Positions 1 through 64,000 of a DNA stretch of 64,000 nt are shown in pieces. A model generated the notes under the pieces. That model was not told the DNA's origin. It ran no database searches and was given only the letters and a program-made list of their open reading frames with translations. This stretch comes from Rebecca billardiae RCC1528 (taxonomy: Eukaryota > Protista > Haptophyta), in assembly GCA_965240325.2 (NCBI GenBank), contig OZ251225.1, positions 1,736,001 through 1,800,000 of the forward strand. The letters run 5' to 3'. The position numbers and the translations under genes were made by a program. Every line of letters begins with the position of its first letter. Position 1 is the stretch's first letter.

Positions 1-501
1 CTCAATAAGCCCGACCTGCCGGAAGAGGCGCGCGCAAAGCAGGAGGCCGTGCTCAAGGAGCTCGAGGGCAAGCTCCGGGCGGCCAAACGGTCGCGCCTCG
101 AGAGCCACCGCGCGACGAAGTATCACAAAGTGAAGTTCTTCGAGAGGCGAAAATGCGACCGCCGCATCCGGCGGGCCGAGAAGGAGCTGGCCGGCGCGGA
201 GGGTAGCTCTGCGCGCGCGGCCATCGAGGCACGGCTCGAGGCGCTCCGCGCCGATCTGCAGTACATCCGATTCTACCCGCCGGAGCATAAGTACATCTCT
301 CTCTATGCGAAGGAGAGCCAGGACTCGGAGTTCCTCGAGCGGAGGCGTCGGAAGATGCGCGCGCTCGTCGCAAAGCGCGTCGCCGACGCAGCTGCGCGAG
401 GCGTCGAGCTCGAGTCCGGCGACGAGGAGGGCGACGAGGAGGGCGACGGCGCCGGTGGTCGTGACGATGAGCCTGAGGACGACTTCTTCGTCGCCGCATG
501 A
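1..501 (+). CDS. EFG1: rRNA-processing protein Efg1 (5' end lies outside the window)
   Basis: Frame is open from base 1 (LNKPDLPEEAR...). Motifs KYHKVKFFERRK and DLQYIRFYPPEHKYISLY plus an acidic tail ending DDFF are typical of Efg1. Stop TGA at 499-501. Confidence 0.85.
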   Translation, partial: LNKPDLPEEARAKQEAVLKELEGKLRAAKRSRLESHRATKYHKVKFFERRKCDRRIRRAEKELAGAEGSSARAAIEARLEALRADLQYIRFYPPEHKYISLYAKESQDSEFLERRRRKMRALVAKRVADAAARGVELESGDEEGDEEGDGAGGRDDEPEDDFFVAA

Positions 502-1535
502 GCCAGCATCGACGCGACGTCGTGCTCACAATGGCGGCCGCATTGCAGACAACTCAGATTCAGGCACGCACATCACAGCTCAGGCGGCACCCTTCCGACA
601 CGGCGAGTCTGTCCCGAGTCCAACGGGCCGCGCCGCGGGCCGCCCGGTGCCCCGGTGGCCGTGCGCCGACGGCGAGCTTGTCAAATTATTTCGGCGCCGA
701 GTCCGACCAGCCTCACTTAAATTGCAGTACAGTAGAGTAAGCTAGCTACTGGCTGAGTCACTGCTGCTGACACTAGTGGATCATGATCATATTATGATAA
801 TGTCAGTAGTGCCGCACTCGGACCAGGCCGCACTCGTAACTCGGGCCATTCACTCGCGAGACTCACTCACACTGAGATCTGTCATCTGCGTGCTGAATCA
901 GCCATCAGGCTCGGTCTGGCTCCCGCCGCGCCAGTAGCCGTCGGGTCTCGTCGGGACGACGTGGCGGTGGTCGTGCGCCAGGCTTACGTGCGGTGTGTGA
1001 CTGTGCGGCGTGACTACGGTGCTGACTGTGTCTGTGAGTCCGCTGCACCGTCGGGCCCCGTGTTCCGTGTCTGACCGTGTCGTAAATTATTAGCCATCGC
1101 GTCATATTAGTTACCGAATCATTACGGGTCAGCGGGCATCAGGGCTACAGTAACTACTCAGTAGGCTGCGAGTGCGGCGCGGGGCCTGACGAGTGACGAG
1201 GCCGGCGCGTCAGTCGTGATTCGGGTCAAGCAATCATAATGCGCGGGGCGACTGAGGCTGATTCCAGTCAGAGTAGTCAGATGACTTGCATCACTTGCAG
1301 TTCCTCGGGTGAGTTCCTCGACCTCAGTACTACTACTAGTTCACCTCGGACCGATACATTAGTCCTAATTTATTATATACTGTCTTCCGCTTGAGGCTAA
1401 CTGAGTGGCAGAGTGCGCACGGAACGATGAAGTCATGAAGTGGCAGCCGGGGCCGGGCGGCAGACCCGGCGACTCACCGAGGTCCGAGCCCGGAATCGCC
1501 GGTCACGGTGCTCACGGCTCATCAGTGTATCGTCA

Positions 1536-2192
1536 TCAGCCCTCGCTCCCAGCTGTGCTCAGCATGCAGATGAGCAGACTTAAGTCCTGGAGACGCGGAA
1601 CTGCATTGAAGCCGTGCTGCCAGACGATGCGAAGATTTGGGTTCTTCATGATGGCAGCTTGAACTGCTTGTGTGTGCCGTTGGACAAAGGCTTGAAATGC
1701 TTCATCTTGATCATCGCATGTGGTCACTGCTTCAAGCGTAGGGACCACGGACTCCTCGCTCGCCCGCTTCATCGCCGGGACGCACGAGTCGAGCAGAAAA
1801 AAATCGAGCTCGGCCTGCAGCGCTTCGCGGTCGGCCCCGCTGGTTGGCCTGCGCAACGTGCCCGTGCGCAGGAAGTCGAGGATGCGCCCAAAGTGCGCGC
1901 CGGGTCGATCGATGAAGACGTGGCCATCCTCTTCCGTCGCGACCTCGATGCCCTCTCGACCGCTGAACATTGTGCCCAGCATCGAGTCGGGATATCGGCA
2001 CAGCGTGCTGCGCGTCGTCTCGAAGCGCACGCCGCCGACGTTGAGCTTGACTCGGTCGGCCAAGCGCGAGAGATGCTCCTGAGTGATGGCCTTTGTGGTC
2101 GCGAGCAGCGCTCGCTCCCGCTGCATCGCGGCCTTCTCCTCGCGCAGCTCGTCGAGCGTGCGCTGCAGCGCGTCGAGGTCGAGCTTGTCCAT
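1536..2192 (-). CDS. KCTD/T1-type BTB/POZ domain protein with N-terminal coiled coil
   Basis: RVKLNVGGVRFETTRSTLCRYPDSMLGTMFSG...VFIDRPGAHFGRILDFLRTG is the canonical BTB_2 signature. Confidence 0.88.
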   Translation of the reverse strand: MDKLDLDALQRTLDELREEKAAMQRERALLATTKAITQEHLSRLADRVKLNVGGVRFETTRSTLCRYPDSMLGTMFSGREGIEVATEEDGHVFIDRPGAHFGRILDFLRTGTLRRPTSGADREALQAELDFFLLDSCVPAMKRASEESVVPTLEAVTTCDDQDEAFQAFVQRHTQAVQAAIMKNPNLRIVWQHGFNAVPRLQDLSLLICMLSTAGSEG

Positions 2193-2352
2193 GGCGGTGG
2201 GTCCTCGGTCGGCAAGTTACTGTAGGCCGCTTCCGGCCGGGATCGTCACCGATCAGGCCAGGCCTTCCGTTTGCCGGGTCCGGACTCATCACCGCCTTTT
2301 CCAAAACGGCCGCCGGCCGCCGAGAAGAGGCGGCGGCCGGCGGCTCACAACA
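2193..2352. promoter_or_regulatory. Putative bidirectional promoter (BTB gene / Cys-rich gene)
   Basis: 160 nt between divergent ATGs. Contains TTCCGGCCGGGAT at 2231-2243. Confidence 0.45.
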
Positions 2353-3604
2353 ATGGCAGCGCGGTCCTGGCCGCTGGCGTCTCTTCAAGGCTGGCGCCTC
2401 GCCGTGGCTCTTGTCATCGGCGTGCTCCTCGCAGGGCTGGGCATTGTCGATCGTGCCGGCCTACTCCGAAGGGAGATCTCGACCGACTCGGACACGTATG
2501 AAGCCTTCCAGCGGCTGCTCCGCTGCGGCGACTGGTCGACAAGCGGGATGCTCGACCCGACGCCGTCATCTGGGGGCTGGACGTGTGCCAACTACACGCG
2601 ACGGATCGAGCTCAAGCCGGAGCAGCGCCACTCCGGCGTACTCCCAGACAGCTGCAAGGAGTGGTGCTCCGAAGGGCACCCACCTGAGCTCGGGGGGGGT
2701 TGGTGCTGCTCGTGGAAGCCGTCCAGAGACGGGGGCGAGTGCGCGTGGACCAACGGTCGTGCGGTGCGAACCGACAACCGATGCGCCACGGACTCGCGGC
2801 GTGACGCCCGGCTGTGCGTGCAGGAGAAGGCGATGGAGGCGTGCCCGTTCTCCAAGCTCGACGGGATGTGCAAGCTCGGACGCGGAGTGATTGCGCAGGT
2901 GATGGCTAGCACGGCGAGTAAGTGCTACTCCGCGTGCATAGCGCGGCGTGACTGCGTCGCCTTCGCCTTCTCCGACATGATGGCCGCACGCGACGAGCTC
3001 AGCTGCGAAATATACGGTGCGCGCGCGGCGCGCCGCACCGCGCGCAACGCCCCTGGCCGGCAAGCCCACCGCGAGCCACGTGTGCAACACGTCTGACTCG
3101 CGTCACCCAACCGCTCTTCCGGCGCTTGCTGCAGACAAGTGTCACAAGGATCCGCTGATGCGCGCCGTGCAGCTCGGCTACAGCATGTACACCCGCACGC
3201 TGGAGCCGCTCGACAGGCCAGCCGAGCCTGAGCGGCTAGAGGAGATCCACTTCGACACGAAGACAGGGCAGTACTACCTGGGGCGACACCGGCCCCATCA
3301 CCACGCGACGCAGAGGCATCATCGGAATAGAACCGCTCATCACCATCCGCACGTGCATCATCACCTTCACGTGCGTCATGCCCGCCCGCATCGTCGTCGC
3401 CGACATAACAAAGCGGGAGATGGAGGGATGGCAGGAACTTGGCGGCGTCCGTACCGTGACGAAGATGAACACGACGATGCACTCAGCTCTCCGCGGCATC
3501 GTCGTCGACACCGGCAACACCATCACGGTGACGGCAGTGACAGCAGCGACGACGACATCGATCGAGTAAGCAGACGACGGCGCGATGACGACAACTCTGA
3601 ATGA
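2353..3604 (+). CDS. Signal-anchored Cys-rich protein (PAN/apple-like segment) with His/Arg-rich tail; 2 exons
   Basis: Exons 2353-3016 and 3135-3604. Phase-1 intron GTGCGC...CTGCAG joins the two ORFs in frame (CEIY-D-KCHK). N-terminal hydrophobic segment. KCYSACIARRDCVAFAF...CEIY resembles PAN/apple spacing. Confidence 0.65.
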
Positions 3605-4151
3605 CGCCAATGACGGTGCTGACGCGCACCGCTCGGTCATTATTCATCCGGTCGCCGTCGGAGCGGCCGCTCTGTCAACGGACACGGTGGAAGCAGTTAG
3701 CAGACCGGACTACAATCGGGACTAGACACAGACAGTCTTACTCTTAGTACTCGTCTAATAGTCAGTACGTCTACGTGAGTACGTCTGTCGTCTGTCTGTC
3801 TCGCCTCGCCGAGACTCTCGGTGACCTGAGGCTGAGTCAGTCTCACTCAGACTCTGACTCTGTGAGACCGGGTGAGACGACGAGTCGACGGTGGAGTCAC
3901 GGTCGCCAGTGTCGGAGCAGTCTGTAGACCTGAACTGCTGATGAGTACGTCGTAGTTATTGCATGATGTCGTCTAGCTATTACAGTAATAAATGATGTAG
4001 ACCTTCGGCGGAGAGTGACTAGTGAGAGATAGATTCGGACTGAGAGATGAGTGTGACTCTGAGACTGATCGTCTGATGCAGACTGATGAGTCGTGATCGG
4101 GACTGTGATGGTGACAGGGTGCCCGTCGCTGACTGAGTCTGAGTACAGACT

Positions 4152-5157
4152 AGCTCTGGGGACGTCACGCACCACCGTCGCCCGCGCAGCTCGTCCTCCT
4201 CGTAGAGTACCGTTCAGTTCCGAGGCGTAGCCCTCGCTCAGAGTCGACCGTCGACGATGGACTCGGATCGTCGGCGCTCCCCGGAAAGGCATGGCAAGGG
4301 CGGCGCGTGGTGAAGTCGAAGACTCAGAGATCGATCAGTCCGGCATCAGGCGCCGCTGCCCCCGAGCTTGCGAGAGCCCGAATACAGGGCGGCTGCCGCG
4401 GCGCGGCCGGGGCGCCTAGGCGCCGACCGGCGCGCGGCCGCGCGCAGGCATCGACACGGGGCGGCGGGGGCGCGCAGAGTGAGTGGGGGCACGAACGCGA
4501 TGTCGACGGCAGTCGGGACCCGCCGCAGCCGCGCGCTCCAGGCGCAACTCGCCGCGCGCACCTGCCCATCGCCGTCCTCACCCGTCGGTCGCTCGTCAGC
4601 TCGCCTCATCCTCTCGCGGTCTCGCCGCAGCCGTGGCGTAGAAAACGCGGGCCCGCGCGCCCCGGCTCCCGCTCCGGTGTCAGATAGTATTGAGATTCGC
4701 CGAGGTTGGCCCATCGGCTACTGACCCTTGCCTCGTCGGCTCCTGATACAGACACGGCGCGATTGAATAGTTGATTCAACTGATTCAAGGGACGTACATG
4801 GTCACATCGGTTCGCGACAATCTCTATCTAGATACGTCATCGCTCCTTGGACCTTGCTGCAATCTCATTGGCCGGAATTTAAATCGCTTGTAACGGTTCG
4901 TTACGTTAGGGATCCTAAAGGGCGTGAAGTTTTTTGGACGGGCGTCACTCCACGCTTTACTATGAACTTGCCGTGGGCGCGACCTTTTTTGGCCGTGATG
5001 CATGTTAGAGAGGGTCTCAAAATTCGAAACTCGGTCTCCTCCAGCCATGAAAATCGTCCCCCTTCCCTTTTTTCTTGATCAAAGATCTTTTTGAAACGTT
5101 GTTCGGGCCCGCTGGTGCGGGCTCCACGCTGCGCGCTCCGCCCTGCACCGCGGGCCA
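4152..5157 (-). mobile_element. Truncated inverted copy of the non-autonomous Helentron/Helitron2-like element
   Basis: Reverse complement of 5225-6227 with about 4 substitutions and one 3-nt indel. Keeps the TGGCCCGCGGTGCAG terminus and lacks the hairpin end. Confidence 0.8.
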
Positions 5158-5224
5158 TCATACTACGGTATTATCATAATGCGGGCGGCCACGTGTACGG
5201 TCGCGATCGATGTGAGGCTGATGA

Positions 5225-6865
5225 TGGCCCGCGGTGCAGGGCGGAGCGCGCAGCGTGGAGCCCGCACCAGCGGGCCCGAACAACGTTTCAAAAAGATCTT
5301 TGATCAAGAAAAAAGGGAAGGGGGACGATTTTCATGGCTGGAGGAGACCGAGTTTCGAATTTTGAGACCCTCTCTAACATGCATCACGGCCGAAAAAGGT
5401 CGCGCCCACGGCAAGTTCATAGTAAAGCGTGGAGTGACGCCCGTCCAAAAAACTTCACGCCCTTTAGGATCCCTAACGTAACGAACCGTTACAAGCGATT
5501 TTTCCGGCCAATGAGATTGCAGCAAGGTCCAAGGAGCGATGACGTATCTAGATAGAGATTGCCGCGAACCGATGTGACCATGTACGTCCCTTGAATCAGT
5601 TGAATCAACTATTCAATCGCGCCGTGTCTGTATCAGGAGCCGACGAGGCAAGGGTCAGTAGCCGATGGGCCAACCTCGGCGAATCTCAATACTATCTGAC
5701 ACCGGAGCGGGAGCCGGGGCGCGCGGGCCCGCGTTTTCTACGCCACGGCTGCGGCGAGACCGCGAGAGGATGAGGCGAGCTGACGAGCGACCGACGGGTG
5801 AGGACGGCGATGGGCAGGTGCGCGCGGCGAGTTGCGCCTGGAGCGCGCGGCTGCGGCGGGTCCCGACTGCCGTCGACATCGCGTTCGTGCCCCCGCTCAC
5901 TCCGCGCGCCCCCGCCGCCCCGTGTCGATGCCTGCGCGCGGCCGCGCGCCGGTCGGCGCCTAGGCGCCCCGGCCGCGCCGCGGCAGCCGCCCTGTATTCG
6001 GGCTCTCGCAAGCTCGGGGGCAGCGGCGCCTGATGCCGGACTGATCGATCTCTGAGTCTTCGACTTCACCACGCGCCGCCCTTGCCATGCCTTTCCGGGG
6101 AGCGCCGACGATCCGAGTCCATCGTCGACGGTCGACTCTGAGCGAGGGCTACGCCTCGGAACTGAACGGTACTCTACGAGGAGGACGAGCTGCGCGGGCG
6201 ACGGTGGTGCGTGACGTCCCCAGAGCTGGCTGTGCCTCTGCAACGCGTGCCGAGCCTGATCGAGGTGTGTCAGCCCGTGCACGCGCGGCGTGCGCGAACG
6301 ATCCGTGACTGGTGCCCAGTCGCACCTCCGACCTCGGCACCGTGCTCCCTCGGGCTGTCAGCTCCGCGTGGCCTGGTGTGCACGTCGAGTTGCGCTCATG
6401 CGTCGATCACGCCTCGCGCCCGCCTGTCGGCCGTCGCGCAGGCGCTGGTCGAACCCTACTCGGACCAGTGCAAATCACCTAACTATCCTGGCGCTGCCGC
6501 GGTGCGCGGTGACCCGCGGCGGGACAGCGGTCAGTCAGCAGCAGCGGCCCGAACGAATCCGCGGCCCCGCACCGTGCTCCCTGGCTGTCAGCTTCGCGTG
6601 GCCTGGCGTGCACGTGGAGTCGCGCTCATGCGTCGATCACGCCTCGTCGCATCCGCCTGTACACAATCGGCGCCGCGCCGGCGGCTGCGAAGTGCGCCGA
6701 TGGGCCCGCGCCCCGGGCGCGGCGGGCGGCGGCGCGCCGCTGGAGTCTAGTTGTACGGGCATGCAACTCCGGGTCTGTCAATAGACGACTGCGATGGAGG
6801 GTGCACCGCCACCGCGGGCCCTGAACTACGTTCGTTCTACGGAAAAGGACCGCGGAACGCGGTCA
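5225..6865 (+). mobile_element. Non-autonomous Helentron/Helitron2-like element, full length (1641 bp)
   Basis: 5' terminus TGGCCCGCGGTG with a partial internal inverted copy near 5262-5277. Subterminal inverted copy CACCGCGGGCC at 6810-6820. 3' hairpin GACCGCG-GAA-CGCGGTC at 6848-6864. Both ends shared with 24829-26528. Inserted at A^T with no TSD. Confidence 0.75.
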
Positions 6866-7065
6866 TATGTACGCGGCCGGATATCGCGGATATTAATGTG
6901 GTATAGTCTGGCTCTGAAGTAATGAACTAAGAGTAATAAGAGCGCTTGACGAAGTCTGAATAAAGTGTGTTACGTGAACGTGCGGCCCGGCTTCAACTTG
7001 TTCAAGATGCCGGCCTCAGCCAGTGAGCCTCACCGAGATGACGACGCTCACGCTGCCGATTGGTG

Positions 7066-8836
7066 CTACCCCGCAGCGTGGTCGTCCTGCCGTGACTGGC
7101 GATGCCTTGCGTCATCCTGCTCAAAGACCTTGGCGCGCATGGACTCCTCCACCGTCGCCATCGCCGCCTGCAGCTGCGCCTTGAAATCCATCTCGGCGTC
7201 GGAGGAGCCGTGCTGCTGGAAGATCTGGCCGAGCAGCTTGAGGCCGTGGGCGCGGCGCTGCCGCTGCGCTGGCGGCACGCTCGAGTCGGTGAGCACCTTG
7301 TCGCACACGTGCGACAGGGTGCGCTCGATGTCGATGACGGAGACGCGCCACGCGGACTCGAGCATCAGCGCCATCGCGCCCGTGCGCTCCATCTCCTCCG
7401 CCCTGGCGCGGGCGGGCGAGGGCGGGGCGCGGGAGGCGAGGGCGCTCGGCGCGCGCACGTGAGCCGGGGCCGCGGAAGCAACCGGCGGGTGCGGAGCGCG
7501 CCTCCGGCACAGGCGGTGGCGCGCGCTCGCGCGCGCGCGCGCACATGCTCTGCCCCTTCGCCTCCGCATCCACGCCGTCGAGCCGCTTCTCGATCGACTT
7601 GAACACCTGGTAGGTGCGCACGCCCGCCTTGGCCGCCTTGATGGCGGACGAGGCGGCCTTGCCGTGCGACTTGAGCCTGGCGACGTGCGAGGCGACGGCG
7701 TTGACGGGCCCTTCGGATATGTACTCCTCCGCCTTGTTCTCGTACGCGCAGCCGATCGTGTGCAGCAGCACGTCGCCGAACGACGCCACCGCCAGCCGCT
7801 CCGCCAGCGCGTGCATGTCGGAGGCGAACTCGGCCTCGTCACCCGCGCCAAACTGCGCGAGCATGTCGGCGAGCCCGACCGCGGCGAGCACCTCGCGCCG
7901 GCGCTGCCGCCAGGCGAGCTGCTTCTCGCTCACCTCGGTGCCCTCCATCGCGAAGAGCATCGCCAGCTGCAGCTCGCCGATCAGCATCTCGAACTGCTCC
8001 GAGCCGAAGAGGATGGCGAAGAAGGTGGTCGAGTCGAGCAGCGTCTGCTGGTTGATTGCGTCCTTGCCCTTCTGGTCGTACCGCGCGCGCAGCTCGTCGT
8101 TCGAGAGGACCTGGTAGGCCTCGCCGACGCGCTGGAACTCCTGCTTGGCGGTGGGATTGCCCGGGTTCTTGTCGGGGTGCAGCTGCCGCGCCAGCTTGTA
8201 GTACGCCTTCTTGATGTCCGCGGACGACGCGGACGGCGGCACGCCAAGCGCGTCATACAGCTCCGAGTCCGCCACCTGCTTCTTCGCGCCGCCGGCGCCA
8301 TCGCCGCCGCTCCCGCCGCTCCCGCCGCCGCCGCCGCCGCCCGCCGCGGAGCCGTCGGCGTCACCGCCGACGAGCACCTCGAGCGCCTCCTCCCGCAGGT
8401 TGTACCACACCCACTCCCTCTTCTCGTGGTTCCACACCTTGCCCTGCTGCGACTGCACGAACGCATCGCCCGTGTTCACCACGCCGCGGGCGATCTGGGT
8501 GAGGCCGACGGCGGCGCCCGCAACGGGGAGGGTGACTGCGGCGGCGACGCCGATGCCCAGACCCGTCACGAAGCCACGCATCCCATCCTGCTGCGCGCCC
8601 ACGACGGGCGCCGCGACGAGGCCGGCGACGCCTGCGAGCACGCCCTTCGTCACGCTCTTCAGGCCGGACGACGTGCCCGCGACGACGTCCTTCGGGCGGC
8701 GCGTGGAGAAGAGCATGCCCATATTCCCATCGCTGCCGTCGCTGGCCCCGTCCGCAAGCGACGCGCCGCCGAAGGGTACTAGCGCCGTCGAGGCCGCCGT
8801 CGAGGCCGCCGCGGTCGCAGACTTGTCGTCCGCCAT
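7066..8836 (-). CDS. DnaJ-domain protein with C-terminal DnaJ-X domain (ATJ10/CAJ1-like); 2 exons
   Basis: J domain LYDALGV...IKKAYYKLARQLHPDKNP...FQRVGEAYQVLS. X-domain motifs FGSEQFEMLIGEL and DIERTLSHVCDKVL. Exons 8836-7545 and 7402-7066, phase-2 GT-AG intron 7544-7403 restores SMAEEMER. Confidence 0.9.
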
Positions 8837-8937
8837 TTCGTGCTGCAGCTGGGTGACCAAGGGCGTGAGATAGGAAGCTTCCAGGAAGGGTTGTTGGCCG
8901 CGCCCGCCGCGCGCACGCGGGGCCGCGGCGGCCAGCG
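8837..8937. promoter_or_regulatory. Putative bidirectional promoter (DnaJ / TSEN54)
   Basis: Only 101 nt between divergent ATGs. Confidence 0.45.
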
Positions 8938-9819
8938 ATGGCGGACAGGCCGCACGCCGAGTGGGTCCCTGAAGAGCGCGCGGCGCTCGTCGTGCTGCCC
9001 AGAGGGACGAGCCTGTCGCGCTTCGGCTACACGAGGCGTGGGCAACACTGGCTCCACCCCGAGGAGGCGCTCTATCTCTTCGAGGAGCACGGCCTCTGCC
9101 TCTGCATCGACGGGACGCGCGCGGCGACGCGGCTGGCGTTCAGCACGTTGCTCGACAGCCCTGCGACACTGCGGCGGTACACGGCCTTCCTTCACCTCCT
9201 GAAGCACGGGTACGTGTGCAGACCCTCTCTGACGCGCCCAAGCCCTCGCGCGGGCCTCGCGCCCGACTACGACGTCTTCGATGGCGCGCGCTTCCGACGA
9301 GGGGCGGCGAGCCGCGGGGAGGTCCCACCCGTGGCTCACCTCATCGTCGCAGACTACACGGAGCCACCCCCACCGTTCGGCGAGCTGTGCGAGCTATGCA
9401 CATGGTGCGGCGCAGCCGTGCTTGTGGCAGTCGTCGGAGGATCAGACGTGAGCATCCTCGAAGTGCAAGCTGGCACGCCACAGCCGGAGAGGCGCGCCCC
9501 GGCGCCGCAGGGACACGGAGCAGCAGCCGCCCACCTGCAGCTGCCCACCTCGCCATTCCCTTGCGCACGGGGAGAAAACGTGCCTGTCCGCATGGGATGG
9601 GTTCGAGCGCACGCTGCGCTCGCTGCGCTCACCGGGGGTCCTTGCGCGGCACTGCTCGCAGCTGGTGTGGTCTCGCTGGTAGTCGTGGTGCTCGGCCGCC
9701 GACGCATCTCTCAGTCTCAGGGCCCCGGCGGCGCCGGTGTCACACGAGCCGCATCCATGATTCGCAGTGGTCTACGTTGGGATAGGGCCCCAGGCGGGTT
9801 GCCGGCGCACATCAGCTAG
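8938..9819 (+). CDS. TSEN54: tRNA-splicing endonuclease subunit Sen54-like
   Basis: AEWVPEERAALVVLPRG...FG...WLHPEEALYLFE and YTAFLHLLKHGYVC match the Sen54 N-terminal domain. The C-terminal third is less certain. Confidence 0.75.
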   Translation: MADRPHAEWVPEERAALVVLPRGTSLSRFGYTRRGQHWLHPEEALYLFEEHGLCLCIDGTRAATRLAFSTLLDSPATLRRYTAFLHLLKHGYVCRPSLTRPSPRAGLAPDYDVFDGARFRRGAASRGEVPPVAHLIVADYTEPPPPFGELCELCTWCGAAVLVAVVGGSDVSILEVQAGTPQPERRAPAPQGHGAAAAHLQLPTSPFPCARGENVPVRMGWVRAHAALAALTGGPCAALLAAGVVSLVVVVLGRRRISQSQGPGGAGVTRAASMIRSGLRWDRAPGGLPAHIS

Positions 9820-11221
9820 CATCGTCGGGCCGTCATCATCGCGCGTCACTGATTGGTCTCCGACGGACTCGACTTTCAAGTGTCAGCGGCGCCGCATTGG
9901 GCGCAGGCGGGCACCGCATCCTCGGGCGCGGTCCCGTGCGAGGCGAGTGGCGACCACGGCCGGTTAGACCGGCCCTGATACATTGATGATTAGTAGCCGC
10001 CGCCATTCCTGAACCCGCGCAACGCGGCCGTAATAACCAGTCACTGACATTGTCGTCGGAACTGGTCCGCGCGACCGCGCCGCGGAGCTGTCTAGCGAGA
10101 CTGATGTTCATCCGATTTAGACCATTCGCAGAGTCGCGTTCGACGACGTATAGCCTGCCACTGAGACATAGCATTGCTGCATCCGCGCTATTAGTTAAGC
10201 GCAGCTCCGCCAAAGTCATTAAGAGGCCGTCATCAGATTAACAAGTCCGCGCGATTCAAGGAAGCGGCGACACCCGCGGCCGCCCGCCCGGCGCCAATGA
10301 CGCAGGATAAGCTATATGGGCTAATCATGGACCCAGTCATATTAGTACACGGTGAGTCCGGTACTCGTGAGCAGTACTGAGCCGCCGCTTCTGAATCAGC
10401 GGCGCGTGCAATCCGACTACTACGGCCGGCAGTGCGACTCGCCAGTGCCAGTGGGCAGACTGGGCACAGGGCAGTCCGGTCACGCCCGGCGCGCGCCGGG
10501 TAATACGAGGTCTGAGTCCCGTCCGTATCATACTGGCGGCACCGCCGCGTAGCGTCCCGGTCACGCCGAGAATCCGACCAGACTGAGTCATCATCATGAG
10601 TCTAGTTACTAGCTAGGAGACAGGGCGTGAAGTCAGACACGGTCGTCGGCGTAACTGTCAACGGTCGCGCCGAATATATTATAATTATTCTTTCCAAATG
10701 CGATCGGGTGAGCGTCACTCGTTCGGCGGAACTCCGTTAACGTTCGCGGAGTCCGCGAGTCCGGCGTCACTGTAAGGCTGACACTTGAGTCTTGACAGTT
10801 CACACTATATATGACTATCACAGTGCGACGCCAACTTCAGACTCAGAGCCGCGTCCGTTTCGCGGCCAGTGATCACGGTACGTGGTCCGGCCGTTGACCA
10901 CTGTCCACTGACACTCGGGGGTGCCTTCTAAAACTCATAGGCGCAGATCAGGTAGCATGGCGGTAATCGGACGCGACCGCACGTCGTCGTCATAGAGTTT
11001 ACTAAGAATTGAATGAGACAGCACACATTGCTCACGGGCAGGCGAGATTGACGCCCGCGCCAACTGTCACCGCCCATGACGGGCCGGACGCCGATGGTAG
11101 CGCCGTCGGAAGATTCGTCCAGCAGTCCGCCTGCGACTAGTGCGAGGCCTGGATGAGGGCTGCGGCCGCCTCGCGGCGCGCCAGTGCCCGTCGTCCTAAG
11201 TAGTAACGGGCCATGCGCGTA

Positions 11222-11785
11222 CGGAGCGTTGCGCCAGCTGGACAAACGCGAGGACGCTAGCTTTCGTATATCACGAAGCTACGGAGGGCCTCTGACGAGA
11301 GTCGCCTTCGGATCGGGGCCCTCTCCCGCTGTGCCGCATCGGCGCACGCTCGGCGGGCTACGTTTGCGCACGCCGTGCAGCTCGCGGTGCGTGCGCGTCG
11401 GCTAGCTGGCACACTGCTCCTGACGCACAAGTCGAACGACCGCAGCTGGGATGCCCTTTCGCGCGGCAAGGACGCGTGCGAGGCCGGTCGCTGCGGCCGA
11501 GCGGCGTGACAGTGCCGCCTGCACGCTGGGCGCCCATGGACGTGGCTTCGCCGCGCGCGCTCAGGCTGGCGAGCGTCGCGACCGAGTTCCACGACGCGTG
11601 CGACGCGCCATCTGCCCGCTTCCGTGCCTCCGACGCACGTTTTGCCCATGCGGCGGCGAAGCCGCCATCCGCCGCGCTTGGAGCTTTGCCGTTGGACAGA
11701 GCGCAGAACATTTCGTTTTGAAAAGCGCAGATCTGAAAACTCCAGGGACCGGAAGGCGTTTGTCCAGCTGGCGCAAACGCCCCTG
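11222..11785. mobile_element. Degenerate MITE-like element
   Basis: Perfect 21-bp inverted repeat TTGCGCCAGCTGGACAAACGC (11229-11249) / GCGTTTGTCCAGCTGGCGCAA (11756-11776), extending imperfectly to CGGAG / CCCTG ends. TA on the left flank only. Confidence 0.45.
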
Positions 11786-12319
11786 TTTCAGTTTCAAGCT
11801 CACAATCACAGCATCGCCACCCGGTGACCGGGAATCGAGTGAGCCGGTAAATACTGCTTGAGAAGGGGGTGGGGGATCTTCGGGAATCATTCGGTTCCGT
11901 GGTTGAATGAGTTTGTGGGCATCAGAGCATCGAGGGTAAATTTGACCACCTACCGAGGACTCACCGATGCGACACACAAGTATGGCCTCGTTCAAGTTTA
12001 AATTCTCGAACGTGGGAAGGCCGAATCCCGCTACCCGCTCGGTGCGAACCACTTTCGTCCCGACGTGCGCAACGCGGGCGATCTTTGTAAAATCTGGTGG
12101 AAGCCAATATGAGTCAATTTGATGGTCCTTTGGGTCGATCGTACCGACAATGACTATTTATTGAGCTGCCTCTACCTGCGCATACCCGACGCGAATAATC
12201 ACAAACCTCGAAACTTGGCTGGTGATGGGTCCACCACTCCTGGATCCATCAACGACCTTCGCAACGGCGACTTGCTGCGCACGCGTCTTCATCGATCTCT
12301 GGACTGGACGCGGCGGAGC

Positions 12320-15300
12320 ATGAGCAGTTGGCGCGCGATGCTCGGCCGCGGCGGCAGCGCCAAGGTCGACGCGAGCGAGAAAGCGCGCACGCTGGCCGAG
12401 GCTGATGGCCAGAGCTCCTCCATCCGCGATGCCGCGCCACGGAAGCCGCAGAAGCAGCAGCCAAGCGCTTCCCGCGCGGCCACAGGCAAGGACGCGACGG
12501 CGGGGCGCAAGGGCATCCTGCGCTCCGCGAACAGGGGCGGTTCCCGGCACCACCGCGGGCATCGCATCAAGTGGCGTGCCGTGCTTGTCGGTGACGACGC
12601 TTCTGAGCGGCACCAGGAGGTCCAGCGCCGGCTCGAGGAGGAGGCCGCCTCGCGCGAGCGGCGCGAGCGATTCCAGGTGCGCCGCGCGCGCGCGCGCGCC
12701 AACGCTGCCGTCGGGTGCGTGGCCGTTGGCCCCGGCTCACACCGCCGTTCTGGCTCCCCCGCGCCCACCCGCACGCACCGCGCGCGCGAGCGCGCGCGGC
12801 GCAGCACTACGCCAAGATCGCGCGGCTGCCCATCCTGTCGGTTGAGAACTTTCTCATTCCGCTCCGGCTCGCCATGCCCGTGCTGCTGGCGAGCAGCCCG
12901 GCGGCGATCGGGCTCGACGTGCTCTGCGACTTCTTCGAGCTGTGCTGGGTGGTGAACGCGCTCGAGAACGCGCGGCGCGAGGCGCGCGCGGCGGAGGCGG
13001 ACGCCGCGCCCGGCGGCCCGGCGCAGCGGCCGCGGTACTCGCTCACGCACGCGGCGCGCGACCTGGTCGTGCTCTGCTCCCTCCACGCCGGCCGCGCGCT
13101 CACGCTCCTGACGGGGCACACGCTCTACTTCGAGGTGCTGCTCGCGCCGCGGCTGATGCGCGTGCGCGAGCTGATCCACTTCATCGACGACATCAACAAC
13201 GACCTCTCCACCTCGGTCTCCTTCCTCGCCGTGTACAAGTTTGGGCTGGTGCTCGTGATGGTGCCGCACTGGGTGGCGTGCGCGTGGTGGCTGATCGCGA
13301 CTCGGTGGGCGAGCGGCGAGCCGCTCGAGCTGCCGCACTGGACGGCGCAGTTCGAGCTGCTCACGGGGAACGAGGAGCTCGACCCGTTCGCCCTCTCGAG
13401 CTGGGAGACCTACCTCATGGCACTGTACATGGCGTGGGCGGGGATGACCGCGATGGGCTACGGTGCGCGCGGGGGCGCTCGCGCTCATCGATTCGCGCAT
13501 GCGCGCCGCGCGCGCGCGGCCCCCTCACGCCCGGCCCCGCGCCGCTCGCTCCGCCGCGCACACCCCGTCGCTCCGCAGGCACGCTGGTGATCACCGTGCA
13601 ATCCGAGATCATCTTTGCGATCGTGATCTCGCTCGTGCAAATCGTGTTCTACGCGTTCGTGTTTGGCACGCTCTTCCACTACCTCGTGCGCACGGACGAG
13701 GCGACGGTGCACGCCAAGCAGCTGCTCAAGGCGGTGGACGAGTACACCGCCGAGCGCAAGCTGCCCGCCGAGCTCGCCGCGCGCATCCGCGGGCACTTCG
13801 AGTTCCAGCACCGCAAGAGCGCGGCCGCGACCGAGCGGATCTTCTCGCAGATGCCGCTCTCGCTCAAGACGGAGGTGGCGGTCGAGCAGTACGCGCGCGA
13901 GCTCGGCGCGACGCCGCTGCTGTACGCGTGCTCGCCGCAGTTCCTCAACCAGCTGGCGCTGTACCTGCGCGAGCGGTACGTGATGCCGCAGGAGACGGTG
14001 CTCGAGCGCGGCGAGGGCGCGACCGAGCTCCTCTGGTGCCTGGGCGGCTCGCTGTTTGTGAAGAAGGCCGACCTGCTCGTCTCGACCATCCGCTCCGACC
14101 TCGGCCCCGGCCAGATCGTCGGCGAGGTCGCCTTCTTCGCCGGCGTGCCGCAGCCGTACACGGTGCTCGCGACGCCGTCGGGCGAGGTGACCCTCGCCGT
14201 GCTCACGAGCATCGCGTTCGAGGAGATCGTCGGCTCGTACCCCGAGCAGGCCGACCTGATCACCGTCTCGCTGCTGCGCGGGTACGGCCTCGACAAGATG
14301 GGGCAGGACCTGCCCGGCGGCGCGGTCGGCGTCGACCTGAACGCGCTCTCGGAGGACGAGCAGAAGGAGCACGAGGCGCTGCGCGAGATGATCCGCGGGG
14401 CGATCGCCGGGAGAAACGAAGACCAGCTCTCGCAGATGCTGCTCGCGGTGTGGCAGGGCGACACGGAGACGGTGCGCACGCTCACGGCGCGCGGCTTCGA
14501 CCTCGACGCCGGCACGTACGACCAGCGCACGACGCTCCACCTCGCCGCGCTGCAGGGCAACGTCGCCATCGTCAAGCTGCTCTGCGAGCTCGGCGCGGAC
14601 GTGAACGTGAAAGACCGGTTCGGCTCGGTGCCGCTCAACGACGCCGTCGACAAGCAGCACTCGGGCGTGGCGGAGGAGCTGGCCAAGCACGGCGCCGAGC
14701 TGCAGCTCGAGCGGCCGGCGTCGAGCATGCACGCCGCCGCGCGCAGCGGCAGCCTGGCGCACCTGCGCATGCTGCTCGCGTACGGGGTCGAGGTGAACGC
14801 GGCCGACTACGACGCGCGCACCGCGCTGCACGTCGCCGCGTCGAACGGCGCGATCCGCGTCGTCGAGTACCTGCTCACCAGCATGGCGGACGTAGACGCG
14901 CGCGACCGCTGGGGCCGCTCCGCGCTCGACGAGGCGATCCAGTACGAGCACACCCTGGTCGCTCGGCTGCTCGCCTTCCACTCGGCGACGCCGGACGAGC
15001 CGCTGATGCGCGTGCGCATGCGCACCGCGGCCGCGGCGGGCGACGCGGAGACGCTCCGCTTCCTGATCGACATGGGCGCGCCCGCCGACATCCGCGACTA
15101 CGACGAGCGCACCGCGCTGCACTACGCGGTGCAGGCGGGCTCGATCTCGGCGACGCACCTGCTCGTCTCCTCACTCGCTGACGTCAACCTCACCGACCGC
15201 TGGGGCCGGCCGCCGATCGTGGACGCGCTGCAGAGCAACCACGAGATCGCGGCGCTGCTCTCGCACGCGGGAGGCGCGGAGGTGCCCGCCGAGTGGGCCG

Positions 15301-18300
15301 ACGCGGTCCCCTCGTCGGCGCTGCAGCAGGCGCAGGGCGGCTCGGGCCATCGGATGTACGCGCTCACGCGCAAGGTGCAGGAGCGCGCGCGCACGCGCCA
15401 GGCGGACGCGGACACGAAGCGCAACAAGACGCACGAGGTGACGCGCGCGATCAGCAAGCTCGGGCGCAAGATGCACGACCTCGCGCGCGCGCAGCGCTCG
15501 CTCTTCCGCACGCTCGGCCGCCACGCTGACCTGTGGATCAACGAGTACGGGCTGGCGGACGAGAGCGCGGACGACGACACGGACAGCGACCCGTCCGACG
15601 GCGACAGTGACAGCGACAGCGACGGCAGCGGCGACGGCGGCACCGCGGCCGCCGCCGCGCTCGTCACGTCAGGCAGCAGCCTGAACAGCGACGCGAACGG
15701 CGCGGGCGGCGGCGGCCTCTCCTCGCAGCGCTTCATCAAGCTGGTGCTGCAGCTGCCCAAGGCGGAGCAGGGTCTGACGACGCTGCGCGCCGCGTTCGCC
15801 GCCAAGCTCTCCCCCTCCGACCGCCGGGGTCTCCCGGACCGCGAGCGCCGGCGCGCGGAGGACCTGTCTCTCACGTCGCTGCTCGTCCTCGACCTCGGCC
15901 TCTCGCCCGAGCAGGCGCAGCAGGTGCGCGGCGAGATCTACGCCGAGCTCTTCAACTTCATCGGCGTGCCGATGGACGGCGACGGCGCGGCGGGCGTGCG
16001 CGGCGCGGCCGGCTCGGCGCTCGCCGAGGTCGCCGAGGCGGACGAGCAGGAGCAGCTGGCGCGCGTGGCCGTGCCCGGCGCGCCCTCCGCGACCGCGCAA
16101 GCGTACGAGCCGGCGCGCCCTGAAGTCGCGGTGCTGGCTGTGCCGAAGCGCACGCCCGGCGGCACGCGCCGCTTCCCAACGCGCTCCGCCGCCGACGCCA
16201 CCGGCGGCAGCGGCTCGGGCGCGGCCAGCCCGCTGGCGGGGCGCGCGGGCGGGATCGCGCGCCGCGGCTCCGGCACTGGCATGTCCCTCGTCGAGCTGTC
16301 GCGCCACTTGCAGAGCGTGGACGAGGAGCACGCCGCGCGCGAGGCGGCGGCGGGCGCGGGCCCGCTCGCCGGCCTCGGCGTGCCCGAGCCGCCCGTCGAG
16401 TACGAGCCCATCTTCCTCTCCGACCTCGGGCACGCCGTCCTGTTCTGCTCGCCGGCTTTCCTCGGCGCGCTCGCAGAGGTGCACGCTCGCGCCGCGGCTG
16501 GCGAGGGTGCCGCGCGGCAGTCGGGAGCCGCGGACGGCGAGGAGGGCACCGTCGCCAAGGCGCGGCGCAAGTTCCGGCTGTCGGCCAACTCCGCCATGTC
16601 CGCCATGCCTCCCAAGGGCAGCAAGGCCGGCTCGGTGGCCGGCAGCAACGGCCGCGCGCCGCGCGGCAGCGAGCGGTCGTGCCTGAGCAGCGAGAGCCCG
16701 TCGACAACGCTGAGCTGCAACGACAGCCTCTCGCGCGGCAGCGCCGGCAGCCGCTCCACGCGCGGCAGCGGCGGGCGCTTCTTCCGCGGCAGCGTCGGCG
16801 CGCGCTCGGGGTACAGCGGCGCCAGCGGCTACAGCGGCTACAGCGGCTACTCACCGGCCAATGCCAGCGCGCGCCCGTCGCGCATCGGCGCGGACGATGC
16901 CGACAGCGATGCGAGCGCGCCCGCGTCCAAGCCAGCCGCGCAGCCCCCCGCCGGCAGCGAGAGCCAGGCGCAGGCCCGCCCGAACGCGTGTGCAATCTTC
17001 CCCATCAACGCCGCGCCGAGCGCCTCCGACGCCTCGGCGGCCGCGCCGAGCGCGACCGTCGCCTCGATCGCCCAGGCCATGCACATTGTGTCGCAGCTCT
17101 TTGCCGTCTTCGACGTCGGCCGGCACGGCGCCGTCCGCCTGCGCGACGTGCGCCAGCTGCAGGGTGCGCGCGCGCGCCGCGCTGCGCCGCGCGCGCCCGC
17201 AGCCGCGCTGGGCGCGCGCTCTGTCCCTCAAGCGCGCGCACGCGCGCGTGCCGAGGTGTGACTCGGCGCGCACCCGCCGACCGCGCGCCCTGCGCCTGGC
17301 ACGCCGCGCCGCGCCGCGTGCCGCGCCGCGCGCAGGCGCGCTCGGCGAGATGGGCTCTGACGAAATCCGCTCGTTCCTCTCCTTCCTGGTGGAGAGCAGC
17401 CGGGCGTTCGCGCCCACCGCCGCCGACCGCCAGCTGGGCGTGCCCGAGGAGCAGCGGCGTGGCAGCCCTCAGCCGCGCCGCTCCTACGGCGACAGCCCGC
17501 ACGCCCAGGCCCGTCGCTCGCACGGCTCGGCCAGCCCTGCAGCCGGCAGTCCGCTCGGGGCCTCGAACCGCGCCGCGCCTGTCGCGGCCGGTCCGAGCGG
17601 CACCGGCTCGGAGCCCGCGGCGTCGGCGCTCTCGCCCGTCCACCAGCCCTCCTCGGCAGACCCGCGCCGGGCTAACGTCGCGCCCGCGCCGCCGCCCGCC
17701 GACGATGAGGCGGCGCCTGCAGCGGCCGAAGGCGCCGCGGACAGCGCGCACCTCCAAGCAGCGGTGCGCTCGCCCGCCGAGGCGGCCGCGCGCGGCTCTG
17801 CCGATACGGGCCGCGCGTCCGGCGGCGAGGGGGAGGAGGAGGAAGAGGAGGAGGAGGCGGGCGCGCCGGAAGACGCGCCGCTCTTCGCGCAGGCGCCGCC
17901 GCCGGCGAGCGCGCTCGTGAGCGGCACAGCCAGCGGCACGGTCGCTCTCGAGCTGCGCCGCCGCGGGCGCAAGCGGCCCTCCAACGGGCTGTTCGCCTCG
18001 CAGTCCTCTGTCCTCGGCGCTGCGGAGGGCTGGCGCGCCAAGAGCAAGGTGCCCAAGCAGATGACCAAGGTGCAGTTCGTGATCGGCGTCACGTCGTGGA
18101 TCCTGCTCTCCGCGGACGGCGAGGGCGAGGCCGAGGCAGACGGCGGCGCGGACGGCGCGGACGATCTGAAGCTCTCCCTCGCGAGCGTCGGCGGCGGCCC
18201 GCTTTCGCAGCCGCTGCAGCCGTCGCAGCGTGAGGACTTGGCCGTTGTTGAGTCCTCCGAGGCCAAGGCGCGCGGCGCGGCGCTCGACTCCGCCAGGCTC

Positions 18301-21300
18301 AAGGCGGAGCTAGACGACGTGCTCGTGACGCACGCCGCGTGCCACGCGATCTCCGACTCGATCTCGCAGCGCATAGAGACGAACCGGCTGAAGGGAGGCG
18401 AGCTGGCGACCGCGCCCGAGCTGCTTCACCTGGTCGCACACGTCGCGACGCTGCCGGCCGGCACGCGCGCGCAGCACATCAGCGCGTGGTGCGCCGAGCA
18501 CCTCGGCCTGGAGCTCGAGACGAGCTCGGTGGACGCGGTGGGCAGCGCGCTCACGGCCGCGGCGGCGGCGGCGGCGGGCGAGGCGACTGCAGGCTTGCGC
18601 GTGCCAGGCGGCTCGCCCGCAGCCGCGGCCGCGGCCAAGGCCGCGCCCGCCGAGGTGGCGGCAGCCGTCCTGGCGGCAGCGGAGGCGGAGGAGGAGGGCG
18701 GGCGAGTCACGTGGAGCCGGCTCGCGAGCGCGCTGCAGCACAAGGCGGCGGAGCTGCGCGCCAAGTCGACGGCCGGTGGCGCCGCCGCCGCCGCCCTGCT
18801 CGCGGCCGGCGGCGGCGCGGCCGCCGTCGCGCCGGACACGCTCGAGCTCGAGGCGCGGCCGTGGCACGTTCTCTCGATCCACTCGGCCGCGTACAAGGTG
18901 TGCCACGCGGTGCTGCTCGGCGTGTGCCTCCTCGACTTTCTGCTCATCCCGCTGCAGCTCGCGTTCGTCGACCTGACCGAGCACATGGCGTGGCTCAGCG
19001 CCGTCAACTACGCGTGCGACGCGCTGTACATCCTGCACGTGGCGCTGCGCTTCAACGTGTCGCACGTGAACGAGGCGTCGCGCGAGGTGTTCGCGCCGCG
19101 CGAGATCCGGAAGCACTACCGCGACACGGACTTCACGCTGGACGCGTTCGCGTCGTGGCCGCACAACTGGCTGCTGCTCGCGGTGGGCGTCGACCACGTG
19201 ATCGTCGCGAGCGTGCGCCTCCTGCGCCTCCTCAACCTGCGGCACCTGTGGCGCGCCGTGCGCGCGTGGCAGAGCCGCACGAGCGAGCAGCTGGGCGCCG
19301 AGCTGCTCAAGTTCCTCGCCACGATGCTGTTCACCGCGCACGTGTGCGCGTGCGCCTTTTACGTGTTCGGGTACACCGAGCTCGCGCACGAGCACACGAG
19401 CACGACGTGGGCCGACCTGTACCGCGTGCAGAACAAGGCGGTGGGCGGCGTGGACTACTTCTACGAGTCGACCGAGGCGCGCCTGTTCGACAAGTACATC
19501 GTGAGCCTCTTCATGATCGTGAGCATGCTCACCACGCTCGGCGTGGCGCAGCTGCCGGCGAACGTGGCGGAGCTCGGCTTCTACCTCGCCATGTTCGTGC
19601 TCAACATGACGGTGTACGCGTGGACGGTCGGCGGCATCTCGGGCGTCGTGATGAAGCTGGACGACGAGGTGGTCGCCAAGCGCGCGCAGCTCGAGCTCGT
19701 CGACGCGTATCTCGCGCATATCTCGGTGTCTGCCGAGCTCAAGGAGCGGATGCGCAAGTACTTCATTAAGCGGCTGCAGTCCGCCTCGCTGTCCAACGTG
19801 ACCAACGACGAGATCTACGCCGCGCTGCCGATGAGCCTGCAGATGGAGGTCTCGCAGCACGTGAACCGCTCGCTCGTGGGCAACTGCTCGCTGCTGCGCG
19901 GCTGCTCGGACGCCTTCCTCAACAGGCTGTCCTCCATGCTCCGCGAGCGCGAGGTCGAGGCGGAGACGATGGTCTTCCGCGCGGGCGACGCGTGCAAGGA
20001 GCTGCTCTTCCTCGGCCGCGGCGCGATCGAGATGCTCAGCGTGGTCGAGCAGCCGGAGGAGCAGCAGACGGGCGCAGACGACGAGCTGCTGATGGAGGTG
20101 GTCGACGTGCTCGGCGAGGGCGACACGCTCGGCGACATGCAGGTCTGTTTGTCTGCGCGCACGCACGCGCAAGCGCACGCGGAAGCGCGCGCTCATGCGC
20201 GCGCGGGGAGTGTGTGCGCACGGGGAGGGCGGGCAGGGTGCGGTGCCGTGAGCCTGCGGTCGACATGCAGAACGACCCCGCGGGGTGTGCGCGCGCGGGC
20301 GGGCCTTCAGACGTGCGCTCTCACGCGCCCATCTCCGCGCTCTCCGACGCCCCGACGCGCCTCGGCTGCCCGCGCCGCGCACGCGCGCACCAGTTTGTCT
20401 TTGGCATCCGGCACATCGTGAGCGCGCGCGTCGCCAAGGGCGCCGACGCGTTCGTCTTCTCGCTCTCGCGGGAGCGGTACCGCGACCTGCTCAAGCTCTT
20501 CCCCTCGCAGGAGGACGTGGTGATGGACAACGCCGTGCGGCAGTATGACGGTGCGCGGCGCACGCAGCGCAGCGCAGCGCGCGCTGAGCCGTGCCGCGCC
20601 GCGCCGCGCGCCGCCGTGCAACGCCGCGCGCCGCGCGCGTCGCCCGAGCTGACAGTCGCGCGGCCCAACCCACGGCGCTGGCGGCCCTTTGACGCCCGCT
20701 CGCGCGCCCGCCCCTCTCTTCCACGCAGGCGTGGTCACGTCGCGCACGTCGCACACGCAGGAGGGGACGCACTCGCGACGCACGTCGGTCGCGGCCTCGG
20801 AGGCGAGCGGCTTCAGTGCGGCCAAGCCTTCCGAGGCAGGCAGCGCGGCGCCGAGCGTGACCGCTCGGAGCACCGTCAGCGTCGGCAGCGCCGCCGGTCG
20901 GTCGTACGCGACGTCGGAGGCGCCCTCAGACGCGCGCTCGGCCGCCGCGTCGCTCAAGTCGTTCAAGGAGAGCGACCTCAAGAGCGTGCAGACGGTGTGA
21001 AGCGCCCGCGCACCGAGCGCGCGCCGCATCGCGCCTGCGGGCACGGCGGCAGCAGCCGCGCGCGCCGCGCCCCCCAGCCCGGTCTGACGCCGACGCCCCT
21101 GCATGCCCGCGCGCGCGCACAGGTCGTGACGGTCGCCAAGCGCAAGCGGCGCGAGCTGCAGCACTCGCGGCTGTGCACGGCGTGCTCCAAGGGCGAGCTC
21201 GACACGGTGATGCGGCTGCTCGCCACGAACCAGCTCGACATCAACTTTGGCGACTTCTCAGGCCGCGCGGCGCTGCACCTCGCCGCGTGCGGCGGCAACA

Positions 21301-22706
21301 CGCGCGTGGTGGAGCTGCTGCTGGCCGCGCGCGCCGAGATCAACGTCGAGGACAAGCGGGGCGCCACGCCGCTCGCGGACGCGCTCGCCAACGGCCAGGC
21401 CGAGGTGGCCGAGCTGCTCGCCGCGCGCGGCGGCCGGCATGGCTCACAGTCGCTCGCTGACGCGCTGTGCGACGCGGCGCACACCGCGGACGGCAGCGGC
21501 CTCGCGCAGCTGCGGCGGCTCACGCAGTACGGCGGCGACGCGAACGCGGCCAACGCGGAGCGGCGCACTGCGCTGCACATCGCCGCCGCCGACGGCAACA
21601 CCGAGGCAGTCCGGCTGCTCCTCGAGCACCGGGCCGACGTAAACGTTACAGACCGCTCTGGCGGCACGCCGCTGCGCGACGCGCTGCTCGCGCGCGAGGA
21701 CGGCGCCGCCGCGGCGCTGCTGCAGAACGGCGGCGAGCTGGGCGACTTTGATGCGGCGCTGCACATGTGCCGCACGGCCGCGGCCGACGACGCGGAGCAC
21801 CTCGCCCGGCTGCTGCGCGTGCGCTGCGACGTCAACGCCGCCGACACGCACGGGCGCACCGCGCTTCACCTCGCCGCGTCGCGGCTGCACGTGCGCTCGT
21901 GCCACTTCCTACTCACCACCGCCGGCCTCGACGTGAACGCCGAGGACCAGATGGGGCACACGGCGCTGGACGACGCGCTGCGCGAGGAGCCGAGCGGCAG
22001 CCGCGTGCTCAGCACGCTGATCAGCGCGCACGGCGGCCGGCGCGGCTCCGCCAAGCCGCACATCTCCGCCGAGGCGCTCGCCGCGCGCCGCGCCGACATC
22101 GACCGCGAGAGGCTGCAACGGGTGGAGGGCTCGATCGCGGCGCGCGACGCGCTGCTGGCCAAGCTGCGCGCGCTCGACGAGTGGGTGGGCACGGAGCAGA
22201 AGGCGGTGGCGCGCGTGCGCTCGGCCGTGGACGACGCGCTGCAGCTCGAGCGCGCGCACGGCGCCGTGCTCGCCGACCAGCGCCCCGAGCTGTGGAGCAC
22301 CCTGCTTGAGTACTCTGAATCTCACCACGCTTGGTTTGCGCACGCGGCGCGCTCGGTGCAGCCGTCGCTCCTCACGTGGGGCGAGGAGTCGAAGGAGGTC
22401 CGCTTCGCCGCGAAGCCGCTCAAGTCGCTGCACGGCAAGGTGCGCCCCAGGCCGCGCGCCCGCGCGCTCTCCACCCCCGCCCCCGCCCCCGCGCGAGCAT
22501 GCACCGAGGCCGCGAGCGCCCATCTGCCCACACCGCCCCGCCGGCGCCGCCCTGACCCGTGACCGTTCGTCCGCGCGCGTTCGCGCGCGCAGCTCAAGGA
22601 CGTGCTACGGGTGCACGACGAGGGCGCGCGCGCCGTCGAGCGGCTGTGCGAGGTGGACTTCCGCCCGCCGAAGCAGCAGCCCGAGCCCGCAGCGGCAGCC
22701 AAGTAG
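12320..22706 (+). CDS. Tandem double Shaker-like (SKOR/AKT-type) cyclic-nucleotide-binding, ankyrin-repeat cation channel, 3086 aa, 8 exons
   Basis: Exons 12320-12676, 12805-13462, 13579-17163, 17336-20142, 20394-20550, 20729-20994, 21123-22439 and 22593-22706. All introns are GT-AG and phase-compatible; total 9261 nt. Module 1: HWVACAW S5, pore GMTAMGYGT, C-linker/CNBD (GEVAFF), 9 ankyrin repeats. EF-hand-like LFAVFDVGRHGAVRLRDV in the linker. Module 2: S4 VRLLRLLNLR, HVCACAFY, pore MLTTLGVAQLP, CNBD, 9 ankyrin repeats. Confidence 0.88.
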
Positions 22707-23026
22707 TGGCAGGCTGCACAGCCGACCCTCCGCTCGGATCGGCCATCACGCTTTACGTGATCGTCCGTGATGGCCATCAGCCATCGGCATCGTCGGCAGG
22801 GCGACATCTGCTGACTAGATATCATCAGCAGACAAACAACATACAGTCATCACTGCCGCCACTGCTGCCATTCATCCTTAGTAGCACGGCCTGGCGCGCG
22901 CGCTCATATCTGATCATCAGTGAGTGACTGATGACTGATGATCGGTCACTCCATTGACGACACCGCAGTGAGTAGCACTAACACGGTGCCACTAGCAGCA
23001 GCGTGACCGTGAGTAGCGCGCGAATA

Positions 23027-23049
23027 ATATATATATATATATATATATA

Positions 23050-23130
<81 letters not shown>
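23027..23130. repeat. Compound microsatellite (AT)n + (CT)n
   Basis: Directly visible. Confidence 0.98.
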
Positions 23131-23134
<4 letters not shown>

Positions 23135-23236
23135 GACGATGCTGATCCTGGTGTTTGTCTCTGCTGCTCGATCTGGTCATCTGCTGCTACAGCTTGCTGC
23201 TAAGTCTGACGCCTGCCCGTGGCGTCATCTTCACTG
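23131..23236. mobile_element. 106-bp mini-element with CAGTGA(A/C)GATG inverted ends carrying a LINE 3'-UTR segment
   Basis: Ends CAGTGACGATG / CATCTTCACTG. Interior 23141-23220 matches the reverse complement of 24197-24265. The same terminus CAGTGAAGA follows the (TA)n array at 38209. Confidence 0.5.
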
Positions 23237-23264
23237 ATATATATATATATATATATACAGGGGT

Positions 23265-23273
23265 ACGTCGTTA
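23265..23273 (+). mobile_element. 9-nt extreme 3' end of the RLE LINE, flanked by a 14-bp TSD
   Basis: ACGTCGTTA equals the LINE 3' terminus (24188-24180, minus strand). Flanked by ATATATACAGGGGT at 23251-23264 and 23274-23287. Confidence 0.65.
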
Positions 23274-23280
23274 ATATATA

Positions 23281-24076
23281 CAGGGGTCTCAACAATTAAT
23301 CGTCACATTCTGACTGAGCTGCACGCCACTGCTCACCCTGCCCCCCTGGGCTGATCCAGGCGGCCCCCACGGTCCGTGCACGACGGTTTTGACCCAGCGC
23401 GTCAGCCCCAGCGCGCGTGGGCTGGAGTTGGGCACACCAGCAGGTCACACGGCTGCAGGCGTACAGCCTGTCGCAGCTGGCCAGATCCTGCCTCAGGCTT
23501 GTCGTCACTGGTCGCGGGCCGTGTGCCCACACAGACCAGGCCTAAATTTTGCTTGGCAGTGGATCTGGTACCCCCTAGGGAGGGCTGCATGCCACCTGGG
23601 GGGGAGCTCATGGGATGCAGCGCCAGCTGCTGTGGCACAGTGCCCAATCCCGCACCCCCACCTGCGCAAGGCCAAGGACCTGTCGGGTCAGCTCCCCTGC
23701 ACTGGGAGGCCAGCAGCAGCACCCGCTGACACACCCCGAGGGTGGCCAGCCACCCGACTTGAGGGGGCTGGAGTGGGGCTGGTGCAGCCAAGAGCTCTGC
23801 AGCCTAGCTGCTGGTGGCTGGCCTGCATGGATTTTCAAGCTGACCACCCACTGCTGCCTGCCGCACCCCTCGCTGCACCCACCTGGGCTGCTGCACATGC
23901 GCACTCTGGATGGCACCACAGCCCAGCATGGAGAGCTGGCCAAGCAGCCACCCACTCGTCAGGATGGCCAGGGAGTGGGCTGTGCTGAGACCACATCTAG
24001 CCAGGCAATCAAGTGCTCACATGCCTGTCCAGTGGCACAATAAACAGAGATACAGCGCTAATTGTTGAGACCCCTG
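23281..24076. mobile_element. Tc1/mariner-type MITE (796 bp)
   Basis: Perfect 18-bp TIR CAGGGGTCTCAACAATTA / TAATTGTTGAGACCCCTG with TA on both flanks. No transposase ORF. Interior is CpG-poor relative to neighbouring genes. Confidence 0.85.
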
Positions 24077-24179
<103 letters not shown>

Positions 24180-24818
24180 TAACGACGTGGTATGCAACGG
24201 GCAGGCGTCAGAGTCAGCAAGCTGTAGCAGCAGATCGAGCAGCAGAGACAAACACCAGGATCAGCGCTCCTCGCCGTCGTCCCCCCCCCTCGTAGTCGCC
24301 CATCACTACATCGCCGAGCGGAAGCTCGACGCACCGTCTGGCGTCGACGCGCGCGCGCCACCGCGGTGGTCGCGGTGCCACGCGTCGTCAGCCGTCGTCT
24401 CGAAGTAGTCGTCGTATGCAGCGCCCCCGCGGGCGCGTGCCCCCGGGCGCACGTGCGCCATGCGCGCGCGGGCGATGAGCATCTTGGCCTGGCCACGCAG
24501 GCAGCGCATGCCCAGCTCGCGCCGCATGGTGCCGAGCAGCGCGCACTCGGCGGCGGGGCGCGAGGGCGCGCTGAGGCGCGCGCGCCACGTGTCCCGCCCC
24601 ATCTTGGCGATCTTCTTGAGGGTGAGGTCCACCTCCGCGCTCCACTCGCCGAAAGCCCCCACGACAATCAGGACGATCGCGGGGAAGGTGTCGAGCCGCG
24701 CCTCGTATGGGCCCACCTGGCCCTCAAGCGTGCCGTAGACCTCGCGGTCGAGGAGCTGCAGCTGCTTGCGCCGCTCGCGCGGGACGAGTTCCGCGCAGTG
24801 GCGCACCGCACCGTTGCG
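24180..24818 (-). mobile_element. 5'-truncated non-LTR retrotransposon fragment: C-terminal restriction-like endonuclease region (CRE/R2-group-like) plus 3' UTR
   Basis: ORF 24806-24306, ...LDREVYG...GPYEARLDTFPAIVLIVVGAFGEWS...RRELGMRCLRGQAKML, resembles the RLE tail of early-branching LINEs. Both ends abut TA repeats. Confidence 0.65.
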
Positions 24819-24828
24819 TATATATATA

Positions 24829-26817
<1,989 letters not shown>

Positions 26818-27579
26818 GTGTCCTCCTGCACAAAGATTGAAGCGGCGCCAATCGATGTGTATATATACTTGTGTGAGGTGGGGATTTGTCCCTGGATGAC
26901 GGGAAGAGCGACTGAGCCGACGGTGCCAAAGCTGCGCGCAGACTGCGCCAGCGTGTGGCAGCAAGGTCCCTGGCTCAGGCGAGCGTAGCACTCACAGGCC
27001 TGACAACAAGCTAGTCAACCACAACGGAGGCTGCAGGGGCGGATGGCGGGTTGAGCGACGAGCGAGCGAGCACGAGCAAAGAAGCACGCGACGACGAAGG
27101 AGATGGGGCCTCGTTTGCTGATGATGAGGCATGCACACAAGGGGCCGACTGGCCGTAACTGATGAGCAGCTTGTGAGCTCGGCGCGAAAGGCCGTATAAA
27201 GTGCCGATATGTGTGAGCTCGACTGGTTAGTTGCTTGATGAACTGGAAAGCTGCCACTCGGGCTGCAGATGATCTTGGATATGATCTCGAGCGCCGAATG
27301 GAAAGAGGAGCAGATGCAGAAGGAGCCAGCGGCAGCGTGATTGGCAGATATACAAAAGCGGCAGCGGCAGTGATGACGATAACGGAAAGCTTGTCCGAGG
27401 GATGGTCTTGGGAAAGGACGCGCTGGTACAGCTATCCGGATTGGGTACCAGCACGTAGCAACTACCTGCAGGATCAGGTAGACGATGGAGGCCCGCCTTG
27501 GCCTTGGCTGTCACGACACTGCGACGCATCACCTTCCAGCCTCCCGACACATTCGGTTATAACTGCGTTATAACGCCAC
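26818..27579 (+). mobile_element. Unclassified hairpin-GCCAC element, family A, short copy (762 bp)
   Basis: Starts GTGTCCTCC and ends GACAC-ATTCG-GTTATAAC-TGC-GTTATAAC-GCCAC. First 152 bp and last about 525 bp nearly identical to 27580-31760. Head-to-tail with it. Confidence 0.8.
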
Positions 27580-27994
27580 GTGTCCTCCTGCACAAAGATT
27601 GAAGCGGCGCCAATCGATGTGTATATATACTTGTGTGAGGTGGGGATTTGTCCCTGGATGACGGGAAGAGCGACTGAGCCGACGGTGCCAAAGCTGCGCG
27701 CAGACTGCGCCAGCGTGTGGCAGCAAGGTCCAGTTTGTGAGCAGGAGAGATCCCGTTGAGGATGAGGGCGCTGCAGCGAGATGCTGGAGGCGAGCGACAC
27801 GGAGGAGGCCGAAGGTGGCGAGGTGGCACGTCCTCGTTTTTTTTGTGGTTTTTCTTTTGGTAGGTTGTGTGTGTCCTGTGTGCGCGCGCGCGCACGCGCG
27901 CGCCGGTGCGTTGGGCAGAAAAGCCAGAGGCAGCAGCCCCAGCCAGACTGGCAGAAAAGCCTGCAGCAGCTGGATGGGGCAGCTGCTTTCGTCC

Positions 27995-29360
27995 GCCGAG
28001 CATTTGCATGCTCCACGGAACTGGAACAAAACAAAGTCACCCGGGCAGAAAAGCCCGGGCCAGTCGGGCAGAAAAGCCCGGGGCAGCCGCGAAGGGGCCG
28101 CCCCCCCGCCGAGCATACGCATGCTGCGGAACTGGAACAAAACAAGTCACCCGGGCAGAAAAGCCCGGGCCAGTCTGGCAGAAAAGCCCGGGGCAGCCGC
28201 GAAGGGGCCGCCCCCCGCCGAGCATACGCATGCTGCGGAACTGGAACAAAACAAAGTCACCCGGGCAGAAAAGCCAGGGCCAGTAGGGCAGAAAAGCCCG
28301 GGGCAGCCGCGAAGGGGCCGCCCCCCGCCGAGCATACGCATGCTGCGGAACTGGAACAAAACAAGGTCACCCGGGCAGAAAAGCCAGGGCCAGTTGGGCA
28401 GAAAAGCCCGGGGCAGCCGCGCAGGGGCCGCCCCCCGCCGAGCAGACGCATGCTGCGGAACTGGAACAAAACAAGTCACCCGGGCAGAAAAGCCCGGGCC
28501 AGTCGGGCAGAAAAGCCCGGGGCAGCCGCGAAGGGGCCGCCCCCCGCCGAGCATACGCATGCTGCGGAACTGGAACAAAACAAGTCACCCGGGCAGAAAA
28601 GCCCGGGCCAGTCGGGCAGAAAAGCCCGGGGCAGCCGCGAAGGGGCCGCCCCCCGCCGAGCATACGCATGCTGCGGAACTGGACGAACAAAACAAGGTCA
28701 CCCGGGCAGAAAAGCCCGGGCCAGTCGGGCAGAAAAGCCCAGGGCAGCAGCGAAGGGGCCGCCCCCCGCCGAGCATACGCATGCTGCGGAACTGGAACAA
28801 AACAAGTCACCCGGGCAGAAAAGCCCGGGCCAGTCGGGCAGAAAAGCCCGGGGCAGCCGCGAAGGGGCCGCCCCCCGCCGAGCATACGCATGCTGCGGAA
28901 CTGGAACAAAACAAGTCACCCGGGCAGAAAAGCCAGGGCCAGTAGGGCAGAAAAGCCCGGGGCAGCCGCGAAGGGGCCGCCCCCCGCCGAGCATACGCAT
29001 GCTGCGGAACTGGCGGAACAAAACAAAGTCACCCGGGCAGAAAAGCCCGGGCCAGTTAGGCAGAAAAGCCCGGGGCAGCCGCGAAGGGGCCGCCCCCCGC
29101 CGAGCATACGCATGCTGCGGAACTGGAACAAAACAAGTCACCCGGGCAGAAAAGCCCGGGCCAGTCGGGCAGAAAAGCCCGGGGCAGCCGCGAAGGGGCC
29201 GCCCCCCGCCGAGCATACGCATGCTGCGGAACTGGAACAAAACAAGTCACCCGGGCAGAAAAGCCCGGGCCAGTCGGGCAGAAAAGCCCGGGGCAGCCGC
29301 GAAGGGGCCGCCCGGCCCCGCCGAGCATACGCATGCTGCGGAACTGGAACAAAACAAAGT
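27995..29360. repeat. About 110-bp tandem repeat, about 12 units
   Basis: Unit GCATACGCATGCTGCGGAACTGGAACAAAACAA...GGGCAGAAAAGCCC (twice per unit). GGAACTGG recurs 13 times at about 109-113 bp spacing. Confidence 0.95.
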
Positions 29361-29399
29361 CGCCAAAACCAAGTGCCAGTCAGGCAGAGAACGTCGCTG

Positions 29400-31260
29400 A
29401 CTGAGCAGTGTCGAGGCAGGAGCGCTGCGGCAGCGAGCGCGCCGGCGGGGCGGCCGCAGGCCGTTGTTGAGCTGAGCGAGCGCGCGCTCGCCCTGCTGCG
29501 GGCGAGCGGCAGCGAGCGGCGGCGCGAATGGAGCGTGCGGCGAGCACGGCCACGCCGAGTGCGAGCGGCACCGCCACCGCGCGCCGAGGAGGCAGCAGCG
29601 GGCGGCGAGCTGTCGAGGCCGGAGCGCGGCGGCGGCGAGCGCGGCGGCGGCGCTGCAGCAGGCTGTGTCGAGCTGCGCGAGCGTGCGCTCACCCTGCTGC
29701 TGGCGAGCGGCAGCAAAAGCGAGCGGCGGCGCGAATGGAGCGTGCGGCGAGCACGGCCACGCCGAGTGCAAGCGGCACCGCCACTGCGCGCCAAGGAGGC
29801 AGCAGAGGGCGGCGAGCTGTCAAGGCAGGAGCGCGGCGGCAGCGAGCGCGGCGGCAGCGCGGCAGCAGGCTGTTGTTGAGCTGCGCGAGCGCGCGCTCGC
29901 CCTGCTGCGGGCGAGCGGCATCGAGCGGCGGCGCGAATGGAGCGTGCGGCGAGCACGGCCACGCCGAGTGCGAGCGGCACCGCCACCGCGCGCCGAGGAG
30001 GCAGCAGCGGGCGGCGAGCTGTCGAGGCCGGAGCGCGGCGGCGGCGAGCGCGGCGGCGGCGCTGCAGCAGGCTGTGTCGAGCTGCGCGAGCGTGCGCTCA
30101 CCCTGCTGCTGGCGAGCGGCAGCAAAAGCGAGCGGCGGCGCGAATGGAGCGTGCGGCGAGCACGGCCACGCCGAGTGCAAGCGGCACCACCACTGCGCGC
30201 CAAGGAGGCAGCAGAGGGCGGCGAGCTGTCAAGGCAGGAGCGCGGCGGCAGCGAGCGCGGCGGCAGCGCGGCAGCAGGCTGTTGTTGAGCTGCGCGAGCG
30301 CGCGCTCGCCCTGCTGCGGGCGAGCGGCATCGAGCGGCGGCGCGAATGGAGCGTGCGGCGAGCACGGCCACGCCGAGTGCGAGCGGCACCGCCACCGCGC
30401 GCCGAGGAGGCAGCAGCGGGCGGCGAGCTGTCGAGGCCGGAGCGCGGCGGCGGCAAGCGCGGCGGCGGCGCTGCAGCAGGCTGTGTCGAGCTGCGCGAGC
30501 GTGCGCTCACCCTGCTGCGGGCGAGCGGCAGCAAAAGCGAGCGGCGGCGCGAATGGAGCGTGCGGCGAGCACGGCCACGCCGAGTGCGAGCGGCACCACC
30601 ACCGCGTGCTGTGGCGGCAGCAGCGGGCAGCGGGCAGCGAGCCGTCGAGGCAGGAGCGCGGCAGCAGCGAGCGCGGCGGCAGCGCGGCAGCAGGCTGTTG
30701 TTGGGCTGCGCGAGTGCGCGCTCGCCCTGCTGCGGGCGAGCGGCAGCGAGCGGCGGCGCGAATGGAGCGGGCGGCGAGCACGGCCACGCCGAGTGCAAGC
30801 GGCACCACCACGGCGCGCCGTGGCGGCGGCAGCAGCGACGACGAGCACGAGCAAACAAGCACCACCACCATCGCGCGCCTGTTGCGTTGTGCGAGCGCGC
30901 GCTCGCCCTGCTGCGGGCGAGCGGCAGCGGGCGGTGGCGCGAATGGAGCGTGCGGCGAGCACGGCCATGCCGAGGGCGAGCGGCACCACCACCGCGCGCC
31001 GTGGCGGCAGCAGCGGGCAGCGAGCCGTCGAGGCAGGAGCGCGGCAGCAGCGAGCGTGGCGGCAGTGTGGCTGCAGGCTGTTGTTGAGCTGCGCGAGCGC
31101 GCGCTCGCCCTGCTGCTCCGGGCGAGCGGCAGCGAGCGGCGGCGCGAACGGAGCGCGCGGCGAGCACGGCCACGCCGAGTGCAAGCGGCACCACCACCGC
31201 GCGCCGTGGCGGCGGCAGCAGCGACGACGAGCACGAGCGACGAGCGAGCGAGCACGAGCA
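29400..31260. repeat. About 200-bp GC-rich tandem repeat, about 9 units, partly a 409-bp dimer
   Basis: GAATGGAGCGTGCGGCGAGCACGGCCACGCCGAGTGC-like core recurs every 180-210 bp. Confidence 0.92.
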
Positions 31261-31760
31261 AAGAAGCACGCGACGACGAAGGAGATGGGGCCTCGTTTGC
31301 TGATGATGAGGCATGCACACAAGGGGCCGACTGGCCGTAACTGATGAGCAGCTTGTGAGCTCGGCGCGAAAGGCCGTATAAAGTGCCGATATGTGTGAGC
31401 TCGACTGGTTAGTTGCTTGATGAACTGGAAAGCTGCCACTCGGGCTGCAGATGATCTTGGATATGATCTCGAGCGCCGAATGGAAAGAGGAGCAGATGCA
31501 GAAGGAGCCAGCGGCAGCGTGATTGGCAGATATACAAAGCGGCAGCGGCCGTGATGACGATAACGGAAAGCTTGTCCGAGGGATGGTCTTGGGAAAGGAC
31601 GCGCTGGTACAGCTATCCGGATTGGGTACCAGCACGTAGCAACTACCTGCAGGATCAGGTAGACGATGGAGGCCCGCCTTGGCCTTGGCTGTCACGACAC
31701 TGCGACGCATCACCTTCCAGCCTCCCGACACATTCGGTTATAACTGCGTTATAACGCCAC

Positions 31761-31809
31761 ATACATACATACATACATACATACATACATACATACATAC
31801 ATACATACA

Positions 31810-31871
<62 letters not shown>

Positions 31872-31903
31872 TATAAATAAAATAAATAATAAAAGAATCA
31901 TTA

Positions 31904-31982
<79 letters not shown>
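31761..31982. repeat. (ATAC)n then (AT)n microsatellite with an AT-rich interruption
   Basis: Directly visible. Confidence 0.97.
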
Positions 31983-32771
31983 GTCTAGCCACTCCGCCAT
32001 GCCCGGCTCGCACAAGGCGTCGGGTACGAATGGACTCTGGAGCTGGATGGTCGCGGCGCGCGGCGTCGTGGAGTAGACAGACCAGAATGATCAATCATGG
32101 AACGATCAGGTTAGCTATGTTGGGATTTGAGCAACGAACGACAGCGGGCGCTGGCAGCGGCGTGGCGGTTGAGCTGCTGCCCGAGGTCGAGAGGGCGCCC
32201 GCGAGTCGTCAGTCACTGAGCAAGGTCGATTAGGGCTGATGGCTCGCTGACGCTGCAGTGCTTCCATATCCGCCAGAGGCCGAGGGTGGGCGGGCGGGCA
32301 AACGATGAAGCGTGCGGGTTGACGCGACAGCGGCGAGAGCAAGAGACCATATTGCATGAGGGGCGACGCGGCGAAGACAGTAGATGATGTCGTCGCGCCG
32401 CCGAACGATCAGGCGGGGAGCCGGGCCACACAGACAGCCAGCGACCTTACCGAGCAGAGGGGCTGCGGCGACTGCGGTGCACCTCCTGCAGCGGAGAGTG
32501 CACCCGGCAGTGCCCGATGCAGGCGATTCCCTTGCCCAGCTCGGCGCCTTCGTCGCGAGCAGCCCCATGGCGCCCCCGAGAGCGAAGCCTGATCGATCCG
32601 ATGTGAGCGGTAACCAACCGAGTCCTGCAGGTGCGCCGCTGTGGGCCAGATTGCCAGTGCACCAGGACTCCTGCGCGCGGCGGTGCGCGCGGGACAACGC
32701 AGGAATGCCGTGCGAGCCGGATTCTTGGCGTCGCTCATAGACACTCAGTTATAGGTTCCCTATAACGCCAC
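31983..32771 (+). mobile_element. Unclassified hairpin-GCCAC element, family B copy 1 (789 bp)
   Basis: Starts GTCTAGCCAC and ends TAGAC-ACTCA-GTTATAGG-TTC-CCTATAAC-GCCAC. Head-to-tail with copy 2. Confidence 0.8.
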
Positions 32772-33651
32772 GTCTAGCCACTCCGCCATGCCCGACTCGC
32801 ACAAGGCGTCGGGTACGAATGGACTCTGGAGCTGGATGGTCGCGGCGCGCGGCGTCGTCATCGTGGAGTAGACAGACCACAATGATCAATCATGGAACGA
32901 TCAGGTTAGCTATGTTGGGATTTGAGCAACGAACGACAGCGGGCGCTGGCAGCGGCGTGGCGGTTGAGCTGCTGCCCGAGGTCGAGAGGGCGCCCGCGAG
33001 TCCCGTTTATAAGTTGGAGCGGGCGTCCAAGTAGTCGTTGATGAATCCCGTTTAGAAATAGAAGAGACGAGGACTGCGCGGCCGCGCGCGCACGATCGAT
33101 CGCGACGCGCGGCGAGCAGACACGCGTCAGAGTGCGCCGCACCCGCGCGACGCACGGGCGCGAGGCGAGCGCGTATCTCAAACGATGAAGCGTGCGGGTT
33201 GACGCGACAGCGGCGAGAGCAAGAGACCATATTGCATGAGGGGCGACGCGGCGAAGACAGTAGATGATGTCGTCGCGCCGCCGAACGATCAGGCGGGGAG
33301 CCGGGCCACACAGACAGCCAGCGACCTTACCGAGCAGAGGGGCTGCGGCGACTGCGGTGCACCTCCTGCAGCGGAGAGTGCACCCGGCAGTGCTCGATGC
33401 AGGCGATTCCCTTGCCCAGCTCGGCGCCTTCGTCGCGAGCAGCCCCATGGCGCCCCCGAGAGCGAAGCCTGATCGATCCGATGTGAGCGGTAACCAACCG
33501 AGTCCTGCAGGTGCGCCGCTGTGGGCCAGATTGCCAGTGCACCAGGACTCCTGCGCGCGGCGGTGCGCGCGGGACAACGCAGGAATGCCGTGCGAGCCGG
33601 ATTCTTGGCGTCGCTCATAGACACTCAGTTATAGGTTCCCTATAACGCCAC
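32772..33651 (+). mobile_element. Unclassified hairpin-GCCAC element, family B copy 2 (880 bp)
   Basis: Same termini as copy 1. Differs by a 6-nt insertion, a few SNPs and a swapped internal segment. Followed by (AT)n(GT)n. Confidence 0.8.

Positions 33652-33741
<90 letters not shown>
33652..33741. repeat. (AT)n(GT)n microsatellite
   Basis: Directly visible. Confidence 0.98.
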
Positions 33742-33744
<3 letters not shown>

Positions 33745-33856
33745 TAGCCGTCCTCGGAGCGCCTGCGCCATCCAGATGCAGTGAGGAGGTGAGGCACGCG
33801 CCGGGCAGGGCGGAGCCACGCGGCGAGAGACCAGACTCTATACATTGTATGGGATT

Positions 33857-36800
33857 TGTCAAAGGAATCGCCCATCTACAGTGATTTCCAATTTCCAATC
33901 CAACATTTTACTCGCAGTCACACAGTGGCGGCGCGACCGCTGCGGCGGCGCTCGCACAAAATCCTCCAAAATCAACGACCTGAACCTCATCCTAAAATAC
34001 AGCAGGACAGCATGGCTGGCGGCGACCTGGCGGCGACATCTCGAAGCATTCCAGATGCTTCTTAGAAATGAACGAAACATGAGCCGATCACACAAAACAC
34101 GCTGAGCTCACCACCGCAAACAAGAGCCGAAGCTCGACCGCGACTCGACCGTCAAGCTCAAGACGCGTTCCCTGACATGCTAGCACGGTGCTGGGAGAAC
34201 TTGGGCAAGGATGGAGACGACGAGAACAGCGGCAAGGACGTGAACGGCCATCAGCCCGCCCCAGTTGCTCCCCTCATTGGGTTGAAGCCAGGCGTGGCAG
34301 AGCGCCCGGCAATGCCGCGCAGCTCATCGGCGATCGCGCGCAAGCGCACGCCAGACTACCTCGCCGCTGCCCTGAGGGGCATGCAGGCTGAGAAGAACCG
34401 GCAAGGCGAGAAGCTCACGCTTCTCCGCAAGCCCATCTCCAGCGCCTACGGGCCTGGCAACACCGCTGACCTGAATTCAGGCAGCCACGCGTCGAGTGCG
34501 ATTGCACCGCGCGTCGACTGGCTTCATGCCGAGTCAATCAAGGATCACCTTGAGGAGGAGGTTCGCGCACAGCGCGGTGAGGAGGAGCGTTGCCGCTCGC
34601 ATCCCCCGCCATCGCGCCACTCCATCCGCACGCACGTCGTTGCGCAGGGGATCTCAACAACTACCGCCCGGGACTCTGCGCCCGCGAGCGCGGTTCAAGA
34701 GCGCGCGGCTGAGAGCCCGCAGCTCAAGGAGTGCCTTGCGGCCTCCGAGTCATCGAACGAGGTCACCGAGCGTTCCGGGGCAGATGCAGCGCTCGACGCT
34801 GCTGCCGCCGATGCCGCTTTGACCGTCGAGGCCCTCGAGCCTGCCGACGCTGCTCGGCGTGCTGGCCTTCTGGCCGCCGCCAATGACAGCGCGGTCGTGA
34901 CCGCAGTCAGTCTGCAGCCTCGCGCGCATGACACTGTGTCTGAGTCTGACCGATCGAACGATGACATTAGCACCGATGAGTGCGACTCTAACGACCCGTA
35001 TGGTCTGGCAGAGCAAACTATGCTCCAAGATGCTACGACGCGTGACTCTGTCACAGCGAGCTCAAGCATTAAGTCAGCGGCCGCATTTATTGTTGATGCG
35101 CCTGATGACCCAAACAAATACGTTTACCCCAAAACTACAAGCCTCACGATGGCTTCCGAAGCCGAGCTGCTCGCCACGAGCGACACAAGCAGCCGCGAGA
35201 TGACCGCCGCAGAGACGGCAGAGTCCTCGTCTGGCACGTATCGACTCGCGTCGAACGTAGGAAGCGCATACGATGCAGGGGGGGCATCATACATCTGCTT
35301 GACGGCAAAGCCGCAGCAAAACCAAGTTGGCGAGCGCGACGCGCGTGCGCATGCATCAGCTGCGTCAGCCATCACAACGCCACACTCTTGCAAGGAAGAG
35401 TATTCCGCCGAAGCTGCCGCGGATGCACATGCATCACCGCAGGACAGAACGAGCGTGAAGAAGCCCAAAGAAGGCACCACAGCCTCGACGAGGGTCACTC
35501 CTCGCTCGAAGGTAGAGCGCGAATCGCCACAGAGCGCGCGCGACATATCGACCAATGCACTTGAGTCGAAGAAACGTGACTGGATAGTCATCGAAGGAGG
35601 AGTCACAGACTCTAATCCAACCAAGAAGGAACGTGTGTTCATGGCACGCGAATCTTCGGCAGGAGTGGATACACCCGCCACACACAAGCTGACACAGTCG
35701 GCTCTGAAATCCAAGCGCGCGGTACACAGCGCGATACGGGATGCACTCGCAGAAGTGAGCACCTACTACAAGGGCAAATCCTCAGTTGTCACACCTGACA
35801 TAATGGAGCCCAAGGATAGCAAGCTATCCGGCTTTCAGCTCATTGCCAAAGACAAATGGGTGAAAGACGCAGCCAAAATCGATCCATACAAGGCTGACAA
35901 CGCTGACGCCAACAAGATCGGATCGGTCTACGATCGATCTGCGGCAGCGATATTCAAGCAGCTGAAGGACTCTATCGAGCCTCAGTTATTCGCCTATCTG
36001 GAATCGAAGCTGCACATCAGCGATCCGACCAAGAATTACTTGGATCTGGCGCTGCTGCTACAGATATTTGAGCGCGAGCTCAAGATCACAACTATGTCCG
36101 AACTCAGGGATGAATTCCTGAAGTTATACCCGACAAAGGTGTCGCCCATTGGCGCATCGGACATTATCAAGAAATCCGTCGAGCAAGTCCGCTCATCTCG
36201 ATATGGGAATCTGGACGATGCCACGATGTTGGTCTTCAAGCTGTATAACAGCATGCACGACCATCCCCAAGTCTACGAGTCAGTTATCTCGCACTTCGGT
36301 TCGCTCACGCCCGAGCAATGTGTGGATAACACTGACCAGATAATGGCCCAGATGGAAGATGCCTACAAACGGCACGGCTCAATGAAGCTACTCCATCAGA
36401 ACAATACCAAGGGGAGAGAGACCGACAATTATTCCAAGATACGCCAAAATGCTGATTATCAGCAAGGCACGCGGCGACGCGGTGACTTTGAGGGCGCCGA
36501 AGTCTTCGCCGCTCAGGCCCAAAAGGCTCCAGCCAATGGCGAGAGCGGGCCGAATAACTCGGACACCGGCAAACGGTGCACTCACTGTGGTCTCAAGAAC
36601 CATACTGCCCAGCAGTGTTGGAAGCTCCACCCAGAGCTACGCCCCAAGGCCAACAATTACACCAAAGGCAAAAACAAGGGAGCCAACAAATTTCCCAAGG
36701 AGCGTATCCATTTCCTGGATATTCCTGCTCCGGATGCCTATGATTAACTATCAAGGCAGGGCATGGCCCAATAGCAAGGTCCAAGATCAAGGCCAAAGAG

Positions 36801-37345
36801 TGAACATTTGGTGCAAATAAGCCCAGGACTGACTCGGGTTACCCAAAACCGTCACACGGAAGTCCCAGCACATGACCCGTATCCTGGCATTGGCAACCAT
36901 TACTGACTCCAATTCACTCATGCACACAGGTGCACAAACAATACCAAGCCCAAAATCAAGCCCAAAATCACTCATAATCCAAGCTTAGTCCTCACAGACG
37001 AGCGCATATTGGATTGAGGGGGGGTGTCAAAGGAATCGCCAATCTACAGTGATTTCCAATTTCCAATCCAACATTTTACTCGCAGTCACACAGTGGCGGC
37101 GCGACCGCTGCGGCGGCGCTCGCACAAAATCCTCCAAAATCAACGACCTGAACCTCATCCTAAAATACAGCAGGACAGCATGGCTGGCGGCGACCTGGCG
37201 GCGACATCTCGAAGCATTCCAGATGCTTCTTAGAAATGAACGAAACATGAGCCGATCACACAAAACACGCTGAGCTCACCACCGCAAACAAGAGCCGAAG
37301 CTCGACCGCGACTCGACCGTCAAGCTCAAGACGCGTTCCCTGACA
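33857..37345 (+). mobile_element. Gag-only (non-autonomous) Copia-like LTR retrotransposon
   Basis: 321-bp LTRs 33857-34177 and 37025-37345 (TGTCA...TGACA; one mismatch seen). 5-bp TSD GGATT. PPT GAGGGGGGG before the 3' LTR. PBS-like TGCTAGCACGG after the 5' LTR. Confidence 0.93.
34177..36747 (+). CDS. Gag-like protein with CCHC zinc knuckle (true start uncertain)
   Basis: 856-aa ORF. CTHCGLKNHTAQQCWKLHPELRP is a Copia-type CX2CX4HX4C knuckle. No protease, integrase or RT motifs follow. Confidence 0.8.
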   Translation: MLARCWENLGKDGDDENSGKDVNGHQPAPVAPLIGLKPGVAERPAMPRSSSAIARKRTPDYLAAALRGMQAEKNRQGEKLTLLRKPISSAYGPGNTADLNSGSHASSAIAPRVDWLHAESIKDHLEEEVRAQRGEEERCRSHPPPSRHSIRTHVVAQGISTTTARDSAPASAVQERAAESPQLKECLAASESSNEVTERSGADAALDAAAADAALTVEALEPADAARRAGLLAAANDSAVVTAVSLQPRAHDTVSESDRSNDDISTDECDSNDPYGLAEQTMLQDATTRDSVTASSSIKSAAAFIVDAPDDPNKYVYPKTTSLTMASEAELLATSDTSSREMTAAETAESSSGTYRLASNVGSAYDAGGASYICLTAKPQQNQVGERDARAHASAASAITTPHSCKEEYSAEAAADAHASPQDRTSVKKPKEGTTASTRVTPRSKVERESPQSARDISTNALESKKRDWIVIEGGVTDSNPTKKERVFMARESSAGVDTPATHKLTQSALKSKRAVHSAIRDALAEVSTYYKGKSSVVTPDIMEPKDSKLSGFQLIAKDKWVKDAAKIDPYKADNADANKIGSVYDRSAAAIFKQLKDSIEPQLFAYLESKLHISDPTKNYLDLALLLQIFERELKITTMSELRDEFLKLYPTKVSPIGASDIIKKSVEQVRSSRYGNLDDATMLVFKLYNSMHDHPQVYESVISHFGSLTPEQCVDNTDQIMAQMEDAYKRHGSMKLLHQNNTKGRETDNYSKIRQNADYQQGTRRRGDFEGAEVFAAQAQKAPANGESGPNNSDTGKRCTHCGLKNHTAQQCWKLHPELRPKANNYTKGKNKGANKFPKERIHFLDIPAPDAYD

Positions 37346-38089
37346 GGATTTTTGTTCCTCGAAACAAAGTGCGAGCGGCAGCCAGCGCTCGGGCCGAGCG
37401 CGCGGCAGGACTGGCCGCTCGACGCCGACAGACGCGCGGTGTGAGATGATCCCTCCAGCGCGCCGGCCCGCAGAGTGAGAGAGCGAGCAGCATGCCAAAC
37501 CGAGGAACAGATCGATGGCAGAGGGCGCACCGCGCCGACGCAGCGGCGAAAATGCCAGGCAACATCAAGCTGCCAACAGCAGGGGTGGGCGGGTGGGGCA
37601 GCTTGGACGACGCAGCTCGAGAGCCGCCAAGCCGCACGACAGCGAGGCACGAAGGACATCGCGCACAGGGCGCCTCGAAGCTGCGGGCCGCCGGAAACAG
37701 CTGCAGCCATCAGGACAGTGGGCGCTTCCGAAGGGCGCTCGCTGCGAGTGAGCGGGAGGCATGCAGCAGCGACGGTAACGGTTGGCTCGGCGCCTGATGA
37801 AAAACCCAGTTCACGAATTGGCCGTCCTGACCGCCATGCCAACCATGCCTAGTTACCTATGGCCCAGGAGCAGCGCAGTGAGTATAGGTCGTTCTAGGCC
37901 GCCGTGCGTGCGCACAGAGCACTGGCTCGAAAGTCCCTCGTGGGACGAGAAGAGGGTGGCCAAGATGGCAGCCGGACTTGAGCTCGGCCGCCTGGCTCAG
38001 GCTGAATGGCAGGCAGGTGTTGATACGGCGCATTGCGCTCCCACCGTCCTCTTCAAAGACATCAATCAGTTATTATGTGCCAATAACCC

Positions 38090-38211
<122 letters not shown>

Positions 38212-38357
38212 TGAAGAACCACAGCCGGTGGCGTTGGCCGTGGCGCCCGTGGCCGGTGCCGTCTCGGAATGAGCCGCCCGATGCCGGCGCTCGCTCGAAC
38301 GCAAGCTGGCCGTGATGGCCGCCGGGAGAGCACCACGACGAGCCACGCTTCACGGCT

Positions 38358-40526
38358 TCATCGGCCAGCAGCGTCGCGAGCTGACGGGACCCTCCTGGCC
38401 ATCACCACAGGTATGTCCTGTGGTTGCTGCCGTCGTGCTGCCCCCGCCGCCATCGATGATGATGGTCGTCCTGGCGCAGCGGTAGTGTTGATGCTTGCCG
38501 GTAATCCCTGGTCGTAGTTGCCAGTGGCAGCCCGGATTGCGTCACCTGCATTGCCACGCTGATGCAGCTCGTCCAGGGCAAGGGCACCATCATCGACCAC
38601 CCCGTCGTCAACCGAGTGGATCGTGCCATCTGGCAAGCGCCAGCGGACGATGGTGACTGCGACGAGCGGCGGCGGTGCCGGCAGCTGCGGCGCGGCGTCC
38701 GAAACAGCCGCAATGCGACTGGGGTGTTTGTGCCGTCGCTTCGCTGCGCGTGTGCCCTGGTCGCCGGTGCCATGCTCCAGCCTGCGCTTGGGGACGGCGA
38801 GCCGACTGAACACCATGCCGGCCAGCTTGTGCGCAGCGCACCGGCTGGCGCGCGCGTCGCCCGGCATGCCGAACGAAGGCCTCGTGGTGCAGCCGGTGTG
38901 ATCACACTTGCGGCTGCTCACGTCGACCATGCCGGCCAGCTTGTGCGCAGCGCACCGGCTGGCGCGCGCGTCGCCCGGCATGCCGAAGTAAGGCCGCGTG
39001 GTGCAGCCGGTGTGACCACACTTGGGGTTCGTCACGTCGACCATGCCGGCCAGCTTGTGCGTAGCGCACCGGCTGGCGCGCGCGGCGCCCGGCACGCCGA
39101 ACGAAGGCTGCTTGGTGCAGCCCGCGTGACCACACTTGCGGCTGCTCACGTCGACCATGCCGGCCAGCTTGTGCGCAGCGCACCGGCTGGCGCGCGCGTC
39201 GCCCGGCATGCCGAAGTACGGCCGCGTGGTGCAGCCGGTGTGACCACACTTGCGGCTGCTCACGTCGACCATGCCGGCCAGCTTGTGCGCAGCGCACCGG
39301 CTGGCGCGCGCGTCGCCCGGCATGCCGAAGTAAGGCCCCTTGGTGCAGCCCGCGTGATCACACTTGCGGCTGCTCACGTCGACCATGCCGGCCAGCTTGT
39401 GCGTAGCGCACCGGCTGGCGCGCGCGTCGCCCGGCATGCCAAAGTAAGGCTGCTTGGTGCAGCCGGTGTGACCACACTTGCGGCTGCTCACGTCGACCAT
39501 GCCGGCCAGCTTATGCGCAGCGCACCGGCTGGCGTGCGCGTCGCCCGGCATGCCGAACGTAGGCCGCGTGGTGCAGCCGGTGTGATCACACTTGGGGTGC
39601 TTCACGTCGACCATGCCGGCCAGCTTGTGAGTAGCGCACCGGCTGGCGCGCGCGTCGCCTGGCATGCCGAACAAAGGCCGCGTGGTGCAGCTAGCGTGAC
39701 CACACTTGCGGCTGCTCACGTCGACCATGCCGGCCAGCTTGTGCGCAGCGCACCGGCTGGCGTGCGCGTCGCCCGGCATGCCGAACGTAGGCCGCGTGGT
39801 GCAGCTAGCGTGACCACACTTGCGGCTGCTCACGTCGACCATGCCGGCCAGCTTATGCGCAGCGCACCGGCTGGCGTGCGCGTCGCCCGGCATGCCAAAG
39901 TAAGGCTGCTTGGTGCAGCCGGTGTGACCACACTTGGGGTGGCTCACGTCGACCATGCCGGCCAGCTTGTGAGTAGCGCACCGGCTGGCGCGCGCGTCGC
40001 CCGGCATGCCGAACGTAGGCCGCGTGGTGCAGCCGGCGTGATCACACTTGGGGTGCTTCACGTCGACCATGCCGGCCAGCTTGTGCGCAGCGCACCGGCT
40101 GGCGTGCGCGTCGCCCGGCATGCCGAACGTAGGCCGCGTGGTGCAGCCGGTGTGATCACACTTGGGGCTGCTCACGTCGACCATGCCGGCCAGCTTGTGC
40201 GTAGCGCACCGGCTGGCGCGCGCGTCGCCCGGCATGCCAAAGTAAGGCTGCTTGGTGCAGCCGGTGTGACCACACTTGGGGTGGCTCACGTCGACCATGC
40301 CGGCCAGCTTGTGAGTAGCGCACCGGCTGGCGCGCGCGTCGCCCGGCATGCCGAAAGAAGGCCCCTTGGTGCAGCTCGCGTGATCACACTTGGGGTTCTT
40401 CACGTCGACCATGCCGGCCAGCTTGTGCGCAGCGCACCGGCTGGCGCGCGCGTCGCCCGGCATGCCGAACGAAGGCTGCGTGGTGCAGCCGGCGTGACCA
40501 CACTTGCGGCTGCTCACGTCGACCAT
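38358..40526 (-). CDS. EsV-1-7-like Cys-rich (C-x4-C-x16-C-x2-H) tandem repeat protein, 15 x 38 aa; native 5' end probably lost
   Basis: 114-nt repeats from 40526 to 38817 encode MVDVxxxKCxHxxCTxxPxFGMPGDAxASRCAxHKLAG. NLS-like PKRR/AKRRHK follows. First in-frame ATG is at 40526; the upstream open frame runs into transposon TIR sequence. Confidence 0.8.
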   Translation of the reverse strand: MVDVSSRKCGHAGCTTQPSFGMPGDARASRCAAHKLAGMVDVKNPKCDHASCTKGPSFGMPGDARASRCATHKLAGMVDVSHPKCGHTGCTKQPYFGMPGDARASRCATHKLAGMVDVSSPKCDHTGCTTRPTFGMPGDAHASRCAAHKLAGMVDVKHPKCDHAGCTTRPTFGMPGDARASRCATHKLAGMVDVSHPKCGHTGCTKQPYFGMPGDAHASRCAAHKLAGMVDVSSRKCGHASCTTRPTFGMPGDAHASRCAAHKLAGMVDVSSRKCGHASCTTRPLFGMPGDARASRCATHKLAGMVDVKHPKCDHTGCTTRPTFGMPGDAHASRCAAHKLAGMVDVSSRKCGHTGCTKQPYFGMPGDARASRCATHKLAGMVDVSSRKCDHAGCTKGPYFGMPGDARASRCAAHKLAGMVDVSSRKCGHTGCTTRPYFGMPGDARASRCAAHKLAGMVDVSSRKCGHAGCTKQPSFGVPGAARASRCATHKLAGMVDVTNPKCGHTGCTTRPYFGMPGDARASRCAAHKLAGMVDVSSRKCDHTGCTTRPSFGMPGDARASRCAAHKLAGMVFSRLAVPKRRLEHGTGDQGTRAAKRRHKHPSRIAAVSDAAPQLPAPPPLVAVTIVRWRLPDGTIHSVDDGVVDDGALALDELHQRGNAGDAIRAATGNYDQGLPASINTTAAPGRPSSSMAAGAARRQQPQDIPVVMARRVPSARDAAGR

Positions 40527-40584
40527 GCCGGCCAGCTTGTGCGCAGCGCACCGGCTGGCGTTGTGCGTCGCCGAGCCAAGCCGG

Positions 40585-40626
40585 AAGGGTGTCCAGGGTC
40601 CGCAACTCGCACTGCGCAGCTCGGCA
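40585..40626 (+). mobile_element. Orphan diverged terminus related to the foldback element
   Basis: AAGGGTGTCCAGGGTCCGCAAC is identical to TIR positions 2-23, then diverges. No partner end found in the window. Confidence 0.7.
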
Positions 40627-40667
40627 AGCTCGGCAGCTGCCAGCTTGGCCCGGCGGCCAGCCAGGAT

Positions 40668-41779
40668 CAAGGGTGTCCAGGGTCCGCAACAGCCAGTGCG
40701 CAGCGCGGCAGAGGCTGTGACAGAGCGAGGTCGCCGCTCGCCAGTGGGACTCGCCCGCCCGCCGCCGTGCACGGCGGCGGAGCCGCTCGCGCCGTGCGCT
40801 CCTGCGGCCGTCGGATCGGGCTGCGTAGGCGGCGCGCGGCTTGGGCCGTCGCTGAGCCACCCAGCGCCCCTCGCTGCGCCGCGCGCCTTCCTCGTCCTCG
40901 CCTCCTCCGCGCCTTGAAGCAGCACGCACACGCGCGGCGCCGCCACAAAAGCAGCGCAGGCGCTCGCGTGCAAGCGCGCGCGCGCAGCGCGCGACGGGCT
41001 CGACTCAGGGCTCGCGCCGCTGCGGGGGCATGCAGCACCATCACATGCGCGCGCGACGCCACCTCGAGCCTGCGCGTTTGACCGTCAGTGCACGCTGATG
41101 CACGTTACAAAATGGTCTGACTTGGCATCATCACACGTGCGACGGAAGCTTCCACAACGGGCCTTGAGTACGTCGACGCGATCGATGCGGGGACGGTTAT
41201 GCTTGCGTGCGCTTCTCTTGTGGTCTCCACGCTTGCTGAGAAGCGCCGCGTACGTAGCTGTCATCGTGTCTTGCCTAAGAAGTCGTCCTGACGCATGGCA
41301 GGTTCTGGTCAGATTGGGCCTACTTCAACACGAGGACGTGTGAGCATTTGGCGCGTGACGGTCACAGCGATGCGCAAGTTCGAGGTGGCGTCGCGCGCGC
41401 ATGTGATGGTGCTGCATGCCCCCGCAGCGGCGCGAGCCCTGAGTCGAGCCCGTCGCGCGCTGCGCGCGCGCGCTTGCACGCGAGCGCCTGCGCTGCTTTT
41501 GTGGCGGCGCCGCGCGTGTGCGTGCTGCTTCAAGGCGCGGAGGAGGCGAGGACGAGGAAGGCGCGCGGCGCAGCGAGGGGCGCTGGGTGGCTCAGCGACG
41601 GCCCAAGCCGCGCGCCGCCTACGCAGCCCGATCCGACGGCCGCAGGAGCGCACGGCGCGAGCGGCTCCGCCGCCGTGCACGGCGGCGGGCGGGCGAGTCC
41701 CACTGGCGAGCGGCGACCTCGCGATGTCACAGCCTCTGCCGCGCTGCGCACTGGCTGTTGCGGACCCTGGACACCCTTG
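40668..41779. mobile_element. Foldback non-autonomous DNA transposon (P/Galileo-like), copy 1
   Basis: About 400-bp inverted arms (40668-41067 / 41380-41779), termini CAAGGG...CCCTTG, 7-bp TSD CCAGGAT, spacer about 312 bp. Confidence 0.9.
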
Positions 41780-41821
41780 CCAGGATGGCTGCCGTCCCGC
41801 AACAATGACGGTGATGGAGCG

Positions 41822-42322
41822 ATGACGGCGCGCGACGACGAGGCCGCAGCCGTGGAGTACGTGTGCGGCGACGGCGGGCTCTTTCCGCGCGAGTGTGCGG
41901 AGGACTTTGCCGAGTGTGCGCGCAAGCTCGAGGGCGTGCGCGCCGTTCGTGAGCGTGCCAGCGGAGCCGCAGCGACGGCCGCGCCGAGGCCGGGGCCGGC
42001 GGCGCGTCCGGCCGCGCCGGCGCCGGCCGCGCCGGCGTGCGCGGGCACCGGCCCCGCGCCCGCCAGCGCGAGCATAACTGAGCGAGTCGCCGCGCTCGGC
42101 CTTCCCGCGACGTACGCGCCGCGCTACCGCGTCAAATTTGCGCTCGCGCCCGAGCCGAGCGGGCGGCGGCCGCGCGGTCTGAGCGAGGCGGCGGCCGCGG
42201 CCGCGCACGAGACGGCGCTGCTGTACGAGGACTTTGCGCAGCGCGCGGGCCTGGAGTCGCTGCTTGTGCTGCGCGCCTCGCGCCTCGCCCTGCCCGTCTC
42301 CGCCGCCTATATTCGTCATTAA
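41822..42322 (+). pseudogene. DHX34: N-terminal fragment of a DHX34-like RNA helicase, ending before helicase motif I
   Basis: LGLPATYAPRYRVKFAL...ALLYEDFAQRAGLESLLVLRASRLALPV resembles the DHX34 N-terminus as I recall it (LPRTYDPRYRINL...ALLHYLDFGQK...ERAALPI). Stop follows at once and no helicase exons are visible before the next gene. Confidence 0.65.
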
Positions 42323-42520
42323 GTGCACGCGCTGTCGATCACGATGCAGCTAATGATGCTGATATGAGTTGCCGGCAGGCTGACGCACTCAGATTCGGCG
42401 GTCAATCACGCGGCCCATCATTTATTATGTACATCAGTACGTGTCATCGTCATCTGATTATCATCAGACCTCAGCAGATATGCCACGCGCTGCCGCCATG
42501 AAGCGCCAGAGGCTTCATCG

Positions 42521-44206
42521 TCATCTGCTGTTATCATCGTGATCGTCGTCAGCATCGTCATCGATCTGCTGCGGTCGCTCGGGCGGAGGGCACTGCTTCC
42601 GCTTATTGGGGTGCGCGCGGCACCATGCGTCGATGGCATGCCGCCCGCGCGCGAGCTCGCGCTCGAGGGCGAGGCGGTGCGACTGGTCCACCTCGTACCG
42701 CGTCGAGTGCTGCCCGATGTGGTGCGTCACCCGGAACGGCCCCTTCTTGGTGCGCGCGCGGCCGTACACGGCGCTCATCCAGTCGTCCATGTACCAGTCA
42801 GTGAAGACAGGCGGGTAGTACGTGCGGAAGATGGAGAGGTGGGTGCGGTGGACGAGGTCGTGCGTGAGGATGTTCACGTTGCCCTCGTTGCACACGGGCC
42901 CGACCACGCCCACGTTGCCCCACGCGCGCAGCTGCGCCACGGCCGTGCTCGTCCACCGCTTCCCATGCAGTTCCGTGTCGTCGTTGATTCGGTATAAATA
43001 GTCGGCGCCGTCGTCGGCGGCCGCGGCCATCATGAAGTTGAAGACGGGGCCGGGCTTGCGCACGTCGTTCTCGAAGCGCAGCAGGCACACGCGCAGCCGC
43101 ACCCCTCGCGCCTCGAGCCGGCGCGTCACGTGCTCGTCGAGCCACAGCAGCACGCGCGCGCGCGCGGACGCGCTGTCGAAGAAGCGGTCGCCCACGTCGG
43201 TAGCCAAGTAAAGCCAGTACTCGTACCCGGCCTCGGCGGTCTTGACGAGGGACGGGAGCATGATCGAGAAGAGGGCGAGGTCCGAGAGCGAGCGCACGGT
43301 CAGCGAGCGCGTCGTCGCCGACACGCCGATCGCCACCACCGTCGCCGCGGGGTCGGCGCGCGCGAGCCGCTCCTCGCGGCCGCGCAGCGCGGCGCGCAGC
43401 ACGGCCTCAAACTGTGCGACGTACTCGCGCTCGCGCTGCTTGAGCTCCTCGCCGCCCGGCTCGCGCCGGTCGCAGTCGAGCTGGGTCCACTCGGTCTGCA
43501 GCGCGGGCGGCATCCCGCCCCAGCTCGAGCCCACGCGCATCTCTGGGTGCCGGCTGCGCAGCTGTGCGCACCGCTCGGCAGTGGTCACCGCCGGCACCTC
43601 GCCGCCGCCACCGTCGGCGCCGTCGTCGCGATCGTCGGCGGCGGCCTCGCGGTCGAGTTCTGCGCGCAGTTCTCGGAAGGAGTCGACACCGGGCCAGCCC
43701 GCTCCCACGGAAGGCGATCTCGGCGCCGGCTCCGCTGCGCTCGCTGCATCCTGCGCGAGCTCCCCTTGCGCCGGCGCCTCCGGTGCCGCGCCGTGCGCAG
43801 GCGGCAGCCATTGGTCCTCGCTTGGCGTGCGCAGCCCGCGCTCGAGGCGCGTCTGCTCGTCGACATGCCAGTCGCAGTCGAGGGCCCGCCAGGTCTCGAT
43901 CGAGCCTTCCGGGAGCGAGCCCCAGCTCTGCCCGACCACCACGCCGTACTCGGCGTGCAGGGCCTGGCACGTCGCCGACGCGTTGATGTGCGAGGAAGCG
44001 GCAGGCTCGGGCGCCTCCCTGTTGGCAGGCGGGGTAAGGGCCGAAGGGCCCTGCCGCCTGCCGAGGAAGGCAAAGTAGAGGGCGTTGCCGACCATCGCCG
44101 CGGTCACGAGGCAGAATAGCAGCATGGGAAGCGTTAGCCATCGCCCGCCACCTCGTCGCACAGGCGAGTGGCCTTGCGTGGACGTGGACGTCATCGAGAC
44201 CTCCAT
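42521..44206 (-). CDS. Type II membrane GT-A-fold glycosyltransferase with two SWG Cys motifs
   Basis: N-terminal TM (LPMLLFCLVTAAMVGNALYFAFL). Motifs YLATDVGDRFFD, ADYLYRINDDTEL (DxD-like), GVVGP, ILTHDLVHRTH and DWYMDDWMSAVYG. Start at 44206 or 44194. Confidence 0.8.
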   Translation of the reverse strand: MEVSMTSTSTQGHSPVRRGGGRWLTLPMLLFCLVTAAMVGNALYFAFLGRRQGPSALTPPANREAPEPAASSHINASATCQALHAEYGVVVGQSWGSLPEGSIETWRALDCDWHVDEQTRLERGLRTPSEDQWLPPAHGAAPEAPAQGELAQDAASAAEPAPRSPSVGAGWPGVDSFRELRAELDREAAADDRDDGADGGGGEVPAVTTAERCAQLRSRHPEMRVGSSWGGMPPALQTEWTQLDCDRREPGGEELKQREREYVAQFEAVLRAALRGREERLARADPAATVVAIGVSATTRSLTVRSLSDLALFSIMLPSLVKTAEAGYEYWLYLATDVGDRFFDSASARARVLLWLDEHVTRRLEARGVRLRVCLLRFENDVRKPGPVFNFMMAAAADDGADYLYRINDDTELHGKRWTSTAVAQLRAWGNVGVVGPVCNEGNVNILTHDLVHRTHLSIFRTYYPPVFTDWYMDDWMSAVYGRARTKKGPFRVTHHIGQHSTRYEVDQSHRLALERELARGRHAIDAWCRAHPNKRKQCPPPERPQQIDDDADDDHDDNSR

Positions 44207-44366
44207 CGTGCCATTCGTGGGTGGCGAGGATCGGCGCATTTTGCGCTGCAGGACCGGCGCAGTGTCCACCCGGACCGGACAGCTCGGTCGCGGCTTTCGT
44301 CGGCCATCGGCAATCGCGGACGAGACGCGCGCCGCCGACGTCGCGAGCGCCGTCCATCTCGAGACG

Positions 44367-45995
44367 ATGGTGAACTTCAAGGCCTCGTCGCACGTGGGCG
44401 CGCACAAGCGCGCGCAGGCCGGCGGTGCGTCGGAGCACGTGAGCAAGACCGACAAGCTCGCCACGCCCGCCACGCATGACTCGGTTGCATCGCCCGACAG
44501 CGCGCAGGCGCCGATCGCGCTGCACGTGGAGGTGGTCGAGCTGCGGCCCCCGCCGGCGGCGGAGGTGCGCGACCTCAAGTCGTGCCTCGTGTGTGCATCC
44601 ACGCTCGCTCGCCTCGCAGCCGCGGCCGGCGGTGGCCCCACCTTCCTCCGCCGCCCCGGGGGCGACTGCGTGCTCACCGCGCGCGCCTCGGCCGAGATGG
44701 CGGCGCCTGCGGAGACAATCTGGCTCACGGAGGCGCAGGCGCGCAACCTGCGCGTGTGTGGCGGCGAGCGGTACACATTCGTGCCCTGGGCGCCCGAGCC
44801 CGGCTCGCTGCCCCTCGGCGCCGTCTTCGCCGAGTGCTGGCTGCTCCAGCCGCTGCGCGCGGACGAGCCCCAGCCGACGATCGACGGCGGCGCGCTCAAC
44901 GCCAGGGTGGCGCGCGCGCTCTTCTCGCACGTTGTCTCGGTGAACGAGCTGCTCAGCATCCGCGCGCCGACGGAGGGCGAGGGTGGCACGGAGCTCGACC
45001 TCGTGCTGCGCGTGACCAGCGTGCTGCCGCAGTCCGCCGACGGCGCCGACGGCGCGGCCGCCGCCGACTCGGAGTCTGCAGTGTCACCGCCGCACGTGTG
45101 GCGCGGCGTTGTGGGCGCCTCCACCGAGGCGCTCGTGTCGCCGCTGGTGCTGGTGAGCGACACCGCGCTCGACGGACACCGGCAGCCGAGCACCCGCTTC
45201 GCGCTCTCCGGCGCGGACGCCACCCTCGCCCGGATGCGCGCGCTCGAGCACGCGCCGCGCCGGCACGTCCTCTCGCTGGTGGCCAACGACGGCGAAGCGT
45301 TCCCGGTGCACGCCGCGCTGCTCAAGCCGTGCATCGCCCTCTCGCGCGGCGTGCGCGAGGCGGTGCGCCAGCTGGACGCGGCGCCGGGCGCGGGCGCGCA
45401 GCTCGCCGTCGACGTGGACACGCTCTCGCTCGACAAGGTCCTGCTCTACCTCGAGTCGGAGCTGCGCTCCACGACCTTCGCCCTCGACGTCGCGACGGCT
45501 GAGCAGCTGCGGCCGGTCGCCGCCAAGCTGGGCTGCCGCGGGCTGACGGAGCGGTGCGACGGCGTGCTCGGCGACTTCGCGGCGCGGCTGCGCGTGTACC
45601 GCTGGTCCGAGGTCGTCGAGCACAACGCGCGCGGCGGCTGCTGGATCGTGATGGACGGCATGGTCTGCGACGTGGAGCGATGGCTGCCCGAGCACCCGGG
45701 CGGCGAGACCATCATCCCGCAGCAGGCGCGCGGCGTCGACTCGACCGTCTGGTTTGAGCTGTACCACGCGTCGCGCGAGAGCTTCGTGCTGCTCAAGGAG
45801 TTCTACATCGGCGAGATCGCCGCCGAGGACCTCGCGCTCGTGCCCACCTCCGCCGACGCCAACGGACTCGGCCAGATGGCCGGGCGCGCGTCGGACGACT
45901 TCATGCAGCAGCTGCGTAACTTCTGCGACTCATTCCGCATCGACCCGACCGCGCACGCGCAGGCCGCGGTGGAGCCGGCGTTCAAGAGCTTCTAG
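44367..45995 (+). CDS. Multidomain protein: NSF/CDC48-N-like + Skp1/BTB-like + C-terminal cytochrome b5 heme-binding domain
   Basis: YRWSEVVEHN...CWIVMDGMVCDVERWLPEHPGG...FELYHAS is clearly cyt b5. LSLVANDGEAFPV...VDVDTLSLDKVLLYL is Skp1/BTB-like. The N-domain call is tentative. Confidence 0.78.
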   Translation: MVNFKASSHVGAHKRAQAGGASEHVSKTDKLATPATHDSVASPDSAQAPIALHVEVVELRPPPAAEVRDLKSCLVCASTLARLAAAAGGGPTFLRRPGGDCVLTARASAEMAAPAETIWLTEAQARNLRVCGGERYTFVPWAPEPGSLPLGAVFAECWLLQPLRADEPQPTIDGGALNARVARALFSHVVSVNELLSIRAPTEGEGGTELDLVLRVTSVLPQSADGADGAAAADSESAVSPPHVWRGVVGASTEALVSPLVLVSDTALDGHRQPSTRFALSGADATLARMRALEHAPRRHVLSLVANDGEAFPVHAALLKPCIALSRGVREAVRQLDAAPGAGAQLAVDVDTLSLDKVLLYLESELRSTTFALDVATAEQLRPVAAKLGCRGLTERCDGVLGDFAARLRVYRWSEVVEHNARGGCWIVMDGMVCDVERWLPEHPGGETIIPQQARGVDSTVWFELYHASRESFVLLKEFYIGEIAAEDLALVPTSADANGLGQMAGRASDDFMQQLRNFCDSFRIDPTAHAQAAVEPAFKSF

Positions 45996-46792
45996 GAAGG
46001 CCGCGGCTGGACGAGCACAGAGCTGCCAGGCCGTCTTTCGGCCGGCGAGGCTGCTCAACGCGTCGTCGGGCTGGCGGGCAGCGGGCTGCTGCGAGTCAGA
46101 GACTAGTGCGTGAGGCACACGTGACACGACGCGACCGGTTGCCACTGGCTGTGCACATGATGGTTGCGGCGTTGGGGTTACGGCGTTGGTAGTCGACAGT
46201 AGTAGCCGTATGTCGCGCAAGACTGTCGACTGTCCACTGACGGTACGTGTCTGTCCTGATCGAGCTGCTCGTTATTAGCAGCTATGATCTCAGCAGGCGG
46301 ACTGCCGATCATCAATTATTTGACGACGCCGAGTCGTTCATCGATCCGTCCGTGAGACCTACTCCCGAGGCCGAGTAGTACTCGTATTTCGGTCTTTCTG
46401 ACTTTCAGACTTCAGTTTCATCCGCGCGACCGCCAGGCTGCATCGGTCATCATCTGCTACTCAGAGTGCAGGAGCGACCCGCGCCGGCCGAGTCACAGGC
46501 GGGCCATTACAGTCGTAGAAGGCGACGGTAGTGTACTCAGTGTCATCTCCCATCATCATATTCAGCATGATCTGGTGACACTGACAGGTGTCCCGGTGAG
46601 TGCTCTCACTGATGAGTGCATGGTGCCCACATCAAGATGGCTGCTCCGCCGGCGGGAGCCGCACAGCAATTATAATAATATTATAAACTACTGCTAGAGT
46701 ACATACAGGCACTGATCGGCCCGCGATCGAAGCAGTAGCAGCTGGACGGACTTTCAGGGTCGTGTGATGAGGCGCGACGCCTCAGCAAGTGG

Positions 46793-47452
46793 CTAGTGGC
46801 AAGAACGCCCGTGGCGCTTGATCTGATAGTAGTTGTACGGAAGCGGAGCCAGGAAGCCTGCTGCGCTGGACGGAACGAGGCTGGCCCACGATGCCGCCGA
46901 CGTCACGTCGAACTGGCCGCCTGTGAGGTAGAGAGCCACCGCGGACTCCGTGAGTTCCATGGCGCACATGGACACAAAGCTCATGTTGAACGCCGTCCTG
47001 AGGGCGACGCGCCACCCGAAGCCTTCGACCGTGCGGAGCACCACCGTCTCGAGACAGAGGCTGGTCGCAATGCCGCCCACCATCGCCGCGGCCATCGCAG
47101 CCTCCGGGGGCGTGCCCAGGGACTGCAGGTAGAAGAGGGTGGAGAAGTCGCCTATGCTACAGCCGACCAGACACCGCAGCGTATTCTTCGACGCGCGGCT
47201 CCACGTGTGCGGGCATGACCAGAATGCCAGCTCCGTCGCGCTCGAGCTCGTCGCGCTCACACGCGCCGTGCTCGCGCACGGCGGCTCAGAGTGGTCCGAA
47301 TTGGAGTTCGCCGGGTCCGGCGGCGCCGCGGAGGATCGGGTGCACGGCGGCGACGGCGCGTCATGCGGAGCGCGGCAGAGCGCTCGCGCCGCACGGCCAG
47401 CAAGCAGGGGCGATCGCAACGCTCGTCGGCCGAGCATGGCCGCCGCCGCCAT
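46793..47452 (-). CDS. DUF4396-family membrane protein with probable organellar targeting peptide
   Basis: NTLRCLVGCSIGDF...TAFNMSFVSMCAME...AGFLAPLPYNY signature. Arg/Ala-rich N-terminus. Confidence 0.8.
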   Translation of the reverse strand: MAAAAMLGRRALRSPLLAGRAARALCRAPHDAPSPPCTRSSAAPPDPANSNSDHSEPPCASTARVSATSSSATELAFWSCPHTWSRASKNTLRCLVGCSIGDFSTLFYLQSLGTPPEAAMAAAMVGGIATSLCLETVVLRTVEGFGWRVALRTAFNMSFVSMCAMELTESAVALYLTGGQFDVTSAASWASLVPSSAAGFLAPLPYNYYQIKRHGRSCH

Positions 47453-47559
47453 GCAGCATCGATTAATATTCCGGCCAGGATTCCGGCCAGGAGCTGGGCG
47501 AAGGAGCGGGACAAATCGCACGGCGAGTGCCGCATCCGCCCGTCCCCGGTGGCGTCGAG
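47453..47559. promoter_or_regulatory. Putative bidirectional promoter (DUF4396 / CSB) with tandem TTCCGGCCAGGA
   Basis: 107 nt between divergent ATGs. 12-bp direct repeat at 47469-47492. Confidence 0.5.
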
Positions 47560-50500
47560 ATGGATGCGGCCCTCGCGTCGCTGGGCGTCAGGGTGGCGGC
47601 GACGTCGGAGGTCGAGCAGCATGTGGCCGAGCACGTGCAGGCGCAAGCTGAGCGGCTCGACGCCGTCCAGCGCCTCGACGCCCGGCTCGCGAAGCTCGAC
47701 AAGCAGATCGCGGCGACGCAGGCGCTGCTGAGCCAGCAGGTGGACGCGCGCAAGGATGCGCAGAAGGCGCGGCAGCACGCGCTGCAGCAGCACCGGCTGA
47801 CCGAGCTGCTCAAGGAGCGCGACATGGTCATCGCGCTCCGCCGCCAGCAAGAGGCGGCGGCGCGGCGCGCGATGCCGCCCTCGTCCGCCGCGCGCGTGCC
47901 GGGCGCGGAGGCGCCTCCGGTTGCCCCGGTGGAGAGCGCCAAGGCTCGGATCCTGCGCGAGTTCCGCGAGGAGGCGGCGGCGTTGGAGGCGCATGGCGCC
48001 TCGTCAATCCCGATCGAGAACGACCGCGGCTCGCGCGCGCGGCTCGTCACGACCTCCGCCTCGGCCACGCAGGCGCGCGCCGTTGCCCTACGCGCGTCGC
48101 TCGGTGGGCCGGCCGACGGCGACGGTGACGGCAAGCCGGCTGCCGCGGGCCGCGGGAAGGGCGCGGCCGGGAGCGTCGCGCCGCGGCTGGGCGCGCGCGT
48201 GCCCGCGGCCCCACGCTCCCCGCGCCGCCGCCCGCCGCCGCCGCCGCCGGACGACATTGACGACGCCGACGACCTCGCCTTTGCGAAGCGACTGGCGCGC
48301 GTGGCGGCGCGCGAGCGCAGGCGCGGCCGCGCCGCGCGCTCGCCGCGGCGCGAGGGGTCGGCGGCGGCGGGCGGCGAGGAGGCGGCGCGAGGCGCGCGCG
48401 CGCGCAAGGCCCCCAAGCCGGCGCGTAGCGAGCCGGACGTATCCGCACCGAACCGCGACAGTCAGCTCGAGCGCGACGCCGCGCTCGCCAGGGAACTTGC
48501 GCTGAGCGAGGCTCGGAGGCCGACGCGACGCGGCGCGCAGACGAGCGCGCGCGCGGAGGCGGGGGAGGGCGAGCAGGGCGCGGCGCGCGAGGGCGCCGCG
48601 CGAGCGGACGCGGCCTCGGGGGCCCGCGCACCGCGCGCGCCGCCGAGCGACGGCGAGAGCGGCAGCAGCTGGCACGAGAGCGACACCTCCTCCTCCACAC
48701 CCTCCTCGTCACACCGCTCCGCATCGCCGCCGCCAGAGGTGGACGCGCCGCGCGCCGAGTCGGGCGCGCGCTCGGGCTCGGGCTCGGGCTCGGAGTCGGA
48801 GGAGGGGACGGGGAGGGCTGCGCGGCGTGCGCGCGTACGCGACGCGGCCGCGCGCGCGGCGGACTCCGAGCCAGACTCGAGCTCGGAGAGCGAGAACGGA
48901 CTGCTCCCGCGGCGGAAGCGCAGGCGGCTGAGCGCGCGCGCCGCTGCTCGCACGGCCGGCCGCGCGCGCGGCGGCGGACCGCGGCGCCGCGCCGAGGCGC
49001 GCGTCGAGCTGGGCTCGGGGGAGGACGAGGAGGAGGATTGCGACGGCGGCGAGCGGCGCAGCGACGGCGAGAGCGAGTGCGACGACGAGCCCGCCGAGCC
49101 GCTGCCCCCCGTCGACGTGAGCGCGACGCTGCGCATGCCGGGCGAGGTCTGGGAGCAGCTGTTTGATCACCAGCGCGAGGGTGCGCGCTGGCTTGCCGAG
49201 CTGCACGAGCAGGGGGTGGGCGGGATCGTGGGGGACGACATGGGGCTGGGCAAGACGCTGCAGACGGTCGCGCTGCTCTCGTGCCTGCACCACTCGCGCG
49301 TGGGCGGCCCCGTGCTCATCGCGTGCCCTGCGACCATCCTCAAGCAGTGGGTGCGCGAGCTGCACCGCTGGTTCCCTCCCATCCGCGCATCCATTCTGCA
49401 CGAGTGCTCGGCGGGCTCCAAGGAGAAGACGGTCGCGCAGCGCGTGCGCGCGGCGACGACGGTGCGCGCGCCGGGCGACGTGTCGGTGCTGGTGACGACG
49501 TACGAGGCGATCCGCAGGCACGGCGAGCTCCTCCGCGCCAGCGCCGACTGGCGGTATCTGATCCTCGACGAGGGGCACAAGATTCGGAATCCGAGCGCCG
49601 AGGTGACGCTGGCGTGCAAGCTCTTCGGCACCGGCCACCGGCTGATCCTCTCGGGCTCGCCGATCCAGAACAACCTGACCGAGCTGTGGTCGCTGCTCGA
49701 CTTCGTCTTCCCGGGCAAGCTCGGCACGCTCCCCGTCTTCACGCAGCAGTTCATCGTGCCGATTGCGCGCGGCGCGTACACCAACGCATCGCCCTTTGAC
49801 GTGCAGGCGGCATACGAGTGTTCCGTGATGCTTCGAGATTTGATCGCGCCGTACCTGCTGCGCCGGCTGAAGCTCGAGGTGGCGGCGGGGCAGGCGCTGC
49901 CCGAGAAGACGGAGCACGTGCTCTTCTGCCACCTCACGCCGCAGCAGCACGAGCTCTACTGCCGCTTCCTCGGCTCGGAGGTCGTAAGCGCAACGCTCGC
50001 CGGTCGCACGACCGCGTTTGCCGCCCTCACCGCGCTGCAGAAGATCTCAAACCACCCGCACCTCTTCTCGTACGCGGAGGCGCAGCAGCCGGGCGGCAGG
50101 GGCGGCGGGAGCGGCGCGGCCGGCGCGGCCGGCGCGGGCCTCTTCGACGACGACGACGACGAGGAGGAGGAGGAGGGCGAGGCGCGCGCGCTGCTGCGCG
50201 CGCCGCGCGCGCCCGCCGCGTCGGCCGCGTCGGCCGCCAAGGCCGAGGCCTTCGGAGACCCAGCGCTCTCCGGCAAGCTCAAGGTGCTGCAGCAGGTGCT
50301 GCACGCGTGGCGCAGGGACGGGCACCGCGTGCTGCTCTTCTCGCAGACGCGGCAGATGCTCGACCTGCTCCAGATCTTTGCGCGCAGGTGCGGCTTTGAG
50401 CACCGCAGGCTTGACGGCGCGACGGCGATCGGCTCGCGGATCTCACTGATTGATGAGTTCAACCGAGACGAGTCGATCTTCCTCATGCTGCTCACCACGC

Positions 50501-51699
50501 GCGCGGGCGGGCTCGGGGTGAACCTGACGGGCGCGGACCGGGTGGTCCTGTACGACCCGGACTGGAACCCGGCAAACGACTCGCAGGCGCGCGAGCGCGC
50601 GTGGCGCATCGGCCAGCGCCGCGCGGTGACCGTGTACCGTCTGGTCAGCACCGGCACGGTCGAGGAGAAGGTGTTCCACAGACAGATCTTCAAGCAGCTG
50701 CTCTCGAACAAGATCCTGAAGGACCCGAAGCAGAAGCGGCTGTTCCGGCAGCGCGACCTGAAGGACCTCTTCGCGTACCCGCCGCACCCGGACGCGACGG
50801 ACGGCGGCGAGAGCGGCGGCGGCGGCGGCGGCGGCGGCTCGCCGGCGCTCGCGCGCGGCGGCGGTGCGCGCGGCGGCGCGCGCCCGGGCGCACACGTCCC
50901 CAGGCTGGCGTCCATCGTGGGCGCCGCCGATGGCCGGCCCGGCGCGGGCGCGCGCGGCTCGGACTCGGAGAGCCTCGCCGCTTCGGACGCCGAGCCCGAT
51001 GCGGCGGGGCGGCGCGAGACCAGCCTGCTGCGGCAGCTTCTCGACGGGCACGACGTGAGCGCGACGGTCAACCACGACCGCGTGCTCGCCGAAGACGTGT
51101 CGTGGCGCCTCACGCGCGAGGAGGCGAGCAAGGTGGCTCAGCGCGCGGCTGCCGCGCTGCAGAGCTCGAGCACGGCGGCGGCGCGCGCGCACACGCTCGG
51201 GGGCGGGCTGGGCCGCGCCCCCGCGCCGTCGGCGCGCCCCGGCCCCGCGGCCCCGCCGCGCTTTGGCCGCCCACCGCGCGGCCCGGCCGCGCCTTCTGCG
51301 CCCAGAGCGGCGCCCGCGCCGGCCGTCGGCGGCGCCGGCCGGCCTGGCGGTGTCGGGCTGAGCTCGCGCGATCTGATCGCATCCATCCGCGGGCGGCAGC
51401 GCGACATCGCCGACGCGGCGAGCGGGCTCATGCACGAGCCGGACACCTTCGCCGCCGCCGCCGGCGGCGGGCCAGGGCCGAGTCAGGCGGCCGCGTCGCA
51501 CGACGAGCAGGCGGCCATGCTGCTCCGGAAGCTGCGCGCGCACTTTGACGCACACGGCGGCTCGTCGACGACCTCTCAGCTGATCGGTGCGTTCGAAGCG
51601 ACGTGCACGGCGCACAGCATCGACAAGGTGCTCTTCCGCGAGCTGCTGCGCCAGATCGCCAGCCAGAGCGGCTCGCAGTGGACCCTCAAGCCGCGATGA
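47560..51699 (+). CDS. ERCC6: SNF2-family ATPase CSB/Rad26 (transcription-coupled repair)
   Basis: GGIVGDDMGLGKT, LDEGHKIRN, SGSPIQNNLTELWSLLDFVFPGKLGTLPVF, YDPDWNP, QARERAWRIGQ, and C-terminal FRELLRQIA...WTLKP. Confidence 0.92.
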   Translation: MDAALASLGVRVAATSEVEQHVAEHVQAQAERLDAVQRLDARLAKLDKQIAATQALLSQQVDARKDAQKARQHALQQHRLTELLKERDMVIALRRQQEAAARRAMPPSSAARVPGAEAPPVAPVESAKARILREFREEAAALEAHGASSIPIENDRGSRARLVTTSASATQARAVALRASLGGPADGDGDGKPAAAGRGKGAAGSVAPRLGARVPAAPRSPRRRPPPPPPDDIDDADDLAFAKRLARVAARERRRGRAARSPRREGSAAAGGEEAARGARARKAPKPARSEPDVSAPNRDSQLERDAALARELALSEARRPTRRGAQTSARAEAGEGEQGAAREGAARADAASGARAPRAPPSDGESGSSWHESDTSSSTPSSSHRSASPPPEVDAPRAESGARSGSGSGSESEEGTGRAARRARVRDAAARAADSEPDSSSESENGLLPRRKRRRLSARAAARTAGRARGGGPRRRAEARVELGSGEDEEEDCDGGERRSDGESECDDEPAEPLPPVDVSATLRMPGEVWEQLFDHQREGARWLAELHEQGVGGIVGDDMGLGKTLQTVALLSCLHHSRVGGPVLIACPATILKQWVRELHRWFPPIRASILHECSAGSKEKTVAQRVRAATTVRAPGDVSVLVTTYEAIRRHGELLRASADWRYLILDEGHKIRNPSAEVTLACKLFGTGHRLILSGSPIQNNLTELWSLLDFVFPGKLGTLPVFTQQFIVPIARGAYTNASPFDVQAAYECSVMLRDLIAPYLLRRLKLEVAAGQALPEKTEHVLFCHLTPQQHELYCRFLGSEVVSATLAGRTTAFAALTALQKISNHPHLFSYAEAQQPGGRGGGSGAAGAAGAGLFDDDDDEEEEEGEARALLRAPRAPAASAASAAKAEAFGDPALSGKLKVLQQVLHAWRRDGHRVLLFSQTRQMLDLLQIFARRCGFEHRRLDGATAIGSRISLIDEFNRDESIFLMLLTTRAGGLGVNLTGADRVVLYDPDWNPANDSQARERAWRIGQRRAVTVYRLVSTGTVEEKVFHRQIFKQLLSNKILKDPKQKRLFRQRDLKDLFAYPPHPDATDGGESGGGGGGGGSPALARGGGARGGARPGAHVPRLASIVGAADGRPGAGARGSDSESLAASDAEPDAAGRRETSLLRQLLDGHDVSATVNHDRVLAEDVSWRLTREEASKVAQRAAAALQSSSTAAARAHTLGGGLGRAPAPSARPGPAAPPRFGRPPRGPAAPSAPRAAPAPAVGGAGRPGGVGLSSRDLIASIRGRQRDIADAASGLMHEPDTFAAAAGGGPGPSQAAASHDEQAAMLLRKLRAHFDAHGGSSTTSQLIGAFEATCTAHSIDKVLFRELLRQIASQSGSQWTLKPR

Positions 51700-52291
51700 G
51701 AGCAGCGCCATATCACGTGCGCGCGCCCGCAGCCCTACAAGTACAACTAGTTGTACGCTATACTTAGTAGTAGTAACAAGTGGCTTACAACACGCTAAGT
51801 GGCGGCTAAGTCAACTATAACTTACTAATTAAGCGAGCAAGGGTAGCAGCTAGCTAACATCTGACTCTGACGAGGGCCCAACTCGATCGCTGCTGTCTGC
51901 ACTCTGCTGACTGAGTCCCGCCTCACCCCAGTCGCCACGGTCCCCTCCAATGAGTCCAAAGCCAGAGGCAGAGACCGGACTCCCGAGCCGTCACGGACAC
52001 CGCGGACACGGTACACGGAGCTGCCCGGTGACAGACCGATGATTGATGGCCCGATGCCCCCTGCCGGAACCGTGCCAAATGCCAAAAGCTCCGGAACTGG
52101 CCAGGCGGCCAACGCATCCGAGCTGTTGATAGAGCGCAGTGGCCCGTGCCGGCCGCCATCGGCGCTGTGTGCAGTGATGGACGGCGCATGCCCCCGGCGC
52201 GCGAGCCGCCGTCAGACCTGCCTGCACATCGAGCGAGCGAGGAGGGGCGCCTGGAAGCCCCCGCGCCCAACGCCCCGCTAGGCGCGAGGCC

Positions 52292-53651
<1,360 letters not shown>

Positions 53652-54033
53652 GCGGGCACGGCACAGAAGCACAGAAACATATATATATGTAGTGCAACGT
53701 TACGCTCGGTATGCGGTACTAACAGTGATGTACTCGGTCTGCTGCGGCAATGTCTTATGTCATATCCGGGATCTGCATTAGATCGTGCGGGCAGAGCCCC
53801 CCGCTGATTTTTGAGGCCCGGCCGGCGAGGCCGACGAAAATTTTAAACTGTGCCCTGGCGGGCGGGGGGGGGGTCGGCGGGCCGTGCCAGTGCTGTCGCA
53901 ATGTATCCTTTGCGGGTTCGCGTCTGTCCACATTCGCTCGTGGCCGTGGGTGACGGACAGTCGAGTGCAAGGACCAGTGACACGTGAAGTTGGCTCCCCG
54001 ACGTGATGTACACACGTTTCACGGTCTGTACTC

Positions 54034-54577
54034 TTAGAGTATTGTATGCGCATCAGCGAGGCCCACACCCACGAGGGAATGTGCAGCACGCGGGGCGGGG
54101 CGGGTAGCCCGTTGCTCCGCGCGAGCGCGGGTACGCGCTGTATGTGCCGCATGTCGACCGCGATGGCGTAATCGAGCGCCTCGCCGCCGACGAAGCCGCC
54201 AGAGTAGATCATGTGCATGTCCTCCTGCCGCCAGTCGAGAGCGGTCGTCGCGAGGATGCTTGTCGATGTGGGCTCCAGGCATGATGGGCTCGGCGCAGGT
54301 CGCGTTGACGTCGTACACGGCCACCACGCTGAGCACGAGCGCGTTGACGTTCACGCGGTCGTCGCTCTTCGCATCTTCGACAGGTCTGGCGCTCGCGTGC
54401 TCGGCGGCACGAGGAGCTGTTGGTTGTGCGCGCGCGCGCGCACAGCGACAGCGTGTGCCACTCGCGATCGAGAGTGGGCAAGCGCTGCTCACGCGAGCAC
54501 ACGAATCGCAGCGCATCCGTCACCGGCGTGACGACTTCCGCCTCGTCCCGCAGCGCCTGCGCCATGGACGAGGCCAT
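54034..54577 (-). pseudogene. Hypothetical gene fragment, apparently frameshifted and 3'-disrupted
   Basis: Coding-like MASSMAQALRDEAEVV..., plausible 58-nt intron 54443-54386 into PVEDAKSDDRVNVNALVLSVV. The coding-like text then continues in another frame (DWRQEDMHMIYSGGFVGGEALDY). Confidence 0.35.
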
Positions 54578-54853
54578 GGCGCGGCGATGTTGCATGCTCG
54601 ACGTTTCATCTCTCTGCGGATGGCATCACGGGCTTGTCTGTGTCGCGCTGCGGCGAGGGTCGCCAACTCGCTATGACGCGGTTGCTGCCACGGCGACAGA
54701 CCCGGGAGGTGCGTCCGCTGCGCGTCGTACGCCGTTGGCGCAGCGCTTCCGTCGCATTGGTCACCGTCGACGCCATGCAGGCCGGACGTGGGCTTCGGCT
54801 GAGGGACCGGCCCGCGAGCGAGGACTGAGTCCGGTGCGCTCCGGCGATCGAGT

Positions 54854-55963
54854 CAAGGGTGTCCAGGGTCCGCAACAGCCAGTGCGCAGCGCGGCAGAGG
54901 CTGTGACGTCGCGAGGTCGCCGCTCGCCAGTGGGACTCGCCCGCCCGCCGCCGTGCACGGCGGCGGAGCCGCTCGCGCCGTGCGCTCCTGCGGCCGTCGG
55001 ATCGGGCTGCGTAGGCGGCGCGCGGCTTGGGCCGTCGCTGAGCCACCCAGCGCCCCTCGCTGCGCCGCGCGCCTTCCTCGTCCTCGCCTCCTCCGCGCCC
55101 TGAAGCAGCACGCACACGCGCGGCGCCGCCACAAAAGCAGCGCAGGCGCTCGCGTGCAAGCGCGCGCGCGCAGCGCGCGACGGACTCGACTCGGTGTTCG
55201 AGCCTCTGCGGGGACATGCAGTGCTATCACATGCGCGCGCGACGCCACCTCGAGCCTGCGCGTTTGACCGTCAGTGCACGCTGATGCACGTTACAAAATG
55301 GTCTGACTTGGCATCATCACACGTGCGACGGAAGCTTCCACAACGGGCCTTGAGTACGTCGACGCGATCGATGCGGGGACGGTCATGCTTGCGTGCGCTT
55401 CTCTTGTGGTCTCCACGCTTGCTGAGAAGCGCCGCGTACGTAGCTGTCATCGTGTCTTGCCTAAGAAGTCGTCCTGACGCATGGCAGGTTCTGGTCAGAT
55501 TGGGCCTACTTCAACACGAGGACGTGTGAGCATTTGGCGCGTGACGGTCACAGCGATGCGCAAGTTCGAGGTGGCGTCGCGCGCGCATGTGATAGCACTG
55601 CATGTCCCCGCAGAGGCTCGAACACCGAGTCGAGTCCGTCGCGCGCTGCGCGCGCGCGCTTGCACGCGAGCGCCTGCGCTGCTTTTGTGGCGGCGCCACG
55701 CGTGTGCGTGCTGCTTCAAGGCGCGGAGGAGGCGAGGACGAGGAAGGCGCGCGGCGCAGCGAGGGGCGCGGTGGCTCAGCGACGGCCCAAGCCGCGCGCC
55801 GCCTACGCAGCCCGATCCGACGGCCGCAGGAGCGCACGGCGCGAGCGGCTCCGCCGCCGTGCACGGCGGCGGGCGGGCGAGTCCCACTGGCGAGCGGCGA
55901 CCTGCCTCTTCCCCAGCCTCTGCCGCGCTGCGCACTGGCTGTTGCGGACCCTGGACACCCTTG
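54854..55963. mobile_element. Foldback non-autonomous DNA transposon (P/Galileo-like), copy 2
   Basis: Same termini and nearly identical spacer to 40668-41779. 7-bp TSD ATCGAGT. Confidence 0.9.
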
Positions 55964-58069
55964 ATCGAGTTCAGAAGGCCGCGCCAAATCTTGCGTCGCG
56001 TGCGATGGCGCTTCCCGCCCGCGAGACGCCTCGTGATGAGGGCTTTCTCGCACCGAGCCCGACGCGCGACGGTGGATCGCGCGAGGCGGTCATCGTGCGC
56101 AGCGCATGATGCTGCGGCCGGTGCGAGCTTTCGACGTGCACGTCGGGCGAGGATCGCCCCAGGTCTCACGATCGTGTCGACGCGCCGAGCGTACCGCTCC
56201 AAATGCGTCGATTTAGCCCCCGTTCGACCTGCACGCGAGACGACGAGGGCAGCAATCGCGAATCGGGCGAAAACCCCCCTCGGGAGTCCTCTCACGATGT
56301 CCGCGCCGGCGTTGGATCTGGCGCGCGGCGCCCACGCGCTCCGCGCCATGGGCGAACCACTTTTCGGCCGAGCGTCCCCAGTGGGAGCTGCGAGGGCGCC
56401 CGGTAGTGAGCGAAGCGATTTTCTTTTCTCTGCGAGGCGATTTTCTTTTTTATTTTTCTTTTTCTTATCTTTTTCCCGGGCACTACAAGGGGCGGACCTA
56501 CGGCCCGCCATTGGGCCATTATTTTGGACGAGCAAATCTGGCATGCGCGCAAGTCGGTCAGCATGACGATGTTGCATCGGCATGGATGCCGCGGTGCTAA
56601 CTGGCCAGGGGCAGGAGTCCACCACTCAAGTAGTGAAGTCGGGACTGTCTTGGCCTGTCGGGTCTGTACTCGTAGTCGGGCCGCGCGCCGCGTCCCGGTC
56701 CCACTGGCACTGCCGACTGCAGCCAGTCGGCGGACCACGTCAGCCGCCAGTGCCGCGACGACGTAGCCTTAGTCCCGGTTTCTTCAGTGAATGATGACTA
56801 GTGTCTAGTGCGTATACAGCGGTATAGCGAACCAGCCAATCGCCTAGAATACTGTAGCTGGCACTCCTCAGTATCTAAATTCTAGGCCAGGTCCGCAGAC
56901 AGCAAAGCCCCAGTTTCTGAGCTATCTCCCTTGCACCCACCTGGGTATTGTTGAGCGGACTTCGTCTAGAGCTAGGTGCGTTGAAAGACGACGTTTGGCG
57001 CTTCATTCAAAGATACCGGTCGCCCTATGGGATTTCGATGAGATCTTACATATGTATTGATCAGTAGATGACCAAGAGTATATTATCAGCGTGGCGGGAA
57101 CGCCGGTTCGGGCAAATACCCGCGCAATGACATCTCGCGTCGCTTTTATGAATCTGGAGTGAACGGCGTTCGATATCTCAGACCTTCTTTATGATCGGTT
57201 TAACATGCGAATCTTACAATTCAGGCATCTTACTATGACGGAATGTTCGAACACACGGCTGGCGTTATGTGCTATTCCACCCTGCATTCCCCTAATAATA
57301 AGTGTTACTATCGTTAAAATTAGCATCCACTACAAACGCAATCATTGGCAGCGATATCCACTCATACCGGCTTGTCACACCTAAGGCCACCTATTCAAAA
57401 AAACCCAAAATCCTGCGCGCATCCTCTTTTTGATTTTGCGGAGCACGTGCGCCGCCGCCCCCCCCCCCCCCGGCTTTCGCTCACGCTCAGACCTTTCGGA
57501 AGGTGGTGCTTGAGGAGTCTGGAACTATAGCTATCCCTCTAAGTATCCCACCCATAAGTACACATACGAGAATGGGTAGACACGCGCGCTTCTCCTATTG
57601 AGAACGAAAATTCACATGAATTCGAAACTCGAGTGTAACCTCACAAAAATGGGAAGGTTACAGCCGACTACAGTCAAATAAATATTCTACCGAAACAAAT
57701 TACTTTTACGATCGCATAACTACAATTCCAATAACTACTATTATCAGAAAGGGTAAGACTCGGGACATTTTCCCGGAAACGCTCAACAAACAAAGACGTT
57801 GGTAACCAACGGAAAATTCAACCAGGTTACGACGGGTTACAGCCATTTAACTAACTAGCCCGCACTTGACATGGCCAATAAGAATTGAAATGACCAATAA
57901 GAAAAATAGGACGACATCCGTTCATTCTGAAAACAGTATTATAATAAATAATAATCCTCGCGTCTAATTGTATCATACGTTATGATTCAATATCCCATGA
58001 ATTAAAATAAATAAAACGTCTGCTAGATTACTTTTCTGCTGCGCAGTAGCTTGGATAGCAGCATAATTA

Positions 58070-58570
58070 TAATCACTTTCAACAATTAATAAATGACACG
58101 TCTGCTACAGTCGTATTGTTTTTAATAATGCGGCTCTTGCTTTTCATGATTAAACAAAACAAACAGCAGCCGTCAACGCGCTGAAAGAGAGGCGGCTCGC
58201 CATGTAACCGGTTACCGGGTTACAAGGTTACAAGACGTCGACTTTCAATAAATAAAACATCTGCCACATTATTGTTTTAGAATAATGCGGCGCTTGCTTT
58301 CATATGATTAAAATTTAAAAAAAACAGCAGCGTGAACGCGCTGAAAGAGAGGCGGCTCGCCATGTAACCGGTTACAGGGTTACAAGGTTACAACACGTCG
58401 ACTTTCAGTAAATAAAACATCTGCCACATTATTGTTTTAGAATAATGCGGCGCTTGCTTTTCATATGATTAAAATTAAAAAATAGCAGCGTCAACGCGCT
58501 GAAAGAGAGTCGGCTCACCATGTAACCGGTTACAGGGTTACAAGGTTACAACACTGTCAACACGTCGGAA
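58070..58570. repeat. About 160-bp AT-rich tandem repeat, 3 units, each ending in a GGTTAC cluster
   Basis: CGCGCTGAAAGAGAG recurs near 58177, 58337 and 58495. Confidence 0.9.
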
Positions 58571-60400
58571 GGCGGGGGCGGAAGGGCGACGACCTCGTAC
58601 AGTATGGCGCACGACGGCGAAGCACGCGAGTTTGCGGACGAAGACCGACGGTCACGCAACCGGTGGCGAACACACGCACCGATCTCTCGACACAGTCACG
58701 CCTTCGACACTCTGCTCGCGACCCATGACCGCGGCACCGCAACTCAAGGACTATTCAAGGTAGAGGGCCCCGCAACTGGCACGACGTTGTGGCCATGCTC
58801 GCTCACACAGCCAGCATACTCACCACCAATCGTCTTTACGTCAGGACGTCATCGGGTATGAAACGAGCAGTGCACGCGGTGCAGCGTACATACCGGCACT
58901 ACGCTCGCATTCGATCGCGCCAGGTGGATCAGCGGCCCGCTCGCCGCTCGGCGCACTCGGCTGATGGCAGCGGTACCCTTGTGTGCCGCTGTCGTAGTGC
59001 GAGACCCGCCGCAGCGCCACTGTGGGCGGTCATAGACGCGCCCTCCGCAGTGAAGCACGCTGGGTGCACATCTTCACCGCGCCCCACGCCCGCGCGCGCT
59101 CGTGCGCCCCCTCATTCTCTCTAACCGCGCGCCGCGTAGCCCACCACTGCCAACTGAAGCGGCACGCGCGGCCGCGCAAGCCGCAGACCCGCACCGGCCA
59201 GCTGTCCGTACGGCGTACGCAGCGCAACCCGCCACTTCACCGTGGCGCGGGGTCGACGTCTGGAAAGTAGCGAGATGCTGGGTGCCGGCGGGCTCGCCGA
59301 TCCTCCGAGCCTGAGGTCAGTCCGCCGGAGCGGAGAGTCGGGGCCATGCCCATGGCCGCCGCGCGGTGCCAATCATTTAATCAATCAGTGCGCATACCAT
59401 GAGACTGCGGCATCTGACGCCACTGTGCACTACGACTAATATTCACAAACACGCGCCACGACGGACCGGACTCGTGCCGTCTGCCCGGAAGTGGATCTAC
59501 GACTGACACCCGCACACGGCCCGGCAGAGCCACCCGGCGGCCGCTCGGCTCGGTATATCATGTCTGGCAGCCCGGGCGGGCATCGCCACTGTGAGCCACG
59601 AGCCACGCCCGCAAGGCGCAAGTCGCAACCACCGTCACGTTCGGGCCGGCTCGGTGCGCGGGTCGGCGCCGCCGCCGCCGTCGGGCGCGCGCGGGCGCAC
59701 AAGGCAAAGGCCGTGCGCGGGCGCAGCGCGCAGCAGGCCTGTCAGCCCAGCCTCGGCCTCAGCCGCCGCCCCTGCCTGCTGCGCCCGCCGCCACCGCCGC
59801 CGCCGCTCGCTGGGCCGCGCTCCCCTCGGCGCCGGCGTGCGCGCCCGCGGCGGCGGTGCCGTTCGGCGCGGCACGCGCGCGCATAGCCGCCGCAGCTCCC
59901 AGCGCAGCCACGCGACCCCGGCCGCGTCCAGCGCCACGCCGAGCCGGCCGCGCACGTGCGCACGCCCGAGGTGCGTGTGGCGCGCCCGGCCGGCCAGCGG
60001 CTGTCCCTCCACCACCAGCGGGCGAGCGCTGCAGCGGACGCGACGTGCGCGGCGCGGACGCGCACGCCGCGGAGCGGATCGCCCACCACCGCGCCGCGCG
60101 CCAGGGCCAGCGAGCCCGGCGGCTCGAGCAGCAGCACTGCGCGCGCGCTCGGTGCGCGCGCCCGCGGTCGGTTGTGGCGATGCCGGCCTTGAGGCGGCGC
60201 GCGCGTGCGCGCTGCCCCGAGCCGAGGCGAAAGAGGCGTGGCGCAGGTCGAGCGGCGGAGGAGGGCGTCAGATGCTCTCCCGCAACAGCCCGTCCGCATG
60301 CGCCGGCTCCGCGGGCACACCCGCGCCCGCAGCGCCGTGCCCCGTGCGCTCGCGCTCGCCCCGCCTGCGGAGCACGCCATCCGCACCTGGGGGCGCGGGC

Positions 60401-62669
60401 TGTAACCGTGTAACCTGTGTAACCAGGTAACTGGTTACATCGGAGGCCCCAGGGACTCTGGAGGCAGGAGCTGGCAGGTGGAGACCGTAACGGCCGGTTG
60501 CGAGCTGTAACGGCCGGTGTAACCTTGTAACCTGTGTAACCAGGTAACTGGTTACATCGGAGGCCAGGGACTCTGGAGGCAGGAGCTGGCAGGTGGGGAC
60601 CGTAACGGCCGGTCGCGAGCTGTGACGGCCGGTGTAAGTGTGTAACCCTGTAACCTGTGTCGGTAACCACGGGTAACTGGTTACATCGGACGACCAGGGA
60701 CTCCGTGAGTCTGGAGGCAGGAGCAATGGCAGGTAGTGGGGACCGTAACGGCCGGTCGCGAGCTGTAACGGCCGGTGTAACCTTGTAACCTGTGTAACCA
60801 GGTAACTGGTTACATCGGAGGCCAGGGACTCTGGAGGCAGGAGCAATGGCAGGTAGTGGGGACCGTAACGGCCGGTCGCGAGCTGTAACGGCCAGTGTGA
60901 CCTTGTAACCTGTGTAACCAGGTAACTGGTTACATCGGAGGCCAGGGACTCTAGAGGCAGGAGCAATGGCAGGTAGTGGGGACCGTAACGGCCGGTCGCG
61001 AGCTGTAACGGCCGGTGTAACCTTGTAACCTGTGTAACCAGGTAACTGGTTACATCGGAGGCCAGGGACTCTGGAGGCAGGAGCTGGCAGGTGGAGACCG
61101 TAACGGCCGGTTGCGAGCTGTAACGGCCGGTGTAACCTTGTAACCTGTGTAACCAGGTAACTGGTTACATCGGAGGCCAGGGACTCTGGAGGCAGGAGCA
61201 ATGGCAGGTAGTGGGGACCGTAACGGCCGGTCGCGAGCTGTAACGGCCGGTGTAACCTTGTAACCTGTGTAACCAGGTAACTGGTTACATCGGAGGCCAG
61301 GGACTCTGGAGGCAGGAGCTGGCAGGTGGAGACCGTAACGGCCGGTTGCGAGCTGTAACGGCCGGTGTAACCTTGTAACCTGTGTAACCAGGTAACTGGT
61401 TACATCGGAGGCCAGGGACTCTGGAGGCAGGAGCTGGCAGGTGGGGACCGTAACGGCCGGTCGTGAGCTGTAACGGCCGGTGTAACCCTGTAACCTGTGT
61501 AACCAGGTAACTGGTTACATCGGAGGCCAGGGTGTCTGGGGCGGGAGCTGGCAGGTGGAGACCGCAACGGCCGGTCGCGAGCTGTAACGGCCGGTGTAAC
61601 CTTGTAACCTGTGTAACCAGGTAACTGGTTACATCGGAGGCCAGGGACTCTGGAGGCAGGAGCAATGGCAGGTAGTGGAGACCGTAACGGCCGATCGCGA
61701 GCTGTAACGGCCGGTGTAACCTTGTAACCTGTGTAACCAGGTAACTGGTTACATCGGAGGCCAGGGACTCTGGAGGCAGGAGCAATGGCAGGTAGTGGAG
61801 ACCGTAACGGCCGATCGCGAGCTGTAACGGCCGGTGTAACCTTGTAACCTGTGTAACCAGGTAACTGGTTACATCGGAGGCCAGAGTGTCTGAGGCAGGA
61901 GCTGGCAGGTGGGCCGACCGTAACGGCCGGTCGCGAGCTGTAACGGCCGACGTAACCTTGTAACCTGTGTAACCAGGTAGCTGGTTACATCGGAGGCCAG
62001 GGTGTCTGGGGCAGGAGCTGGCAGGTGGGGACCGTAACGGCCGGTCGCGAGCCGTAACGGCCGGTGTAACCTTGTAACCTGTGTAACCAGGTAACTGGTT
62101 ACATCGGAGGCCAGGGACTCTGGAGGCAGGAGCAATGGCATGTAGTGGGGACCGTAACGGCTGGTCGCGAGCTGTAACGGCCGGTGTAACCTTGTAACCT
62201 GTGTAACCAGGTAACTGGTTACATCGGAGGCCAGGGACTCTGGAGGCAGGGGCAATGGCAGGTAGTGGGGACCGTAACGGCTGGTCGCGAGCTGTAACGG
62301 CCGGTGTAACCTTGTAACCTGTGTAACCAGGTAACTGGTTACATCGGAGGCCAGGGACTCTGGAGGCAGGAGCTGGCAGGTGGGGACCGTAACGGCCGGT
62401 CGCGAGCTGTAACGGCCGGTGTAACCTTGTAACCTGTGTAACCTGTGTAACCTGTGTAACCAGGTAACTGGTTACATCGGAGGCCAGGGTGTCTGGGGCA
62501 GGAGCTGGCAGATGGGGACCGTAACGGCCGGTCGCGAGCTGTAACGGCCGGTGTAACCCTGTAACCTGTGTAACCTGTGTAACCAGGTAACTGGTTACAT
62601 CGGAGGCCAGGGACTCCGGAGGCAGGTGCTGGCAGGTGGGGACAGTAACGGCCGGTTGCAAGCTGTAAC
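60401..62669. repeat. About 115-120-bp satellite rich in GTAAC motifs, about 19 units
   Basis: GGTTACATCGGA recurs 19 times. Two main length variants (GAGCTGGCAGGTGG versus GAGCAATGGCAGGTAGTGG). Confidence 0.95.
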
Positions 62670-62684
62670 GATGATGATTCAGAG

Positions 62685-64000
62685 AGCTCAGAATACCTTG
62701 CCGATATTCTGTGCGCCAACCCGTGCAGCGATTCATAATCTTCCGCCGAAATTCTGGTCGCCAGTACATACAGCGGCTCGGAATCCCTCGCCAAAATTCT
62801 GGGCATCAGTACATACAACTCTCACAGAGTCTCATGCCGAAATTCCGGTCGCCAGTACATACAGCTGCTCGATTTTTTTGCAAAAATTCTGGGCTCAACC
62901 TATGCAGCAGCTCAGAATCTCGCGCCGAAATTCTGGGCGCCAGCCCATGCAGTCGCCCAGAATCTCCCGCCGAAATTCTGGGCAACCCATGCAGTCGCTC
63001 AGAATCTCCAGCCGAAATTCTAGGCGCCAGTACATACAGCCGCTCGGAACCTTCTGCCAAAATTCTGGGCGCAACCCATACCGCCGCTCAGAATCTCCAG
63101 TCGAAATTCTGGGCGCCAGTACATACAGCCGCTCAGAACCTTCAGCCAAAATTCTAGGGGCTCAACCTATGCAGCAGCTCAGAATCTCGCGCCGAAATTC
63201 TGGGCGCCAGCCCATGCAGTCGCCCAGAATCTCCCGCCGAAATTCTGGGCGCAACCCATACCGCCGCTCAGAATCTCCAGCCGAAATTCTGGGCGCCAGT
63301 ACATACAGCCGCTCAGAGCCTTCTGCCAAAATTCTGGGCGTGAACCCATACCGCCGCTCAGAATCTCCAGCCGAAATTCAGGCGCCAGTACATACAACCG
63401 CTCAGAACCTTCTGCCAAAATTCTGGGCGTCAACCCATACCGCCGCTCAGATTCTCCAGCCGAAATTCTGGGCACCAGTACATACAGCCGCTCAGAACCT
63501 TCAGCCAAAATTCTAGGGGCTCAGCCTATGCAGCAGCTCAGAATCTCGCGCCGAAATTCTGGGCGCCAACCCATGCAGTCGCCCAGAATCTCCCGCCGAA
63601 ATTCTGGGCGCAACCCATACCGCCGCTCAGAATCTCCAGCCGAAATTCTGGGCGCCAGTACATACAGCCGCTCAGAGCCTTCTGCCAAAATTCTGGGCGT
63701 GAACCCATACCGCCGCTTAGAATCTCCAGCCGAAATTCAGGCGCCAGTACATACAACCGCTCAGAACCTTCTGCCAAAATTCTGGGCGTCAACCCATACC
63801 GCCGCTCAGATTCTCCAGCCGAAATTCTGGGCGCCAGTACATACAGCCGCTCAGAACCTTCTGCCAAAATTCTGGGCGTGAAACAATGCAGCCGGTCAGA
63901 ATCCTCCCGCCAAAATTCTGGGCGTGAACATATGCAGCCGGTCAGAATCTCCCGCCAAAATCTTGGGCGTCAACCCATGCAGCCGTTCAGAATATCCTGC
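62685..64000. repeat. About 45-bp satellite with about 360-bp (8-mer) higher-order repeat, running off the window
   Basis: AATTCT recurs at 63061, 63105, 63150, 63196 and 63241. Block CCTATGCAGCAGCTCAGAATCTCGCG recurs at about 63166 and 63525. Confidence 0.92.

What the first reader, a model, noticed from the sequence alone, without database searches (positions are those of the whole stretch)
12320..22706. Two Shaker-like channel subunits fused in one chain with unlike selectivity filters
Seen: one spliced 3086-aa ORF with [6TM-pore-CNBD-9 ankyrin] x2, joined by a roughly 1000-aa low-complexity linker containing an EF-hand-like motif. Pore 1 is TAMGYG and pore 2 is TTLGVA. The phase-1 intron 17164-17335 joins the modules in frame. 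Established: plant SKOR/AKT channels are single-module tetramers with TxGYG, and loss of the YG (as in CNG channels) removes strict K+ selectivity. Inference: a dimer would form a pseudo-tetramer with a fixed 2:2 alternating filter, possibly with unusual selectivity and combined cNMP, voltage and Ca2+ gating. I do not know a characterised channel with this architecture.
Basis: partly seen in the sequence, partly recalled or inferred. Interest (0 to 1): 0.75.

Follow-up and report, generated by a model that had tools for sequence, protein, structure and literature searches.

The report
Two-module ion channel with unlike pores
This alga, probably a haptophyte, has one gene for two different channel units joined in a single chain, one with the classic potassium filter and one without. 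It belongs to a conserved family of about 40 such genes, so the design is real, but how it conducts ions is untested.

Summary
Eight GT-AG exons (12320-22706, + strand) give a stop-free 3086-aa reading of [6TM-pore-CNBD-ankyrin] twice. Pore 1 is TAMGYG (aa 334) and pore 2 is TTLGVA (aa 2266), joined by a linker of about 1045 aa rich in Ala, Ser and Gly.

The single chain is not an artefact of the proposed 17164-17335 intron:
- The genome holds about 40 paralogous loci with the same order and strand.
- In 16 of 20 fetched loci the first CNBD and module 2 share one stop-free frame. In 6 of them both whole modules do.
- Relatives include a 2647-aa ORF on one MMETSP transcript and Diacronema lutheri proteins of 2650-2867 aa, filed as "hypothetical".

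The unlike pairing is conserved, not decay. Pore 1 is T[AS][ML]GYG in 18 of 20 paralogs. Pore 2 is [ST]xLGxxQxPxN in 17 of 20, and 19 keep the core.

Not supported:
- The EF-hand: loop positions 3 and 5 are Gly and His, there is no Pfam hit, and it is not conserved.
- Canonical cNMP binding: the key Arg is absent in module 1 in 21 of 21.

Whether two chains form one 2:2 pore remains inference.

Two-repeat CNBD channels were described in silico in 2020 (PMC7576140), so this is a new variant. The scan met this family before in the same genome, as giant LOV-array paralogs.

The parts
12320..12676 (+). Exon 1: start codon and a basic, Ser/Ala/Gly-rich cytoplasmic N-terminus (119 aa)
   Evidence: First ATG where GC content rises. 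The donor is CAG|GTGCGCCG. There is no homology support for this exon.
12805..13462 (+). Exon 2: module 1 transmembrane part (weak S1-S3, S4 with RxxRxR, S5, pore helix), ending inside the last Gly codon of TAMGYG
   Evidence: It is 37-56% identical to the matching part of 20 paralogs. The window copy has no Pfam Ion_trans hit. In whole paralog open frames Ion_trans_2 matches the module-1 pore at 19.7-31.3 bits, over the 22.5-bit cut-off in two of three.
13447..13462 (+). Pore 1 selectivity filter TAMGYG (the last Gly codon is completed by 13579-13580)
   Evidence: The filter is T[AS][ML]GYG in 18 of 20 paralogs.
13579..17163 (+). Exon 3: module 1 S6, C-linker, CNBD (13974-14234), ankyrin block (about 14412-15233), a conserved post-ankyrin stretch to aa about 990, then the first half of the low-complexity linker
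   Evidence: Pfam. Paralog coverage is 20 of 20 up to aa about 990 and then falls away. GC3 is 0.90-1.00 to about 17100.
17094..17163 (+). EF-hand-like motif, first part (LFAVFDVGRHGAVRLRDVRQLQ). It continues after the intron at 17336-17400.
   Evidence: Loop positions 3 and 5 are Gly and His. It has no Pfam hit and is not conserved in paralogs.
17164..17335 (+). Phase-1 intron joining the two halves (172 nt, 86% GC, GTGCGCGC...GCGCGCAG). It contains the in-frame stop at 17259-17261.
   Evidence: The exact junction is not verified by RNA.
17336..20142 (+). Exon 4: second half of the linker, a conserved island (18013-18540), module 2 S1-S6 (Ion_trans 18898-19614), C-linker and the first part of CNBD 2
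   Evidence: Pfam. The AlphaFold model has pLDDT 76.6 and matches Eag1, HCN1, hERG, CNGA and GORK. Paralogs are 38-51% identical.
19531..19548 (+). Pore 2 selectivity filter TTLGVA (followed by QLPAN)
   Evidence: The full motif [ST]xLGxxQxPxN is present in 17 of 20 paralogs, and 19 of 20 keep the TxLG..P.N core. G235, P240, N242 and E245 are invariant.
20394..20550 (+). Exon 5: the rest of CNBD 2, including the conserved FVFGIRHxxxAR cassette
20729..20994 (+). Exon 6: Ser/Ala-rich spacer
21123..22439 (+). Exon 7: module 2 ankyrin block and a helical tail
   Evidence: Pfam. It is 36% identical to the module 1 ankyrin block.
22593..22706 (+). Exon 8: C-terminus and stop codon (22704-22706)
   Evidence: GC content falls after the stop.

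Best explanation
Shown: 12320-22706 is one gene for a single-chain, two-module member of the CNBD family of six-helix cation channels.
- Module 1 is closest to plant outward rectifiers (GORK/SKOR). It keeps a GYG filter but has a weak voltage-sensor half.
- Module 2 is closest to KCNH channels. It has a well-formed voltage sensor and a conserved filter that keeps T-T-L-G but replaces the Tyr-Gly.
- The gene is an ordinary member of a family of about 40 genes in this genome, which is probably a pavlovophyte haptophyte. The family is also present in Diacronema lutheri and in marine transcriptomes.
- In this family the order of modules, the unlike pores and the unlike CNBD cassettes are all conserved.

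Inferred:
- Two chains pair so that the four pore domains alternate (1-2-1-2) around one pore, as two-pore channels (TPC) and K2P channels do.
- Module 2 supplies the lower sites (Thr-Thr-Leu-Gly). Module 1 supplies the upper Gly-Tyr-Gly ring but often lacks the inner Thr (Ala in this copy).
- The pore would therefore have two-fold symmetry, and its cation selectivity is probably weaker than a classic K+ channel's.
- Gating is most likely by voltage through module 2's S4, modulated by the two non-canonical CNBD-like domains and the ankyrin blocks.
- The roughly 1000-aa linker is a variable regulatory tether. In three paralogs the same open frame carries arrays of LOV-type PAS domains upstream of module 2.
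For: Gene model:
- The model is a stop-free 3086-aa reading.
- GC3 shows an unbroken coding signal that switches frame at the proposed intron.

Family in this genome:
- About 42 module-2-type loci were found. At least 35 of them have a module-1-type match 4.5-7 kb upstream on the same strand.
- All 20 fetched loci hold module 1 and module 2 in the same order.
- In 16 of 20 the first CNBD and module 2 share one stop-free frame of 2079 to more than 3000 codons. In L007, L008, L010, L014, L016 and L019 both whole modules do.
- Pfam on three such open frames gives Ion_trans_2, cNMP, Ank, Ion_trans and cNMP.

Public relatives:
- P0003 (2647 aa) is an ORF on one MMETSP transcript. P0001 (2704 aa) fills an 8.4-kb contig with short flanks.
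- Diacronema lutheri KFE25_007711 (2650 aa) is 60% identical to L007 module 2. KFE25_010589 and KFE25_008060 are further members.

Conserved asymmetry:
- The modules are old and divergent. The transmembrane parts show no BLAST similarity (E 1.5) and the C-linker/CNBD parts are 30% identical.

Fold and precedents:
- The module 2 model matches CNBD-family channels.
- L018 has lost both filters together, which is a weak hint that the two pores work jointly.
- Single-chain repeats that form one pore are known from CNGK, TPC and K2P (established knowledge).
Against: - No RNA from this organism was available, so the exact 17163/17336 junction is unverified.
- Nothing here tests stoichiometry. A roughly 1000-aa flexible linker does not force the two modules of a chain into the same pore.
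- The window copy's CNBD scores fall just below Pfam's cut-off.
- Module 1's first three helices carry charged residues and are not recognised by Pfam or by matches to solved structures, which start near S4.
- The module-1 structure model was too poor to use (pLDDT 50.5).
- Selectivity cannot be read from sequence. Several paralogs have GLG, GSG or GAG in pore 2 (L010, L011, L013, L014). These are closer to K2P-type K+ filters, so the family may be more K+-selective than the window copy suggests.
Confidence: 0.6

Rival explanations
1. One chain, two pores. Four chains assemble so that the four module-1 units form a GYG pore and the four module-2 units form a separate TTLG-type pore. The two channels would be tethered by the long linkers and would have different selectivity.
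For: - The linker is about 1045 aa, low in complexity and poorly conserved, so it puts no geometric limit on how the modules assemble.
- Each module has its own complete C-linker, CNBD and ankyrin block. In GORK, SKOR and AKT1 this block builds a four-fold cytoplasmic ring (established knowledge).
- In three paralogs the linker is tens of kilobases long.
Against: - The two modules have diverged in complementary ways. Module 1 keeps GYG but often lacks the inner Thr and has a weak voltage sensor. Module 2 keeps TTLG and a good voltage sensor.
- L018 lost both filters together.
- In all characterised single-chain repeat channels (CNGK, TPC, K2P, Cav/Nav) the repeats share one pore (established knowledge).
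Confidence: 0.28
2. Two adjacent genes at this locus. A module-1 gene would end at the TGA at 17259-17261, and a module-2 gene would start at the ATG at 17350.
For: - The exon-3 frame does hit a stop at 17261.
- An ATG lies 89 nt downstream.
- P0002 is a 1773-aa MMETSP ORF marked complete that holds only module 2.
- 514 GT..AG pairs could restore the frame by chance.
Against: - The gap would be under 100 nt at 86% GC, with no drop in GC such as is seen at the true ends of the gene.
- The coding GC3 signal runs through both halves of the linker.
- 16 of 20 paralogs need no intron at all to link the modules.
- Relatives are fused on single transcripts.
Confidence: 0.05
3. Module 2 (or module 1) does not conduct and serves only as a sensor or scaffold for the other module, as in HCN-like channels with a closed pore.
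For: - Pore 2 lacks Tyr-Gly.
- The last two filter positions vary among paralogs: A, S, G, P or V at the final one.
- L018 carries a deletion in the pore 2 helix yet keeps a 2477-codon open frame.
Against: - The pore helix, T-x-L-G, the Q-x-P-x-N turn and S6 of module 2 are strongly conserved, with invariant G235, P240, N242 and E245.
- The closest pairs give dN/dS of 0.16-0.33.
- This is the pattern expected of a working pore loop.
Confidence: 0.07

Closest known systems
[quoted passage not shown] 2020, Sci Rep, PMC7576140)
   Same: Two 6TM-CNBD repeats in one ORF. The first and second repeats are under 30% identical and evolve as separate, co-evolving lineages. They are known only from sequence.
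   Different: - That paper reports filters close to TVGY/FG and treats deviations as rare. Here repeat 2 has a conserved non-GYG filter.
- The word "ankyrin" does not occur in the paper, whereas each repeat here ends in an ankyrin block.
- Tandem channels are named there only for dinoflagellates, oomycetes and a chlorarachniophyte, not for haptophytes.
- Common descent was not tested here.
Plant outward-rectifying Shaker channels GORK/SKOR (and AKT1)
   Same: The layout is 6TM, TxGYG pore, C-linker, a CNBD-like domain without the cNMP-binding Arg, and ankyrin repeats. These are the best solved-structure matches of module-1-type sequence (E 4.5e-49).
   Different: - Plant channels are single-module subunits that form tetramers.
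- No KHA tail domain was detected here.
- Module 1's S1-S3 are not alignable.
- The residue after GYG is Thr or Pro, not Asp.
KCNH channels (hERG, EAG1, KCNH5)
   Same: These are the best sequence and fold matches of module 2 (E 3.3e-29; Foldseek). The filter region aligns without gaps: T-S-V-G-F-G-N-V-S-P-N in hERG-like public hits against T-T-L-G-V-A-Q-L-P-A-N here.
   Different: Phe-Gly is replaced by Val-Ala. No PAS/eag domain was detected ahead of module 2 in this copy. The module is fused behind another module.
CNGK / tetraKCNG sperm channels
   Same: Several 6TM-CNBD repeats in one polypeptide form one pore. This is a characterised precedent.
   Different: CNGK has four repeats, short linkers, GYG-type filters, canonical cGMP binding and no ankyrin blocks.
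K2P and two-pore (TPC) channels
   Same: A dimer of two-pore-domain chains gives a pseudo-tetramer whose two filter types differ, for example GYG with GFG or GLG in K2P.
   Different: The transmembrane layout differs in K2P (2+2 helices). Neither has a CNBD or ankyrin. Both have short inter-repeat linkers. The resemblance is by analogy only.

Membership tests
CNBD-family six-helix channels (KCNH / HCN / CNG / plant Shaker) | Voltage-sensor-type S1-S4 plus S5-P-S6 pore domain | tested here: met
   Module 2 has Pfam Ion_trans at 43.9 bits against a cut-off of 25, and its AlphaFold model matches Eag1, HCN1, hERG and GORK. Module 1 is met only in part: the window copy has no Ion_trans hit. In whole paralog open frames Ion_trans_2 on the module-1 pore scores 22.6, 31.3 and 19.7 bits against a cut-off of 22.5. 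Matches to solved structures start near S4.
CNBD-family six-helix channels (KCNH / HCN / CNG / plant Shaker) | C-linker and a cyclic-nucleotide-binding-type domain after S6 | tested here: met
   In the window copy cNMP_binding scores 25.5 and 23.7 bits, just under the 27.5 cut-off. It scores 55.7-68.3 bits with two stretches in full-length paralogs, and 47-63 bits in P0001, P0003 and P0156.
CNBD-family six-helix channels (KCNH / HCN / CNG / plant Shaker) | Ability to bind cNMP: Arg and Thr/Ser of the phosphate-binding cassette | tested here: not met
   Module 1 reads GE-x-A-F-x-x-G-x-x-Q-P-Y-T-V in 21 of 21 copies, with Gln-Pro where Arg-Thr is expected. Module 2 reads F-V-F-G-x-R-H-x-x-x-A-R, which does not fit the canonical cassette. 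This was judged against the canonical motif from established knowledge. Binding itself is not testable here.
Plant Shaker channels (AKT1 / KAT1 / SKOR / GORK) | One 6TM-CNBD(-ankyrin) module per subunit, with four subunits per pore | tested here: not met
   Two modules sit in one chain.
Plant Shaker channels (AKT1 / KAT1 / SKOR / GORK) | TxGYGD filter | tested here: inconclusive
   Module 1 has TAMGYG followed by Thr, not Asp. Module 2 has TTLGVA.
Plant Shaker channels (AKT1 / KAT1 / SKOR / GORK) | C-terminal KHA domain | tested here: not met
   No KHA family appears among Pfam hits at E <= 0.01 in the exon pieces or in full paralogs.
Two-repeat tandem CNBD channels (PMC7576140) | Two 6TM-CNBD repeats in one ORF, with the repeats diverged from each other | tested here: met
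Two-repeat tandem CNBD channels (PMC7576140) | Both filters near the TVGY/FG consensus | tested here: not met
   Pore 2 is TTLGVA here. It follows [ST]xLGxxQxPxN in 17 of 20 paralogs, and 19 of 20 keep the TxLG..P.N core.
Two-repeat tandem CNBD channels (PMC7576140) | Common descent with the dinoflagellate and oomycete clades | not tested
   I had no referenced sequences of those clades in hand, so no tree was built.
CNGK / tetraKCNG | Four repeats in one chain | tested here: not met
   There are two repeats. Four-repeat GYGD proteins do exist in the public library as separate families.
EF-hand Ca2+-binding motif | A 12-residue loop with oxygen ligands at positions 1, 3, 5 and 12, and Gly at position 6 | tested here: not met
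   The loop DVGRHGAVRLRD has Gly at position 3 and His at position 5. No EF-hand Pfam hit appears in either exon piece, in paralogs or in relatives. The motif spans the intron, and the joined peptide was not sent to any search.

The most novel reading that the evidence does not exclude
Two chains form one pore in which GYG and TTLG-type filter strands alternate in a fixed 2:2 pattern. This would give a natural six-helix channel with a two-fold-symmetric filter of non-classical selectivity. In addition, the long inter-module linker would be a plug-in site for sensor domains (LOV-type PAS arrays in three paralogs). The family of about 40 genes would then be a modular sensory-channel platform particular to pavlovophyte haptophytes.
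Probability: 0.4. Interest if true: 0.8.

Novelty: new variant of a known kind. Interest (0 to 1): 0.55.

Why it matters
Selectivity filters of six-helix K+-type channels are normally four identical strands. Mixed filters have mostly been studied in engineered concatemers. A natural, conserved family that hard-wires one GYG strand to one non-GYG strand would show what a two-fold-symmetric filter of this kind selects for. The roughly 40 paralogs also sample different residues at the last two filter positions.

The family also extends single-chain tandem CNBD channels to haptophytes. It gives the baseline architecture for the giant LOV-array paralogs of the same genome, which are candidate light-regulated channels. 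In public databases the relatives are filed only as hypothetical proteins.

Tried and rejected
- **Module-1 structure model.** I predicted the structure of a module-1-type sequence (L007, alignment of 6 sequences). The mean pLDDT was 50.5 and pTM 0.31. This was too poor to use, so no fold search was run on it, and the state of module 1's voltage sensor stays open.
- **Remaining paralog loci.** Pore tables therefore cover 20 of about 42 loci.
- **dN/dS as a decay test.** It is only usable for the closest pairs (0.16-0.33). Synonymous distance saturates near 0.38 in this codon-biased genome, and WIN/L001 even gives a ratio above 1. I relied on column conservation instead.
- **Frame restoration as evidence for the intron.** I rejected this argument as weak, because 514 alternative pairs would also restore the frame.
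- **Conserved island before module 2 (18013-18540).** I looked for a PAS/eag-like domain there. It holds only two short conserved motifs and looks helical, and it has no family hit.
- **Literature.** Searches for haptophyte tandem or LOV channels found nothing beyond PMC7576140.
- **Joined model.** The spliced 3086-aa model was put together only inside scripts from window.fa, to check frame, length, motifs and composition. All searches used single exons or uninterrupted paralog frames by reference.


Full report
**What is in the window**

The region lies in very GC-rich DNA (69-79% GC). It has long open frames on the + strand that change frame several times. Reading the junctions directly gives eight exons bounded by GT..AG introns. 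The exons are 12320-12676, 12805-13462, 13579-17163, 17336-20142, 20394-20550, 20729-20994, 21123-22439 and 22593-22706.

Joined inside a script, they give 9261 nt, which is 3086 codons plus a stop with no internal stop. TAMGYG is at residue 334 and TTLGVA is at residue 2266. The introns are 116-251 nt long and 76-86% GC, and five of the seven begin with GTGCGC. GC content falls on both sides of the unit but not in the middle.

The joined model was used only in scripts for frame, length and motif checks.

**Domain content**

Pfam on the exon pieces finds:
- Ion_trans in module 2 (43.9 bits);
- strong ankyrin hits after each module;
- cNMP_binding at 25.5 and 23.7 bits, just under the 27.5-bit cut-off.

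Module 1's transmembrane exon gets no Ion_trans hit. The two modules are old and divergent:
- their transmembrane parts show no significant BLAST similarity (E 1.5);
- the C-linker/CNBD parts are 30% identical;
- the ankyrin blocks are 36% identical.

By sequence, module 2 is nearest to KCNH2/hERG, EAG and then GORK. A module-1-type paralog is nearest to GORK and SKOR, but only from about S4 onward. An AlphaFold model of the window's module 2 (20-sequence alignment, pLDDT 76.6) matches Eag1, HCN1, KCNH5, hERG, CNGA and GORK.

**One gene or two**

It lies in an unconserved linker and hides a stop at 17261. Frame restoration by itself means little, because 514 GT..AG pairs would do it. Three lines of evidence settle the matter.

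1. *The coding signal is continuous.* Third-position GC is 0.90-1.00 in the exon-3 frame up to about 17100. It is then 0.82-0.98 in the exon-4 frame up to module 2. There is no non-coding gap, and the switch falls at the proposed intron. That intron is the only listed pair with the donor and acceptor seen at this gene's other introns and with a length in their range.

2. *The genome holds many paralogs with the same layout.* A search of the whole genome with module 2 finds about 42 module-2-type loci. At least 35 have a weaker module-1-type match 4.5-7 kb upstream on the same strand. I fetched 20 of them:
   - all have module 1 and module 2 in the same order;
   - in 16 the first CNBD and module 2 lie in one stop-free frame of 2079 to more than 3000 codons;
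   - in six (L007, L008, L010, L014, L016, L019) both whole modules do;
   - Pfam on three of these open frames, given by reference, shows Ion_trans_2, cNMP_binding, ankyrin, Ion_trans and cNMP_binding in one chain.

3. *Public relatives are fused as well.* The library search returns proteins of 2100-2900 aa with two matched stretches.
   - P0003 (2647 aa) is an ORF on one MMETSP transcript.
   - P0001 (2704 aa) fills an 8.4-kb contig with short flanks.
   - Both have the full double architecture.
   - Every relative that carries a name is a Diacronema lutheri hypothetical protein: KFE25_007711 (2650 aa, 60% identical to L007 module 2), KFE25_010589 and KFE25_008060.

   The genome is therefore probably a pavlovophyte haptophyte. 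That is an inference from the best hits.

**Is the unlike pairing conserved?**

- *Pore 1* is T[AS][ML]GYG in 18 of 20 paralogs, once the differently placed introns are read. The exceptions are L019 (GYV) and L018 (RSYA).
- *Pore 2* follows [ST]xLGxxQxPxN in 17 of 20. Two more (L013, L015) keep the T-x-L/I-G and P-x-N but have Ala or Thr in place of the Gln. L018 carries a deletion. Gly, Pro, Asn and the following Glu are invariant in the 20-sequence alignment.
- *Relatives* repeat the pattern: TSMGYG with TALGIAQVPVN in P0001, and TALGYG with TTLGMESMPAN in P0003. Some Diacronema-type members have GYA in pore 1.

Pore 2 aligns without gaps to the KCNH filter. It keeps the inner Thr-Thr-Leu-Gly and replaces the aromatic residue and the last Gly. 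The last position varies among A, S, G, P and V, and four paralogs have GLG, GSG or GAG. Module 1 often lacks the inner Thr (Ala in this copy).

The two filters therefore look complementary rather than one being decayed. For the closest pairs dN/dS is 0.16-0.33. Deeper pairs are uninformative because synonymous distance saturates.

**What is not supported**

- *EF-hand.* The loop (DVGRHGAVRLRD, residue 1517) has Gly and His at liganding positions 3 and 5. No EF-hand family hit appears in the exon pieces or in any full-length paralog or relative. The linker from about residue 1140 to 1735, which holds the motif, is not conserved among paralogs.
- *Canonical cyclic-nucleotide binding.* Module 1's cassette has Gln-Pro in place of Arg-Thr in all 21 copies. 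Module 2 has a different, equally conserved cassette. Both domains are under constraint but are probably CNBD-like modules of the plant-Shaker or KCNH kind.
- *Voltage sensing.* S4 carries two or three Arg in module 1 and three to five basic residues in module 2.

**How it probably works**

Shown: one chain, two unlike conserved modules, a conserved order, and a variable linker.

Inferred, by analogy with TPC, K2P and CNGK: two chains place their four pore domains alternately around one pore. This gives a two-fold-symmetric filter that is likely less K+-selective than GYG tetramers. Gating would come mainly from module 2's voltage sensor and be tuned by the cytoplasmic rings.

The main rival is that the long flexible linker lets each module type form its own tetramer, giving two tethered pores. 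Nothing here excludes that. The only hints against it are the complementary divergence of the modules and the joint loss of both filters in L018.

**Context and novelty**

Two-repeat tandem CNBD channels were reported from sequence in dinoflagellates and oomycetes in 2020 (PMC7576140). That paper describes filters near TVGY/FG. It does not mention ankyrin, and it names no tandem channel in haptophytes. Four-repeat CNGK channels are characterised. I found no paper on this haptophyte family.

The public library also holds other two-module families with two non-canonical filters, for example in Rhodelphis marinus.

Earlier notes of this scan describe giant paralogs of the same genome whose inter-module linker carries LOV and RGS arrays. 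I confirmed part of this. PAS_9 (LOV-type) matches lie in the same 13615-, 12933- and 8009-codon open frames as module-2 matches.

The window's gene is thus the plain form of a family that the scan met before on other DNA. It is best rated as a new variant of a known kind. It is of moderate to good interest because of the conserved mixed filter and the size of the family.

Noticed in passing
G000:C8:1555399-1592607, C8:1488377-1522096, C3:3524942-3545548 (all minus strand): Three paralogs have a module-2-type match inside open frames of 13615, 12933 and 8009 codons. The same frames hold dozens of regularly spaced PAS_9 (LOV-type) matches upstream of module 2. For the C3 locus a module-1-type match lies a further 3 kb upstream (C3:3548833-3549549).
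   Followed up: partly
L018 (G000:C19:978933-988833), pore 1 near 2345-2480 and pore 2 near 8444: This paralog has lost both filters. Pore 1 reads A-R-S-Y-A instead of A-M-G-Y-G, and pore 2 has a 5-residue deletion in the pore helix. It still keeps a 2477-codon open frame.
   Followed up: partly
window 18013-18540: A conserved island lies just ahead of module 2's S1, with the motifs QFxVGVxSWIL and a helical stretch ending in IPxGT...W...LG. It is shared at about 30% identity by 8-12 paralogs and has no family hit.
   Followed up: partly
L009 (G000:C8:2644879-2654779), module 2 at 7742-9001: The module-2 match runs through one TGA (open frame ends at 8224). This is either a small intron or a broken copy.
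   Followed up: no
public proteins P0018, P0027 (Rhodelphis marinus), P0025, P0042, P0060, P0088, P0092: This is a different set of two-module CNBD-channel proteins of 2000-3000 aa in which neither filter is a canonical GYG, for example ANLGNLG with SGVGYSE. Many two-module proteins with GYGD in both filters and four-module GYGD proteins are also in the library.
   Followed up: no
whole genome G000: At least 152 Ion_trans matches were found, many in four-repeat open frames of 1500-2700 codons. This is an unusually rich channel set for a 72-Mb genome.
   Followed up: no
L001-L003, L013, L015, L018, L020 against the window and L004-L012: The intron in or next to the pore 1 filter sits at different codons in different paralogs: after GMT/GMS, after GY-G, or absent. 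This points to intron gain, loss or sliding within the family.
   Followed up: no
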